Shown in pieces: positions 1-64,000 of a stretch of 64,000 nucleotides of DNA. A program made the position numbers and the translations under genes. Numbering within the stretch: the stretch's first letter is position 1; each line of letters begins with the position of its first letter. The notes under the pieces were generated by a model. It saw only the letters and a program-made list of their open reading frames with translations. It ran no database searches and was not told where the DNA came from. Origin of the DNA: Fidelibacterota bacterium (lineage in GTDB: Bacteria > Fidelibacterota > UBA2242). Location of the stretch: contig JBNGDF010000004.1 of assembly GCA_049975265.1 (NCBI GenBank), positions 101,117-165,116 on the forward strand, written 5' to 3'.

Positions 1-8
1 CCTCATAT

Positions 9-24
9 GAAAATGTTTACTTAC
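9..24. promoter_or_regulatory. Putative TetR operator (second copy)
   Basis: GAAAATGTTTACTTAC matches the palindromic box at 672-687 at 14/16 positions; lies downstream of the TetR gene, probably upstream of a gene outside the window. Confidence 0.5.
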
Positions 25-69
25 TGTGTTTTCGTTATTATATACAAATGATTGATATTTATGGATGAG

Positions 70-654
70 TTATGGATTCACCAGGATTTTATTGACTGTC
101 TGCCAGAATTGTTCGCCGGTCTGCAGTAAATCCCCGGCATGACCGGAAAGACGCCAGCGATTGATAGTCAGCCGCATTCCGCCCATGATGAGGATTGCCA
201 GCTGCCGGGCGGGGATATCGTTACGGATTTCACCGCTATCCTGACCGGTTTGCAGAATCTGCTCAAAGGTGTTCAGGTTGTCGTTCATGATACCGAATAC
301 TGTATCGGACAGCAGCTTATGATTTTGAAATATCTCTTCGGAAAAAATAACGGCTGCGATGGCAGGATTTTCGATAAATGTGGCTATCATCCCACTAATG
401 ATTTTATGAAGATTCTCAATCGCCGGTTTGCCCTGTTTGATGGCTGGAAAATTGGCATTGACCTTGGTTTGAAAAAGGTCCAGGATGCCGTTTAAAATGT
501 CGAGTTTTGTACTGAAATGCCGGTAGATTGCGCCTTCGGTGACATTGATTTTTTTGGACAGGTTCTTTATTGTCAGGAATTGAATACCATTTTCGGCGAT
601 GATGGCGATAGCGGCTTCAATGATTTCCAGTTGGCGTGGTGAGAAATTTGGCAT
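70..654 (-). CDS. TetR/AcrR family transcriptional regulator
   Basis: N-terminal HTH (LTIKNLSKKINVTEGAIYRHF); start moved to ATG 654 (MPNFSPRQ), which follows a GGAG RBS. Confidence 0.92.
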   Translation of the reverse strand: MPNFSPRQLEIIEAAIAIIAENGIQFLTIKNLSKKINVTEGAIYRHFSTKLDILNGILDLFQTKVNANFPAIKQGKPAIENLHKIISGMIATFIENPAIAAVIFSEEIFQNHKLLSDTVFGIMNDNLNTFEQILQTGQDSGEIRNDIPARQLAILIMGGMRLTINRWRLSGHAGDLLQTGEQFWQTVNKILVNP

Positions 655-671
655 ATTCAAGAGTCTCCTAA

Positions 672-687
672 GTAAGTGTTTACTTAC
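672..687. promoter_or_regulatory. Putative TetR operator
   Basis: Inverted repeat GTAAGT-gttt-ACTTAC just upstream of the TetR RBS. Confidence 0.6.
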
Positions 688-837
688 ATTCATGTTTAAT
701 CAATTCAGAGAAGCAATGCAAGGAATTACTACAAAGGTTTAATATCGAAAGCCGGGCTCTTGTGAAAATGCATGTACAGGTTAACTCTTCGGGTTAAATG
801 CATTTTATATTCTGACGCTTTTCGGTTTAACGTCTGT

Positions 838-2040
838 CTAATTCTTCGCAAGAATATCATCAACGCATTGCTGTCCGAAGGCAAAACATTTTTCCAGCGC
901 CGGTTTATCCGGTTTCCAAAGAATCCGCAATCCGTCATTGAGCAGGGTAAACCCGGATTCCTGCATTAGACTGGAGAGCACTTTGACCGATTCGCCGCTC
1001 CAGCCGTATGACCCAAAGGCGGCGGCTTTTTTCCCTTTGAAATTCAGACCCTTGATCTCTTCCATAATACCGGCGACCGAGGTCAGGATGCCCTTGAGAA
1101 CAGTTGGTGAACCCACCAGGATCGCTTTGGATTTGAATACTTCGGTGATGATATCATTTTTATCATGCTTGGCGGTATTAAACAGTTTGACGTTGACCTC
1201 ACTATCTGCAGCGACGATTCCTTTAGCGATCTGTTCCGCCATAATGCGGGTCGCATTCCACATGGTGTCATAGAGAATGGTGATCTGGTTTTCCCGATAA
1301 TCCTCTGCCCATTGCATGTATTTCTGGATAATCTGTGCCGGATTGTCCCGCCAAATAACACCGTGACTCGTGCAGATCATATCGAGCGGTAGCTTAAGAC
1401 TCAGAAACTGCTCGATTTTCTTCGTCACAAAATGGCTGAAAGGGGTCAGAATATTGGCATAGTATTTAATACATTCGGTAAAGAGCTCCTCCTGGTCCAC
1501 CAGATCATTAAACAGATATTCGGAGGCATAATGCTGTCCGAAAGCGTCATTACTGAAGAGAATATTATCCACCGTCAGATACTCAAACATGCTATCCGGC
1601 CAGTGCAGCATCGGTGCTTCGATAAAGACCAGCTGTTTGCCGTTGCCAAGATCGAGGGTATCGCCGGTTTTAACGACTTTGAAATTCCAGTTCTGATGAA
1701 AATGTCCGGTCAGCGATTTAGCGCCGTTGGCAGTACAGATGATCGGTGTTTCGGGGATCAAACGCATCAGTTCGGGGAGTGCACCGCTGTGATCGATTTC
1801 AGCGTGGTTGGCGATGACATAATCGATTTTCGTCAAATCAACCTCCTGTTGCAGATTGGCAATGAACTCTTTGGCAAAGGGCGCCCAGACTGTGTCGATG
1901 AGGACGGTTTTCTCTTCCTCGATCAGGTAGGAGTTATAAGTTGAACCCTTGTGAGTAGAGTATTCATTGCCGTGGAATTTGTTCAGTTCCCAGTCAATCT
2001 TACCGATCCAAGCGACATTTGATTTAATTGGTTTACGCAT
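838..2040 (-). CDS. fprA: Flavodiiron protein (FprA/NorV-like O2/NO reductase)
   Basis: Metallo-beta-lactamase-like motifs NHAEIDHSG, MLHWPDSM, SNDAFGQH, SHG, plus a flavodoxin domain (YDTMWNAT, AFGSYGWSGE). Confidence 0.93.
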   Translation of the reverse strand: MRKPIKSNVAWIGKIDWELNKFHGNEYSTHKGSTYNSYLIEEEKTVLIDTVWAPFAKEFIANLQQEVDLTKIDYVIANHAEIDHSGALPELMRLIPETPIICTANGAKSLTGHFHQNWNFKVVKTGDTLDLGNGKQLVFIEAPMLHWPDSMFEYLTVDNILFSNDAFGQHYASEYLFNDLVDQEELFTECIKYYANILTPFSHFVTKKIEQFLSLKLPLDMICTSHGVIWRDNPAQIIQKYMQWAEDYRENQITILYDTMWNATRIMAEQIAKGIVAADSEVNVKLFNTAKHDKNDIITEVFKSKAILVGSPTVLKGILTSVAGIMEEIKGLNFKGKKAAAFGSYGWSGESVKVLSSLMQESGFTLLNDGLRILWKPDKPALEKCFAFGQQCVDDILAKN

Positions 2041-2073
2041 TGGAAACCTCCCTGGATTTATAATGTTTTCTTT

Positions 2074-2259
2074 TTATTCGTGAGATATAGCAGTGGTTGG
2101 ACATTGGCTCTCCGCTTCGAGAACATCTTCCTTCAAATCATCCGGGACCGTCTCAACGGTGACAATAGCGATATCACCATTCATTTCGAAAACACCCGGG
2201 CAGATTCCCTCGCATACGCCACAACCGATACAGAGATCTTTGTCAATGATTGCTTTCAT
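2074..2259 (-). CDS. Ferredoxin (single cluster)
   Basis: CIGCGVC...CP motifs, 61 aa, GGAGG RBS. Confidence 0.92.
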   Translation of the reverse strand: MKAIIDKDLCIGCGVCEGICPGVFEMNGDIAIVTVETVPDDLKEDVLEAESQCPTTAISHE

Positions 2260-2268
2260 TTCTTCCTC

Positions 2269-2580
2269 CTATTTAATCATGGTTAGTAGCATTTTCACCG
2301 GACTGAGGGCGGTCAATGCATGTGGATCGTTGGCTGGCATGATGATGAACTCGCCGGATTTAACTATATAGGGTTTTCCGGAGATGCTGATTTCCATTTC
2401 ACCATCCAGAATTTGTACCAGTGCATCGAAAGGTGCCGAATGCTCGCTGAGTCCTTGACCATTGTCGAAGGCAAACAGGGTCACGGTACCGGTCTCTTTT
2501 CGGATTATTTCCCGGCTAATGACGGCATTTTTCTGGATCGGGAGTTCGTTTTTCAGCTGTCTGTGATGTATCTCTTTCAT
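2269..2580 (-). CDS. Cupin domain protein
   Basis: LFAFDNGQGLSEHSAPFDA...MPANDPHAL cupin motifs. Confidence 0.9.
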   Translation of the reverse strand: MKEIHHRQLKNELPIQKNAVISREIIRKETGTVTLFAFDNGQGLSEHSAPFDALVQILDGEMEISISGKPYIVKSGEFIIMPANDPHALTALSPVKMLLTMIK

Positions 2581-2646
2581 AGAATTCCCCTTTTTTTTGA
2601 TATTGTCTTTTACAGATGAATATGAACTGATTTTTAGATATAACCT

Positions 2647-3222
2647 TTACAATAGTTTCTTGACCGCTTGCCACAGCTCCATTCCATTGTCATAGATATC
2701 AAAAGAAAAGTTACTGAAACACCAGCGGTCCACCAGCAGTCGCATGGAGCCGATGACGATGTGAAAGAGATGCTCGCAGCCGATATCGGTGCGGATGTGA
2801 CCATCTATCTGACCACTCTCAATAATGGCAAGTAAAATATCACGATGCTGATGCATGATATGCATGATCTTCCGGGAGAGCTGCGGATCGTACTGAAACG
2901 CCTCTTCGGAGAACATTACCTTGGTTAGTTCCGGATGATCGGCAAAAAAGTGATAACGGTTTTGAAAGAAAATATCCATGCGGGCAATCGGATCCTCGGC
3001 GGAATTTTCGATGGTTTCACAGACCTCCAGGGAATAATGGTCGAAATAGTCCATAATCGCGTAAATGATATCTGCTTTGCTGGCGAAATGCCGGTAGATA
3101 GCCGGTTCGGACACTCCGATTTCCCGGGCGATATTCTTGATTGTCATGGTTTGAATCCCGTGGTGGGCAATCAGTTTGATGGAGGTATTGATGATCTGTT
3201 GTTGTCGCTCGGTTAGTTCCAT
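2647..3222 (-). CDS. TetR/AcrR family transcriptional regulator
   Basis: HTH TIKNIAREIGVSEPAIYRHF; paralog of 70-654. Confidence 0.93.
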   Translation of the reverse strand: MELTERQQQIINTSIKLIAHHGIQTMTIKNIAREIGVSEPAIYRHFASKADIIYAIMDYFDHYSLEVCETIENSAEDPIARMDIFFQNRYHFFADHPELTKVMFSEEAFQYDPQLSRKIMHIMHQHRDILLAIIESGQIDGHIRTDIGCEHLFHIVIGSMRLLVDRWCFSNFSFDIYDNGMELWQAVKKLL

Positions 3223-3231
3223 TTAACCTTT

Positions 3232-3251
3232 GTTAGTTAATATTCACTAAC
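3232..3251. promoter_or_regulatory. Putative TetR operator
   Basis: GTTAGTTAATATTCACTAAC, a 20-bp palindrome with one mismatched pair, between the promoter and the start codon. Confidence 0.7.
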
Positions 3252-3254
3252 TCA

Positions 3255-3283
3255 AATATACGCAAAAAAATCGCGGATTGCAA
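3255..3283 (-). promoter_or_regulatory. Sigma70-type promoter
   Basis: TTGCAA-17 bp-TATATT on the minus strand. Confidence 0.65.
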
Positions 3284-3366
3284 GCGGTTTTTATAGAAAA
3301 CGTGTAACTCCTCTTAAAAGAAACACCTCGTAGTATATCCACGAATCGTGATATGAAACAATGACG

Positions 3367-4077
3367 TCATTCGATAAGTTGTGAGGCGGGGAAGGGTTTT
3401 CCGTGTGACGGATATATCTCCGTGGCATTCTTTTGAATTAAAAGGCGCCAGCCTAAATATACGGCTTTCAAATCCTAAACATAAATCGGACGGTGCCCGA
3501 TCATGCAAAACTTCATAAAATTCATCGCAAGATTCCCAACGAAGGCTTTGCCGTCGGATAACAGAAGGGAGATGGAATCATCGGTGTGTCCCGGTGTGGA
3601 CAGGATGATACCGTCTATGCCGATTGATTTCAGAAATTCGTTATCATCTTCTTGAATGAGTACATCATTTTTACGTAGCGAAAAGGCAGGAAAGGCGAAA
3701 TTCTTATGGAATAATGTGAAAATTTTGAATATGAAGCTCACCGCTCTGTTCACCGGTTGACCCGTCTCCTCCGGACAGCCCTGTTGTAAGTACGGAATGG
3801 CGTTTTTATGAACGATGCAGGTTGCGCCCGATTCTGCCAGGAGTTCTTTGGCGAAGCCGGAGTGATCGTCGTGATGATGGGTCAGGAAAAGGTGCTTGAT
3901 ATCGGTTGGTGATACCCCGATTTCCGCCAATTTTTTCCTGAAATGACTAAACTGATTGGGATAGCCGGTATCCACCAAAAGATAACCATGGTTACATTTG
4001 ATGAGATAGCTGTTTGTAAAAGCGGTTTTGATTTTCCAAATGTTCGGCGAGATCAGCTGTGGGTTTTTTACGCACAT
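3367..4077 (-). pseudogene. MBL-fold metallo-hydrolase interrupted by an in-frame TAG
   Basis: THHHDDH and TPGHTDDS motifs; TAG at 3477-3475 is followed in frame by DLKAVYLGWRLLIQKNATEIYPSHGKPF..., which carries the terminal PxHG motif, then TGA at 3369-3367. Confidence 0.8.
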
Positions 4078-4103
4078 ACTGTTTGTTATTCAGAGGAATT
4101 ACG

Positions 4104-4229
4104 AAAAAAGGTGTGTGGTGCTCCAAGTAGGTCGGCGCTCCAGCAAGCTGGATTGTTGCACAACGGCAGTCCTGACGCCTCGGGACGATCACCTTTACCC
4201 GATTCTTGGACCCGGAGTCACCACACACC
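4104..4229 (-). ncRNA. Candidate structured non-coding RNA (unassigned)
   Basis: 19-bp closing stem (GGUGUGUGGUG-A-CUCCGGGU / ACUUGGAG-CACCACACACC), internal hairpins and a U6 tail. Confidence 0.55.
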
Positions 4230-4329
4230 AATAGTCTGCATAACAAGGAAACAATCATTCGGTCTTAAAAAACCAATCCTGTTTAAATATAGACACTGTC
4301 ACTATTTGCCGCAACCTCTTTTTCCCGGA

Positions 4330-6030
4330 TTAATACGCCGCCAAGTGAACCTCTACCGCCCTTCCGGAAGGATCGGCTTTCGTTTTCCAGGCTTGTTCCC
4401 ATTCCAGCGCAACGGCGGTGCTGCAGGCGATGCTGGGTTCCGCCACCACAGTCTGAATTGCTGCCGGTTCCGGGAAATGTTCCTCAAAGAGCATGCGATA
4501 GAGATAGGCTTCCTTGCTTTCCGGAGGATTGACGGGGAAGCGATATCGGCGGTTTTTAAACATCTCATCGCTCACTTTCCGCTGAGCGTAGGCTTTGAGA
4601 CCGTCGATCCAACCGTAACCGACACCGTCGGAAAACTGCTCCTTCTGGCGCCAGAGAATGCTTTTTAGGAGGTAAGGTCTGGTTTCATCATCAAATGCCG
4701 CGCGCATCAGATATTTTTCCATGCGACCATTGGCTTTATCAATCATTTTATATTTAGGATCGAGGTTCATTGCTACTTCAAGAAAAGCTTTATCCAGAAA
4801 AGGAACCCGGGCTTCAATGCCCCAGGCAGCCATGGATTTATTTGCCCTGAGACAGTCATAATGGTGCAGTTTTTCGACTTTCCGGACGGTCTCCCGATAA
4901 AATTCAGCGAGATTCGGTGCTTTGTGAAAATACAGATATCCGCCGAAAACCTCATCGGCACCCTCACCGGTAAAGACCATCTTGATCCCCATGGCTTTGA
5001 TCTTGCGCGCCATCAGATAAATCGGCATGGATGCCCGCACCGTGGTGACATCAAAGGTCTCGATGTGGTAAATTACATCGGCAAGGGCATCCAGCCCTTC
5101 CTGAAGGGTGTAGGTGAATTCGTGATGGACGGTTCCCAGAAATTCTGCTACCCGGCGGGCGTTTGCGAAATCCGGGGCTTCTTTCAACCCGATGCAGAAG
5201 GAGTGAATCCGGGGCCACCAGGCGCGACTCTTTTCGTGGTCCTCAATGCGCATTTCGGCATGCCGGCAGACGATTGCCGAAACCAGGGAAGAGTCGAGTC
5301 CGCCGGAAAGCAATACACCAAAGGGAACATCACACATCATCCGTTTGACGACGGCTTCTTCGAAAGTCTTTTTAAGTTTGGAGACATCCAGTTCGTCGGT
5401 TGGAACATTTTCAACATGCCGCCATCTGGGATCATAGTAACGTTTCAATTCACCATTGAAACACACATGCCCGGGCGGAAACGGCTCAAAGCGGTAGCAG
5501 ATGCCTTTCAACGCCTCCATCTCCGAAGCGAACCAGGTACTGCCGTCGGCTCCCCAGCCCCAGTAGAGCGGCACCACGCCGATGGGATCGCGGGCTGCCA
5601 GGAAATCACCGGTATTTTCATCCGAGATGACAAAGGCAAAGACGCCATCCAGATCGGCAGCCAGATCGGCACCCTTTTCTTCATAGAGATGCACAATAAT
5701 CTCACAGTCGGAACGGGTGGCAAAGTGATGCGGCTTTTTCAGCCCGGCGCGCAGCGACTCATGGTTGTAGATTTCGCCGTTGACTGCCAGAGCCAGATGT
5801 TTGTTTTCGTTTAAAAGCGGCTGAGCGCCCCCTTCGGGATCAACAATCGCCAGACGTTCGTGTGCCAGTATGTTGGTTTTGAATTGCTGATTGTTTGTTT
5901 CGATTTGCTGGAAATGGACACCACTCCAGTCGGGTCCGCGATGACGCAGTAATTTCGCCTGGGCGATGACCCGGGGACGCAACGCCTCCGGTTTTTCCGT
6001 GCTGTTCAAAACGACCACAATGCCACACAT
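4330..6030 (-). CDS. asnB: Asparagine synthetase B (glutamine-hydrolysing)
   Basis: N-terminal MCGI, HRGPDWSG, NGEIYNH, LLSGGLDSS, WRQKEQFSDGVG. Confidence 0.96.
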   Translation of the reverse strand: MCGIVVVLNSTEKPEALRPRVIAQAKLLRHRGPDWSGVHFQQIETNNQQFKTNILAHERLAIVDPEGGAQPLLNENKHLALAVNGEIYNHESLRAGLKKPHHFATRSDCEIIVHLYEEKGADLAADLDGVFAFVISDENTGDFLAARDPIGVVPLYWGWGADGSTWFASEMEALKGICYRFEPFPPGHVCFNGELKRYYDPRWRHVENVPTDELDVSKLKKTFEEAVVKRMMCDVPFGVLLSGGLDSSLVSAIVCRHAEMRIEDHEKSRAWWPRIHSFCIGLKEAPDFANARRVAEFLGTVHHEFTYTLQEGLDALADVIYHIETFDVTTVRASMPIYLMARKIKAMGIKMVFTGEGADEVFGGYLYFHKAPNLAEFYRETVRKVEKLHHYDCLRANKSMAAWGIEARVPFLDKAFLEVAMNLDPKYKMIDKANGRMEKYLMRAAFDDETRPYLLKSILWRQKEQFSDGVGYGWIDGLKAYAQRKVSDEMFKNRRYRFPVNPPESKEAYLYRMLFEEHFPEPAAIQTVVAEPSIACSTAVALEWEQAWKTKADPSGRAVEVHLAAY

Positions 6031-6178
6031 AGGTCACTCCCTCTTTAAATTGTGTTGATTTCCGATAAGAACCGGAATGTAACAACAGACCAGTCCCACC
6101 GCTACTCTGTTCGGTAAACTGATTACTGAAACGATTTAACCCACACGTGAGTAAAGAAGCAACCTCACGAATGTTCTT

Positions 6179-6207
6179 ATTTTAGCAAAAATCGGGAGAA
6201 AAACAAC
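6179..6207 (-). promoter_or_regulatory. Sigma70-type promoter for asnB
   Basis: TTGTTT-17 bp-TAAAAT with an extended -10 TGn. Confidence 0.55.
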
Positions 6208-6214
6208 GGTGAAA

Positions 6215-6775
6215 TTATCTTTTTACGTAGAGGTCCTGAATAAGCTGTATTTCAGCCAGTGTATCACTTTTAATAGAGAACCGCCGCCGGATTTCTATCT
6301 TCGGTAAAGTCGCCATGGAATCACCGGGTTCCCGGTCAAGATAAACCAAATCTATCTGCTGGTCTTCGATATTCAGCGACACAATGGAAATACGTTCACC
6401 GACGAAAAATGCGTTCAATGCTAGCGGATGTTGATTGTCCTGCCGCAATACCGGAACGAGATAGTAATATTTCCCGTTGCCGCCGCTATTGGTGATTAAA
6501 ATAACGGCAGCGTCGGCTTGGCGATCGCCGTTTAAGTCGCCTAAAACCAGCCAGTCGCTCAGAGCGACAACCATTTCCGAGGTGGCGTCCGGCGCTTTTT
6601 TCTGCATGTACTTGCCTTTTGCGAGCTGGATTACCTGATTGTCAATCCGATATTCCAGCCCGGAGAGATGACGCAGAAAGGCGCGGTTGGAGAGATGCCG
6701 GCTGGAGAGACCACAGGACTGGCAGATGAGACTAACCAGGAAAATCGGTAAAAGATATTTACAGATCACCTTCAT
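6215..6775 (-). CDS. Hypothetical exported protein/lipoprotein
   Basis: Signal peptide with a possible lipobox (QSCG); GDLNGD...AAVIL...GGNG motif. Confidence 0.7.
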   Translation of the reverse strand: MKVICKYLLPIFLVSLICQSCGLSSRHLSNRAFLRHLSGLEYRIDNQVIQLAKGKYMQKKAPDATSEMVVALSDWLVLGDLNGDRQADAAVILITNSGGNGKYYYLVPVLRQDNQHPLALNAFFVGERISIVSLNIEDQQIDLVYLDREPGDSMATLPKIEIRRRFSIKSDTLAEIQLIQDLYVKR

Positions 6776-6831
6776 ATCCGTAATATACCGACAGAAGGTT
6801 CTTATAGGACTTGTTTTTTATCACATTAGGC

Positions 6832-7896
6832 TTAGCGGAACCCGGTTCTTTTGTTTTTCATCACATTTTTAACCATTTTCCCGAAGTTTTTGTCCCGCTG
6901 TCGCTTTTCGCGGTAGGACATCTCGTAAAAGGCAGCCTCTTTTTTCATTTTCAAAAAGTTCTGATAGCGTTCGTGGGAAATCGTTCCCTCGTTCAGGGCG
7001 CTCAGGACGGCGCAACCCTTTTCGTGTTCGTGTGAGCAGTCGCTGAAACGGCATTGGTGGGTGAGTTCCTCAATTTCACTGAACGTCGTACTCATTCCGC
7101 TTTCGATATCGAAATTGCCCAGTTCACGCATGCCCGGTGTATCAATCAGCATGGCTCCATTTTCCAGAAACAGCAGCTGTCGAAGAGATGTGGTGTGACG
7201 ACCGCGACTATCGCTTTCACGTACCCGCTGAGTTCGGATAACTGCGGCGCCGAGCAGTGAATTCAGCAGGCTGCTTTTACCTACACCCGACGAACCCAAC
7301 AGACAATAGGTCATCCCTGCCAGAAGCAGATTGTTGATATCGCTCAGCCCCTGTCCGGACAGATTACTGAAAGGAATGACGGTATTGATACCGGTGCGTT
7401 GCCGGATTTCCTCCACCTTCTGCTTGATTTCAGCGGCTGTGACCAAATCGCTTTTACTTAATAAAACCACCGGAGTGATGCCGGCTGTATGCACCATGAC
7501 CAGGTAGCGTTCCAGGCGGGCAAGGTTAAAATCCCGGTCTAACGACTGCATAATCAGAGCAGTGTCAAGATTGGCGGCGAGGACTTGAAATCCGATCTCT
7601 TTGCCAGGCATCTTGCGTTTTAGGATGGATTTGCGGGGTAATATCCGGTGAATAACGGCAAAGGTGTTGTCGTCGAAAAAATCAACCAAAACCCAGTCAC
7701 CGACAGTTGGCAGGTCCAGAGCCGACTCGGCGTTGTACCGCAATTTACCGCTCGGCTCCGCTGCCGCTTCGGTTGTTTCATTTTTAATGATAAAGCGCTC
7801 GCGCATCACCGAGACAAACTGCGCAGTGCGGAGCGAATCCGTTGCCGGGCTGTTTTGCTGAAACCAATCGGAGAACCCCAATTCTGTTAAGGACAT
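6832..7896 (-). CDS. rsgA: Ribosome small subunit-dependent GTPase A
   Basis: VGDWV, SKSDL, GSSGVGKSS, GRHTT, DTPGMRE, CRFSDCSHEHEKGC zinc motif. Confidence 0.96.
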   Translation of the reverse strand: MSLTELGFSDWFQQNSPATDSLRTAQFVSVMRERFIIKNETTEAAAEPSGKLRYNAESALDLPTVGDWVLVDFFDDNTFAVIHRILPRKSILKRKMPGKEIGFQVLAANLDTALIMQSLDRDFNLARLERYLVMVHTAGITPVVLLSKSDLVTAAEIKQKVEEIRQRTGINTVIPFSNLSGQGLSDINNLLLAGMTYCLLGSSGVGKSSLLNSLLGAAVIRTQRVRESDSRGRHTTSLRQLLFLENGAMLIDTPGMRELGNFDIESGMSTTFSEIEELTHQCRFSDCSHEHEKGCAVLSALNEGTISHERYQNFLKMKKEAAFYEMSYREKRQRDKNFGKMVKNVMKNKRTGFR

Positions 7897-7910
7897 AATA
7901 GTGTCCGTTT

Positions 7911-8894
7911 CTATACCTTTAACATTGTAAAAATATCCAGGATAACATCCTTAAAGCCGACGTTTACCTTCTGATAATAGCATCCATAAAAACAGCCCCG
8001 GCAGCGGTTCACAATGGCGGCTTTCTGCCGTCGCCAGTCCGGATTATCAAGGCTGTCAATATCCAGGACCCGTATTGAACTTACGAATTCCTGACAGGGC
8101 ATCAGACGTCCGTCATTGTTGACTACCAGAAAGGCATCGCGGTCGCTCGGGCATTTCCAGCTCATGTTTTGATAATATTGCCAGTCGGCATTCAGGAAGT
8201 GCCAGCCGGGTGCAATCAGACCGGTTTTCAGCTTATGGTTTAACATCATTTTTCGGACATCATCGAGCCGCTGAAAATCCACCACTTTCAGGGTCGGTTC
8301 CGATGGCGAAAAGAGCCCGCCCACATGCTGAAACAGACCGACGTCAAAAATAATGCCCCTCTCAGTGACGGTTTTCATGATACGGGCGATTTCAGGGAGA
8401 TTATCCCTGGAAATGACTGTAATGGTGGAGGGAATGATTCCCTTTGTTTTAGCATAAACCAGAAGATCTAATATAGCGGCGTTGGATTTGACCTTTTTAC
8501 CTGATAATGAATCCAGTGAGGCGGTCAGAAACAGCAGACCCGCATCTGCCAGCCGGTCAATATTTTCCCTGGTCATGGTCTTAAAATTGGAGATTAACCA
8601 GGGAATCGCCCGGTTGGTTTGTGAAATATGGTTAATAATTTCATAAATATCGCTGCGGACCATCGGTTCCCCGCCGGTGATTGAAAACAGCTGCACACCC
8701 CAATTCCGAAGCCGGTCAATTATGGAGAACCAGGCACCGGCATCAAGGTCCTGCCAGTCGGGCTTTGTCGCCCTGCAGTAGGGGCAGTTTAGATTGCACT
8801 TGCGGGTAATGAATAGTGAAGCGGAGAGAGGACCCCGGATTGTGGAAATCATCCGCTGTGCGATTTTCAGCTTAGTTACGAACTTTACCTTCAT
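7911..8894 (-). CDS. Radical SAM protein with a C-terminal Cys-rich (SPASM/twitch-like) region
   Basis: CNLNCPYC, TGGEP, C-terminal PC...CRGCFYGC. Confidence 0.88.
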   Translation of the reverse strand: MKVKFVTKLKIAQRMISTIRGPLSASLFITRKCNLNCPYCRATKPDWQDLDAGAWFSIIDRLRNWGVQLFSITGGEPMVRSDIYEIINHISQTNRAIPWLISNFKTMTRENIDRLADAGLLFLTASLDSLSGKKVKSNAAILDLLVYAKTKGIIPSTITVISRDNLPEIARIMKTVTERGIIFDVGLFQHVGGLFSPSEPTLKVVDFQRLDDVRKMMLNHKLKTGLIAPGWHFLNADWQYYQNMSWKCPSDRDAFLVVNNDGRLMPCQEFVSSIRVLDIDSLDNPDWRRQKAAIVNRCRGCFYGCYYQKVNVGFKDVILDIFTMLKV

Positions 8895-8952
8895 GAAAAA
8901 TCACTAAAAACGGGTGGTGTAATTGTAGCGGTTTTATTTTTAATTTAAAAGT

Positions 8953-8980
8953 AAAAAGGTCTCCGCTTACAACGAAGACC
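8953..8980 (-). terminator. Intrinsic terminator
   Basis: GGUCUUCG-7 nt-CGGAGACC followed by UUUUU, downstream of the 9004 gene. Confidence 0.7.
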
Positions 8981-9003
8981 TCTCATTCAATGTTTGTCTT
9001 GAA

Positions 9004-10743
9004 TCATTTTTTCAAAACACAGCGGAAACCCACCGCCGAACCGTATTTTCCGGAGGTACTCTGCGGATCGACCCAGTAGCGGTACCAGGTTGACAGACTC
9101 TCCAGGTTGGCTTTTACCCCCTTGGATTCGTGATAGCTGCCGCCTTTAATGACCCGGTAGGTCTTAAAATTGCCGCCGTACCAGGAGTTGGTCCACTCCC
9201 AGACGTTGCCAGCCATATCGTAAGCGCCGTAGGGGCTGGGGCTGTTGATTGTGCCGTCCTCGCCATTAAATTTCCCAACGGGTGTCGTAGATGCCGAGAA
9301 GCCGCGCTTCATACAGCCGGCAATATTGGCGTTTTGACAGTCAATGCTGTTGCCCCAGGGAAAATCAAAGCCGGTACGTCCGCGGGCGGCTTTTTCCCAT
9401 TCCTCCTCGGTCGGTAGTTCGAGATTGTACCACTGGGCAAATGCGTATGCGCCGAACCAGGAGACATCGCCGACGGGATGATCCAGGTATTCGTCGTCTT
9501 CCAGGATGAAATAGCCCTTTTCCTCATCGAAAAAGATATCCCCGATCTCCTTTTTTTTCTCATTGACCTCAATGAATTTGTACTGACCCGCCGGTTTAAA
9601 TTCATCACCCTTATAGTGTCCGTATCCTTTCTCATCAATGGCGTTGCGGCAATACGCCTGATTCATGAAATTCAGGTACTGCCGGCAGGTGACCGGATAT
9701 TTCATGATCTCGTAATCGTAATTGATTTTCTGAATCATCCGCTTCTGCCCGGCGGTATATTCTCCAGCGGGTACTTTGACGAACTGGGTGACTTCGGGAT
9801 CGTTGGTGTGAAATTCCCGAGCCGGCGACCATTCTCCGTAGATATTGCCCTTGTTGCGCGGACGGACAGACCATTGATGCCAGCCTTCCGGCAGACCGGA
9901 AACGACGGTGTAGGTATCACTTACAAGGCTGTGATATTCCACGAAATCGGGATTGATGGAAGTGACTACCCTGATTTCATATTCGCTGGCGTATTTTGAA
10001 CGGTGCCAGATCAGCCGCGGCGTCTCGGTGCTTTTGTAGTAAAATGTGTCTTTCGGACCGATGATCTCCGGCGGCAGCGGCGGTTCCACGGAAAATTCCC
10101 GCACAACACTCCAGGCGCTGTACTTTTCCGCCGGATTTTGCGCCGTGACCGCCCAGTAATAGTGACCGATTGACAGCGGTTCGGTTATCAGAAAGGTATC
10201 GGTGACACTGTAAGCAAAGGCGATGTTCTTAAATTCCCGATCCTTGGCGATGGCGATGGTATAATTTTTGGCGCCGTAGAGAGCCCGCCACCTGAGCGGA
10301 ACCTGGCTGTGACTCTTAATGACCATTTTGTCCGCCGGATAGACCAAGTAGGGCGAAGTGTAAGCGCTTTCCAGAACCGTTATCGGGATATCTGCAGACC
10401 GGGTACTGTTTTCGGAATTGTCTGTAGCGATGGCGGAAATCCGGTGAATCATTCCGTCCGCCCAAAAGCCCATATTCAAAATGACCTCGTAGGGTGGCTT
10501 ATATACCTCTTCCACCAGTTCGTTGTCCACGCAAAAGCCGACCTTCATGATGCCCTCGTTGTCTTTGACGGAGGTGACGACACGCATCGGACCGGTAGCG
10601 GTGTAACCGGCTTTTGGCATTAATATTTTGATTTTGGGCGGTTTGCGGTCGGGTTTCGGAGCCGCCAACCCGCTTGAACCGAGCAGGAGGCAGATAAATG
10701 TGACATGCAGAAAAGAACCTATGCTATGCTTTTTCGGAAACAT
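9004..10743 (-). CDS. Secreted Ig-like/FN3-repeat protein with a C-terminal FGE-sulfatase (SUMF1-like) domain
   Basis: Signal peptide; Ig-like and FN3-like modules; LPTEEEWEKAARG, YDMAGNVWEW, GFRC; the track's TTG at 10860 coincides with a predicted -35 box, so a later start was chosen. Confidence 0.85.
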   Translation of the reverse strand: MFPKKHSIGSFLHVTFICLLLGSSGLAAPKPDRKPPKIKILMPKAGYTATGPMRVVTSVKDNEGIMKVGFCVDNELVEEVYKPPYEVILNMGFWADGMIHRISAIATDNSENSTRSADIPITVLESAYTSPYLVYPADKMVIKSHSQVPLRWRALYGAKNYTIAIAKDREFKNIAFAYSVTDTFLITEPLSIGHYYWAVTAQNPAEKYSAWSVVREFSVEPPLPPEIIGPKDTFYYKSTETPRLIWHRSKYASEYEIRVVTSINPDFVEYHSLVSDTYTVVSGLPEGWHQWSVRPRNKGNIYGEWSPAREFHTNDPEVTQFVKVPAGEYTAGQKRMIQKINYDYEIMKYPVTCRQYLNFMNQAYCRNAIDEKGYGHYKGDEFKPAGQYKFIEVNEKKKEIGDIFFDEEKGYFILEDDEYLDHPVGDVSWFGAYAFAQWYNLELPTEEEWEKAARGRTGFDFPWGNSIDCQNANIAGCMKRGFSASTTPVGKFNGEDGTINSPSPYGAYDMAGNVWEWTNSWYGGNFKTYRVIKGGSYHESKGVKANLESLSTWYRYWVDPQSTSGKYGSAVGFRCVLKK

Positions 10744-10831
10744 TGTGTGTCGTCGGATTTTGGCGCCACCCCTTTGAAAATTTTCCATAATGCAATCCCC
10801 TTTATAGCATCCCACGATATCAATTGTCTTG

Positions 10832-10860
10832 AATATACGGTTTGTCGGGAAATCTTTCAA
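10832..10860 (-). promoter_or_regulatory. Sigma70-type promoter
   Basis: TTGAAA-17 bp-TATATT. Confidence 0.6.
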
Positions 10861-10993
10861 TAAAATGATTGTAAAATCTTCACGATGAGCAGGTAGATTG
10901 CAAAGGACTGGTATGATCTGCTGTATTAGAAAAGGTAGGAGTAGATGAAAACGAAGACCAGGAAAACTGAATCATTTTTTCAAAAACAGAAAG

Positions 10994-12496
10994 TTACTTC
11001 ATTAGTAACATTTTTTGCAATTCGGTAAAATCTCCGGCGGTCATAATACATAAGTAGACCCCGCTGGAGACGGGATTGCCGTAGTGATCGGTACCATCCC
11101 AGATAACTGACCGGTACCCTGCAGGTTGTATTTCATTTACAAGTGTAATTGTTTCCTTACCAAGGATATTAAAAATCTTTATGATCACATTGACTTCCTC
11201 TTTTAATACAAATGTGATACTTGTACTTGAATTAAAGGGATTGGGGTAATTAGGGAAAAGTTTGAATTGATACAGAGTTTCTGGCGGCTTGTTTTCATCT
11301 TTAAAACCTGACAGGTCTGGAAACTCAATTATATTTGCCCAGATACTGCCATCAGTCCAGGTGTTGAATATGTATCCATTTTTTAAAGCTACAGCTGGAT
11401 GTCCCTGATTTCCTTCTTGTTCTGTATTTACAATAAAATTTTTTCCAATTACTTTCCCACTGGAATCGTAACATTGCCCGTAAATGTCGTTAGTTCCACT
11501 TCGATTATCCGCCCAGGTAATTACAAAACAACCCGATTTATCCATTGCAATTGCCGGAACAAACCATGATGTACTGTCATTGTCTTCCTCGTTTACGATA
11601 AAATTAGTACCGTGAGCTTCACCATCCCGGTATAATTGACAGTAAAGATTATAGTCTCCCAGACGATTATCCTGCCAAACTACGGCGAAAATATCACCAG
11701 ATGAATCAATTGCAACCGCGGCATTTCCATGATAAGCGCTGTCGGTATCATCACTGATTTTGAAGTTTGCACCTTCCGCCGTCCCATCATTTTTAAACAA
11801 CTGACCATGGATACCCTCTTCTCCATATCGTCCTTTTTTCCAGACAATAATAAAATCTCCGGCTTCATTCATGGCAATTGCCGGATTCCAGATTTCTTCA
11901 TGATATGGCTGATTAATCCGTAGAGCAATACCTAAAGAGTCGCCTTCTGAACCGAATCTCTGAGCATAAATCCCGCGCGGAGTATACCAGTTTGCCCATG
12001 CAATTGTGAAATTCCCGGATCTATCCATGCCTACAGCAGGATATTCACCACTAGTTACAGCTTTTATTTGGATATTATTTCCCTGAGGTTCAGCATAGCT
12101 GTTATATTGCTGAAAGTAAATAACAGATAATCCCCATGTGATAATAAAATTACCTGCATTATTAACATCAATAGATGTAGGTAACATCGGAGCTCCCTCA
12201 CCGTACATTTCCTTATCATTGATCCTAAACTTCGGCGTTAATGGGCTGCCATCATTTCGATATAGCCGACCCCATATCTCTGTGGTCGAAAATTGAGAAT
12301 CAATATCTATCGTGGTTGTCCAGACCACAACAAAGTTACCCTCTTTATCAACCCCAATGGCTGGAAAATTATGGAATGCACTATCGGATGAACTCTCAAT
12401 CCAAAAATCAGGAACAACCTGTGATACACCTGGATTTTCAGCAAATACTAATGTAATAAAAAAAATAAAAGCAAGAGAGAACGTATGTTTTTTCAT
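10994..12496 (-). CDS. Secreted beta-propeller-like repeat protein with a FlgD/T9SS-type C-terminal domain
   Basis: Signal peptide; about 7 repeats PAxxxDxxGNFxxxW...IYxQxY; C-terminal NYPNPFNSST...WDGTD...SSGVY...KMLLMK. Confidence 0.88.
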   Translation of the reverse strand: MKKHTFSLAFIFFITLVFAENPGVSQVVPDFWIESSSDSAFHNFPAIGVDKEGNFVVVWTTTIDIDSQFSTTEIWGRLYRNDGSPLTPKFRINDKEMYGEGAPMLPTSIDVNNAGNFIITWGLSVIYFQQYNSYAEPQGNNIQIKAVTSGEYPAVGMDRSGNFTIAWANWYTPRGIYAQRFGSEGDSLGIALRINQPYHEEIWNPAIAMNEAGDFIIVWKKGRYGEEGIHGQLFKNDGTAEGANFKISDDTDSAYHGNAAVAIDSSGDIFAVVWQDNRLGDYNLYCQLYRDGEAHGTNFIVNEEDNDSTSWFVPAIAMDKSGCFVITWADNRSGTNDIYGQCYDSSGKVIGKNFIVNTEQEGNQGHPAVALKNGYIFNTWTDGSIWANIIEFPDLSGFKDENKPPETLYQFKLFPNYPNPFNSSTSITFVLKEEVNVIIKIFNILGKETITLVNEIQPAGYRSVIWDGTDHYGNPVSSGVYLCIMTAGDFTELQKMLLMK

Positions 12497-12522
12497 TATG
12501 TCCCCGTTATTTAAAGTTTAGT

Positions 12523-12548
12523 TCATATGACCATAGGAGACTTAAATT
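12523..12548 (+). repeat. Left terminal inverted repeat
   Basis: 21/26 match to the reverse complement of 14211-14236. Confidence 0.82.
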
Positions 12549-12573
12549 CAAACAATCCAAAAAGGAGTCTTTT

Positions 12574-13374
12574 ATGGTCGACACGAAATTTAATTATGGC
12601 ATCAAGAGGCTGGAATCCAAGACAGCCCGGAATGCCATCATTCAAAAACTGTCTCATGATTTCAATCTCACAGCGATTATTGCTGAAGCCTTTTATCAAC
12701 AGGTTGCCTGTTATTTCAACGAACATGCCAATGTTACTCTATCCTCCGGTGAAGTTGCCTATGAAGCTGTCGCTGCTGATGAACCCGCCGGTAAACATAT
12801 CCGGCTGACCCGCAAAGTCACCGTTCGTTTAAAACTCCTGGATTTCAATGAAGACTTTGAAGCACTGGCCAATTACGGATTGGCCGGGCTCAGGCAACAT
12901 CGGCTGGAACGACTCTCACGGCAGGCTTACGATCAGGGCGCTCTGCTTTCATACGAAGATCTGGCGATGCTTCTGACCACCAGCCCTTCTACAGTCAAAA
13001 GAGATGTTTATCATCTCAAACACCAGGGCAAATTCATCATGACCCGTGGGCAGAAACATGATATGGGTCCCGGTTTAAGCCACAAATCCATCATTATCGA
13101 ACTCTACCTGAAAAACTATACCTTTACCGATATTGAACGCAAAACCAATCACTCCGAAACATCCGTTAAACGCTATCTGGCGGACTTCGTCCAGGTAATC
13201 ACTCTGCTGAAGCAGAACTTCTCGCTCAATCAAATCCGCCTGATCGCTCAAAAGTCCGAACGTCTGATCAGAGAATATCAGCAGATCTACCGGGATTACC
13301 AGAAACAGAACAACCAGCGTTTAGACGAACTCCTCAATCCCAATAAAAAAAAAGAGGAGCAGCATCATGACTAA
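12574..13374 (+). CDS. DUF1670-type protein A
   Basis: QAYDQGALLSYEDLAMLL...TRGQKHDMGPGLSHK...TNHSETSVKRY; AAGGAG RBS. Confidence 0.82.
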   Translation: MVDTKFNYGIKRLESKTARNAIIQKLSHDFNLTAIIAEAFYQQVACYFNEHANVTLSSGEVAYEAVAADEPAGKHIRLTRKVTVRLKLLDFNEDFEALANYGLAGLRQHRLERLSRQAYDQGALLSYEDLAMLLTTSPSTVKRDVYHLKHQGKFIMTRGQKHDMGPGLSHKSIIIELYLKNYTFTDIERKTNHSETSVKRYLADFVQVITLLKQNFSLNQIRLIAQKSERLIREYQQIYRDYQKQNNQRLDELLNPNKKKEEQHHD

Positions 13375-14176
13375 AGTGCCAACCAAAGAACAAATTCAAT
13401 TAAAACGATTCCGGCGTCTCAAGAGTAAAAGCCTGCATCAGGTATTGACCTATCGCTTCCTGAATCACTACGGCTACGATAAAGGGGAAATCACTGTCAA
13501 AGCCATTGTGGATGATATCCTCAGCCTCATGGAAAACTACTTTCTGCTTTCTCCAAAACCTGACGGATTACAGTTCCTCAACTATGGTTACCTGACATGG
13601 ATGGCGGTTCCAGTGGATGAATACCCCCAAAGGGGCAAAACCATTGCCGCCACCAGACTCAAACCCATCTTGCTCTCCTTTATCACCGATGACGATATCA
13701 CCCATATTGCCAGGGGCTATGACGCCAAATCATTGCGTAAAAAGAAACTCTTCAGATGGGTCGATCAAGCCTTCGACCAGGGCGCTCTTTTAACCCAACT
13801 CGATCTGGCCGCCCTCCTGGGTTGTTGTGATGCCGTCGTCTCTCAATATGTCCAGGAGATCCAGAAAGATACCGGCAAAATACTCCCAACAAGGGGGAAT
13901 ATCCATGACCTCAGCGGCGCGATTACTCATAAAAAGGAAATCATTACCCTCTATCTCGAAGGATACCTGACTCCGGAAATCGCTACCAAAACCAACCACT
14001 CCAAAGAAGCTGTCGATAGATATATCAAAGATTTCCATCGCGTTAAACTCCTCTGGGAAAATAACATCAGAGATCCGGAAAAGATGGCGCAGGTCGCCCG
14101 GTTGTCCAAACGGGTCGTTCAACAATACATCGATCTCTTGCCAAATAAATCTCGATTTTCAAAAAACATTGCGTAA
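13367..14176 (+). CDS. DUF1670-type protein B (paralog of A)
   Basis: QAFDQGALLTQLDLAALL...TRGNIHDLSGAITHK...TNHSKEAVDRY; GAGGAG RBS; overlaps ORF A by 8 bp. Confidence 0.82.
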   Translation: MTKVPTKEQIQLKRFRRLKSKSLHQVLTYRFLNHYGYDKGEITVKAIVDDILSLMENYFLLSPKPDGLQFLNYGYLTWMAVPVDEYPQRGKTIAATRLKPILLSFITDDDITHIARGYDAKSLRKKKLFRWVDQAFDQGALLTQLDLAALLGCCDAVVSQYVQEIQKDTGKILPTRGNIHDLSGAITHKKEIITLYLEGYLTPEIATKTNHSKEAVDRYIKDFHRVKLLWENNIRDPEKMAQVARLSKRVVQQYIDLLPNKSRFSKNIA

Positions 14177-14210
14177 ATTTATGTCACGCTTTTTATCACT
14201 TACGACGAGA

Positions 14211-14236
14211 AATATGATCCTCCTGTGGTCATATGA
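14211..14236 (-). repeat. Right terminal inverted repeat
   Basis: Reverse complement is TCATATGACCACAGGAGGATCATATT. Confidence 0.82.
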
Positions 14237-14238
14237 TA

Positions 14239-14380
14239 CTATTTCATTAAAACCATCTTTTGTGACCTGGAAAAATCACCGGCAACCATAATGCACAAAT
14301 AGATGCCGCTCGGTACCGGATTCCCGGAATGATCAGTTCCATATTAATAACGATAATGTAGTGAAAGATTTCTTTGTCAT
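14239..14380 (-). pseudogene. Internally deleted secreted-protein paralog (signal-peptide start joined to a FlgD/T9SS-type C-terminus)
   Basis: GGAG RBS + MTKKSFTTLSLLI, then out of frame GTDHSGNPVPSGIYLCIMVAGDFSRSQKMVLMK*, 25/33 identical to the C-terminus of 10994-12496. Confidence 0.8.
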
Positions 14381-14497
14381 ATTTTCGTCTCCATTTTTTT
14401 TTCAAATTTTTCAGGATGTCCTCTCACACCCCCTGGAATGGGATAAGAAAAAAATCTTGATGAATTGGCGATTCATCTTCTAAACCATTTTAAATTA

Positions 14498-14525
14498 AAA
14501 GTAGGAAAAAAATTTTTAATGTCAA
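14498..14525 (-). promoter_or_regulatory. Possible sigma70 promoter for the secreted-protein locus
   Basis: TTGACA-16 bp-TACTTT. Confidence 0.4.
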
Positions 14526-14786
14526 GTAAAATATTCTATATCCTAAGATATTTATATGAAGAATAGGCTTTTATAAAAATATATTCTTAGTATTTCATTG
14601 CTGTTTTTTTTAAGGAAGAGTTTGCGAAACCTTGATGTCTCGTTTGGAAATAATACCACTATGATACTCCCATGCCAGTGTCGGGTAGTTCATTTTTATA
14701 AATGATTCATCAACAAAATTATCGGGATGAGTATGCTTTATCGATTACGGTTGAATTGTGATTGCTAGATAAGAGGAAAAGGTTAT

Positions 14787-16949
14787 TTAAAAAGCATGTC
14801 CGATCGAAAGATACAGCAGACCGCGGTTTCCAAAATCGTAGCCGTAGTCGACGGAAACCGGTCCGATGGGCGTAGGTATCAGCACACCGATCCGGGCACC
14901 AGCCCGCATATCGGTCCAGTTGAAGGTGTCGAAACCATCCCAGACGTTACCGGTCATAATGAGAAAATTCGCATAAACACCCTCGGTCAGATCGGTCCGG
15001 TAGCCGATACCCACCGCCAGCATGACATTGCCCCAGAATTCATCCTGATGGTAGCCGGGCAATGAATTCGGACCGCCGAGGCGAAAACGGTCGTAGTGAC
15101 ACAACGCCCGGGAGAGATATCCAAAATTCAGATTGGTGTAAAAGGTATGGCGGTCACTGTAGGTCTCGTATACCGTGGATTCCACCAGCAGTTTGTCGGT
15201 CTGCTTTAATTCATCTTCGCTGAAGCCGTGTTCATAGAGTACATTGTTGCGGCGTCCGCGCCGGGGAGCGTCCGGATCATCGGTGTTCTCCACAATGATT
15301 CGGGCAGTCAGACTGGCGGTGTTGATTTTATCATTGGTAATGGAGTAGAGGCTGTAGTTTGTATTTTCATAGGTGCGGGTGTTTTCGATTTTAACACCCA
15401 GTGCTGTCAGACCGACCCGTCTGACCTGGACCCCGGCATTGAAGTTAAAACCGTTCCGGTAAAAATTACCGTAACCGATCCGTTTGCCATTTTCATAGAG
15501 TGGCACTGTCTCATATTTATGATACAGCGAGGAATAGCCGGTCAAGGTGGTGGTGAAAATCCGGGTTGACCGGGTATTCCACTCCAGTTTGCGATGCAGG
15601 TCGCTGACGGTCAGGGAGAACTGATTGTCAATGCCGATGCCCAGCAGATTGCGGTAATTGGCGGCGACAAAGGCGCCGGCTTTGCGCTCGGTATCGTAGC
15701 GGGCACCAAAGGAAAAGAGGATATTCTCCTCTTCTTCCACGTGAATGATAATATCGGTGGAATCAGCGGTTTGATTCGCAAAAATGATAAACGCAGTCTG
15801 AAACAGCCCGGTGCTATACAGGTTTTTCAGGCTCTCCCGGGCTCGGGTGGAATTCCAATGCTCATTTTCCCGCAGCAACAGCTCCCGCCGGATAATGTAC
15901 GGTCGGGTTTTCTGATTGCCTCGAATGTGAATATTCCGGATGACTGCGCTGTCCAGATCACGGATTGCTGCGGGCAGATAGTTCGCTGCCAATTTTGAGG
16001 AATCGGCGTAAGTTCGCAGCTCCGTTAAAAAGGGCTGTGTGGCTGCATAGCCCCGCCGGATGAGGGAATCGACCGCCTGAAAATCGGCGGAGGAGTATTG
16101 TTCAATTTCCGGGTGAATCAGTATGTCCGCGAGCGGTAGGTTGCGGGTGTCCGTAAAATATGCCAGGGTGTTCATTGCCTGATTGAAATAGGAGAGCAGA
16201 TTGACATTTTCCGGGATGTGGCTGGTCTTGCTCGTTACGTCTACTGCAATTATGAAATCGGCACCCATGTCGGCGGCTACGTCGGCGGGAACATTATTGG
16301 TCAGACCACCATCCACCAGCAGCAGCGAATCAATCCGCACCGGTGCAAATATAATCGGAAACGCCGAGCTGGCGACGATTGATCGGGCAAGACTGCCCTT
16401 TTCCAGCACCACCGGCTTGCCGCTACGGATGTCGGTCGCCACCACCCGGAAGGGAATCATCAGACTGTCAAAATCACCCCCCGAAGCGTATTCCGGGGAG
16501 ATCAGAATCTGGAAAATGCGCTCCTCCAGACGCTGCGTGGGCAGCAGGTTGCCCGGGAAGACGACATTGAACTGCTCGTCAAACTTCAGCGTGAACAGCT
16601 CCGGTAATGCGCCGATTTTCTGGGAAACAAACTCAATGTCGCGATAGGGTTCCGCCGAGAACAGCTTGTTCCACCTGGTATTGCGGACAAGGTTCTCGAT
16701 CTCTTCCGCCTTATAGCCCGCGGCGAACAGACCGCCTACCAGCGCTCCCATGCTGGTTCCGACAATTATATCCGGATAAAAGCCGATTTCCTCCAGCGCC
16801 CGCAGGACACCGATATGGGCAAAACCCCGCGCACCACCGCCACTCAGCACCAGAGCGGTTTTCGGCTTTTCCGCACTCAATCCACCGTCATTCAGCAGAC
16901 CGATCAGAAAGCAGCACAACAGGATTTTTCCCCTCAGTCCGGTTTTCAT
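14787..16949 (-). CDS. Patatin-like phospholipase with POTRA and Omp85 barrel (PlpD/type Vd-like)
   Basis: LSGGGARG, GTSMG, DGG motifs; POTRA (IRGNQKTRPYIIRREL); C-terminal TPIGPVSVDYG...IGHAF. Confidence 0.92.
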   Translation of the reverse strand: MKTGLRGKILLCCFLIGLLNDGGLSAEKPKTALVLSGGGARGFAHIGVLRALEEIGFYPDIIVGTSMGALVGGLFAAGYKAEEIENLVRNTRWNKLFSAEPYRDIEFVSQKIGALPELFTLKFDEQFNVVFPGNLLPTQRLEERIFQILISPEYASGGDFDSLMIPFRVVATDIRSGKPVVLEKGSLARSIVASSAFPIIFAPVRIDSLLLVDGGLTNNVPADVAADMGADFIIAVDVTSKTSHIPENVNLLSYFNQAMNTLAYFTDTRNLPLADILIHPEIEQYSSADFQAVDSLIRRGYAATQPFLTELRTYADSSKLAANYLPAAIRDLDSAVIRNIHIRGNQKTRPYIIRRELLLRENEHWNSTRARESLKNLYSTGLFQTAFIIFANQTADSTDIIIHVEEEENILFSFGARYDTERKAGAFVAANYRNLLGIGIDNQFSLTVSDLHRKLEWNTRSTRIFTTTLTGYSSLYHKYETVPLYENGKRIGYGNFYRNGFNFNAGVQVRRVGLTALGVKIENTRTYENTNYSLYSITNDKINTASLTARIIVENTDDPDAPRRGRRNNVLYEHGFSEDELKQTDKLLVESTVYETYSDRHTFYTNLNFGYLSRALCHYDRFRLGGPNSLPGYHQDEFWGNVMLAVGIGYRTDLTEGVYANFLIMTGNVWDGFDTFNWTDMRAGARIGVLIPTPIGPVSVDYGYDFGNRGLLYLSIGHAF

Positions 16950-17064
16950 GCTGAAAACTATAAAATTGATGTCGATTTACCAACGAAATAGTGTATATTA
17001 GCCGTTAGAAATTTAGGGCAGAAAATTGTAACTTATGGCGAATTGACAAATGAATGGTAATAAA

Positions 17065-17886
17065 ATGAAAAAATTGTATATCTCCTGCGACATGGAGGGT
17101 ATCAGCGGCGTCTGCTCCGATCGCCACCGCGAGATGGGCGACATGTTCTATGACTGGGCGCGGAAGCAGACCACCCGGGAGCTGTGTCATGTAATTGAGG
17201 AATTTAAAGAGAAGGGCGTCGAACAGTTTGTGGTCAACGATTCTCACGATAACATGATTAACCTGCGAATTGATGAGCTGCCGGAAGGAACATCGCTGAT
17301 TTCCGGGACGCACAAGACCGATTCCATGATGGCTGGTGTCAGCCCGGATTTTGACGGGGCGCTCTTTATCGGCTATCACGGCAAATGCGGATTACATCGG
17401 GCGGTTCTGTCGCATACCTACTCTGATTCCATCTTTCATGCCACGCTCAACGATATCTGGTTCGGCGAAACCACCCTCAACGCCGCTTTCTGCGGAGCAT
17501 TGGGCGTCCCGGTGCTGTTGGTCAGTGGGGACGATGTCCTGGCTGAGGAGGTTGCGGCGCTGCAGAGCGGAACGGTGCCGGTGATCACGAAATACGGACT
17601 CAGCCGCTCTGCCGGTCGTATGCTGCACCCGAAACAGGTGGCGGAAAATTATCACCAGGGGGTTACACGAGTATTTCAAACATCTGTCAAGCCCTTTACA
17701 ATTCAGGCGCCCTACCGGCTGAATATTACTTTGCGGGAAGCCCAGATGGTGGATATCGCACTGCGGGTGCCGGGAACCCAGCGAACCGGTGAGATGTCGC
17801 TGCAGTTCTGCCATGAAGATTATGTAACCACATATCGCGCCTTTTTAGCGATTCAAACCTTAGCCTCGCGAAGTTATTTAAAATGA
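17065..17886 (+). CDS. M55 family D-aminopeptidase (DppA-like)
   Basis: ISCDMEGISG, VNDSH, IGYHG, LSHTY, GETTLNA. Confidence 0.92.
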   Translation: MKKLYISCDMEGISGVCSDRHREMGDMFYDWARKQTTRELCHVIEEFKEKGVEQFVVNDSHDNMINLRIDELPEGTSLISGTHKTDSMMAGVSPDFDGALFIGYHGKCGLHRAVLSHTYSDSIFHATLNDIWFGETTLNAAFCGALGVPVLLVSGDDVLAEEVAALQSGTVPVITKYGLSRSAGRMLHPKQVAENYHQGVTRVFQTSVKPFTIQAPYRLNITLREAQMVDIALRVPGTQRTGEMSLQFCHEDYVTTYRAFLAIQTLASRSYLK

Positions 17887-18512
17887 AGATAAAAGAGGTC
17901 TGGACGAAAGTCCGTACAAGTGTTCGTAATAAACTGGTTGCCGGGATTCTGGCACTGATCCCGGTCGTGTTCACCTATTTTTTCCTGAAAGCCTTTATCG
18001 GTTTTTTCGACCGCATGATCAATCCGCTCCTGGAACCCTATCTGGGTTTCCACATTCCCGGGCTGGGACTGATCGTTTCGCTGGTGGCAATCTATTTTCT
18101 CGGAGTCTTCATCACCAATATTTTGGGACGCAGTCTCCTGGCTTTTGTTGAAAAATGGCTGAACTATATTCCCCTCGTCCGGACGGTGTATCAGACCAGC
18201 AAACAGATTGCCAGCGCCTTTTCCATGACGCAGACCGGCTTCGAAAGGGTGGTCTTTGTGGAGTATCCGCGCAGTGGTGCCTGGACCATCGGTTTCGTGA
18301 CCGGTCAGTCCCGGGGCAAGGACGGGACGATCTTTGTGCACCTGTATTTAACGACCACGCCCAATCCTACATCCGGCTGGGCGCTTTTCGTTCCCGAAGA
18401 GGATGTTGTTCCGTCGGAAATGACGGTGGAGCAGGGTTTGAAAGCGGTGATTTCCGGCGGTGCGGTCACACCTCCGACAACTAACCTGCGAAAAACGGTG
18501 CCGAAGAAATAA
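17883..18512 (+). CDS. DUF502 family membrane protein
   Basis: IPLVRTVY, VEYPRxGxWxIGFVT, TTPNPTSG. Confidence 0.9.
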   Translation: MKIKEVWTKVRTSVRNKLVAGILALIPVVFTYFFLKAFIGFFDRMINPLLEPYLGFHIPGLGLIVSLVAIYFLGVFITNILGRSLLAFVEKWLNYIPLVRTVYQTSKQIASAFSMTQTGFERVVFVEYPRSGAWTIGFVTGQSRGKDGTIFVHLYLTTTPNPTSGWALFVPEEDVVPSEMTVEQGLKAVISGGAVTPPTTNLRKTVPKK

Positions 18513-18578
18513 AGGCTTGGAATTATCTGTTTCCGGGTTTAACCTTAGTCCTGTTTACAGGGGGTCTGATTATTACTG

Positions 18579-20369
18579 ATGAAAATTAAATATCTCGATG
18601 GAAAACGTTTCAGCCGCGGCATCAGAGCCGGGGTGCGGCGGGTCTGGGATCACCAGGATTACCTCAACGATATCAACGTGTTTCCCGTGCCCGATGCCGA
18701 CACCGGTACGAACCTGGCGGCGACGCTGAAAACCGTTGTCGATGAGATGACCGTTCAGCACAGCGCTGATATGGATGCCAGCAGCCGGCATATTGCCGAT
18801 GCGGCACTGAGAGGTGCCCGGGGGAACAGCGGGGTGATACTGGCGCAGTTCTTTCACGGTCTGGCGCAGGGTCTGGAACGCCGGATCAGAATCAGCACCG
18901 AGCAGTTTGGACAGGCGGTGCAACGTGCCAAAGAGGCAGCGTTTGAGGCTCTCAGCCAACCCAAAGAGGGCACCATTCTGACGGTCATCAAAGACTGGGC
19001 GGAAAATATCCATGCCAACAGTCAGCGGATCAGGGACTTTCAGGAATTGTTCCATAACAGTTTGGCAGTGGCAAAACAGTCGCTGGAGAATACCCGCCTG
19101 AAACTGGAAGTCCTGAAAAAAGCCAACGTGGTGGATTCCGGCGCTCAGGGATTCGTTTATATTCTGGAAGGCATCACCGATTTTTTAAAGACCGGTAAAA
19201 TCCGGGAGATTGAAGAAAAAACCACTATGCCGGTTGTTCAGGAAATCGCTCATACAGACCTGAAGGCGGAAGATATTCGCTACCGATATTGTACCGAATG
19301 CCTGATTGAGGGTAAAAAAATTGATCTGAAACGGTTACGTCATCAGATCGAGGCGTTTGGTGATTCGGTGGTCGTAGCCGGTTCGGAATCCCGTGCCCGG
19401 TTGCATATTCACAGCAATGAACCGGCGCAGGTCTTCGCCATTGCCCGGGAATACGGCGACCTTTTACAACAAAAAGCCGAGGACATGAAAAAACAGTATC
19501 TGGTGACCCATTTTCCCCACCCGAAAATCGCTCTGGTGGTGGACTCCGCCTGTGATCTGCCCCATGAATTTATTGACGAATACCGCATTCACGTCATTCC
19601 GGTGCGCGTCTCATTCGGGAATTCCACCTATATTGACAAGATTACCATTACACCGGAATATTTCTATCAGATGCTGAAAACCGAGGTACACCATCCGAAG
19701 ACATCGCAGCCGGCACCGGCGGATTTCCGTAATCTCTATTCCTTTCTGCTATCCCATTATGAGTCGGTCATCTCCATTCATCTCCCTGAAGCCGCCAGCG
19801 GAACCTATCAGAACGCCCTGAGCGCAGCGAAGGAGTTTCCGGACCGCAAAATTAGCATAATCGATGGCAAATCTCTCTCCATCGGCTTCGGGTTCATTGC
19901 CGAGCGGGCGGCGCGCCTGATTGCCGCCGGGAAAGAGCACGATGAGGTGGTCAAATTCGTATCCGATTATACCCGACAGACTCAGGTTTTTGTAAGCATT
20001 CCCAGTCTGAAATACCTCATGCGCAGCGGTCGGGTCAGTAAAGCCAAGGGCATTCTGGCGAAAATGTTAAATCTTAAACCAATCCTGAATCTCGACGCCC
20101 GCGGCATGCCCCAACACTGTTCGAAGAGTTTTTCCGATTGGGGCGCCGTAAAAAAAATCCTCAGGCTGGCAATCCGCTTTGTGGAAAATAAAAAAGCAGT
20201 CCGCTTCACCGTGGCGCATGCCAACGATCTGCCGAAGGCGGAATATCTGGTGCGGCGGCTGAAAGAGAAATTCGGTGATATTCCGATCCCGGTACTACCT
20301 GTATCACCGGTATTGGGTGCACATGCCGGTAACGGCGCGGCGGCGATCGGGATTGCCTGGGAGGAGTAA
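18579..20369 (+). CDS. DAK2-DegV fusion (fatty acid kinase FakA/FakB-like)
   Basis: INVFPVPDADTGTN, GARGNSG, EGTILTV, VVDSGA; DegV part DSACDLP, KTSQP, SGTYQ, YLMRSGR, LGAHAG. Confidence 0.92.
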   Translation: MKIKYLDGKRFSRGIRAGVRRVWDHQDYLNDINVFPVPDADTGTNLAATLKTVVDEMTVQHSADMDASSRHIADAALRGARGNSGVILAQFFHGLAQGLERRIRISTEQFGQAVQRAKEAAFEALSQPKEGTILTVIKDWAENIHANSQRIRDFQELFHNSLAVAKQSLENTRLKLEVLKKANVVDSGAQGFVYILEGITDFLKTGKIREIEEKTTMPVVQEIAHTDLKAEDIRYRYCTECLIEGKKIDLKRLRHQIEAFGDSVVVAGSESRARLHIHSNEPAQVFAIAREYGDLLQQKAEDMKKQYLVTHFPHPKIALVVDSACDLPHEFIDEYRIHVIPVRVSFGNSTYIDKITITPEYFYQMLKTEVHHPKTSQPAPADFRNLYSFLLSHYESVISIHLPEAASGTYQNALSAAKEFPDRKISIIDGKSLSIGFGFIAERAARLIAAGKEHDEVVKFVSDYTRQTQVFVSIPSLKYLMRSGRVSKAKGILAKMLNLKPILNLDARGMPQHCSKSFSDWGAVKKILRLAIRFVENKKAVRFTVAHANDLPKAEYLVRRLKEKFGDIPIPVLPVSPVLGAHAGNGAAAIGIAWEE

Positions 20370-21049
20370 TGCTGAGTCTATTATTGATTTTACTGCTGAG
20401 CTATTTGACGGGCTCGATTCCCACCAGTATTATCGTCGCCAGAATCACCCGGGGAATTGATATTCGTCAACACGGTTCCGGCAATGCCGGCGGCACCAAC
20501 GCTTTCCGGGTACTCGGCTGGAAAGCCGGACTTTTCGTTTCGCTGGTGGATATCGGCAAAGGCGTGTTCGCCACACTGGTGATCTCGCAAATCCGCATTG
20601 GCGGACTGCCCTTCGAAAACCAGTCAGCCGTCATGGTCTTAGCCGGAATCTGCGCCATTCTGGGACATACCTTTACCATTTTCGCCGGCTTCAAGGGCGG
20701 CAAAGGAGTTGCCTGCGGCGCCGGGATGCTGCTGGGTCTCTTTCCGGTCGCCTTTCTGATCTGCCTGCTGGTCTTTGCGCTGGTGCTTTTCTCCACCGGC
20801 ACGGTGTCGCTGTCATCTATTTCCGCCGCCGTCAGCCTGCCGATTGTACTCCTGCTCTTTGACCGCTTTACGGCAATGCCGGTGGACGGCGTCCTGCTGG
20901 GGGTGAGCATTCTGATTCCGCTGTTTATTATCTTCACCCATCGAACGAATATCCGGCGCCTTCTGAAAGGGGATGAAAATTCCTTCGAGAAGCTGAAAAT
21001 CTTCCGGAAACGAAATTCCAACTCCCAGCCCCCCAATCTGGTTAAGTAA
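20369..21049 (+). CDS. plsY: Glycerol-3-phosphate acyltransferase PlsY
   Basis: GSIP, GSGNAGGTN, DIGKG, GHTF...FKGGKGVA, HRTNIRRL. Confidence 0.95.
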   Translation: MLSLLLILLLSYLTGSIPTSIIVARITRGIDIRQHGSGNAGGTNAFRVLGWKAGLFVSLVDIGKGVFATLVISQIRIGGLPFENQSAVMVLAGICAILGHTFTIFAGFKGGKGVACGAGMLLGLFPVAFLICLLVFALVLFSTGTVSLSSISAAVSLPIVLLLFDRFTAMPVDGVLLGVSILIPLFIIFTHRTNIRRLLKGDENSFEKLKIFRKRNSNSQPPNLVK

Positions 21050-21102
21050 CCAATTCCAAAGTCCAACCGTTTCGATGATGATATGCCATCCGGAGTAAAA
21101 TA

Positions 21103-22320
21103 ATGAAAGGCTGTCAGCCGCTAAAAATTTTCATTCCAGTCATTCTGCTGCACCTGGCGCTGCCGGCGCAATTTCCCTATCCCGATTTTGAAATTGTCGA
21201 AAGCATTCCGCTGGAAACCACTCTGGATAATCCTGAAATCCGCAATACCGCTGACGTCTGGCTGGCGATGATCAACGGCGCCCGGCAGACGATTGACATC
21301 GAACAGTTTTATATTTCCAACCAGGAGAACGGGGCACTGGAAACGGTCATCCGGGCGCTTGAACAGGCTTCCCGCCGCGGTGTGGCGATTCGGATTATTG
21401 CCGACCGCCGTATGGCGAACACCTATCCGGAGACGCTGGAACGACTGAACCGGCATAAGAATATCACTACTCGTAAACTGACGGTCTTTAATGCAAACGG
21501 CGGCGTCCAGCACAGTAAATTTTTCATCGTGGATCGGACACAGGTTTTTCTGGGCAGCCAGAACTTCGACTGGCGGGCACTTACCCATATCCATGAGATC
21601 GGCGTGCGCATCCGGCAGCCGCAATATGCCGAACAGATGACCCGGCTTTTTGAACTGGACTGGCAACAGTCTGAGGATAACCGCCTCCGGTCCGTGAAAC
21701 CAGCACAGCAGCCTCAATGGCTGGAAATGACGATGGAACCGGATCAAAATTTGCGGTTTTTTGCGGCAGCGTCGCCTCCTGACAATATCCCGCCCGCTTT
21801 CACCGCCGACCTGCCCGCCCTGATCCGTCTGATTGACAGCGCCGAAAACCGGGTCTGGGTTCAGCTGCTGTCCTATTCGCCATCAAGCCGGAAAGCCTGG
21901 TTCGGCGACCTGGACAGCGCCCTGCGCCGGGCGGCGCAACGCGGTGTGGATGTCCGCCTGCTCTGCTCCGACTGGTGCCAGCACCGCTACGAGATGCCCT
22001 TTCTGAAGCAGCTGGTGGTAATGGACAGCCTGGATGTGAAGCTGAGTACCATCCCGGAATATTCCGGCGGATATATCCCCTTTGCCCGGGTTGAGCATTG
22101 TAAAATGATGATGATCGACAACAATCTGAGCTGGATTGGAACGAGCAACTGGAAACGGGATTACTTTTACCAGTCCCGGAACGTGGCGGTGATCGTCGAA
22201 GATCAGCAGGTCAATGCGACTCTGGCGCGCATCTTCCTGAAGAGCTGGGACGGTCCCTATGCCTGGCGGATTGATCCCGAAAAGGAATATAACCCCAAAT
22301 TTTATGGTGAAAAAGATTGA
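21103..22320 (+). CDS. Secreted phospholipase D family protein
   Basis: Two HKD motifs (HSKFFIVD...GSQN; HCKMMMID...GTSN); signal peptide. Confidence 0.9.
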   Translation: MKGCQPLKIFIPVILLHLALPAQFPYPDFEIVESIPLETTLDNPEIRNTADVWLAMINGARQTIDIEQFYISNQENGALETVIRALEQASRRGVAIRIIADRRMANTYPETLERLNRHKNITTRKLTVFNANGGVQHSKFFIVDRTQVFLGSQNFDWRALTHIHEIGVRIRQPQYAEQMTRLFELDWQQSEDNRLRSVKPAQQPQWLEMTMEPDQNLRFFAAASPPDNIPPAFTADLPALIRLIDSAENRVWVQLLSYSPSSRKAWFGDLDSALRRAAQRGVDVRLLCSDWCQHRYEMPFLKQLVVMDSLDVKLSTIPEYSGGYIPFARVEHCKMMMIDNNLSWIGTSNWKRDYFYQSRNVAVIVEDQQVNATLARIFLKSWDGPYAWRIDPEKEYNPKFYGEKD

Positions 22321-22399
22321 TTGTTTCCCCAAAAGACCCGATTTTATTCCCTGACAGGAAACATTGCGACGCAAAATGGTAAATAACCCGGAGTAAGAT

Positions 22400-23416
22400 A
22401 TGAATAACAAAGGAATATTGATCCTGACGCTGCTGCTGACACTGGCTTTTATGTTCTGTGAGACCAATCTCGGACCGGATGATGGCGATACCGATCCCGC
22501 CGATTCCACGGCACCGGCGATTCCCACCGGGCTGCTTCTGAATGAAGACGCTTCGGTGGAAGGGGTGATTGAATTCTCCTGGCAGGCGAATACCGAAAGC
22601 GATCTTAAAAAATACCGCATCTACCGGGCAACCGGCACGGATTCCCCGTCGCTGTATACCTTGATTCATGAGACGGTTCTGACCAGCTATGCCGACTCCA
22701 ATATGGAATATCTCACGAACTATTTCTACCGGGTTTCGGCGATGGATAAAAACAATAACGAAAGTGCGAAAAGCGCCGCCCTGCCGGCGACAACGGTCAA
22801 TATCAATCCGCCCGGCATTCCGCAGAATTTCACCGTCTATGCCTACAACCTCCCGGGCGAAGGACCCTGTGTGGAACTCCACTGGGAGGCGAATCCGGAA
22901 GCCGATTTGAGCCATTACAACGTCTATCGCCATACCAGTAGGCAGCTGACCACCGATTCGGTCTATTTTGTCGCCCGCACAACCAATTGTCTCTATGTGG
23001 ATACCGGTGTGGACATCGGCGTGAAGTACTATTACCGGATCACGGCGGTGGATAAAGGGGAGTGGTCCAGTAATCCGGTCAATGCAAAGGCGGATACGCC
23101 GCTGCCCCAGCCCTCGCTGATCTTTCCGCCCCACATGTCCACCAGAGAAACCTGCAGCCCCGGCTATTCCTGGGAGCGGGTCGAAGGCGCCTCAAGGTAC
23201 GAACTGATCATCCAGACATCGCTCCAGAGCGGGGAGGTGGAACGCCTGGAGGTTGACCAGCCTAGCGACGGTACGACCGTCGTCAAAGACAGCGGCGTGC
23301 CGACACTGGAACCGAATACAAAATACTACTGGCTGGTAGCCGTCTTTTCGTCCGATAACAGCTCCGCCAATACTTACAGCGACAGCACCTGGGTTTTCTG
23401 GACACCGTCGCTGTAA
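22400..23416 (+). CDS. Fibronectin type III domain lipoprotein
   Basis: Lipoprotein-like signal (AFMFC); repeats W.AN.E.DL..Y..YR and YYYR..AVDK. Confidence 0.8.
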   Translation: MNNKGILILTLLLTLAFMFCETNLGPDDGDTDPADSTAPAIPTGLLLNEDASVEGVIEFSWQANTESDLKKYRIYRATGTDSPSLYTLIHETVLTSYADSNMEYLTNYFYRVSAMDKNNNESAKSAALPATTVNINPPGIPQNFTVYAYNLPGEGPCVELHWEANPEADLSHYNVYRHTSRQLTTDSVYFVARTTNCLYVDTGVDIGVKYYYRITAVDKGEWSSNPVNAKADTPLPQPSLIFPPHMSTRETCSPGYSWERVEGASRYELIIQTSLQSGEVERLEVDQPSDGTTVVKDSGVPTLEPNTKYYWLVAVFSSDNSSANTYSDSTWVFWTPSL

Positions 23417-23436
23417 GCAAACAGCTCAGCATGCTC

Positions 23437-23503
23437 AACCTTCCGAAGGTCGTAAAGACTTATGTCTTCTGGTCTGGATTTTTTTTCTGACCTTCGGTAG
23501 GTT
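23437..23503. repeat. REP-like inverted doublet
   Basis: AACCTTCCGAAGGTC and GACCTTCGGTAGGTT in inverted orientation (14/15), 37-bp spacer. Confidence 0.6.
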
Positions 23504-23849
23504 GGAAGTTATTCCGGAATGATTGCGGGAGGCTGTCGAATACCAGGCGGTAGGATGTATCAATCTGGTCCAGGATCAGCTCGTCAGGCAGGCTGCCATC
23601 CAGAATCAGGGTATTCCAGTGCAGTTTGTTCATGTGATAGCTCGGAATAATCGCCGGGAACTGCTGGCGCAGGATTTCGTTGTCGTTGGGATCGCCTTTC
23701 AGGTTAATCCGGGTGGGCGATTCGTCCAGGGAAACCAGGGCAAACATTTTCCTGCCGACTTTCAGCACCAGGGTCACCGGGTCAAAAGGAAAGGTCTCGA
23801 CCGCCCCTGGTTTTGATAAGAAGAATTTTCGTAATTGCTCTAAATCCAA
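23460..23849 (-). CDS. MmcQ/YjbR family DNA-binding protein
   Basis: FPFDPVTLVLKVGRKMFAL, PSYHMNKLHWNT. Confidence 0.92.
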   Translation of the reverse strand: MDLEQLRKFFLSKPGAVETFPFDPVTLVLKVGRKMFALVSLDESPTRINLKGDPNDNEILRQQFPAIIPSYHMNKLHWNTLILDGSLPDELILDQIDTSYRLVFDSLPQSFRNNFQPTEGQKKNPDQKT

Positions 23850-23857
23850 ATGTCCGC

Positions 23858-24082
23858 CTATTCCACGATAGTGACAAACTTTCTCCTGCGGATGCTGCAG
23901 CTCAATGCCGCCAGCAGAATACAGATAAGGGTGCTGACCGGTGTAAAGGTACAGTGGGCGTAGTAACCCAGCGGGCAGGCTTTTGAGGCGCTGGCTTGCG
24001 GTAGAATTGTCGAAATAGCAGCAAGAGTGAACAGAATCGTCAGGATCATCAGCTTGCCATAGCCTTTTTTACGATGTTTCAT
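23858..24082 (-). CDS. Small membrane protein
   Basis: Two hydrophobic segments around KACPLGYYAHCTFTP; GAGG RBS. Confidence 0.65.
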   Translation of the reverse strand: MKHRKKGYGKLMILTILFTLAAISTILPQASASKACPLGYYAHCTFTPVSTLICILLAALSCSIRRRKFVTIVE

Positions 24083-24111
24083 TTTAATTTCCTCACAGGT
24101 TGGACCACAAT

Positions 24112-25227
24112 TTACATTAAACGATCGATCCGTTTATCAATGGACGGATGGCTGTAAAACAAAACCTCCACCAGTGGATGCGGCGTTCGATCGGATAGAT
24201 TCTGTTCCGCCAGTTTATTCAGACCGTTGATCAGCGGTTGCGGGGCGCCGGTCAGCCGGACGGCGAAGTCATCGGCGGCACGCTCATTGGCGCGGGAGTA
24301 GGCGTTCTGCAGCGGGGCTGTCACGAACTGATAAAGCGTCAGAATCACGGCGATCAGGGGCAGTGCGGCGATCTGGGCGGGATTGTCGAAGTGAAAAGCA
24401 GGCAGCGCGGATTGATACAGCCGGGAGGCGAGATAGAGACCGAGGAAGGTCAGCAGCGTCCCGACGAACATGCCTTTCCAGATGTGGTTTAGTTTATAAT
24501 GCCCCAGTTCATGCGCCAGCACGGCGAGAATTTCACCGTGATCCAGATTATCGAGGAGTGTGTCGCCGAGGATGACCCGCTTCGATCTGCCGATGCCGGT
24601 AAAGGCGGCGTTGGCTTTGCGGGTGGTTTTGCTCAGATTGAACTGATAGACGCCCTCCAGCCGCAAGCCGACCCCGGCGCAGAGTGCGGCAACCTTATCC
24701 GCCAGGGTTTTGTCCGCCAGCGGTGAAAATTTATAAAACAGCGGAAAGATCAGAACCGGTGCCAGACGGGTTAGTATTATGGAGAATAAAACCAGTACAA
24801 TGCCCAACCAGATCCACCAATTCTGTGGATAATGTCGCAGCAGGGCAAAGAAAATCGTAATAATGATCAATATCAACGGGTGAGAGACGAGTACCCGCTT
24901 GAGCTGTTCCCGGAACCAGGCGCCGAATTTTTGGTCGCTGAGCCGGTAGTGTCGCTCGATCAGGAAACCGGAGGCGAGGTTCAGTGGGAAGAGCAGCACG
25001 GCTTCAAACAGTCCGATGGCAGTTACGAAGATAATCATGACGAGGTAGTCGTTCCCGACCCAGTGGCGGATCAGCTGTTCGAGTTTGAGAGTACCGCCGC
25101 TGGCGACGATGAAAATCAGAAACGCCAGCCCGATCAGAAATTCAGTGACCGAAAGCAGTAGTCTTTGACGCTGATACGTTTTGCCGGCACCGGTTCGATT
25201 TGCTGCAAAGGGTATGGTTTCGGTCAT
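24112..25227 (-). CDS. M48 family (Ste24-like) zinc metalloprotease
   Basis: NAAFTG, HELGH, ERAAD, YSHP; start could also be 25254. Confidence 0.92.
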   Translation of the reverse strand: MTETIPFAANRTGAGKTYQRQRLLLSVTEFLIGLAFLIFIVASGGTLKLEQLIRHWVGNDYLVMIIFVTAIGLFEAVLLFPLNLASGFLIERHYRLSDQKFGAWFREQLKRVLVSHPLILIIITIFFALLRHYPQNWWIWLGIVLVLFSIILTRLAPVLIFPLFYKFSPLADKTLADKVAALCAGVGLRLEGVYQFNLSKTTRKANAAFTGIGRSKRVILGDTLLDNLDHGEILAVLAHELGHYKLNHIWKGMFVGTLLTFLGLYLASRLYQSALPAFHFDNPAQIAALPLIAVILTLYQFVTAPLQNAYSRANERAADDFAVRLTGAPQPLINGLNKLAEQNLSDRTPHPLVEVLFYSHPSIDKRIDRLM

Positions 25228-25296
25228 GTTGAGGAGAGATATCGGCAGTGGCATTGTGTAAATGACGGAGGCGATCGTTACCGAAGCAACGATTGG

Positions 25297-25770
25297 CTAG
25301 GTGATTTTTTGTTTCATCTCCGCCAGTTTCACGACATGGCTGCGCTCTTCGTCGATGATTTTTTCAATGAGTCCCTGTTCGCTGGCGGGAATCAGCTCTC
25401 TGATCTCCCGGTAGTAGTGAATCGTATCCAGCTCCTTTTCAAGGGCGTAGAACAGGGCGGTTCTTTCATCGTCTATAGCGGCGATTTTGCGATCCGTATC
25501 CGATTCGGTAAAGATCAGATTCTCGGAATAGGCGTCCAGATAGGCTTTGTAATCGGCATCCAGCTGTTTCGGCAGCTGCATGGAGCCCATGCGGGCAGCC
25601 AGTTTTTCAAAGGTCTGTTTGTGTTTAACCTCTTCATCGGCGAGAAAGAGAAAGAGTTTTTCTATTTCGGGATTGGTCAGTTTATCTGCCGTGTCACGGT
25701 AAAATTTCTCGCCGTTTTCCTCGATTTTGACGGCAAATTCAAATACATCCTTTGCGGAAAAAAGGGACAT
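25297..25770 (-). CDS. Ferritin-like/rubrerythrin-family protein
   Basis: E..G..FY, EEVKH and EERSH diiron motifs. Confidence 0.88.
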   Translation of the reverse strand: MSLFSAKDVFEFAVKIEENGEKFYRDTADKLTNPEIEKLFLFLADEEVKHKQTFEKLAARMGSMQLPKQLDADYKAYLDAYSENLIFTESDTDRKIAAIDDERTALFYALEKELDTIHYYREIRELIPASEQGLIEKIIDEERSHVVKLAEMKQKIT

Positions 25771-25830
25771 AACGATCTCCTTACAGATAGGGTTGGCGGT
25801 AATGCGAATTTGCTGCAGGCAGCGTCGTGA

Positions 25831-25989
25831 TTATTCCTTATCAAACTCGTCTTTGCCAACGCCGCAGACCGGACAGACCCAGTCGTCAGGTAGGTCTTCG
25901 AACGCAGTACCGGCTTCGATACCGTTATCGGGATCGCCTTCCTCGGGATCGTAAACATAGCCGCATACGGAACATACATACCTGTCCAT
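25831..25989 (-). CDS. Rubredoxin (52 aa, absent from the ORF track)
   Basis: Manual translation [60 protein letters not shown]. Confidence 0.96.
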
Positions 25990-26081
25990 GAATTACCTCC
26001 TTGATTGCGTTGTTGCTTGTAATAGTGTCATATTGTCGGGATTGTATGAAATACCGAAATCGCTACCCGAACCTGTCGGTT

Positions 26082-26306
26082 TCAGGCGACCTGTTCGACG
26101 GCTTTGACTTCCGGGATCTCTTTTTTCAATTTATTTTCGATGCCCATTTTCAGCGTGTAGGTGCTCATGGGACAGCCGCTGCAGGCGCCGGTCAGCCGGA
26201 CTTTGACGATGCCGTCATCGGTTACCTCCACCAGCTCCACATTGCCGCCATCTGCTTGCAGGAAGGGACGAACTGCATCAAGTACTTTTTTTACCTGTTC
26301 TTTCAT
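26082..26306 (-). CDS. NifU/Nfu family Fe-S carrier
   Basis: [14 protein letters not shown]...GACSGCPMS; start ATG 26306. Confidence 0.92.
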
Positions 26307-26436
26307 GAAATACCTTTCCGGTTTAATTTGATTGATTCTCCATCCGGATAATAAATTACGTCTAAACGTCGCCTTATCCAAATAGATTTGCTGGGCGCGG
26401 GAAGGTTACAAACATTGTCCGGTTGCCAAAATAAAC

Positions 26437-26465
26437 TTGACAACAAAAGTGAGCATTCCTAATCT
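26437..26465 (+). promoter_or_regulatory. Sigma70 promoter
   Basis: TTGACA-17 bp-TAATCT upstream of a GGAGGT RBS. Confidence 0.75.
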
Positions 26466-26499
26466 AAGCAGCGTAATTGAATCAAACCGGAGGTGATCC

Positions 26500-27021
26500 A
26501 TGGTTGCACAACAGGGCAATAAATCAAATTTCGTATGGGGAGTGTTACTGATTCTGCTCGGAATCTTTTTACTGGCAGCGCAGTTCGGCTACATCTGCTG
26601 GGATAATCTGTGGCCCTTTATACTGATCATCGGCGGCGGGCTCTTTTTATTCGGCTTTCTGGCGAACCGAAACAATTATGGATTGCTGATGCCGGGCTCG
26701 ATCCTGACGATCGTCGGATTGCTGTTTCTCTATACCAATGCCGGGCGCTGGGATGCGCTGGAGGACCTCTGGCCCACCTTTATTCTCGCGCCGGGAGTCG
26801 GTTTTATCCTGATGTATCTGTTTGGACCGAAAGGCAACGCACTCTGGATTCCGGCAGTAATATTGACGGTTATCGCCCTAATTTTTTATGTGCAGTTCTG
26901 GGACATCTTTCGCTTCTGGCCGGTTATTTTGATTGTGATCGGACTTTACATTCTGGTCAGTGCCGGCAGGAAGAATCAAAAGCCGGAATCAAAAGAGCCG
27001 CCGGATTTCACTGGAGAGTAG
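26500..27021 (+). CDS. LiaF/LiaI-like membrane protein
   Basis: Repeated LWPxxLIxxG transmembrane motifs. Confidence 0.7.
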   Translation: MVAQQGNKSNFVWGVLLILLGIFLLAAQFGYICWDNLWPFILIIGGGLFLFGFLANRNNYGLLMPGSILTIVGLLFLYTNAGRWDALEDLWPTFILAPGVGFILMYLFGPKGNALWIPAVILTVIALIFYVQFWDIFRFWPVILIVIGLYILVSAGRKNQKPESKEPPDFTGE

Positions 27022-27095
27022 CTTTTTTTTAAAAATAGCAAACACAAATTACTTTAGCCTGAAAGTTTTGAAATTAAAATAAATATTGGGAGACA

Positions 27096-29527
27096 ATGAA
27101 GCAATATTTCGTTATCATCGCTTTATTTTTCGCTACGATTGCCCAGGCAGAAGTCCCGGCACCGCAACTGGGAGGTATTCGGGGAGTCGTTATAGACAGT
27201 CATACAGAACAGCCGTTGCCGGGAGTCAATGTCTATATTCTGGATTCGGGAATCGGTACCGCCACCGACGCGGAAGGTCGTTTTGATTTGGAAAAGCTGG
27301 CGCCGGGCAGTTATCATGTCTGTTTCGAGATGATGGGTTACAAGCCGCAGACAAAGCTGAATTTACCGGTTAGTCCCGATCGCTATCTGGAGCTGACCAT
27401 CCGTTTGCAGCAGACGGTGTTGGAAATGCAGGATATTGTGGTGACGCCCGATTTTTTCAAGAAGGCGAAAGATGCGGTGATCAGCGACCGGTCGGTGGAT
27501 TTTACGGAGATCATCAGCGATCCCGGGAGTTCGATGGATGTGCAACGCATGATGCAGACCCTGCCGTCGGTGGTGTCGGGAACGGACCAGTACAACGAGG
27601 TGATCGTACGGGGCGGCGCACCAGGTGAAAATCTCTTTGTATTGGATCATATCGAGATTCCCAATCCCAATCACTTCGGCGATCAGGGTTCCGGCGGCGG
27701 ACCGATCGGGATGCTGAACCCCTGTTCATTAGTGAAGTGGATTTTTATGCGGGTTCATTTCCAGTACGTTACGGGGATAAAGCCAGTTCGGTGATGGATA
27801 TTCAGCTGCGCGAGGGGAATCGGGAGAAGAGGGAGTTGGAGATCGACATGGCGATGCACGGCATTGGTGCCATGGTGGAAGGACCCGTTCAGAATGGCAA
27901 GGGCTCTTATCTGTTTAGTTATCATAAAAGCTATCTTGATCTGATCATCGCCAGCACCGGTATGACAGCGGTTCCGAAATATTATAGTCTGCAGGGCAAG
28001 GTGATCTACGATCTGAATCAGAGACATAAATTGATCTGGAACGGGGTCTATGGAAATGATAAAATCAGTATCGAGGAAGATGCTTACACGGATATTTCAA
28101 ATATCTACCTCGTAGATGTCAAAGGTCATGAATATGCCACCGGCATTTCCTGGAAGGGGCTCTGGTCGCAGAATCTTTATTCGTTATTGACCCTGTACAA
28201 GGTGGAGAATTTCTGGTGGAACAGGGTGGCAACTGAAAAAAAGGGTCTGCTGAATTTCAAAGACGATACCGAATCCAATCTGGTGTTGAAAGGCGATCTG
28301 GTTTATCGGATTTCTCCGCGCAGCGAGATTACCACGGGATTCAGCATAAAAAATTTGGATTACAGCTATCATAACTGGAGCGACGCCGATACGGTTTTCG
28401 GGTATTACTACTATCTGGATGGCAGTTTGGTGCCGCAGGAGCTGACGGTTTGGCCTTATCCCGGCAGAGTGGACTCCTCCGTCGCGGTTGCTGAGCTGGA
28501 ATACTATGACGTCTGGGATGTTGATCGCAGGATCGAATCCCGTAAATTGGCTGCCCACTTTCAGTATAAATGGAATCCCTTTGCCCGGATCACTCTGGTC
28601 GGCGGATTGCGCTACGACTATTTTGACTTTACCGGATTTGCCAGCCTTGCGCCACGCCTGGGTTTGTCCTACCATTTTACCCCGGTGACCCGGCTGAATT
28701 TCGGCGTCGGACGCCACTATCAGTCGCCGGTGAATTATTACCTGGCGCTGAATCCACTCAATTCTAATTTGAAAAATAAGTATACCGATCAGGTGGTGTT
28801 GGGATTCGAGCACCTGTTCACGCGGGATATTCGGGCGACCATTGAGCTTTACAGCCGGCAATACAACGATATCCCGATTCCCATTGCCATGACCACCGCC
28901 GATTCGCTGGACCGTTCCGACAACGAATATGTCAATAACGGAAAGGGGCATGTCGAAGGCATTGAGCTGTTTCTCCAGAAAAAGCTCTATGATCGCTTCC
29001 ACTGGATTCTGAGCTACTCCTACTATGTCAGCAAACGGGAAGACCCGCGTTATCCCGGGAAGGAATATGTCAGCTCCTTTGATTTTCGGAATGTCTTTAC
29101 CTTTGTGCTCGGCTATAAAGAGGATTTACGGACGAGGTCCTGGTATCGGCGCATCAAAGACCAGCACTGGTACAAGTGGACCGCCTGGCTGCTGCCTTTT
29201 GCAGATGAGATCGAGATCAGCCTGCGCTGGCGCTATCTCGGCGGCAAGCCCTATACGCGGCAACAGTTTGATCCCTATACCCGTCGCTGGTACATTTCCG
29301 CCCGTCAGCCGTACAATACGGAACGGTTTCCGGACTATCATCGGCTCGATCTGATGCTAGGACGCCGTTTTATTTTTCAGAAGGTCAATCTGGTGGTTTT
29401 TCTGGATATTCAGAATGCCTATAACCGCGACAACATCTGGGACTACAGCTACACCAGTGACGGGAAAAAAGAGGTGATCTACCAATATAAACTGATGCCC
29501 GTGGGTGGTTTTACACTGGAACTGTGA
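27096..29527 (+). pseudogene. TonB-dependent receptor, split by a single-base frameshift
   Basis: Carboxypeptidase-regulatory-like domain + plug (VRGGAPGEN, NPNHF) in 27096-27794; barrel in 27737-29527; one extra C in the run at 27719-27722 restores MLNPLFISEVDFYAG. Confidence 0.85.
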
Positions 29528-29784
29528 TGACCGATTTGGAATTTGAAGAGCTCTGTATCCGCTGTGGAGGCTGCTGTGGCGCCTTCGATGGCGATCCCTG
29601 CGAGCATCTGCGGCGGGGTGACGACGGGCTCTGCTACTGTGCAATTTATGAAAATCGGTTCGGGTGGCACAAAACCGTCTGCGGGCGAAAGCTGGAGTGT
29701 GTGCCGATAATGGAACGATTACATGACGAGTGGATCGGCGATCACCTCTGCGCCTATAAGGGCAAATTTCTGAAAGAGGGATAA
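29527..29784 (+). CDS. YkgJ-like cysteine cluster protein
   Basis: CIRCGGCC...CEHL...CAIYENR. Confidence 0.7.
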   Translation: MTDLEFEELCIRCGGCCGAFDGDPCEHLRRGDDGLCYCAIYENRFGWHKTVCGRKLECVPIMERLHDEWIGDHLCAYKGKFLKEG

Positions 29785-29789
29785 ACAGA

Positions 29790-30866
29790 CTACATACCAC
29801 CCCGGAACAGCCGGGAGATGTCGTTGATAAAGACGATTGCCATCAGCATCAGGATAATCACCAGACCCACCTGCTGAATCCGCAGTTTGGCTTTAATGGA
29901 AAGCGGTTTGCGGATAACTGCTTCGGTGACCACGACAATCAGGTGACCGCCGTCGAAGGCGGGGATGGGCAGAATGTTGATCAGCGCCAGATTGACACTG
30001 ATGATCGCCATCAGACCGAGCAGTGAGGCGAGTCCCGATTTGGCGGATTCGCCCGCCAGCTGGGCAATGAAGATAGGACCGCCGATATTCTTCAGCGATT
30101 CCTCGCCGGTTACCAGCATTTTCAGCGAGATGACCGTTACCTTCAGCCAGTACCAGGTGTTTTCAAAGCCGCTGCCCAGCGCCTCAAAGAGACCAGCTTT
30201 GCGGTGTTCATATTGGGGGCTGATGCCGATCAGACCGACCTTGACGAGTTGCGAGTTTTTTAACACCATATTGGCGACGGTAGTCAGTTTTTCCTCGCGG
30301 ATTTGACCACTGTGCAGCCAGCGGACGCTGATTTCCTGGTCCGGTGCGGCGTGAATCAGTTCGGTCATCTCTTCCCAGTGGGATATTTCCACACCGTTGA
30401 CGGCGAGAATCCGGTCGCCGGGCTGAATACCAGCCTGGGCGGCGGGCATTTCGGGGATGACCTCGCTGACGACCGGCTCGGGATTGGGTTCATAGATTCC
30501 CGAATTAAATGTCAATGCCATGAAAATCATGACGGTGAAGAGCAGATTAAAGACCACTCCGCCGGTGATGTAGAGGATTTTCTGGTAGGTTTTTTTAGAT
30601 TCGTAGGTCCAGGGTTCGTTGGAATTGACCCCCTCAGTATCCATGCTCTCGTCGATGACGCCGGAGACCTTGACGTAGCCCCCCAGGGGAATGGCGGAGA
30701 TACAGTAATCGGTGTCGCCGATTTTTTTCCCGATCAGGCGCGGCGGAAAGCCGATGGAAAATCGCTCTACCCGCATCCCGGTGGCTTTGGCAAAAACAAA
30801 ATGCCCCAGTTCATGGATAAAGATAACGCCGCCGATTACCAGTAATACGGCTAGTATTGTAATCAT
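29790..30866 (-). CDS. rseP: RIP metalloprotease RseP
   Basis: HELGH, IPLGGYV, PDZ domain, NILPIPAFDGG. Confidence 0.95.
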   Translation of the reverse strand: MITILAVLLVIGGVIFIHELGHFVFAKATGMRVERFSIGFPPRLIGKKIGDTDYCISAIPLGGYVKVSGVIDESMDTEGVNSNEPWTYESKKTYQKILYITGGVVFNLLFTVMIFMALTFNSGIYEPNPEPVVSEVIPEMPAAQAGIQPGDRILAVNGVEISHWEEMTELIHAAPDQEISVRWLHSGQIREEKLTTVANMVLKNSQLVKVGLIGISPQYEHRKAGLFEALGSGFENTWYWLKVTVISLKMLVTGEESLKNIGGPIFIAQLAGESAKSGLASLLGLMAIISVNLALINILPIPAFDGGHLIVVVTEAVIRKPLSIKAKLRIQQVGLVIILMLMAIVFINDISRLFRGGM

Positions 30867-32044
30867 GTCGGATTGATTCCTTTCGTCTGTTTGAGTTCCG
30901 AAACGTACCTTTCTACAAATTTGCGGCTGCTTTGTTCCGCTGTCAGAATATCCGGCAGGGCGGGATTGTCGACAATGGATAGCGTTGCCAGAGCCTTTTC
31001 CACCAGCGCCGGGATATCGGGGAAGGTAATTTGCTTTTCCAGGAAGGCGTAGACGGCAAATTCGTTGACGACGTTAAGGATCGCCGGGGCGGTTCCGCCG
31101 CGCTGCAACGCTTCCCGCGCCAGCCTCAGGGCTGGAAATTTTTTCACATCCGGTGCTTCGAAGGTCAGAGTTCCGATTTCAGCGAGGTCTGTATTTTCCC
31201 AGGAGACCGGAAACCGGTCAGGATAACTGAGAGCGTACTGAATGGGCAGTTTCATATCGGGCAAGCCCAGCTGTGCCTTGATGGAACCGTCGATGAATTC
31301 CACCATGGAGTGAATGATGGATTGGGGGTGGATGACCACCTCGATTTTATCGGGAGGGACAAGGAAAAGCCAGTGAGCTTCGATGATTTCGAGTCCCTTG
31401 TTCATCATGGTGGCGGAGTCAACGGTTATTTTGCGTCCCATATTCCAGGTGGGGTGGCGGAGTGCCTGTTCCGGTGTGATTTTCATAAATTGTTCTATTG
31501 GTAACGTTCGAAAAGGACCGCCTGAGCCGGTGAGAATCAGTTTTCGGATGTTATTTGGACTCTCTCCGATCAAGCACTGCCAGATGGCGCTGTGTTCGCT
31601 GTCAATGGGGAATAGGCGCAGTTTTTTTTCCGCCAGCAGCCGGTTAATGACCTCGCCCGCCATGACCAGCGACTCCTTATTGGAGAGTGCCAGGTCTTTG
31701 CCGGCGTTCAGTGCCCGAATACTGGGCTCCAGACCGGCGGTACCCACAATGGCGTTCAGAACCAGGTCGACGTCGGTCCGGGAGGCGAGTTCGAGAATGC
31801 CCGCCTTGCCGGACAGGACCGCAATGCCCTGCGGTTTCAGTGCCTGTTCGAGCATTGTGGTTTTGGTATTGTCGGCGATGGCGACCGCCGCGGGTTTCAG
31901 TTTCAGCGCCTGCTCGGTGAGCAAATCCGCATTTCTGCCGGCGCTCAGGTATTGCACCCGGTAGCGCCCGGGATTGGCGCCGATGACTTTCAGGGCGTTG
32001 ACGCCGATGCTGCCGGTTGATCCGAGAATAGAGATTCGTTTCAT
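30863..32044 (-). CDS. dxr: 1-deoxy-D-xylulose 5-phosphate reductoisomerase
   Basis: LGSTGSIG, NKESLV, PIDSEH, HPTWNMG, KITVDSATMMNKGLE. Confidence 0.97.
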   Translation of the reverse strand: MKRISILGSTGSIGVNALKVIGANPGRYRVQYLSAGRNADLLTEQALKLKPAAVAIADNTKTTMLEQALKPQGIAVLSGKAGILELASRTDVDLVLNAIVGTAGLEPSIRALNAGKDLALSNKESLVMAGEVINRLLAEKKLRLFPIDSEHSAIWQCLIGESPNNIRKLILTGSGGPFRTLPIEQFMKITPEQALRHPTWNMGRKITVDSATMMNKGLEIIEAHWLFLVPPDKIEVVIHPQSIIHSMVEFIDGSIKAQLGLPDMKLPIQYALSYPDRFPVSWENTDLAEIGTLTFEAPDVKKFPALRLAREALQRGGTAPAILNVVNEFAVYAFLEKQITFPDIPALVEKALATLSIVDNPALPDILTAEQSSRKFVERYVSELKQTKGINPT

Positions 32045-32049
32045 AAGTG

Positions 32050-32766
32050 CTACAGTGTCAGGATAAAATTCATGGTCGTGACCATATTATCCGGTTTAAT
32101 GAATGATTCCACGCCGATTGCGACATTTTTCCAGAGTATGCGATAGGCGCCAAGCCGGGCAAACGCGATGTTAAAATCGGTGGTCATCCTATAGTTTTGA
32201 TTCACATCGGCATGATCTGTTACATGGAGAACGGTTTTCAGAAAATGGGCGGTCAGTCCGTAGCCCCAATGCCACTTGGCATTCCGGTGAATACGGGAAA
32301 CGTCCAGAGCGACATCGGTCAGATGAAAATCGTCGGGACCCTTGAGATTGTGAAAGTGGAAGCCGATGAGGGTGGATTTTACCGGTGTTCCCGCAGAGTA
32401 AACGATGAATGGTCCCAGGGTATGCAGATTGTCATTTTTCCAGTATATACCTATAAAGTGGGCACCAATGGTTAAATTGGGAGAGACCGATGTGGAGAGC
32501 CAAAAATTGGGGTATCCGCTGTCCAACGATTGAAAGTCAGGAACCGCGGCGGTGAGCAGAGTGGCGCCGGCGCCCAGCCAGGGATTGTCGTCGGCAGTCA
32601 GAAAGAGCAGTGGCGGCGTCTGAGCGGCGCTAATGATGTCCAGAACCGGTTGCAGATGTTGCCGGGCTTCCCTTTTGGCGACACCGGTCAGGTCCAGACT
32701 GGCTGGCAACAGACCTGTTCCTAATAGCAGAAGTGTAATGGTGATACGGGCGGTAATGCTTTGCAA
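32050..32766 (-). CDS. Hypothetical exported protein, possible beta-barrel
   Basis: Signal peptide, amphipathic beta-like segments; embedded in the lpx/dxr operon. Confidence 0.6.
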   Translation of the reverse strand: MQSITARITITLLLLGTGLLPASLDLTGVAKREARQHLQPVLDIISAAQTPPLLFLTADDNPWLGAGATLLTAAVPDFQSLDSGYPNFWLSTSVSPNLTIGAHFIGIYWKNDNLHTLGPFIVYSAGTPVKSTLIGFHFHNLKGPDDFHLTDVALDVSRIHRNAKWHWGYGLTAHFLKTVLHVTDHADVNQNYRMTTDFNIAFARLGAYRILWKNVAIGVESFIKPDNMVTTMNFILTL

Positions 32767-32779
32767 CGGCTTGTCGGAT

Positions 32780-33556
32780 TTAGCGGATAATGCCCCGGTC
32801 GCTGTTTTTGATGAACTCCAGCAGGGCGTCCACTTCGGGTGTTATTTCCAGCTCTTCCCGGATTTTCTGGACCGCATCGGAGACATTGTATTGTGATGAA
32901 TAAATATATTGAAAGGCTTCTTTCAGATTTTTGATACTCTTTTTTTCAAAACCACGCCGGCGCAGCCCGATGATATTAAGCCCCTCGAATCGCAATGGCT
33001 CACCGGCGGCGATAATGAAAGGCGGTACATCTTTGGTGACCCGGTAGTGTCCACCCACCAGGCTGTGCTGACCGATTTTGGTAAACTGATGAATCCCTAC
33101 CATACCGCCCAGAATCGCCCAGTCCTGAATTTCCACATGTCCGGCGATATTACAGGCGTTGGCAATGACGACGTTGTTGCCCACGGTACAATCATGCGCG
33201 ATATGAACGTACGCCATGATGAGGCAGTCGGAACCGACGACGGTTTTCCAGTGCGCCTGGGTGCCGCGGTTGATGGTCACGAATTCCCGGATTACGGTGC
33301 GATCGCCGATTTCGATGGTGGTCTCTTCGCCGCCGAACTTCAGGTCCTGCGGAACTTCGCCCAGGACGGCGTGATGTAAAATCTGACAGTCGTTGCCGAT
33401 ATGACTGCCGGGGCTCAGCACGACGTGCGAACCGATCGTACAGCCGTTACCGATGCTGACATTTTCCCGAATCCAGGAATAGGGACCGATGGTCACATCT
33501 TCTCCGATGATGACGTTGTCTTCGATTAAGGTGGTTGGATGAATCGAACCGGACAT
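32780..33556 (-). CDS. lpxA: UDP-N-acetylglucosamine acyltransferase
   Basis: Hexapeptide repeats, PQDLKF, HIAHDC, HQF, KDVPPF. Confidence 0.96.
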   Translation of the reverse strand: MSGSIHPTTLIEDNVIIGEDVTIGPYSWIRENVSIGNGCTIGSHVVLSPGSHIGNDCQILHHAVLGEVPQDLKFGGEETTIEIGDRTVIREFVTINRGTQAHWKTVVGSDCLIMAYVHIAHDCTVGNNVVIANACNIAGHVEIQDWAILGGMVGIHQFTKIGQHSLVGGHYRVTKDVPPFIIAAGEPLRFEGLNIIGLRRRGFEKKSIKNLKEAFQYIYSSQYNVSDAVQKIREELEITPEVDALLEFIKNSDRGIIR

Positions 33557-33557
33557 G

Positions 33558-34955
33558 TTACGCATCCACTACCGACGCCATCATTTCCGCCTCCACCGCG
33601 ATTTCGTCATTGACGAGGGCAGTGGTTTTCATTTTACAGACAGAAAGTCTGAACTGAATCAATTTGATCTGTAAACGAATTTGATCACCGGGGATAATCT
33701 GTCTACGCCAGCGGACATTGTCCAGTCCGGTAAAGAGGACGAGTTTATGCTGGGGATTTTCGATGGTATTCAGCAGCAACAATCCGCCCGCCTGTGCCAG
33801 AGATTCCAGGACCATGACACCCGGCATCACTTTCCGGTTCGGGAAATGTCCGGTGAAATAGGGTTCGTTGATGGTGACATTCTTGATGGCGGTGACGGAT
33901 TCACCGGGGACCATATCCAGGACCCGATCAACCATCAGAAAGGGGTAGCGATGGGGCAGAATCCGTTCGATGCCCTGAATATCGAAAAGTGCTCCCGAGA
34001 TTTTGGTTTTCTGAAATTTATCACGAATCAGGAGTTTTTCGTATTCTTTGCGAATTTTTTTAACCAGATTGACGTTGTGACTGTGACCGCTGCGGGCGGC
34101 GATCACATGCCCCTGAATCGGAACGCCGAGTAGGGCAAAATCGCCAATCAGGTCGAGAATCTTATGACGGACGGCTTCGTTGTAGTAGCGTAGTTCGACG
34201 CCGTTCAAGGTACCTCGCTCACCGAGCACGATATCGCTGTCGATATGGAACATTTTTTTCAGGCGGTCGATTTCATCTTTTTCGATTTTCCGGTCGATGA
34301 AGACAACGGCGTTATTGACACTGCCTCCTTTGATCAGCCCCATATTTTTCAGATGTTCCACCTCGCTCAGGGTGCAGAAGGTCCGGGCGGAAGCGTAGTC
34401 GGTTTCGAATTCGTCCGCCAGGGAGTAGAGTGCCGAGTATTGGGTTCCGATCGACGGAATCGGATAATCGATCATAAAGGTGACCCGGAAACTGTCCGCC
34501 GGCAGGACATGCACATCCACACCGTTTTTGGGATCGGTGTATTGAATGATTTTCTCAATAACCAGCACATCCTGGGGGACGGATTGTTCGACGATTTCCG
34601 CCTTTTTCAATGCCTTGACAAATTCAATGGAACTGCCGTCGCAAACCGGAGGCTCGATGTTGTTTACTTCGATGAAAATATTGTCGATTTCGAGACCGGC
34701 GACCGCCGCCAGAACATGTTCAACGGTATGAATCTGGACGCCGTTCTGAGCGATGGTTGTACCCCGGGAAATATCGATGACGTGATTGATATCCGCCAGG
34801 ATTTCGGGGCTGTTTTCTACATCGCTGCGAATAAAGCGGATGCCGGAATTTTCCGGCGCCGGTTTAAAGGTAATGGTGCTTTTGACGCCGGTATGCAATC
34901 CGACGCCGAACACCGCTACTTCGTTTTTAATGGTGCGTTGGTTTCTGGGCATCAT
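33558..34955 (-). CDS. lpxC: Bifunctional LpxC/FabZ
   Basis: GVGLHTG, TVEH, DGS, HKILDLIGD; FabZ part LPHRYPFLMVD, GHFP..VMPGV. Confidence 0.96.
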   Translation of the reverse strand: MMPRNQRTIKNEVAVFGVGLHTGVKSTITFKPAPENSGIRFIRSDVENSPEILADINHVIDISRGTTIAQNGVQIHTVEHVLAAVAGLEIDNIFIEVNNIEPPVCDGSSIEFVKALKKAEIVEQSVPQDVLVIEKIIQYTDPKNGVDVHVLPADSFRVTFMIDYPIPSIGTQYSALYSLADEFETDYASARTFCTLSEVEHLKNMGLIKGGSVNNAVVFIDRKIEKDEIDRLKKMFHIDSDIVLGERGTLNGVELRYYNEAVRHKILDLIGDFALLGVPIQGHVIAARSGHSHNVNLVKKIRKEYEKLLIRDKFQKTKISGALFDIQGIERILPHRYPFLMVDRVLDMVPGESVTAIKNVTINEPYFTGHFPNRKVMPGVMVLESLAQAGGLLLLNTIENPQHKLVLFTGLDNVRWRRQIIPGDQIRLQIKLIQFRLSVCKMKTTALVNDEIAVEAEMMASVVDA

Positions 34956-35982
34956 GATTCCTTTTCTTCAGTAAATCTATGTCGTTTTCCATCTGTTTAA
35001 TCCGGGCTTTGAGGTCCGGAAGAGAGCGGATATGGGCGATTTCGCGCCGGGCTTTGCTCTGCTCCTGAGCGGGATAGCCGAACATAATTGTATTGGGCGG
35101 CACATCCTTGGAGATGCCGGACTGGGCGGCGATTATGGCGCCGTCTCCGACGTGCAGATGACCGGCAATGCCAACCTGAGCGGCGATGGTCACGTAATTG
35201 CCAATCCAGGTACTGCCGGCAATTCCACTCATAGCGGCGATAAAGCAGTATTCGCCGATTTTAACATTGTGGGCGATTTGGATCAAATTATCCAGTTTCG
35301 TGCCTTTGCCAATGACCGTATTCGCCAGGGTTCCGCGGTCGATGGAGCTGTTCGAGCCGATTTCCACGTCGTCGCCGATCTCGACGCCGCCCTCCTGGGG
35401 AATCTTCGAAATCCCCTCAGCGGTGCGCACGAAACCGAAACCGTCGCTGCCGATGACGGTTCCCGCGTGAATGCGGACGTTCTTCCCGATTTTGCAGCGA
35501 TGGTAGATACTGACATTGGGAAAGATCAGGGTGTTGTCACCGATTTCCGTAAACCGACCGACGTAGTTATTGCCCAGCAGGGTGACGTGATTTCCGATGT
35601 TGCAATTGGATTTGATAATCACATTGGGTCCGATATGACAGCCCTCGCCGAGCTGGACCGAATCGGCGATGTCGGCAGAGGAGGCGATGCCCGGTTCCGG
35701 CAGGGGGAGTGGTGGTCGGAATTTCGGGATAAGCCGGGAAAAAGCCAGGTAGGGATCGGCGACCCGGATCAGGTTCTGAAAATGACCATGAAAATCTCTG
35801 TCCACCAGGATCGCCGTTGCCCGGGTTTCGGGAACATATTTGGCATATTTTGGATTGGATAAAAATGTCAGTTGCCCTGCCTCGGCATGTTGAATTTCCG
35901 CCAGGTCGTTGACGACACTGTCGGGATTTCCCTCAACCGTACCATTGACGAGTTGGGCAATTTGAGCGAGCGTGTATGTCAT
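34927..35982 (-). CDS. lpxD: UDP-3-O-acylglucosamine N-acyltransferase
   Basis: TFLSNPKY, GSDGFG, IDRG, KLDNLIQIAHNV. Confidence 0.96.
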   Translation of the reverse strand: MTYTLAQIAQLVNGTVEGNPDSVVNDLAEIQHAEAGQLTFLSNPKYAKYVPETRATAILVDRDFHGHFQNLIRVADPYLAFSRLIPKFRPPLPLPEPGIASSADIADSVQLGEGCHIGPNVIIKSNCNIGNHVTLLGNNYVGRFTEIGDNTLIFPNVSIYHRCKIGKNVRIHAGTVIGSDGFGFVRTAEGISKIPQEGGVEIGDDVEIGSNSSIDRGTLANTVIGKGTKLDNLIQIAHNVKIGEYCFIAAMSGIAGSTWIGNYVTIAAQVGIAGHLHVGDGAIIAAQSGISKDVPPNTIMFGYPAQEQSKARREIAHIRSLPDLKARIKQMENDIDLLKKRNHDAQKPTHH

Positions 35983-36507
35983 TTAGTTGCTGCGTTTCAG
36001 CTCATAGAGGACTTTATCTGTGAGATCGTGCACCGGCTCCGCATAAAGGATATTTCCGGCGACGGTATCGAAAATGTAATCGTATTTATTCTCTTTGCCG
36101 ACCTTTTCGATGACGGCTTTGATCTTTTCGAGAACCGGACCGACCAGCTCTGCCTGTTTCTGATAAATTTCGCCTTCCGGTCCCATCTTTTCGATCTGGT
36201 AGCGCTGAATGGTCTGCTGCAGCTGGGAGATCTCATTTTCTTTGGTCTGGCGCCGGGTTTCACTCATAATCATTTTTTGACGTTCGAAATCGCGGCTGAG
36301 GCTGTCCAGCTGATTCAGGAGACTGCGGTATTCGTCTTCCAGCTTTTTAGCTTCCACGTCCAGCTTCCGCTGAGCCTCTTTGGCTTCGTCAAATTCAGCC
36401 AGAATGCGGTCGGAATTGACGTATCCGATTTTTACCTCCTGAGCCGGCAGGTCTATTGCACCTATTGCAACCAGGAGACCGATCATTAACATTGTCATTC
36501 TTTTCAC
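35983..36507 (-). CDS. skp: OmpH/Skp periplasmic chaperone
   Basis: KIGYVNS, coiled coil, YDYIFD, DLTDKVL; GTG start after GGAGG. Confidence 0.9.
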   Translation of the reverse strand: MKRMTMLMIGLLVAIGAIDLPAQEVKIGYVNSDRILAEFDEAKEAQRKLDVEAKKLEDEYRSLLNQLDSLSRDFERQKMIMSETRRQTKENEISQLQQTIQRYQIEKMGPEGEIYQKQAELVGPVLEKIKAVIEKVGKENKYDYIFDTVAGNILYAEPVHDLTDKVLYELKRSN

Positions 36508-36522
36508 TGTTTCCTCCACATG

Positions 36523-38904
36523 TTAAAATGGCATTCCAAAAATAAAGTGTGTTTTCCATCCTTCGGGTTTGCCGTAGCCTGAATATCCCTCAGGGTCAAT
36601 ATCATCAAAGCCGTATCCCAAATCGACACCGATCATGCCCAGGGCAGGCATGTAAAAGCGGACACCGAATCCGGCGGAACGTTTCAGGTGAAAGGGATCG
36701 GTGGTTTTTAAATTCATCCAGGTATTGCCGGCTTCGGCGAACAGGAGTCCGTAGATCGTCGGATTTTCAGAAATCGGTACCCGGTATTCGAGCGTGTATT
36801 TCAACATGGATTCGCCGCCCCAGTAAGAGTAGGTGCTGCCGGTGGCGTTGAGGGGAACCGGGCTGATGGCATTGTCGGCGTAGCCGCGCAAAGGCGTGCC
36901 GTAGACCATGCCTGCGCCACCCATGATAAAGCGTTCATCCGGCGGAATGATCGAATCATCCCTGATTTTTTGTATCAAGCCCACCTCCACACTGTTGTAC
37001 AAAACCAGTTTCCAGAAGGTCGGCGTATAAAAGTCCAGGTTGAAGGTATTTTTCACGAAATGCTCGGTGCCGCCCAGAAACCAGCCCGCTAGAGTCGTGG
37101 ACCATCTGAGAACCGATCCTCTGGTCGGGAATTCCGGAGCGTCGCGACTGTCCCGGGAGATGACCTGCGTCAGACTCATGTTGGTGGTTTTATCCTGACC
37201 GAGCAGTACCTGCTCCAGGTAGGCTTCGTTTAGATTGTGATACTCTTTTTTGGACCCGGAGAGAATCCAGGTGCCCCGGAAATAGTTATCCGGCCAGCGA
37301 AAGCGCCGTCCCCAGCGCAGCGAGGCGCCCCGCTGAGTCAGATCGTAGGGGTAGTAGTAATAGCTGCTGCTGTAGCCTCGTTCGGTATAGAATATACTGA
37401 AGCCGACGAGGTTCGGCGAATCGAAAACCCAGGGGTCGGTAAAACTAATGGAGGCGGATTTGTAGGCGTTGGCGCGGGTGCCGTAGATGCTGTAATTGGT
37501 TCCCTGCTGATAGCTGACCTGCAGCTGCTGCCCCCGCCCCCGGAAGTTGTTGAATTCCAGTCCGCCGCCACCGATCAAGCCGTAGGTCTGGCTGATGCTG
37601 AAGGAGAGGTTGGCGCGATCGGAGGATTTTTCTTCAACGGAAATCTCGATATCCACCTCATCCTCGGTTTGGGGCACGATGTCCGGGACTACATCGGAAA
37701 AGTAATTCATAATGAAGATTTCCCGCTGGCTGCGGATCAGTGCTTCCCGGCTGAAAATATCGCCTGGTAAAATTTTCAACTCACGCCGAATGACATTTTC
37801 ATGGGTGCGATCATTGCCGACGATGTTGATCCGACCAACGGACACCTGGTGATTTTCGGTAATATTCAGCAGCAGGTCGATCTGATCGTCACCTACCGGA
37901 ATCTCCTGGGGAACGATATTGAAGTAGAGATAGCCGCGATCCATGTAGAGTCCGTTGATCCGGTCGTAGATCGCCATTTCCAGTTCCTGTTTATTATAAT
38001 AATCACCGCTGTTGATACCCAGCGCCCGGTGCAGCTGTTCATTACTGTAGAGGTTGTTGCCGCTGAAAATAATATCCCGGTATTTGTAGCGGGGACCTTC
38101 GTAGAGTTCGAGGGTCAGATAGATGGATTTTTTGTCGTCGGAATAGTGCAAACTGTCGCTGACAATTTCGAAATCCCGGTAGCCCTCTTTGTTGTAGAAA
38201 TCCACCAGCAGATGCTTGTCTTCCTCATATTTTTTTTTGTCAAATTCGCCGATTTTCAGCAGCCAGAGGTTTCGTCTTTTCGTCTCTTTCAGGACCCGCT
38301 GCAGACGACTATCGCTGAATTGTTCGTTATTCTTAAATTCAATGCCCCGGATGCGCACCTTTTTACCCTCCCGGATATGGAAGGTCAGATTTTTTTGGTT
38401 CTTATCGGAGCCGGGAGTGATCTCTTCCTGAACCTCCGCCAGCAGATAGCCATCCTCATGGTAGAGGTCCAGGATTTTGCGCTTTGCTTCGCTGATCAGA
38501 GCCGGAGACAGGACTTTACCGCTGACGATGTTCAGCTCCTCGTCAAATTTGGTTTTGCGGATTTTTTTATTGCCCTCGATTTCAAATTTTTCCAGCCGGG
38601 GATATTCGGCTACTTCGATGATCAGGAAGATGCCGGCTTCGGTGGCTTTATCCAGATAAATTTGTATATCCGAAAAGATTTTTAATTTCCATAGCCTCTT
38701 AATGGCTTCGGGGATATCGTCGAAGATAATCTCCTTGCCCTCCATGATACCGGATTGAACCTTGATGCTGTTTTCAGAAATGCTCGTATTGCCTTTGACC
38801 GCGACACCCAGTATTTTCAGGTGCCGGGTTGATTGAGCCGCCACCGGATGAAACATTACAATACTGATAAAAAGTAAGATAGTCCGGGTGATCTGCTTTT
38901 TCAT
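36523..38904 (-). CDS. bamA: Outer membrane protein assembly factor BamA
   Basis: POTRA domains, LRGY motif, G.IGVDLGYG, terminal F. Confidence 0.95.
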   Translation of the reverse strand: MKKQITRTILLFISIVMFHPVAAQSTRHLKILGVAVKGNTSISENSIKVQSGIMEGKEIIFDDIPEAIKRLWKLKIFSDIQIYLDKATEAGIFLIIEVAEYPRLEKFEIEGNKKIRKTKFDEELNIVSGKVLSPALISEAKRKILDLYHEDGYLLAEVQEEITPGSDKNQKNLTFHIREGKKVRIRGIEFKNNEQFSDSRLQRVLKETKRRNLWLLKIGEFDKKKYEEDKHLLVDFYNKEGYRDFEIVSDSLHYSDDKKSIYLTLELYEGPRYKYRDIIFSGNNLYSNEQLHRALGINSGDYYNKQELEMAIYDRINGLYMDRGYLYFNIVPQEIPVGDDQIDLLLNITENHQVSVGRINIVGNDRTHENVIRRELKILPGDIFSREALIRSQREIFIMNYFSDVVPDIVPQTEDEVDIEISVEEKSSDRANLSFSISQTYGLIGGGGLEFNNFRGRGQQLQVSYQQGTNYSIYGTRANAYKSASISFTDPWVFDSPNLVGFSIFYTERGYSSSYYYYPYDLTQRGASLRWGRRFRWPDNYFRGTWILSGSKKEYHNLNEAYLEQVLLGQDKTTNMSLTQVISRDSRDAPEFPTRGSVLRWSTTLAGWFLGGTEHFVKNTFNLDFYTPTFWKLVLYNSVEVGLIQKIRDDSIIPPDERFIMGGAGMVYGTPLRGYADNAISPVPLNATGSTYSYWGGESMLKYTLEYRVPISENPTIYGLLFAEAGNTWMNLKTTDPFHLKRSAGFGVRFYMPALGMIGVDLGYGFDDIDPEGYSGYGKPEGWKTHFIFGMPF

Positions 38905-39692
38905 CAAGTATTTGTTCCTGTTTTACGATTCAGTTGGTCGCTGATACGACCAAAGCGTCTTTCACGACTCTGATAACTCCTGACAGCCTCTAAAAGTTCC
39001 GCCTGCCGGAAAGCCGGCCAATAGACGGAGGTCACGTAAATTTCGGTGTATGCCAGCTGCCAGAGCAGAAAATTGCTGATACGCAGTTCACCGCTGGTTC
39101 GGATCAGCAGGTCGGGATCCGGTATACCGGCTGTGTAGAGATAGTTGGAAAAGAGCTCCTCATTGATGGATTCAATGGATATTTTTTGATCCAGTACATC
39201 CCGGGAAATAGCCCGTACTGCGTCAATAATCTCCTGGCGGCTGCCGTAGCTGATCGCCAGATTAAGGTTCAGACCGGTGTTGTTTTGGGTTTTTTTTACG
39301 CCTTTCAGGAGACCCCGGCGGGTGCTGTCGGGCAGACTGTCGAGGTAGCCCATGAGTGTGAGCCGGACATTGTTTTTGTGAAGCTCGTCAACTTCGTTCT
39401 GGATGGTGCGGAGTAATAAGCTCATCAGTGCCGAGACTTCAGATTTGGGACGCGACCAGTTCTCGACGGAGAAAGTGTAGAGTGTCAATACCTCCACCTT
39501 GATCCGTCCGCATTCCCGGACGACTTCCCGGACTGAATTGATCCCTTCGTTATGACCGGCAACTCGGGGCAGCCCGCGCTCTTTTGCCCAGCGCCCGTTA
39601 CCGTCCATGATAATGGCGATATGCCGCGGAATTTGTCCACCGGCTAACACTTCTTCCCGGAGCAGGTCTATTTTATTATCGGATGATTCCAT
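38904..39692 (-). CDS. uppS: Undecaprenyl diphosphate synthase
   Basis: HIAIIMDGNGRWA, FSVENWSRP, PDLLIRTSGELRISNFLLWQ. Confidence 0.97.
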   Translation of the reverse strand: MESSDNKIDLLREEVLAGGQIPRHIAIIMDGNGRWAKERGLPRVAGHNEGINSVREVVRECGRIKVEVLTLYTFSVENWSRPKSEVSALMSLLLRTIQNEVDELHKNNVRLTLMGYLDSLPDSTRRGLLKGVKKTQNNTGLNLNLAISYGSRQEIIDAVRAISRDVLDQKISIESINEELFSNYLYTAGIPDPDLLIRTSGELRISNFLLWQLAYTEIYVTSVYWPAFRQAELLEAVRSYQSRERRFGRISDQLNRKTGTNT

Positions 39693-40035
39693 TATGAAAA
39701 CACATTAAAATTAGCTTACGGAAGTTAATTTCAATCCTCTATAAAGTCAATGGAAAACAGGGTTTTTGATTGTCAGAATTGGGCGATTTGCGGCTCTTGC
39801 CGGAATTGTTGCATGTTTTGACGGCATTCCGGTATTTCTGACATGGGGCGGATATTCTCAATTGTGAAAAAAATCGGGCTTGCACATATCAATTATCAAA
39901 AATAGAAAAATAGGTTGTTTCAGAGTCCCTGTCTTTCTATATTTCGTTCATCATGCAGCGATTAAAAGATGAAGGTCATGAGAAGATTATTTGCGGTAAT
40001 GAATCTGCGGCGGGAGTCAGACCGAAGCGTGAGAA

Positions 40036-41382
40036 ATGAACAGTAGAATTTTAATTGCCGACAGTGACAACGAGGTTCGCGAATCGCTGTCGGCAGTATT
40101 AACGGAAAACGGATTCGACTGCAGGAAAGCCGCCGACGGCGAGGAGGTTATCCGGCAAATCAGGGAAGACAACTTCGATATCCTGATCGTGGATATTCGC
40201 CTGCCCAAGTGGGACGGGATTCAGCTCCTGGACAAGGTATCGAAATTCAGTCCGAAAACCATGACTATGATCATCACCGCTTCGGCGACTGTCGAGACGG
40301 CGATCGAGGCATTGCGTCGCGGGGCTGTGGATTACCTTATAAAGCCGCTGGATTACCAGGATGTGGTTATGCGGGTAAACAAGATGCGGCGTCTGCAGCA
40401 GGTTTTGCTGGAAAACCAGTATCTGAAGCAGGAAATTCATTCGAAATTCAACCAGAATCTTATCATCGGCGAGAGTGCGGTGATTAAACAGATTTATACG
40501 ATGATCAATAAGGTTGCCCATTCATCCTCCAATATTCTTATTACCGGGAAAAGCGGGACCGGCAAGGAGCTGGTTGCCCGGGCTATTCACCAGAACAGCC
40601 CGCGGGCGGATGCGCCTTTTGTGCCGATCAACTGCGGTGCTATACCTGAGAATCTGTTCGAGAGCGAACTGTTTGGATTTAAAAAGGGAGCCTTTACCGG
40701 TGCTGTAATGGACAAGGACGGTGTCTTTCGCGCAGCGAATGGCGGCACCCTCTTTCTGGATGAGGTGGGTGAGATTCCGGTGCACATTCAAGTGAAGTTA
40801 CTGCGGGCGATCGAGGAGAAAGAGATTAAACCCATCGGCAGCCCATCGTCGTTCAAAGTGGATGTTCGGGTCCTGTCGGCGACCAATAAGGATTTGCAGA
40901 AAGAGATCGAAGAGGGCAACTTCCGCGAAGACCTCTATTATCGTCTGAACATTATTGACATTCATCTGCCTTCACTGAGCGAGCGCCGGGATGATATTCC
41001 GCTGCTGGTCAACCATTTTATCCGTAAATACAATCAAGAACTCAAACGCCAGGTCTTGGGCGTCGATAATGAGACCATGAAGGCACTGATGAATTACAAA
41101 TGGAAAGGTGAGGTACGGGAGCTGGAGAATATCATCGAGCGCGCCGTCCTGCTCTGCGAATCCGACTACATAACGTTAAAAGATTTACCGCCCCATGCCT
41201 GTTCCGGTGTTACAATGGAATATGCCGACGATTTGAAAACATCGGTTCGCAATTTTGAGAAACAGCATATCCTGTCGATTCTGAAACGGGTGGATAACGA
41301 TAAAAACCGCTGTGCCGAGATATTGGGGATCGGCTTGTCATCGCTTTACCGGAAAATCGACGAACTGGATATTAAACTCTGA
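40036..41382 (+). CDS. Sigma54-dependent response regulator (NtrC family)
   Basis: Receiver domain, GKSGTGKE, GAFTGA, FLDE, FREDLYYRL, Fis-type HTH. Confidence 0.95.
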   Translation: MNSRILIADSDNEVRESLSAVLTENGFDCRKAADGEEVIRQIREDNFDILIVDIRLPKWDGIQLLDKVSKFSPKTMTMIITASATVETAIEALRRGAVDYLIKPLDYQDVVMRVNKMRRLQQVLLENQYLKQEIHSKFNQNLIIGESAVIKQIYTMINKVAHSSSNILITGKSGTGKELVARAIHQNSPRADAPFVPINCGAIPENLFESELFGFKKGAFTGAVMDKDGVFRAANGGTLFLDEVGEIPVHIQVKLLRAIEEKEIKPIGSPSSFKVDVRVLSATNKDLQKEIEEGNFREDLYYRLNIIDIHLPSLSERRDDIPLLVNHFIRKYNQELKRQVLGVDNETMKALMNYKWKGEVRELENIIERAVLLCESDYITLKDLPPHACSGVTMEYADDLKTSVRNFEKQHILSILKRVDNDKNRCAEILGIGLSSLYRKIDELDIKL

Positions 41383-41417
41383 CATTACAGGATTAGACTT
41401 CGGTAGCGGACCTGCTG

Positions 41418-41804
41418 TCATTTGTCCGGCGATAACGTTCTTATTTTTAAAATGTGAATTGTTACAGCAGTACCGATCAGGAACAATCCGATTCGAAGAA
41501 GCAATTTTTCGGTTACAAAAATAGCTGAATATCCCAGTGTACACCATAAGAGACTCAGGACATACACCTTTAGCTTTTTGGGAATGGCTCGCTTTTCCAG
41601 ATAATTTCGGATATATGAGCCAAACCATCTATGCTGAATCAGCCATTCATAGCGACGTTGGGAACTGCGAATGAAACAGGCGGCTGCCAGGAGCAGAAAG
41701 GGCGTTGTCGGTAACAGCGGTAAAAAAACACCCAAAATCCCCAAACCGATGGAAAGCATGCCGGTGACCAGTAAAAACAACCGTCGTATTTCGGGCTTAA
41801 TCAT
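41418..41804 (-). CDS. YbaN/DUF454 family membrane protein
   Basis: LPLLPTTPFLLLAAACF. Confidence 0.9.
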   Translation of the reverse strand: MIKPEIRRLFLLVTGMLSIGLGILGVFLPLLPTTPFLLLAAACFIRSSQRRYEWLIQHRWFGSYIRNYLEKRAIPKKLKVYVLSLLWCTLGYSAIFVTEKLLLRIGLFLIGTAVTIHILKIRTLSPDK

Positions 41805-41829
41805 TCTCTGAATTTCGGAATTAGAACGT

Positions 41830-42999
41830 TTATCTGAAAATGGCGATAAAGACGCCCGCGGCAATCGCCGAGCCGATTACGCCGGCGACGTTCGGCGCCA
41901 TGGCGTGGAAAAGGAGATAATTGTCCTTATCGTACTGGCGGGCAAAGTGCTGGACGACACGGGCGGAATCGGGCACGGCAGAAACGCCGGCGGCTCCGAT
42001 GAGCGGGTTGATTTTTTCCTTCAGAAAGAGATTCATGAATTTGGCAAACAGCAGACCGCCAAAGGTGGCGATACTGAAGGAAAAAAGACCGAGGAAGAAA
42101 ATCCCCAGGGATTTTGGCGTCAGAAAACCGACATTGACTCCGTCTACGTAACGGGTTGCCTGCGTGCTGGCACCGACGGCGAAGGAGAGCAGTATCGTAC
42201 AGATATTCAGGAGCGAATTGCCGGCGGTCTTGCTGAGCCGGTCGGTCACGCCGCTCTCCTTCAGCAGGTTGCCCAGCATGAGCATCCCTACCAACGGCAG
42301 TGAGCCGGGTGCAATTAATGCCGCCACTATGACTACGATGATCGGGAAAAGGATTTTTTCCCGCCGGGTGACTTTGCGCGCCGGTTTCATCCGGATTTTC
42401 CGCTCATTTTTGGTGGTGAGCAATTTCATAATTGGCGGCTGAATCAGCGGCACCAGCGCCATGTAGGAATAGGCGGCAATGGCGATTGGTCCGAGCAGGT
42501 GCGGTGCCAATTGAGAGGAGAGGAAAATGGATGTTGGTCCGTCCGCACCACCGATGATGCCGATGGAGGCGGCTTCCAGATTGGTAAATCCCAGCAGCAG
42601 AGCTCCAAGATAGGTCACGAAGATTCCAAGCTGAGCCGCCGCACCCAGCAGTACGGATTTCGGGTTGGAAATCAGAGATGAGAAGTCGGTCATGGCGCCG
42701 ATTCCAAGGAAGATCAGAGGCGGGAAAATTCCCGATGTGACGCCAAAATAGATCAGGCTGAAAACGCTGTTCTGGGGAGCGCCGTTGGCAACGGTATCGT
42801 AAACTCCCAGCGGAAGCCCCTGGATGTAAGGAATATTTCCAACAATCACACCGAAACCGATGGGCAGCAGAAGCAACGGTTCATATTTTTTGACAATTGC
42901 CAGGTAGATGGCGATGCAACCAACGATGATCATGATGATATTGCCCCATTGCAGATTGGCAAATCCCGTAGTTCTGATGATCTGAAATATCATATCCAT
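41830..42999 (-). CDS. mmdB: Na+-translocating decarboxylase beta subunit
   Basis: EPLLLLPIGFG, IGIIGGADGPT, AGVSAVP, NVAGVIGSA. Confidence 0.93.
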   Translation of the reverse strand: MDMIFQIIRTTGFANLQWGNIIMIIVGCIAIYLAIVKKYEPLLLLPIGFGVIVGNIPYIQGLPLGVYDTVANGAPQNSVFSLIYFGVTSGIFPPLIFLGIGAMTDFSSLISNPKSVLLGAAAQLGIFVTYLGALLLGFTNLEAASIGIIGGADGPTSIFLSSQLAPHLLGPIAIAAYSYMALVPLIQPPIMKLLTTKNERKIRMKPARKVTRREKILFPIIVVIVAALIAPGSLPLVGMLMLGNLLKESGVTDRLSKTAGNSLLNICTILLSFAVGASTQATRYVDGVNVGFLTPKSLGIFFLGLFSFSIATFGGLLFAKFMNLFLKEKINPLIGAAGVSAVPDSARVVQHFARQYDKDNYLLFHAMAPNVAGVIGSAIAAGVFIAIFR

Positions 43000-43012
43000 G
43001 TCAATTGACTCC

Positions 43013-43477
43013 CTATGCCATCTCTATCAAGGTATCGCCTTCGTTCACCGAATCGCCTTCTCTGACCAATACGGATTTGACTGTGGCATCTGCCAGCGCC
43101 TGCACGTCATTTTCCATTTTCATTGCCTCCATGATTACCAGATTTTGACCGGCTTTGACCGTCTCTCCCGGCTTGACCAGTATCTTCAAAATTAGTCCCG
43201 GCAGCGGTGCGACTACGGACGAAGCGGAAGCAATCGGTTTGGGCTGTTGGTAGGTTGGGAGCGAAGGACTGAACGGTGCCCCGGCTGGTGTGGGAAGTGG
43301 CGCGGCAACGGCAGGTCCTGAAGGGCTGTCGGATGCCTGCTCAATTCCCAGGTCATTTAAGCCGACGGTATAGGTTTTACCGTTCAGTGTTACCACTGCT
43401 TCATAGGCGCTGAATTCGTTGATGGTGACTATATATTCCTGATCGTTGATTTCCAGTTTGAGTGTTTTTTCTCTCAT
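43013..43477 (-). CDS. mmdC: Biotin carrier subunit
   Basis: EAMKMEN biotinylation motif, Pro/Ala linker. Confidence 0.92.
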   Translation of the reverse strand: MREKTLKLEINDQEYIVTINEFSAYEAVVTLNGKTYTVGLNDLGIEQASDSPSGPAVAAPLPTPAGAPFSPSLPTYQQPKPIASASSVVAPLPGLILKILVKPGETVKAGQNLVIMEAMKMENDVQALADATVKSVLVREGDSVNEGDTLIEMA

Positions 43478-43488
43478 TGGGATTTCCT

Positions 43489-43857
43489 TTACAATTTCCC
43501 GGGAATGGTTAAGCGCTGTCCGAATCGCTGACCGGTTTTCCAGACGCTCTGCTGCTCACCGTGTTTGAAAGTGATCTGACTCTGTAGTGTCTCGAAATGA
43601 ATTCGCCGGTAGCATTCGAGAGCAGTAGCGATGGCGACCAGCTCATCATCGCTGAGCGGAATCATCTTTTTCGGGACAGGTTTTGGTTCCGCCGGTTTTG
43701 GCGCTGCGGTTCGTTTCTCAGTCCGGCGGTGTAGTTTCTCAAAAAATTTATTGAACAGATGAATGGTAACGGCAATTAGAATCAGACCGGCAAAAACGAC
43801 GATAATGCCGCTCAGTGCGATATTCAATCCGTTATTCTGGAGGATATTTTCAATCAT
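43489..43857 (-). CDS. OadG/MmdD-like decarboxylase subunit
   Basis: Single TM helix (GIIVVFAGL), ELVAIATAL, W...R motif; operon context. Confidence 0.82.
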   Translation of the reverse strand: MIENILQNNGLNIALSGIIVVFAGLILIAVTIHLFNKFFEKLHRRTEKRTAAPKPAEPKPVPKKMIPLSDDELVAIATALECYRRIHFETLQSQITFKHGEQQSVWKTGQRFGQRLTIPGKL

Positions 43858-43869
43858 GAGTTTCTGCTC

Positions 43870-45420
43870 CTAAAGCGGAATATTACCGTGCTTTTTTGGC
43901 GGATTATCGTCCCGTTTGTTGGCGAGCATTTCGAGGGCTTTGATCAGTTTATAGCGGGTCACTTTCGGTTCGATGACCTCATCCACATAACCCTTTGCCG
44001 CAGCGACATAGGGATTGGCGAATTTTTCGCGATATTCGGTAATCTTTTCCTGCAGTTTTTCAGCCGGATTGTCAGCCGCTTTGATCTCTTTGGCAAAGAT
44101 GATTTCACTGGCGCCCTGCGGACCCATGACGGCGATTTCTGAGGATGGCCAGGCGTAGCTGTAATCGCCACGCAGCTGTTTGGAGTTCATCACGCAGAAA
44201 GCACCGCCGTACCCTTTCCGGGTAATGACGGTAATTTTCGGAACGGTGGCTTCGGCGTAGGCGTAGAGCATTTTGGCACCGTGCTTGATAATGCCGTTGA
44301 ATTCCTGCACCGTTCCGGGCATAAAACCGGGTACGTCCTCAAAGGTGACAACCGGAATGTTAAAGGCATCACAGAAGCGCACAAAGCGGGCGGCTTTATT
44401 GGAGGCGTTGCTGTCGAGAACACCGGCAAGATACTTGGGTTGATTGGCGACAATCCCGACGGATTTGCCGTTTAAGCGACCGAATCCGACGATAATATTT
44501 TGAGCATACAGCGCCTGGACTTCCAGAAATTCGCCATTGTCGAGAATGCGCACGAGAATCTCTTTTATATCGTAGGGTTTGTTGGGATTGTCGGGCACGA
44601 TGTAGTTCAGTTCCTCGTCGACCCGGTCCGGCGAATCCTGATTGGAAATCACCGGTGGTTCTTCCAGATTGTTCTGGGGAATATAATTAAAAAAGGTCCG
44701 AATGCCTTCGAAAAGGCTTTTTTCATCGTCGTAGGTGAAGTGCGCGATGCCGCTTTTGACGGCGTGGGTGTCGGCGCCGCCGAGCTGTTCGGCGGTGACC
44801 TCCTCATGGGTAACGGTCTTGACGATTTTCGGGCCGGTGAGGAACATATAGGCGGTGTTTCTGACCATGAAGATAAAATCGGTCAGTGCCGGTGAATAGA
44901 CCGCTCCGCCGGCGCAGGGACCGACGATTGCACTGATTTGCGGAATCACGCCGGAGTAGAGGACATTGCGCAGGAATATTTCGGTATAACCCGCCAGTGA
45001 GTCCACCCCTTCCTGAATGCGCGCTCCACCGGAATCGTTAATGCCGATAACCGGTGCGCCGACTTTGGCGGCTTTTTCCAGAACCTTTACGACCTTATCC
45101 GCCACGGTTTTGGAGAGTGAGCCGCCGAAAACGGTAAAATCGAAGGCATAGACGAATACCAGTCGCCCGTGAATGCTGCCATAGCCGGTGACCATGCCAT
45201 CACCGAGGATTTTTTTCTTCTGCATGTCAAAATCCGAACACTCGTGCAATCGGAACATATCCATTTCTTCGAAACTGTTTTTATCCAACACAAGGTCGAT
45301 GCGCTCCCGGGCGGTCAGTTTATTGCGCTGATGCTGTTTGTCAATTGCTGCATCCCCGCCACCCTGTCGGGCTTTTTCGATCTTTTCCTTTAATTCAAGG
45401 ATTTTTCGCTCTCTGCTCAT
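43870..45420 (-). CDS. mmdA: Methylmalonyl-CoA decarboxylase alpha / carboxyltransferase subunit
   Basis: DSGGARIQEG, GPCAGGAVY, DVPGFMPG, KKHGNIPL. Confidence 0.92.
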   Translation of the reverse strand: MSRERKILELKEKIEKARQGGGDAAIDKQHQRNKLTARERIDLVLDKNSFEEMDMFRLHECSDFDMQKKKILGDGMVTGYGSIHGRLVFVYAFDFTVFGGSLSKTVADKVVKVLEKAAKVGAPVIGINDSGGARIQEGVDSLAGYTEIFLRNVLYSGVIPQISAIVGPCAGGAVYSPALTDFIFMVRNTAYMFLTGPKIVKTVTHEEVTAEQLGGADTHAVKSGIAHFTYDDEKSLFEGIRTFFNYIPQNNLEEPPVISNQDSPDRVDEELNYIVPDNPNKPYDIKEILVRILDNGEFLEVQALYAQNIIVGFGRLNGKSVGIVANQPKYLAGVLDSNASNKAARFVRFCDAFNIPVVTFEDVPGFMPGTVQEFNGIIKHGAKMLYAYAEATVPKITVITRKGYGGAFCVMNSKQLRGDYSYAWPSSEIAVMGPQGASEIIFAKEIKAADNPAEKLQEKITEYREKFANPYVAAAKGYVDEVIEPKVTRYKLIKALEMLANKRDDNPPKKHGNIPL

Positions 45421-45481
45421 TTTTATTCCTCACGTGAGATTATTCAAATGATGGACCGGATATTTGAAGCAATGCTGGTTT

Positions 45482-45889
45482 TCATTTATCCCCAATCTGG
45501 CAGATTTCGGTCAGTACTTTTCCCGAGGATTTCGGATGCAGAAAGGCGATTCGGGTACCATGTGCACCGGCACGGGGTTGCTCGTCAATCATCCGGATAT
45601 TTTTTGCACGGAAATCATGAATATCCGATTCGATATCGTCGGATTGATAGGCGATGTGATGAATCCCTTCGCCCCGGTTCTGGATGAATTTGGCAATCGG
45701 ACTGTCCGGCGAAGTCGGTTCAAGCAGCTCGATCTGGACCTCTCCTGCCTGGAACATGGCGACCCGGACTTTTTGATCGGGTACTTCCCCGGTGCCTTTG
45801 AATTGCAGCTGCAAAATATCCCGGTAGAAGGGAATCTGGTCTGTAAGTTTCGTCACCGCAATCCCGATGTGATTGATTTTCGTAATCAT
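45482..45889 (-). CDS. mce: Methylmalonyl-CoA epimerase
   Basis: HIGIAV, IELLEP, GEGIHHIA, FLHPKS..KVLTE. Confidence 0.94.
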   Translation of the reverse strand: MITKINHIGIAVTKLTDQIPFYRDILQLQFKGTGEVPDQKVRVAMFQAGEVQIELLEPTSPDSPIAKFIQNRGEGIHHIAYQSDDIESDIHDFRAKNIRMIDEQPRAGAHGTRIAFLHPKSSGKVLTEICQIGDK

Positions 45890-46848
45890 TGCCAGTGTAA
45901 CTCCTTTAAGAATTCTCCGATTTTTCGGTTCAATAATTTATAGGGGCTGACCTTTTTGTGAAAGACATCTTCCACCCAGCTTTCCAGGCGTCTGTCGATG
46001 TTAAGGAAACGTTCGGCGGCAGCCATGATCTTGGCGTTGGCAATATGCTTCAGCTCCTTTTCGATGCGGCTTTTGCGCCGTTCTGCCAGCTGACCGTTTT
46101 GCCGGATTTTTTCCTGATAATCGAATATCACAGACAGGGCTGACTCGATGCCTTCGTCCTGAGTTGCCGAGGTCATGCAAACTGATGGTCTAGTATGAGT
46201 GTCGTTTTCCTGCAATCCCAAAACGTACTCTACTTCGCTTTTCAGCCGCTCGGCGCCGGCGAGGTCCTTTTTATTGATAATGAAAACATCCCCGATCTCC
46301 ATAACGCCGGCTTTCAACGCCTGGATTTCATCGCCAAGTCCCGGAACCAGTACCAATAAGACAATGTCGGAAAGTTCCATGACTTCGATTTCGGTCTGAC
46401 CGACTCCGATGGTCTCGATGATCACGTAATCGAAACCGGCGGCATCGAAAATTTTGATGGCGTCGGCGGTGGCTCCGGCAACACCGCCAAGATGACCGCG
46501 GGACGCCATTGAGCGGATAAAGACACCGTCGTCGGTGGCATGTTTTTGCATTCGCAGCCGGTCGCCCAAAATTGCTCCGCCGGAAAAGGGCGAACTCGGG
46601 TCTACGGCGATCACGGCAACTGTTTTATCCTGCCGGCGCAGTCGTTCGATAAAACGATCCAACAGGCTGCTTTTCCCGGCGCCCGGGGGACCGGTGATGC
46701 CCCATACCATCGCATGCCCGCAATGGGTGTGGAGGCTGTCGATCAGGGATTCTTTTTGAGCACTCTCCGTCTCGTTCTCGATCAGACTGATGCTGCGGGC
46801 GATCGCCCGGGTATTCTGTCGCAATATCTGTTGAGCTAATCTATGCAC
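45886..46848 (-). CDS. meaB: Methylmalonyl-CoA mutase-associated GTPase
   Basis: GPPGAGKS, DPSSPFSGGAILGDR.RM, ETIGVGQ. Confidence 0.94.
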   Translation of the reverse strand: MHRLAQQILRQNTRAIARSISLIENETESAQKESLIDSLHTHCGHAMVWGITGPPGAGKSSLLDRFIERLRRQDKTVAVIAVDPSSPFSGGAILGDRLRMQKHATDDGVFIRSMASRGHLGGVAGATADAIKIFDAAGFDYVIIETIGVGQTEIEVMELSDIVLLVLVPGLGDEIQALKAGVMEIGDVFIINKKDLAGAERLKSEVEYVLGLQENDTHTRPSVCMTSATQDEGIESALSVIFDYQEKIRQNGQLAERRKSRIEKELKHIANAKIMAAAERFLNIDRRLESWVEDVFHKKVSPYKLLNRKIGEFLKELHWQ

Positions 46849-46854
46849 GGTTGC

Positions 46855-47247
46855 CTAAGGCTTGACGGATTCGATAAAAGCGATGATCTCCCTGATCGGG
46901 GTTCCCGGAGTAAATACGGCTTGAACGCCCTTTTCCTTTAAACCGGGAATATCGGCTTCGGGAATGACACCGCCACCGAAAACAATAATATCACCGGCGT
47001 TTCCGGATTTCAGCAGTTCGACGACTTTTGGAAACAGCTCATTGTGTGCGCCGGACAGCAGGCTGAGTCCCACTAAATCCACATCTTCCTGAATGGCGGT
47101 TTTCACAATCGCCTCCGGCGTTTGCCGGATACCGGTATAGATCACTTCGTAACCGGCTTCTTTCAGTGCCCGGGCGACATATTTTGCGCCCCGGTCGTGA
47201 CCGTCAAGTCCCGGTTTGGCAATCAGTATGCGTATTTTTTTATTCAT
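46855..47247 (-). CDS. Methylmalonyl-CoA mutase cobalamin-binding subunit
   Basis: KPGLDGHDRGAK, SLLSGAH, GGGVIP. Confidence 0.94.
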   Translation of the reverse strand: MNKKIRILIAKPGLDGHDRGAKYVARALKEAGYEVIYTGIRQTPEAIVKTAIQEDVDLVGLSLLSGAHNELFPKVVELLKSGNAGDIIVFGGGVIPEADIPGLKEKGVQAVFTPGTPIREIIAFIESVKP

Positions 47248-47255
47248 GGTTAATC

Positions 47256-48929
47256 CTATAAAACGATGGATTCCTGGTATTCACCGAATTCTTCCCGAAG
47301 GACCTGGCAGATTTCACCCAGGGTAGCGTACTCCTTAACAGCCGCCAGGACAGGCGGCATCAGGTTTTGATCACCGATTTTAGCAATCCGGCGGATTTCC
47401 GCCAGTTTTCGGCTGACCGCGGCGGCGTCGCGGTGTTGCCTGACCTCTGCCAGTTTTGCCATCTGCCGTTTGCGTAACTGTGGGTCGACTTTCAGAATGT
47501 CTGTAGGTGTATTTTCCTGAATGGTGAATTGATTGACACTGACGACGATTCTGTCACCGCTTTCAATCTCATGTTGGTAGCGATAGGCGGCGTCCTGAAT
47601 TTCTTTCTGAACATAGCCGGTTTCGATCGCCTGTACCATGCCACCGATGGATTCAATTTTGTCTAAATATTGCCATACCCGTTCCTCGATCATGTCAGTC
47701 AGGCGTTCGAGGGTGTAGCTGCCGGCGAGGGGATCAATCGTATTGGTGACGCCGGATTCATGTGCTACGATCTGCTGCGTCCGCAGGGCGATTCGGACCG
47801 ACTCCTCAGTGGGCAGCCCCAGGGCTTCGTCCCGGGAGTTGGTGTGCAGACTTTGGGTGCCGCCCAGAACCGCCGCCAGGGTTTGAATCGTCACGCGAAC
47901 GATATTGTTATCCGGTTGCTGGGCTGTCAGGGTACTGCCGCCGGTCTGTGTATGAAAACGCAGCATCATGGATTTTGGACTCCGGGCTTTAAACTTGTCT
48001 TTCATTATTTTTGCCCAGATCCGCCGGGCGGCCCGGAATTTGGCAATCTCTTCCAGGAGGTCATTGTGTGCATTGAAGAAAAAGGAGAGACGCCCGGCAA
48101 AGCTGTCGACGTCGAGCCCGGCGCTGATCGCCGCTTTGACATACTCGATGCCGTCCGCCAGGGTAAATGCAATTTCCTGAACTGCGGTGGAACCGGCTTC
48201 CCGGATGTGATAGCCGGAGATACTGATGGTGTTCCACTTCGGCACGCTTTGACTGCAATATTCAAAAATATTCGTAATCAGACGCAGGGAAGGCTTGGGG
48301 GGAAAGATGTAGGTTCCCCGCGCCATATACTCTTTTAAAATGTCGTTCTGGATGGTGCCGGTCAGTCGATCAGCGGCAACCCCCTGTTTCTCAGCAACAG
48401 CGATATACATTGCCAGGAGGATAGCGGCGGGTGCATTGATTGTCATGGAGGTGGAGACTTTGTCCAGAGGTATGCCATCGAACAGAACCTCCATATCCTG
48501 CAAGGAATCGATGGCAACGCCGACCTTGCCGACTTCTCCTTCTGCGACCGGATTGTCCGAATCATAGCCGATCTGAGTCGGTAGATCAAATGCTACCGAG
48601 AGACCGGTTTGACCCTGTTCCAGCAGGTACTTATACCGTTGGTTGGACTCCTCCGCCGTGCCAAATCCGGCATACTGGCGCATGGTCCAGAGTCGCCCGC
48701 GGTACATAGTAGGCTGAACACCACGGGTGAAGGGATATTCACCTGGGAAACCGATTTTTTCTGAAAAGGCTTCGAAATCACCGCTTTCCGGAATATCGAC
48801 GCGTTCCGCAGGCAGCCAGGAGTTGGTTTTAAATTCGGCTTTTCGCTCCGGAAATCGGTCAATGACTTTTTTCAGGGTGCTGTTTTCCCACTCTTTCCGA
48901 CGCTGCTGAAAACGATCTCTATTTTGCAT
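47256..48929 (-). CDS. Methylmalonyl-CoA mutase catalytic subunit
   Basis: [42 protein letters not shown]. Confidence 0.94.
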
Positions 48930-49214
48930 TTATTGATTCTCCTACTTCATTCAACAGACCGGTTGCTCCAAGATTGTGACGGATACCCGGATCAGTTAAA
49001 AATCGGTGAAAAAGGGTGACAAATACTATGCCAAAGGCTAACCCGGCTATTTGGCAATTCATCTTTGTATAAAACTCAAAATATTAAAGAGGATTCTCAA
49101 GAAATCCAATAAGATACTGGATTGACCTCGATTAATCAGACATTTTCCGGTCTTCTCATTTTTAATAAAACAGCTTCTCGCTTATTGACGGAAGCTGGAT
49201 GTAGTGAGGACGGC

Positions 49215-51302
49215 TCAATCAATCCGGTTTTCCTGAAATTTTCGCAGAGCAGTATCGCTGCCCAGTACCAGCAGGTGATCTCCCGAATCGAAACGGTAAT
49301 CGGGATCGGGAAAGATGTGGGTCTGTGAAGCGGGTTCGGACGATACCATAGCGGTTCGTTTGATCAGCACAATTTCCACCTGATACCGCTTGCGAATGTC
49401 TGTTTCACGGATGGTTTTTCCGATCAGGTGACGGGGAATCTCGACCTCATGGAGATGGACGTCACCGGCTAATTTGACGGTTTTTCGGGACGCTGTCGTT
49501 CGGGCGATATTGCTGATACTGCCGGCGAGGTCAATTTTCCGGATTTCCCGGTTGTACACCTCGATGATATCCTTCTGGCGCACCGATCCGAGCAAAACGG
49601 GAGTTTCGCTGCTGGAAATGACCGGCAGCTCCTCGACACCGTAGCGGGCGAAGAGTTGCATCACGATGTCCAGGTGGTCGCTTTCGAAGATTGTGGGAAT
49701 GTCGGTGCGGACAATATCGGCGGCTACCACCAGATTCGCCAATTCGGTTTCATCTCTAACAATTTTTGCCAGATATTTCCATGACAAGTGACCGCTGTAT
49801 TCGTTTTTTGCATTGACGATAAAGAGCTCCTGGTAGGTATTGCTCAGCATTTTCCGAACAATCTCCGACAGAGTGGCTGTTTCCGGGAGCGTCAGGATAT
49901 CCCTTCGCAAGACGGATGCTACGGGAATGTTTTTCAGGATGTTAATGTCCTGACCGCGCTGGATGTTGATGCCCCGCCGGACCAGTTTATCGGTGTAGAC
50001 AGACTCCTTCTTCAGCCATCCGGCTAAGAGGACGCTGATGATACAGGAGACCATCAGTGGCGGAATAATCTGATAGGTATTGGTCAGTTCAAAAATAATG
50101 ATGATCGCCGAGATAGGTGCGTGGGTCGCCGCCGCCACCACTGCACCCATTCCGACCAGAGCATAGGCACCGCTGCCGGCTGTGACCGCCGGGAAATAGA
50201 GGTGGGCGATTTTGCCGACCAGTCCGCCGAGCATGGCACCGATAAAGAGTGAGGGCGCAAAAATACCACCGGAGCCGCCTGATCCGAGTGTAATGGAGGT
50301 GGCAATGATTTTTACAAAAATCAGGGCAGCCAGCAACCAGATTCCCGCCTGACCCAAAAGTGCGGCGGTAATCGTTTCATAACCGACGCTGTGAATATGG
50401 GGGAAGGCAAAGGCGATACCGCCGATCAGTAGACCGCCGATAGCAGCTTTGATTGGATCGGAAATCGGAACCCTGTCAAAAAGATCTTCGGACTTATGAA
50501 TGGAAATATTGAACAGAACCGCGATCAGACCGGCGCCGATGCCGAGAATCAGATAGGGCAAAAATTCAAAAGCGCTGATCAGTTCGTATGGCGGAATCTC
50601 AAACGCCGGCAGGTTGCCCATAAAGTGCCGTGAGAGCAGAGTCGCAGTGACGGACGAGATGACTATCGGACTGAATTGAGCGACGCCGAAATCGCCAAGG
50701 ATCACCTCTGCGGCAAAGAGCGCCCCGGCGATGGGCGCATTGAAAGTCGCGGCAATCCCGGCGGCGGCACCGCAACCGACCAGGGTCTTCAATTGACGTC
50801 CCGTGGCTTTCAGGAGCTGACCTATGGAAGACCCCAGCGCCGACCCGATCTGGACAATGGGTCCTTCCCGACCTACCGATCCTCCGGAGGCAATCGATAT
50901 CGCCGAAGCAAGCGCCTTGACCACCACAACACGCGGTCTCATTTTACCGGACCGCAGCGCCACGGCTTCCATCACCTCCGGGACGCCGTGTCCTCTGGCT
51001 TCTCGGGCAAATTTGTAGACGATCGCGCCACACAGCAACCCGCCCAGTGCAGGAATAAGAAACCGGAACAGCGGTGGGGTATTCTGCACAACCGCAATGG
51101 AAAATGGTTCCGCCTGCCAGAAGATTTTTTGAAAGTGGGCAATCATCTTACGGAATCCCACGGCGCCAAAGCCGCCCAGAATCCCGATGATGATTGCGGC
51201 GATGATCATGAAAATATGTTCGGATCGAAACAGCTGTATCTGAACCGGGCGGCTGACGGCTCGCAGAAATTTTTGAATAGCGAATTTAAAGGATTGCAGC
51301 AT
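49215..51302 (-). CDS. ClC chloride channel/antiporter with CBS and TrkA-C domains
   Basis: GHGVPE, GREGP, FNAP, GGIFAP; CBS pair; C-terminal RCK_C-like region. Confidence 0.92.
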   Translation of the reverse strand: MLQSFKFAIQKFLRAVSRPVQIQLFRSEHIFMIIAAIIIGILGGFGAVGFRKMIAHFQKIFWQAEPFSIAVVQNTPPLFRFLIPALGGLLCGAIVYKFAREARGHGVPEVMEAVALRSGKMRPRVVVVKALASAISIASGGSVGREGPIVQIGSALGSSIGQLLKATGRQLKTLVGCGAAAGIAATFNAPIAGALFAAEVILGDFGVAQFSPIVISSVTATLLSRHFMGNLPAFEIPPYELISAFEFLPYLILGIGAGLIAVLFNISIHKSEDLFDRVPISDPIKAAIGGLLIGGIAFAFPHIHSVGYETITAALLGQAGIWLLAALIFVKIIATSITLGSGGSGGIFAPSLFIGAMLGGLVGKIAHLYFPAVTAGSGAYALVGMGAVVAAATHAPISAIIIIFELTNTYQIIPPLMVSCIISVLLAGWLKKESVYTDKLVRRGINIQRGQDINILKNIPVASVLRRDILTLPETATLSEIVRKMLSNTYQELFIVNAKNEYSGHLSWKYLAKIVRDETELANLVVAADIVRTDIPTIFESDHLDIVMQLFARYGVEELPVISSSETPVLLGSVRQKDIIEVYNREIRKIDLAGSISNIARTTASRKTVKLAGDVHLHEVEIPRHLIGKTIRETDIRKRYQVEIVLIKRTAMVSSEPASQTHIFPDPDYRFDSGDHLLVLGSDTALRKFQENRID

Positions 51303-51513
51303 CTTTTCTAACGAACTGTTCCCAGGATTCCAGCGAAAAAAACCAACTTAAACTTATCGATTTTTCGGCAAGGTCACAATAACGGATCCTTTTGCGGCAT
51401 GAAAGCAAACCGAAAAATCAGGAAGTTTCTTTATTTCTAAAGGAATAATAGTAAATTTACTGGTGCTTTGGTGAATCGGAAATGAACAGTGAAACAATCT
51501 CGGTGCAGCAGCG

Positions 51514-53364
51514 ATGAAAATCTACCTTAGAATTCTCAGTTGGGTCAAAACCTATTGGAAAACTCTGGTGCTGGGATTTATCTCGTCGCTTCTCTATGTG
51601 ATGTTCAACAGCGCCTCGGTCTGGCTGACGGCATCTTTTGTGAATGTCATCTTTCCTCAGAAACATGCGGAGGTGGTGCAGGCACGGCAAACAGACCAAC
51701 CCCTTCTGTCGAAAGTGGACCTGAACACAAAAATAAAAGAGTACACCAACCGATTCCTGATCAAAGAGAATCCCCATCAGTCACTGAAAATGCTCTGTAT
51801 CATCATTATCCTGGCATTTTTTCTGAAAAATGTATTTTTCTATCTGAAAAATATCTCCTTTGGGTATGTTCAATTAAAATTGATTATGAACATCCGCAAC
51901 CGGCTTTATGAACATCTCCACAATCTGTCGCTTTCCTATTTTCACCGTAAAAAGAGCGGCGAGCTGATGTCTATTATTCTCAATGATGTCGGTGTCATGC
52001 GGCGGGCGTTTACAGTAAGTTTTGACAAACTCATCGTCGAACCGATCAATATTCTGACTTTTGTGGTACTGATGTTTATCATCTCCTGGAAACTGGCTCT
52101 GCTGGCGATCGTAATTCTGCCGGTAACCTTGGTGGTCATTTCCCAGGTCGGTCAGAGTATCCGCCGCAAATCGATCCGGACATCGCGGAAAATCGCCGGC
52201 ATTACCGCTATTCTGAATGAGACGATCAACGGTATACGGGTGGTCAAAGCCTTTGCCATGGAAGCCTTTGAGAAGAACCGCTTTTTCCGGGAGACCATGA
52301 GTTATTTTCGACTGACGTTTCGGCGCCGGCGGCTCCGGGCTATTTCTACGCCGATCAATGAAATTTTCAGTGTTGCCGTGGGGGTTGTCCTGCTTTGGAT
52401 CGGCGGCAATCAGGTGCTGAGCGGTGGTGGTATCGAAGCCGAAGATTTCATCCGCTTTATCATTCTGCTCTTTGCCATTCTGACACCGATTCGGTCCCTG
52501 AATACGGTGAACGTGGATCTGCAGGAGGGAATTGCGTCGGCGACCCGGATATTTTCGATTCTGGACGAGAGGCCCGAGATTGTGGAAAAACCGGATGCCA
52601 TTGAATTGACGGGTTTCGAGCGTGAGATTGACTATCATAAGGTCTGGTTTCATTACAATGAGCAGGACGGCAGCGTCTTACAGGATATCAATCTGACATT
52701 GAAGAAAGGTGAGATCGTGGCAATTGTCGGTCACAGCGGCGCCGGAAAGTCGACATTGGTTGATCTGTTGCCCCGCTTCTATGATGTTTGCGACGGCAGC
52801 ATCAGCATTGACGGGATTGATATTCGAAATGTTACCCTGGCGTCCTTACGCTCGCTGATGGGGATCGTGACCCAGCAGACGATTTTATTTAACGACACGA
52901 TTTTCAATAACATTGCCTATGGGATGAGCGATGCCGATTCAGAGGCAGTCGCCGCAGCCGCAAAAGCCGCCAACGCGCATGAGTTTATTGTGGATTTCCC
53001 CGATCAGTATGAGACCGTGATCGGCGACCAGGGTTCCCGCCTGTCGGGCGGACAGGCTCAGCGGATTGCCATTGCCCGGGCACTGCTGAAAAACCCACCG
53101 ATTCTGATCCTGGATGAGGCGACCTCATCGCTGGACACCGAATCGGAGCAAAAGGTCCAATCGGCGATTGACCGGCTTATGCTGGATCGCACTGTACTTG
53201 TGATCGCCCACCGGCTGGCGACCATTCAGTCGGCGAACCGGATCATTGTTTTGGACCGGGGTAAAATTGTCGAGGAAGGCAGTCATCAAGAGCTCCTGGA
53301 ACGGGACGGCATTTACCGGTATCTCCACGACATTCAGTTTATGAATATCGATAAGACGGCATAA
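51514..53364 (+). CDS. MsbA-like ABC exporter
   Basis: TMD + NBD: GHSGAGKST, LSGGQ, ILDEATSSLD, IAHR. Confidence 0.9.
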   Translation: MKIYLRILSWVKTYWKTLVLGFISSLLYVMFNSASVWLTASFVNVIFPQKHAEVVQARQTDQPLLSKVDLNTKIKEYTNRFLIKENPHQSLKMLCIIIILAFFLKNVFFYLKNISFGYVQLKLIMNIRNRLYEHLHNLSLSYFHRKKSGELMSIILNDVGVMRRAFTVSFDKLIVEPINILTFVVLMFIISWKLALLAIVILPVTLVVISQVGQSIRRKSIRTSRKIAGITAILNETINGIRVVKAFAMEAFEKNRFFRETMSYFRLTFRRRRLRAISTPINEIFSVAVGVVLLWIGGNQVLSGGGIEAEDFIRFIILLFAILTPIRSLNTVNVDLQEGIASATRIFSILDERPEIVEKPDAIELTGFEREIDYHKVWFHYNEQDGSVLQDINLTLKKGEIVAIVGHSGAGKSTLVDLLPRFYDVCDGSISIDGIDIRNVTLASLRSLMGIVTQQTILFNDTIFNNIAYGMSDADSEAVAAAAKAANAHEFIVDFPDQYETVIGDQGSRLSGGQAQRIAIARALLKNPPILILDEATSSLDTESEQKVQSAIDRLMLDRTVLVIAHRLATIQSANRIIVLDRGKIVEEGSHQELLERDGIYRYLHDIQFMNIDKTA

Positions 53365-53408
53365 AAAACAGAGCATTTCTGAAAATCTCATTATTCTCAG
53401 GAAAAGGT

Positions 53409-54173
53409 ATGAAGAAATCTGCCTACATTGGTCCGAAAATGAGTCGCTACCAGTTTGAAGGGTTGCAGAACAAGGGCTGGATTATTGAATATGCGACTGA
53501 AGTCTATCGGCGTCGTCCGAACATTGTCGCCCGGCTGGAGCTGGATTTGGACAACCGGTTCCGGGATGTGGTTGTGAAGTGCTTCGGCTGGCGGGAAGCA
53601 AGGGGTCCTTTTCTCAGCCCTTTTACCAAATCCAAAGCCGAGCACGTTTGGGAAATGAGTCGCCGGTTCATCGACCTGAATATTCCGGTCCCCAAACCGG
53701 TGGCGATGTATACTGAACGCCAGATGGGATTTGTGAACCACAATGTTTATATCAGTGAATATATCGGTCGTTATCAGACTGGAGACCGGATTGTACATAA
53801 TGAACAGGTTCCCTTTTCAAAAAAACAGGAATTTGTTCTCAAGGTTGCCCGGATCATTGCGGCGGTGCATCATGCCGGTTACCTGCATCACGATTTCGCT
53901 TTGGATAATTTTTTGGCGCTGGATGATCATTCAAATGAGGTTTTTTTGATTGATTTGACCCGGGTGGAAAATAGACACAGGCTGTCCCTTCAGGAGCGTG
54001 TGGAGGATTTCGCCCGGCTGGGTCTCTGCGATTGCGGTTTGCAGGAGGATCATGACGATTGTCTCTGGCTCCACTTTCTTCTGCGATATGACGCTGCCCA
54101 TGCGGAATCATTCATTGCACCGCTGCAGAAAAGTCTGCAGAAATATCAACTAAGGGGAAAATCCGATCAGTAA
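53409..54173 (+). CDS. Lipopolysaccharide kinase (Kdo/WaaP/InaA-like)
   Basis: VVVK, IPVPKPVA, LHHDFALDNFL, IDL kinase motifs. Confidence 0.75.
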   Translation: MKKSAYIGPKMSRYQFEGLQNKGWIIEYATEVYRRRPNIVARLELDLDNRFRDVVVKCFGWREARGPFLSPFTKSKAEHVWEMSRRFIDLNIPVPKPVAMYTERQMGFVNHNVYISEYIGRYQTGDRIVHNEQVPFSKKQEFVLKVARIIAAVHHAGYLHHDFALDNFLALDDHSNEVFLIDLTRVENRHRLSLQERVEDFARLGLCDCGLQEDHDDCLWLHFLLRYDAAHAESFIAPLQKSLQKYQLRGKSDQ

Positions 54174-54912
54174 AGCAGGATATCGTTTTCGATGGACGAT
54201 TTTAATAGCAATTGCCCTGGTGACAGATGCTTTTGTCATTGCGCAGACCCGTCCGCCCTGTGATGTGGGAGAAAGACTGAACTATTCCGCCTGGTTCAAT
54301 TTTATCAGAGGTGGCGAGTCGTTTCTGGAATGCATCGGGATTGAAGATATCAATGGAAAAACGGCGTATCATGTCCGCTCGGTGACGGAATCGCTGCCCT
54401 TTTTCGACCGTTTTTACAAAGTGCGCGATTATATGGATTCGTGGCTGGATACATCCGGTCTGTATTCACTGCGGTTCCAAAAATCCCTTCGCGAGGGGAA
54501 GTATCGTAAAAAATATTTGGTGGATTTTGATTATCAGGCAGGTGTCTCGGTTTCTGAAGATGACCAAGACCCGATTCCGGAGCAGGTTCACGACGGACTT
54601 TCGATGTTTTATTATGTGCGGACGCTGGACCTGGCGGTGGGCGATGTTATCAAAATCAACTACTTTGATAATGATTCCCTGAGACCCTTCCATATCAGGG
54701 TTGACCGCAGGGAGTGGGTCAAAGCACCGATAGGTAAAATGGAGTGCTTCGTGCTGGAGCCCTATGTGGAATCAGGAATACTGCTGAAACACAAGAGCAA
54801 AATAACCATTCACCTTAGTGTGGATGAGCGACGACTGCCGGTGATCATATCCAACGATGCCCGTTTCGGATCGCTGGTGCTCAAGCTGGAGTCCACCGGG
54901 CAGCGCCCTTAG
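54166..54912 (+). CDS. DUF3108-like exported protein
   Basis: GERLNY, FYKVRD, EGKYR, D..S.FYY.R, LPV motifs; the signal peptide extends upstream of GTG 54220 to a probable ATC start. Confidence 0.72.
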   Translation: MSKAGYRFRWTILIAIALVTDAFVIAQTRPPCDVGERLNYSAWFNFIRGGESFLECIGIEDINGKTAYHVRSVTESLPFFDRFYKVRDYMDSWLDTSGLYSLRFQKSLREGKYRKKYLVDFDYQAGVSVSEDDQDPIPEQVHDGLSMFYYVRTLDLAVGDVIKINYFDNDSLRPFHIRVDRREWVKAPIGKMECFVLEPYVESGILLKHKSKITIHLSVDERRLPVIISNDARFGSLVLKLESTGQRP

Positions 54913-54936
54913 GATGGGAAAAAACCAATCGTCAGT

Positions 54937-56298
54937 CTATTTACCGATGGGTAGATTAATGGTAAAGGTTGTCCCTTTGCCGACGGAACTTTCCACCTGA
55001 ATCGTGCCGTTGTGGGCTTCGATGATCCGCCGGACAATCGCCAGTCCCAGCCCTGTACTCTTTTCACCGTCGGTGGGACGAACGCTGGTTTTGCTGAACT
55101 CTTTGAAAATTTTATTAATTTCGTCCGGCGGGATTCCCTGTCCCTGGTCTGCGACGGATATTTCCACCGATCCATCACGTTTTCGGGCACTGATGGTGAC
55201 CGTCGTATTGGGATATGAAAATTTGATCGCGTTGGTAACCAGATTATCAAGAACCTGCATGATCCGGTTTGAATCAACCACAATAATCGGCAGATCGGGT
55301 TCGATGTTCAGGCTCAACTTGATCTGTTTTTTCTCCACCAGAGATTTGGTCATTGATTGATAGGTTTGGAAAAATTTGTGCAGGTTCAGGGGCTCCGGTT
55401 TCAGCTCCAGCTTGCCCGATTCAATCGCGCTGAAATCTAACAGGTTATGAATCAGATTCAGCATGCGGTCGCAATTTTTATCCATGGTGTTCAGGATATC
55501 CCGCTGCTTATCATCGATCTCTCCCAGATAACCGTTCAGGAACAGAATGATGAAATTTTTGATCACTCCGATGGGGCTGCGGAGATCATGCGCAGCGATG
55601 CCGAGAAATCTGTTTTTTAATTCGTTGAGATGCATCAATTCTTCGTACATCCGGCTTTTTTCGAGAGTTACGGAGAGCTGCCGGGCGATTTTCTGAAAGA
55701 GGTTGACGTGAATATTTTTATAGGTATCGGGTCGCATGCTGGAGAAGAAAATCAACCCCACGGGGTCGTGGGTTGCGATCAGCGGGCAGGTGAGACTGGA
55801 ACGCATGCCCTCTGCGAGGATCAGTTTGGTGGAGGCGGACCGGGGGTGTTTTTTCAGATAATCGCGCAGATCGTTGATGATGCGGGGTTTTCCGGTGGTG
55901 ATGATCTTTGCCAGGCTGCTGCCTTCGAGAGGGGCAGAATACCCCTTGGCAATCTTGATCTCGGTGGCGTCGGAGCGGACACAGCAGGACCGGAGTTTTT
56001 TGTTATCTTTATCAAGCAGAGCGATGCTGATGCGGTGATAAGGAATAATTTCCCTGAAAGATTGAAATACATGGTCTAAAATTTCTTCCAATAACAGACC
56101 GTCATTAATCTTTTCGGTAATGCTGCCCAGCAGGCGCTCCTGCTGACAGTGTTTTTTAAAGGAATTACCGACTTCTAAAATGGTCGTGGAGAGCCGGCGA
56201 TAGGATTCATCATCCCGGTCAGGAATGTCGGGATGATAGTTGCCCTCACTTATTTGTCGCAGGGCAGTGATCAATTCATCAAGTTGATCTTTTTCCAT
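54937..56298 (-). CDS. GAF-domain sensor histidine kinase
   Basis: GAF domain, AHDLRSP, NLVTNAIKF, DQGQGI, GLGLAI. Confidence 0.93.
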   Translation of the reverse strand: MEKDQLDELITALRQISEGNYHPDIPDRDDESYRRLSTTILEVGNSFKKHCQQERLLGSITEKINDGLLLEEILDHVFQSFREIIPYHRISIALLDKDNKKLRSCCVRSDATEIKIAKGYSAPLEGSSLAKIITTGKPRIINDLRDYLKKHPRSASTKLILAEGMRSSLTCPLIATHDPVGLIFFSSMRPDTYKNIHVNLFQKIARQLSVTLEKSRMYEELMHLNELKNRFLGIAAHDLRSPIGVIKNFIILFLNGYLGEIDDKQRDILNTMDKNCDRMLNLIHNLLDFSAIESGKLELKPEPLNLHKFFQTYQSMTKSLVEKKQIKLSLNIEPDLPIIVVDSNRIMQVLDNLVTNAIKFSYPNTTVTISARKRDGSVEISVADQGQGIPPDEINKIFKEFSKTSVRPTDGEKSTGLGLAIVRRIIEAHNGTIQVESSVGKGTTFTINLPIGK

Positions 56299-58015
56299 AT
56301 TTGATATTTCCTTTTTGGAATTGTCGGGGCGTTTTTAATGTCAATATGGATTTTTGGGCTGCTTTGCCCCGGATTGTTTTCTCTACTGTAAGTTTCTCCA
56401 GAGTAAAGGGGTCAACTTCCGTATAATACATTAATGCGGAGTAGGTAGAGGGTAACGGTGTAAAAATCTGGACCTGTTCCGGGTTGATGCGCAGTTCACG
56501 AGTGGCATAGTCTTTGAGCATCCGCATATCTTCCTTTCTGCAGCCGGGATGGGCGGCAATAAAGTAATAGGTTAAAAACTGCCGCTTACCGGCTAACTGA
56601 GAAAATCTATCAAATTGATGCTTAAATCCAAGCAAAGAATCAATCGCCGGTTTGCCCATTTTTTGTAAAACGGCTTGCTCACTGTGTTCCGGTGCAATTT
56701 TCAGCTGACCCGATGTATGATAGCGGGCGATATTTTGAAGATAACTGTGCCCATATTTTTTGTCCGCCATGACGAGATCGTAGCGAATTCCGGAGCCGAT
56801 GAAGATATGTTTAATGCCGGGAACTTTGCGCAGCTCCTGCAGCAATCTGGTCAGGCGATCATGGCGGACAGGCAGCCGGGGACATTTCTCCGGGTAGAGA
56901 CAGCGTCTATCGATACAGGTGCCGCTTTTCAGCTTTTTTTGGCATTCGAAGCCATACATATTGGCGGTGGGTCCGCCGACATCGGCGATGGTACCCCGGA
57001 ATTCGGGATGCGCAGTGAGCCGTTTTGCCTCCTGAATAATGGAGCCCTGGCTGCGCCAGCGAACGGTACGACCTTCGTGGACGCCGATGGAGCAGAAATG
57101 GCACTCACCGTAGCAGCCGCGATGGGAATTGATTGAGAACCGGATCGTGTCCAGTGCTTTAACCCCGCCCTGCCGGGCGTAATAAGGGTGGACGGCGCGC
57201 TCAAAATCGAGAGTATAAATATTGTCCAGTTCCCTCTGATTCAGATAAAATTCCGGTGGATTCAGGATAATATAGCGGGTGTCGATTTTTTGCGCCAAAC
57301 CGTAAGCCGTCAGCGGATCGCTGTTCCGGTAAAATTCATGAAACATGCGGATAAACGCTTTTTTGTCTCTTGTCACCGTTTGGTAGGCGGGCAGTTGCAG
57401 ATAATTGTTTGGTACCGAATCGGCGATGTAGCCGATACTCCGAAGTGTACGAGGTGATTTACCAGACCGAAGAGAATCCGCCAGCTTGACTATTGTCTTC
57501 TCCGCCATGCCGAAAACCAGATAATCGGCTTTGGCGTCAAACAGTATCGGACGTCGCAGTTTGTCTGACCAGTAGTCGTAATGCGTGATACGGCGCAGGC
57601 TGGCTTCGACACCTCCCAAAATGATCGGGACGGTATGTTTGAAATTGCGGCGAATCAGGTTGCTGTAAACGATGACCGCTCGATCAGGACGGCGGTTATT
57701 CAAGCCGCCGGGGGTATAGTCATCGTGACGACGGAATTTTTTCAAGGCGGTATAATTGGCAACCATCGAATCCACACAGCCGCCACTGACACCCCAAAAG
57801 AGCCGCGGCTCGCCAAGCCGGGATATATCGGCACTACCGGTAATGTCAGGCTGCGCAATGATGCCGACTTTGTAGCCTTTCCGGACCAGTAGCTTCCCGA
57901 TAAGGGCAATACCGATTTGCGGGCAATCGATATAGGCATCGCCGGTGACCAGGATGATGTCACACTGCGACCAGCCGAGTTTTTCCATTTCCAATTTGGT
58001 GGCAGGTAAAAACAT
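56279..58015 (-). CDS. ygiQ: YgiQ (UPF0313) family radical SAM protein
   Basis: VTGDAYID, DSMVANY, GCYGECHFC, GGPTANMY, APEH, HPGC. Confidence 0.92.
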   Translation of the reverse strand: MFLPATKLEMEKLGWSQCDIILVTGDAYIDCPQIGIALIGKLLVRKGYKVGIIAQPDITGSADISRLGEPRLFWGVSGGCVDSMVANYTALKKFRRHDDYTPGGLNNRRPDRAVIVYSNLIRRNFKHTVPIILGGVEASLRRITHYDYWSDKLRRPILFDAKADYLVFGMAEKTIVKLADSLRSGKSPRTLRSIGYIADSVPNNYLQLPAYQTVTRDKKAFIRMFHEFYRNSDPLTAYGLAQKIDTRYIILNPPEFYLNQRELDNIYTLDFERAVHPYYARQGGVKALDTIRFSINSHRGCYGECHFCSIGVHEGRTVRWRSQGSIIQEAKRLTAHPEFRGTIADVGGPTANMYGFECQKKLKSGTCIDRRCLYPEKCPRLPVRHDRLTRLLQELRKVPGIKHIFIGSGIRYDLVMADKKYGHSYLQNIARYHTSGQLKIAPEHSEQAVLQKMGKPAIDSLLGFKHQFDRFSQLAGKRQFLTYYFIAAHPGCRKEDMRMLKDYATRELRINPEQVQIFTPLPSTYSALMYYTEVDPFTLEKLTVEKTIRGKAAQKSILTLKTPRQFQKGNIKYGKRST

Positions 58016-58096
58016 TGTGATAAATTTCCGATGATTGGAGTGAAAATCCAATTTTTTTAACGACTATTTGACACGAATAAATGCAAGGGTGATCAA

Positions 58097-58167
58097 CTAA
58101 CCTTCTGAAGGTTGTCAGAGGTATCTCAATCAGGAATAAATTTTATTAGCAACCTTCGGAAGGTTAG
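58097..58167. repeat. REP-like inverted doublet
   Basis: CTAACCTTCTGAAGGTTG / CAACCTTCGGAAGGTTAG (17/18 inverted); 37 bp between the 15-mer cores. Confidence 0.7.
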
Positions 58168-59426
58168 CTCGTCTTTCGCGCTATGACGCTGTTGCCTGCC
58201 AGCCAGCCGGTGGAAAATGCCGCCTGCAGATTGTAGCCGCCGGTATCGGCATCCAGATCCAGAACCTCACCGGCGAAATAGAGTCCCCTCAGAAGCCGGG
58301 ATTCCAGGGTTTTCGGATTGACCTCCCCGAGAGAGACACCGCCGGCGGTGATGATTGCCTCTTCGATTGGTCGGTGTCCGCTGACCCGAAAACGAAAATC
58401 CTTAAGCCAGTTACGGAGTCTGTTGCGCTCTTTTGCCGTGATCTCGCCAGCGTTTTTATCTGGTGGGATACCCGTCAGATCGAGACAAACCGGAATCAGG
58501 CTACTGGGTAACAGTGACTTCAGGATTTTATGAAATTGCTGTTTGGGATGGGCGTCAAACTCCCGCAGCAGACGGGCATCGAGCTGCGGATAGTCTAGTG
58601 CGGGCTTCAGGTCCAGGGCAATTTCGACGGACATCTTCCGGTTCAGCGCGTCTACAGCCTTTCCGGAGAGCGTCAGAATAATCGGTCCGGTCAGTCCGAA
58701 ATGGGCAAAGAGCATTTCGCCGAATTCGGCAGCCTGCTTTTTGCCATTAATCCAGAGTGAGGCAGAGACATTGCGCAGGCTGAGTCCCTGGAGTCGCAGG
58801 GCAATGTTTCCTTCTGTTTCCAATGGGATTAACGCCGGGCGGGGTGGTATGATTTTGTGACCCGCTTGCGCAGCGAATGAATAGCCCTCGCCGGTGGAAC
58901 CGGTCAGGGGATAGCTCATTCCCCCCGTGCAAAGAATGACATTGGCGGCGACGTAAGTTTGACCGCTGGCGGTGGTGACACCGGCAATTTGTCCGTCCCC
59001 GATGCGCAGATTCGTGACGCCGGTGCCGGTAGTGAGTGTGGCACCGGTCTGTTGCAGCCAGCGGATCAACGCCTCCGCCACGGCGGGTCCGCTTTCGCAT
59101 TCCGGGAAGACCCGATTACCGCGTTCCACGATCGTTGGAATTCCATGTGCTGCCAGAAGTTGCCGGATATTGTTCACGAAAAAGCTGTAAAACACCGGTT
59201 TCAGGAATTGACCGGCATCCCCGAAATGGCGGAGAAATTCATCAAGGGAGGTATCGTTGGTGAGATTGCAGCGCCCTTTGCCGGTGATGCGCAGTTTGAG
59301 TCCCGGGTGATCCATTTTTTCCAGAAGCAGAACCTTTTTCCCGCGCAGCGCCGCCTGACCGGCAGCCATCATTCCGGCAGGTCCGCCGCCAACCACAATT
59401 ACGTTAAAAGAGTTTGAAGTTGTCAC
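58164..59426 (-). CDS. HI0933/BaiN family flavoprotein
   Basis: GGGPAGMMAA, TGKGRCNLTN, TGSTGEG, TAGGV, TGGYNLQAAFSTG; start uncertain. Confidence 0.93.
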   Translation of the reverse strand: MTTSNSFNVIVVGGGPAGMMAAGQAALRGKKVLLLEKMDHPGLKLRITGKGRCNLTNDTSLDEFLRHFGDAGQFLKPVFYSFFVNNIRQLLAAHGIPTIVERGNRVFPECESGPAVAEALIRWLQQTGATLTTGTGVTNLRIGDGQIAGVTTASGQTYVAANVILCTGGMSYPLTGSTGEGYSFAAQAGHKIIPPRPALIPLETEGNIALRLQGLSLRNVSASLWINGKKQAAEFGEMLFAHFGLTGPIILTLSGKAVDALNRKMSVEIALDLKPALDYPQLDARLLREFDAHPKQQFHKILKSLLPSSLIPVCLDLTGIPPDKNAGEITAKERNRLRNWLKDFRFRVSGHRPIEEAIITAGGVSLGEVNPKTLESRLLRGLYFAGEVLDLDADTGGYNLQAAFSTGWLAGNSVIARKTS

Positions 59427-59464
59427 CGGGCATAGTTTGAAAGAAAAAAGCGGTGAATGCAAAT

Positions 59465-59492
59465 AAAAAAACTCCCGCAGAGCTGCGGGAGT
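59465..59492 (-). terminator. Intrinsic terminator
   Basis: ACUCCCGCA-GCUC-UGCGGGAGU followed by a U tract, downstream of the SdpI-family gene. Confidence 0.85.
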
Positions 59493-59524
59493 CGAAACGA
59501 TGTCCCGGATGTTGAAGGAGCCGT

Positions 59525-60214
59525 CTATTTCGGCAATTTGTCGGGATCCCGCTTCCAGATCAAATAGGAGTAGGTAAAAGTGCCGATGACAATACCGAAG
59601 ACGCCGGACAGCAGGATAATCATTGTGGTTTCTCCGGCCGCCAGCAGACTGGAGAGAACGATTAGAAATCCCACGATGACGAACAGCCAGCCACCCAGCC
59701 GGTGAGTCTTGTTCCAGGCACGTTCGCTGGAGAGCGTCCAGGGTGTCTTGATACCCAGCATGTAGTTGCTGCGCACTTTGCCCATGAAATTACCGATGAT
59801 GATAAAGAGGAGACCAATCAGTGCCGGTACAATTTTTTCAATGCTGAGCGGTTTTCCAAGAGCATTCATAATCACCACTACGTGAAGTGCGGCAAAGACG
59901 AGAACCAGTCCGATGATGATAATATTGTAGGCTTTCATGGACATCTTGATATGCTTCTGGCGTGGCTCGATATAGGGCGCGAAAACCAGCAGAACGGTGA
60001 TACCGAGAATAACCATGGGCATTATAAAAAGCCCCAGGAATTTACCGGCATAGCGATCCGGTTCGCTGGCGACATTCCAGTGGACGGGCAATTGAATATC
60101 CGGCGGTAACTGCCGGGCAGCCCAGACAGCTACCAGGGTGATGATGATAAAAACCACAATTGCCGTCAGCAGCGCCGGTTTGAGACTTTCGAATGGTGTT
60201 TTGGCGGATTTCAT
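59525..60214 (-). CDS. sdpI: SdpI family immunity membrane protein
   Basis: PVHWN...PDRY, NYMLGIKTPWTL...WNKTHR. Confidence 0.88.
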   Translation of the reverse strand: MKSAKTPFESLKPALLTAIVVFIIITLVAVWAARQLPPDIQLPVHWNVASEPDRYAGKFLGLFIMPMVILGITVLLVFAPYIEPRQKHIKMSMKAYNIIIIGLVLVFAALHVVVIMNALGKPLSIEKIVPALIGLLFIIIGNFMGKVRSNYMLGIKTPWTLSSERAWNKTHRLGGWLFVIVGFLIVLSSLLAAGETTMIILLSGVFGIVIGTFTYSYLIWKRDPDKLPK

Positions 60215-60483
60215 CTAATGTCCTCCTTAAGTTTGAATGTATCCATCAATGCCAGCAAAGCCTCTTCCAAGACCGAGACGTTCAGGTGATAATAAATTGT
60301 TGTTCCGTCGCGTTCCGCCTGAATAAGGTCCGCCTCCTTTAAGATATTGAAATGTTTGGATAGCGAAGGTTTGGTGATATCGAAATGGGTGGCGATTTCG
60401 CCGGCACTCAGGTCTCCGTCCCGCAGCAGCTTCAGAATTTTGCGACGGGTCGGGTCGGAGAGGGCTTTGTAAATCTGGTTCAT
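60211..60483 (-). CDS. sdpR: ArsR family autorepressor (SdpR-like)
   Basis: KALSDPTRRKIL, AGEIA, SKHFNILK; coupled to sdpI. Confidence 0.88.
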   Translation of the reverse strand: MNQIYKALSDPTRRKILKLLRDGDLSAGEIATHFDITKPSLSKHFNILKEADLIQAERDGTTIYYHLNVSVLEEALLALMDTFKLKEDIR

Positions 60484-60504
60484 TTCAACGCTCACAAAGT
60501 TATT

Positions 60505-60565
60505 TTAGCCATCTTTCTAATTAGTCAACCGGCTAAATATACAGAATATTTAGCTGTTTGGCAAA
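60505..60565. promoter_or_regulatory. Putative SdpR operator array
   Basis: TTAG-N8-CTAA at 60505 and 60521, TTAG-N8-CAAA at 60550. Confidence 0.55.
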
Positions 60566-60588
60566 TAAAAAGTGAAATTTTGCGGAAA

Positions 60589-61899
60589 TTAATTGTTTTT
60601 CGAGAGAAGAAATTCTTTGAAATCTGAGTATCGGCTGGACATTGAAATAGATCGTGCCTCGCGCTCCAGGAATGTTTGTAAGCGGCGGGGTATTTCGACC
60701 GCTTCTCCGATGACCGGTTCGACGACGGTGTTGAATTTTGCGGGATGTGCGGTTTCGAGAAAGATACCGGTGTCGATCTGAGGATTTTGAGCAAGATAGT
60801 CGGACAAGCCGAGGTAGGCGACGGCGCCGTGGGGATCGAGAACATAGCCGGTTTTACGGGCTAGCTGCGCCATTGCCCGACGGGTTTCGTCATCGGAATA
60901 GTAAGCGCCGGCAAGGTCTTTTTGAATGGCTTTCCAGGAGGAGTGGTAAAGATCAAGAATGCGGGCGAAATTGCTGGGATTGCCGACATCCATGGCATTG
61001 GAGATCGTTTGAATTGATGGGCGGGGTTCGAAGACTCCACTGGTTAAATAATCGGGTACCACGTGGTTGATATTTGTGCCGGCAATGAAGCGTTGCACCG
61101 GTAGCCCCATCTTTTTGGCGATCAAGCCGGCGGTGAGGTTGCCGAAATTCCCGCTGGGCACAGATATGACAATCTTTCTGGCTAAGTAATCGCCGATTTG
61201 GCGCAAGGCATTAAAGTAATAAAATATTTGGGGAATCAGGCGGGAGATATTGATAGAATTGGCGGATGTGAGCCGCAAGGAGCGGAGAAGGTCTGAATCA
61301 GCCAGAGCGGTTTTTACCAGGCGCTGGCAATCGTCGAAATTTCCGGCAATTTTCAGGGCGGTGATGTTTTTATCCAGCGTGGCGATCTGTTTTTCCTGGA
61401 TCAGACTGATTTTGTCCGCTGGATAGAGGACGACGACATCAATCCCCGGAATTTCAAAGAAGCCGTTGGCGACGGCGCTGCCGGTATCACCGGAAGTGGC
61501 GACCAGAATGGTCAGTTTTTGCGTGGAGTCCCTGTTCAGATACGCCATCAGGCGGGACATGAAGCGGGCTCCCACGTCTTTAAATGCCAGTGTTGGTCCG
61601 TGAAAGAGTTCCAGCGCGTTAATGCGGTCTTCTATATTTACTAGTGGTGTATCGAAGTTGATTGCCTCGTAAATAATATCCTGAAGCGCCGCTTGCGGGA
61701 TCTCGTCACCCAGCAGCGCTGTGGCGATCTCGAGGCAGATAGTCTGATAGTCGTATGAGTTGAGTGAATCGAGGAAGGACTCCGGCAGCCGGGGAATAAA
61801 TTCCGGCATATAGAGTCCTTTGTCAGCGGGCATGCCGCCCAGAACGGCTTCTCTCAAGCGGACCCGTACGGATTTATCGGCGGTGCTGTAAAACTTCAA
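60589..61899 (-). CDS. thrC: Threonine synthase
   Basis: ELFHGPTLAFKD, ATSGDTG, SANSIN, PSGNFGN, TAHPAKF; TTG start. Confidence 0.95.
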   Translation of the reverse strand: MKFYSTADKSVRVRLREAVLGGMPADKGLYMPEFIPRLPESFLDSLNSYDYQTICLEIATALLGDEIPQAALQDIIYEAINFDTPLVNIEDRINALELFHGPTLAFKDVGARFMSRLMAYLNRDSTQKLTILVATSGDTGSAVANGFFEIPGIDVVVLYPADKISLIQEKQIATLDKNITALKIAGNFDDCQRLVKTALADSDLLRSLRLTSANSINISRLIPQIFYYFNALRQIGDYLARKIVISVPSGNFGNLTAGLIAKKMGLPVQRFIAGTNINHVVPDYLTSGVFEPRPSIQTISNAMDVGNPSNFARILDLYHSSWKAIQKDLAGAYYSDDETRRAMAQLARKTGYVLDPHGAVAYLGLSDYLAQNPQIDTGIFLETAHPAKFNTVVEPVIGEAVEIPRRLQTFLEREARSISMSSRYSDFKEFLLSKNN

Positions 61900-61900
61900 T

Positions 61901-62839
61901 TTATTCCTCGTGAATGATGCGGGCGCCGGCGGAATTGATACCCGAGATGTAAACCTGTTTGGCAATGGAATGGCGGGTAAATACTTTACCCATGGCGAGA
62001 GCAACCTTCTGAGCCGTCTTGCGGGAAGCTGAAAGTGCAAACAGGGCTGGTCCCGAACCGGAAATGCTGCAGGCGATGGCGCCGTGATCCATTGCCGTCT
62101 GTTTGACTTCATTAAAACAGGGAATCAACGTCGAACGTAGGGGCTCTGCAATATAGTCGACCGATGAGCGACGGAGCAGGTCGAAATTTTTTTGGTACAG
62201 TCCGGCGACCAGACCGGCGGTGTTTGCCCACTGTTTTACGGCGGTGGTGAGCGGAATGGTGGCGGGCAGAATGTTTCGGGCGTCCCGGGTTTTTATCTCG
62301 ATATCCGGGTGAATGAGCGTACAGTGCAGCTTTTCCGGAACCGGCAGTCGGATAATGTCGGGCGGATCATTGGTGCGAATCAGAACAAAGCCGCCATAGA
62401 GTGCCGGTGCGACGTTATCGGCATGGGATGAACCGCAAGCGCTGGCTTCCGCGGCTATGGCAATTTCGAGCAGCTCCTCTTTAGACAGCGGATTATCGTA
62501 GAGACAGTTAACGGCTTTAAGCGCTGCGACGGCACTAGCGGCACTGGAGCCCATGCCGCTGCCCAACGGCAATTGCTTGGTCAGCTCAATATCGATTCCC
62601 TCACGGGATTTAATTTTTTCCAGATAACGCAAAACGGCAAAACCGGCGGTATTCTCGTCGGCGTTTTTGGGGAGACGCCCGTCATCGCCGCTGATAGTGG
62701 TAATCACGACACCGGGACCGGCGCGTCGTGAAACCCGCACTGTATCGCCGGGTTCTGCGATGGCAAAACCGAAAACATCAAAGCCGCAGCCGACATTGGC
62801 AACGGTTGCCGGGGCAAATGCCGAGACTGTCTGTTTCAT
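61901..62839 (-). CDS. thrB: Homoserine kinase
   Basis: PATVANVGCGFD, PLGSGMGSSAAS, HADNVAP, SGSGP. Confidence 0.95.
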   Translation of the reverse strand: MKQTVSAFAPATVANVGCGFDVFGFAIAEPGDTVRVSRRAGPGVVITTISGDDGRLPKNADENTAGFAVLRYLEKIKSREGIDIELTKQLPLGSGMGSSAASAVAALKAVNCLYDNPLSKEELLEIAIAAEASACGSSHADNVAPALYGGFVLIRTNDPPDIIRLPVPEKLHCTLIHPDIEIKTRDARNILPATIPLTTAVKQWANTAGLVAGLYQKNFDLLRRSSVDYIAEPLRSTLIPCFNEVKQTAMDHGAIACSISGSGPALFALSASRKTAQKVALAMGKVFTRHSIAKQVYISGINSAGARIIHEE

Positions 62840-63921
62840 GCTTCGATATAGCCCTTTTTAACCAGTAATTCGGCGTTCAGGATACCGCCGCCGGCAGCGC
62901 CGCGGATGGTGTTATGACTCAAACCTACAAAGCGGATGTCAAAAACATTGCAGGAGCGCAGCCGCCCCACGGTTACTGCCATGGCTTTTTCATTATCCCG
63001 GTCTTTGCGGGGCTGCGGGCGGTCGTTTTCACTGAGATAAATAATCGGTTGTTTCGGGGCAAAGGGCAGGTTAAGTTCCTGGGGCAATGCCTTAAATCGG
63101 TTCCAGATTTGGATTATTTCCGCGATAGCCGGTTTCTTTTGGTCGAATTCCAGTGAAATGCACGCGGTGTGACCGTCGATAACAGGGATGCGGTTGCAGT
63201 GGGCGGAGATTTTCAGGGAGTCCGTGGGTACGATCTTACCGTTTTGAACCGAGCCGAGAATTTTCAGCGGTTCGATTTCCGATTTTTCTTCTTCACCGGG
63301 AATATAGGGGACGATGTTGTCCACCATATCCAGCGACGCAACGCCGGGATATCCACCGCCACTGACCGCCTGCAGCGTCGTGACGATAAGGCGCCGGACC
63401 GAAAATCCGGCTTGCACTAAAGCATAAACGGGTGTCAGGTAACTCTGTACCGAGCAGTTGGGCTTCACCGCTACGAACCCTTTTTTCCAGCCGTGATGTT
63501 CACGCTGGGCGGCGATGACCTGAACATGATCGGGATTGACTTCTGGAATCAGCATGGGAACATCTTCCGTGTGACGGTGAGCGGAGCAGTTACTGACCAC
63601 GGCAATGTCGTGCCTGGCGTATTCGTTTTCCAGCTCCCGGATTGCCGCTTTATCCATTTCCAGTGCTGAAAATACAAACCGGCATTTCCCAATGGCATCA
63701 GACACGACATTAGCGTCATGCACTGTTAAATCTTTCACCGATTCGGGAATAATGCCGGGCATCTGCCAGCGACCCGTTACCGCATTGCTGTAGCGTTTTC
63801 CGGCGCTTCTCGGCGAAGCCGCCACATAGCTGACTTCGAACCAGGGATGATTTTCCAGCAGGCGGATGTAATTCTGTCCGACCATGCCGGTGGCGCCCAG
63901 GACGCCGACAGGAATTTTCAT
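62836..63921 (-). CDS. asd: Aspartate-semialdehyde dehydrogenase (archaeal-type)
   Basis: GATGMVGQ, PNCS, QAVSGGG, EEEK, GHT, HNTIRGAAGG. Confidence 0.95.
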   Translation of the reverse strand: MKIPVGVLGATGMVGQNYIRLLENHPWFEVSYVAASPRSAGKRYSNAVTGRWQMPGIIPESVKDLTVHDANVVSDAIGKCRFVFSALEMDKAAIRELENEYARHDIAVVSNCSAHRHTEDVPMLIPEVNPDHVQVIAAQREHHGWKKGFVAVKPNCSVQSYLTPVYALVQAGFSVRRLIVTTLQAVSGGGYPGVASLDMVDNIVPYIPGEEEKSEIEPLKILGSVQNGKIVPTDSLKISAHCNRIPVIDGHTACISLEFDQKKPAIAEIIQIWNRFKALPQELNLPFAPKQPIIYLSENDRPQPRKDRDNEKAMAVTVGRLRSCNVFDIRFVGLSHNTIRGAAGGGILNAELLVKKGYIEA

Positions 63922-64000
63922 TAAAAGCTCCGTTTTTTAATAACTGAATTTGCAATTTTAAAAATATCGGCGAGAACACCGGCGGCGGTCACATCGGCGC
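63921..64000 (-). CDS. thrA: 3' end of aspartokinase/homoserine dehydrogenase (partial)
   Basis: ADVTAAGVLADIFKIANSVIKKRSF*; the stop overlaps the asd ATG (TAATG). Confidence 0.8.
   Translation of the reverse strand, partial: ADVTAAGVLADIFKIANSVIKKRSF

Follow-up and report, generated by a model that had tools for sequence, protein, structure and literature searches.

Can two genes of a protein family without an assigned role make up a mobile element by themselves? The question is raised by a locus in a 64,000-nucleotide stretch of a Fidelibacterota genome (contig JBNGDF010000004.1; the whole stretch analysed is referred to as the window), where an initial annotation, made by reading the sequence, described an insertion sequence-like unit built only from two paralogous DUF1670 genes and proposed that their products are themselves the transposase. 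To our knowledge, known insertion sequences are moved by a handful of catalytic domains, and we know of no function attached to DUF1670 (PF07900).

The two proteins and their predicted folds

ORF A (12574-13374, plus strand, 266 aa) and ORF B (13367-14176, plus strand, 269 aa) overlap by 8 bp and fill the unit, A starting 51 bp from position 12523 and B ending 60 bp short of 14236. Their products share 37% identity across 185 aa (E 1e-29), so that the layout of two overlapping paralogous genes was recovered as first described. Both proteins match DUF1670 (E 9e-58 and 3e-61; 195.6 and 207 bits, against a curated PF07900 cut-off of 25), which bears out the family assignment originally made from a sequence signature.

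The AlphaFold models of the two proteins (pLDDT 79 and 83, pTM 0.50 and 0.54) predict the same architecture, namely helices at the start, followed by a small sheet, a winged helix-turn-helix (HTH) and two HTH modules. Structure searches matched HTH and winged-HTH domains only, with best Z scores of 6.1 and 6.6, which fall within the noise range of the tool, and with the first 100 residues barely covered; at this model quality (pTM 0.50-0.54), the RNase H fold was not among the top structural matches and the integrase catalytic fold was not among the matches, all of HTH types. The top match, the winged helix of topoisomerase VI A (Z 6.1, 62 residues), was discarded as a generic winged helix within that noise. 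Foldseek against the PDB gave no match at E <= 0.001, sequence searches of the PDB matched only an HTH-like repeat protein, a structural search of a viral library returned one match (E 5.6e-4, TM 0.15), and an atlas search leaving out PF07900 reached a best score of 0.80, which is chance level. The search for a catalytic fold suggested in the initial annotation, in short, matched only HTH-type domains.

At the level of profiles, no DDE family exceeded its cut-off for A or B or was among the 25 families listed, of 69, for 92 homologues, with only weak matches in the HTH region; the DEDD profiles of the IS110 family in Pfam and NCBIfam matched neither A nor B and were absent from the same 25 listed families; and the resolvase domain of serine recombinases had no profile match in A or B, nor among these 25 of 69 families for the 92 homologues. 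The sole serine conserved above 60% (S247) is located in an HTH, and the His-hydrophobic-His motif is absent, the conserved His residues being 23 apart. Profile searches and His spacing thus agree with the first impression that no DDE/DEDD, HUH or serine recombinase motif is present.

Ends and junctions of the element

The inverted repeat by which the unit had been delimited (12523-12548 and 14211-14236; 26 nt, 81% identity) was recovered exactly, with 16/17 matches in its outer part and 21/26 overall, and is the longest among the 79 inverted-repeat pairs in 3.8 kb. These ends are not due to chance, since the same ends were found again at more than 100 other loci. The unit of 1714 bp (12523-14236) drawn from the repeat nonetheless has its ends too far in: junction parsing, the geometry of empty alleles and a 1747-nt contig place the whole element, outer extensions included, at 12513-14242 (plus strand, 1730 bp). 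From left to right, it comprises a 7-bp extension (12513-12519, plus), a partly palindromic sub-terminal box of 13 bp that is a putative protein-binding site (12520-12532, plus), the two genes, a second 13-bp box (14227-14239, minus) and a 3-bp extension (14240-14242, minus). It is flanked by two matching copies of a dinucleotide (12511-12512 and 14243-14244), which are TT as read and AA on the strand of the target gene, the left one being the original copy of the first two bases of a lysine codon. On the target-gene strand, the order is therefore bases 1-2 of the last codon, the 3-bp extension, box, genes, box and the 7-bp extension, after which bases 1-2 are repeated and followed by the remainder of the codon and the old stop.

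Among parsed junctions, the dinucleotides are identical at both ends in 106 of 112 loci and differ in six, the matched ones being AA in 97 cases, TA in four, CG in three, and AG and TG in one each. This count derives from 115 distinct parsed loci, three of them without one flank, and leaves out duplicates as well as 39 loci in which an end was missing, the contig edge was too close or the junction was unparsed. The parser is anchored on the layout of boxes and extensions, and its geometry agrees with an unanchored alignment of the ends and with the empty alleles. Apart from this pattern, one copy (L004), with both ORFs broken, is flanked by a direct repeat of target DNA of about 33 bp (L004:520-548 and L004:2278-2312), far beyond the usual dinucleotide, which may reflect either an assembly artefact or an unusual event.

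Insertion into the last codon and a rebuilt stop

The insertion point lies inside the last codon of genes encoding T9SS tails, where the lysine codon and the stop are rebuilt, a strict target choice that had escaped the initial annotation. In the window, the target is the remnant of a 34-codon T9SS/FlgD-type tail gene (14239-14343, minus) whose last residues are KMVLMK. The 3-bp extension, together with the next base, finishes its lysine codon and brings a new stop, TAG (14239-14241, minus), and the stop codon that had been placed 2 bp outside the element is actually part of it. Sequence and junction reconstruction locate the original lysine codon and TAA stop of the target at 12507-12512 (TAA at 12507-12509, minus), moved to the far end of the element, opposite to the rebuilt stop. 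Further downstream of the target and outside the element, a gene for a 500-aa protein with a T9SS type A sorting domain (10994-12496, minus) scores 34.2 bits against TIGR04183 (cut-off 23); this protein and the target protein at locus L035, the two flanking proteins tested, are both above that cut-off. The opposite orientation ascribed to the element relative to its surroundings is true of its immediate neighbours (10994-12496 and 14787-16949), both on the minus strand.

Across loci, with stricter flanks, gene ends are found at 95 of 107 sites, and T9SS/FlgD-type tail genes occupy 92 of the 107, against 82 of 303 lysine-ending ORFs of the host genome under the same loose classifier. The 12 other sites score high for the upstream motif (median percentile 0.95), with A at -17 in 11 of these non-tail sites and a purine at -12 in all 12, one or two of them being perhaps clipped tail genes. 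Given this persisting likeness to the upstream motif, recognition of the target is likely at the DNA level; the motif is degenerate at codon third positions. Right-end remnants survive at tail genes once the rest of the element is lost, and the six unpaired boxes that were retrieved are all remnants at tail-gene ends, a survival expected if the end of the element now carries the stop. With the target regenerated, the host protein is left unchanged and the site stays open to further hits; serial insertions at a regenerated site were found at L109, L291 and L003.

Two sets of loci stand apart. Four Poribacteria copies (L081, L090, L097 and L131) are inserted in palindromic repeat-like sequence rather than in tail genes, and three phage contigs (L195-L197:2495-2540) carry a long box-like palindrome upstream of a gene, with no DUF1670 near, which is probably an unrelated operator.

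Mobility, copy number and selection

With ORF B as query, 80 loci (of 151 confirmed) were retrieved from species genomes and 79 from metagenomes, spread over several phyla. Two long-read Poribacteria chromosomes contain seven (G061) and eight (G065) exact box pairs with differing flanks, all 15 enclosing DUF1670 genes only, so that the expected copies with the same boundaries and different surroundings do exist, at 7-8 complete copies per chromosome. The copies are 98.8-100% identical within G061, 99.2-100% within G063, 99.95-100% within G064 and only 90-100% within G062 and G065. In sequencing run X1, which may be related to the source sample, the 1747-nt contig spans 12511-14246 at a depth of 20 and continues into three different left flanks, whose depth is 3-6.

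Regarding empty alleles, the flanks of the L035 site are contiguous in two of 19 orthologous loci, with one AA when the site is empty and two when it is filled; no exact empty allele of the window's own insertion site was found among the relatives' loci examined, so the empty site that the initial annotation called for was obtained for L035 and not for the window. In three of five same-genus genomes, the patatin gene lies about 250 bp or less from the next conserved gene and the entire 10.9-14.7 kb block is absent. The host genome (2.86 Mb, 66 contigs) holds a single copy of the element, and DUF1670 is patchy in relatives, occurring in eight of 61 genomes, and in 20 of 250 across the phylum. 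As a separate observation, the host genome contains about 69 ORFs with T9SS-type tails, 58 of them lysine-ending, yet one site is occupied.

Both genes are under purifying selection, with a dN/dS of 0.04-0.14 in each of the 20 pairs that could be measured; the other eight of the 28 pairs were saturated. Annotated plasmids and phages gave no match. The ends of DUF1670 pairs are conserved and their positions are not syntenic; neither fixed synteny without conserved inverted repeats nor the constant company of a canonical transposase, either of which the initial annotation had set against a mobile element, was found. Multiple copies, variable flanks, empty alleles, conserved ends and low dN/dS uphold its description of a mobile unit consisting of nothing but two DUF1670 genes. 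The element family is real and recently active, and its mobility is close to certain.

In three pairs of loci (L050/L051, L055/L067 and L049/L064), one flank is common and the other differs, which suggests inter-copy recombination or adjacent rearrangements.

Breadth of the family

A DUF1670 profile search at E <= 0.001 retrieved 1595 clusters (50% identity), and the family is present in bacteria and archaea. It includes double DUF1670 proteins of 500-660 aa and triple ones of 930-950 aa, with no catalytic family attached in the 19 scanned. In P0124, P0125, P0129 and P0130 (930-950 aa), the first of the three modules is degenerate, and in P0239 DUF1670 is fused to a DnaG-type zinc ribbon. Two further subfamilies (five and two elements examined), about 26-31% identical to the proteins of the window where measured, have other boxes and genes co-directional with the target, and keep 3-bp and 6-bp extensions, the doubled dinucleotide and mostly the same target. 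At L003:561-597, L016, L291, L109, L132 and L121, elements of one subfamily are inserted at the site rebuilt by another, or next to an older end, giving nested and serial insertions.

In the literature outside subscription journals, a full-text search for DUF1670/PF07900 found no paper, and no DUF1670 element family appeared among the papers listed by searches on such elements. In the main text of a survey of archaeal insertion sequences (PMC13343696), the string 'DUF' is absent. Within literature that comprises neither subscription journals nor ISfinder, the DUF1670 element family is undescribed.

Possible control of expression

Ahead of ORF A, a leader hairpin (12529-12579, plus), in which 12529-12543 pairs with 12565-12579 (z -4.3), is predicted to hide the ribosome-binding site and the start codon. 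The inner left end pairs with one or the other in all 65 distinct leaders (mean z -3.1), in a survey that had six loci without a parsed start. Among 20 leaders of the main clade, pairing is seen in 91.5% of cells, G-U pairs included, against 35-46% in slid controls, with both sides changing in only two of 10 pairs; RNAalifold found no consensus structure for 31 leaders of mixed subfamilies. These pairings suggest that the hairpin may limit the translation of ORF A, which recalls the leader structures limiting expression in IS10 and IS50. The leaders of the second subfamily (L293-L299) have a very long and stable 5' hairpin of about 90 nt ahead of ORF A.

Near the end of ORF A, a run of nine A (13345-13353, plus) from which the B frame is open constitutes a candidate slippage site that would give an A-B fusion. 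At every one of the 91 distinct junctions, the A-run is a point from which the B frame is open, and 66 of these runs have at least seven A; a +1 shift is needed in 44, mostly with 8-10 A (nine in the element of the window), and a -1 shift in 47, mostly with shorter runs ending in G. The open frame and the natural fusions in the family make a rare A-B fusion plausible. As a sigma-70 promoter, the predicted joint scores weakly (8.4 vs 7.75 of 12 matches).

A candidate active site

Which residues could perform the chemistry? In 92 distant homologues (24-42% identical to B), D181 is conserved in 89, H188 in 92, K189 in 91, H211 in 91 and Y219 in 92, H188 and Y219 being strictly invariant and the other three nearly so; their counterparts in A are D163, H170, K171, H193 and Y201. 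The other strongly conserved acidic residues are, in our interpretation of the conservation, at apparent helix caps. The first module of triple fusions and of related double ones retains the scaffold residues R130, Q138 and P174 and either is without the D-H-H-Y set or is not aligned that far, while every later module retains it; being lost together in degenerate modules and kept in the others suits an active site. HUH enzymes use two metal-ligand His residues, an acidic residue and a Tyr nucleophile. The D-H-H-Y set would accordingly be compatible with His-His-Asp metal ligands and a tyrosine nucleophile, that is, HUH-like chemistry on another fold. Nevertheless, Y254, equivalent in position in the second HTH, is nearly as conserved (89 of 92), so Y219 could be structural.

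From this set and from the missing helpers, it is likely that A and B are themselves the recombinase or transposase. The IS110/IS1111 transposase family (PF02371) is absent from four of five genomes (G000, the host, G031, G061 and G065, of which G061 and G065 are multi-copy), the fifth, G028, having one IS110-family gene, and serine recombinases (PF00239) are absent from two of five (G062 and G065). XerC/D-like tyrosine recombinases are present in all 13 related genomes scanned, and such universal host enzymes are possible partners.

Comparison with known systems

The closest likeness is to the IS1111 group of the IS110 family, for which Siddiquee et al. (bioRxiv 10.1101/2024.04.26.591405) and Durrant et al. 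(PMC10849738) served as comparators; the former describes sub-terminal inverted repeats of 11-13 bp, extensions of 7 bp (sometimes 6) and 3 bp, and the formation of circles. As far as these accounts go, DUF1670 elements share with IS1111 the sub-terminal repeats, the 7(6)- and 3-bp extensions, a fixed target and orientation and a short core. Unlike IS1111, they have two DUF1670 genes without a DEDD transposase, and their target is degenerate at codon third positions. Also unlike IS1111, they appear to have no seek or bridge RNA, since the 3' non-coding region, 66 bp in the window, goes down to 38 bp (38-232 bp among the 33 loci listed) and is unconserved, so that many members could not accommodate a guide RNA; Rfam gave no RNA match in the element.

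Other resemblances are partial. A dinucleotide at both junctions is also a feature of the serine-recombinase elements IS607 and Tn4451, whereas DUF1670 elements are without a resolvase domain or a conserved catalytic serine. A 2-bp repeat at the ends and an HTH-rich DNA-binding region recall IS630/Tc1-mariner, but here TA occurs in only 4 of 112 loci and AA in 97, with CG, AG and TG as well, the ends are asymmetric and no DDE domain was detected in the proteins. IS1 and IS3 likewise combine overlapping ORFs, two in number, and a slippery site rich in A; in the DUF1670 element, the second ORF is a paralogue of the first and not a DDE catalytic domain. The proposed chemistry, with two His and an acidic ligand and a Tyr nucleophile, is like that of the HUH/Y1 transposases of IS200/IS605; the His-hydrophobic-His motif is missing in DUF1670, and the HTH scaffold, the inverted boxes and the doubled dinucleotide differ. 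Judged from its sequence, the DUF1670 element has IS1111-like ends and an IS1/IS3-like gene layout and, for every family compared here, does not pass the protein test that defines the family.

How the element might move

Taken as a whole, the explanation that we prefer, by a little more than an even chance, is a site-specific last-codon element whose two DUF1670 proteins form its own recombinase. The HTH domains of A and B, or of an occasional A-B fusion arising from slippage at the A-run, would bind the palindromic boxes, and the same domains would bind the degenerate target motif (about -20 to +3). Each module would then cut with its Tyr219 or Tyr201 nucleophile beside an Asp-His-His site, the cuts on the two strands being staggered by 2 nt at the core dinucleotide. 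Joining of the ends would yield a circle that carries a single core copy, and this circle would recombine into another target whose core is identical; the leader hairpin would keep translation low.

Is the dinucleotide a core carried by the element or a duplication of the target? The core, and with it the circle, is moderately favoured. Dinucleotides of the TA and CG types track the element lineage and AA is kept on one side in five of the six mismatched pairs, both of which suit an element-carried core. The sister elements L024 and L025 are 97.5% identical and have different matched dinucleotides, AG at either end of the former and AA at either end of the latter, for which a plain 2-bp duplication is the simpler explanation. 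The circle junctions that the initial annotation had proposed to look for did not turn up: neither circle nor tandem junctions were present in contigs of eight runs (contigs drop rare forms) or in five multi-copy genomes, the four matches in viral contigs were not near a DUF1670 gene, and among 151 Poribacteria-class genomes, 16 had matches, the nine loci listed being chance flanks or unrelated, with no joint. The same proteins could also be imagined to act by linear transposition, cut-and-paste or copy-in, with a 2-nt stagger, no circle and the dinucleotide as a target-site duplication. The matching of the dinucleotides, including nine that are not AA, the L024/L025 sisters and the lack of joined ends in the contigs and genomes searched all speak for it, and in four of the five mismatches that contain AA, the copy that has changed is the non-coding one, as expected from neutral decay. 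On the other hand, the unequal 7- and 3-bp extensions outside the boxes follow the IS1111 pattern, no DDE profile rises above its cut-off and the conserved acidic residues besides D181 sit at apparent helix caps. We consider this route unlikely.

If A and B were only DNA-binding adaptors recruiting a universal host enzyme (a Xer recombinase, a topoisomerase or a repair nuclease), the exclusive matching of HTH-type folds and Pfam families and the tyrosine recombinases in every related genome scanned would be readily understood; however, the strictly invariant positions are occupied by D, H, H and Y and not by surface-docking residues, degenerate modules lose all four of them, and one common host partner is less likely for a family found in both bacteria and archaea, which leaves this reading rather improbable. 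A non-autonomous passenger, with DUF1670 as cargo moved in trans by a conventional (e.g., IS1111-like) transposase acting on the same ends, would account for the IS1111 geometry, and the G028 host does carry an IS110-family gene. Yet PF02371 is missing from G000, G031, G061 and G065, every exact box pair encloses DUF1670, the unpaired boxes are remnants at tail-gene ends and the box sequence varies with the DUF1670 subfamily, so this idea is largely refuted and has very little probability left. Least credible is that A and B are very divergent tyrosine recombinases forming a XerC/XerD-like heteromer, as their paralogy and a His...Tyr spacing in the first C-terminal HTH that resembles the C-terminal motif of those enzymes might suggest: hhalign gave a probability below 3% against 29 XerC/D-type proteins, never on the catalytic motif, and an overlap of 2 bp falls short of the 6-8 bp of tyrosine recombinases. 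A loxP-like 13-8-13 tyrosine-recombinase site was likewise discarded, given that the insertion point falls within the last codon and that the profile test failed.

Counting together the preferred explanation, linear transposition and divergent tyrosine recombinases, we are fairly confident that the element's own proteins perform the chemistry. The most far-reaching proposal is put forward tentatively, at somewhat under an even chance: that DUF1670 proteins would act as recombinases for a new class of insertion sequences in bacteria and archaea, with a Tyr nucleophile and an Asp-His-His site on an HTH scaffold and no relation to the DDE, DEDD, HUH, serine or tyrosine recombinases, with independently acquired IS1111-like ends and a degenerate coding motif read by protein alone.

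If true, this would mean a new DNA cutting-and-joining chemistry and a function for a family of 1595 clusters of unknown function. Insertion into the terminal codon of members of a large gene family, with the stop rebuilt, amounts to a harmless-site strategy. Moreover, the system is small, with two 270-aa proteins and ends of about 20 bp; it lends itself to direct tests in E. coli and might be of use as a compact integrase with site specificity.
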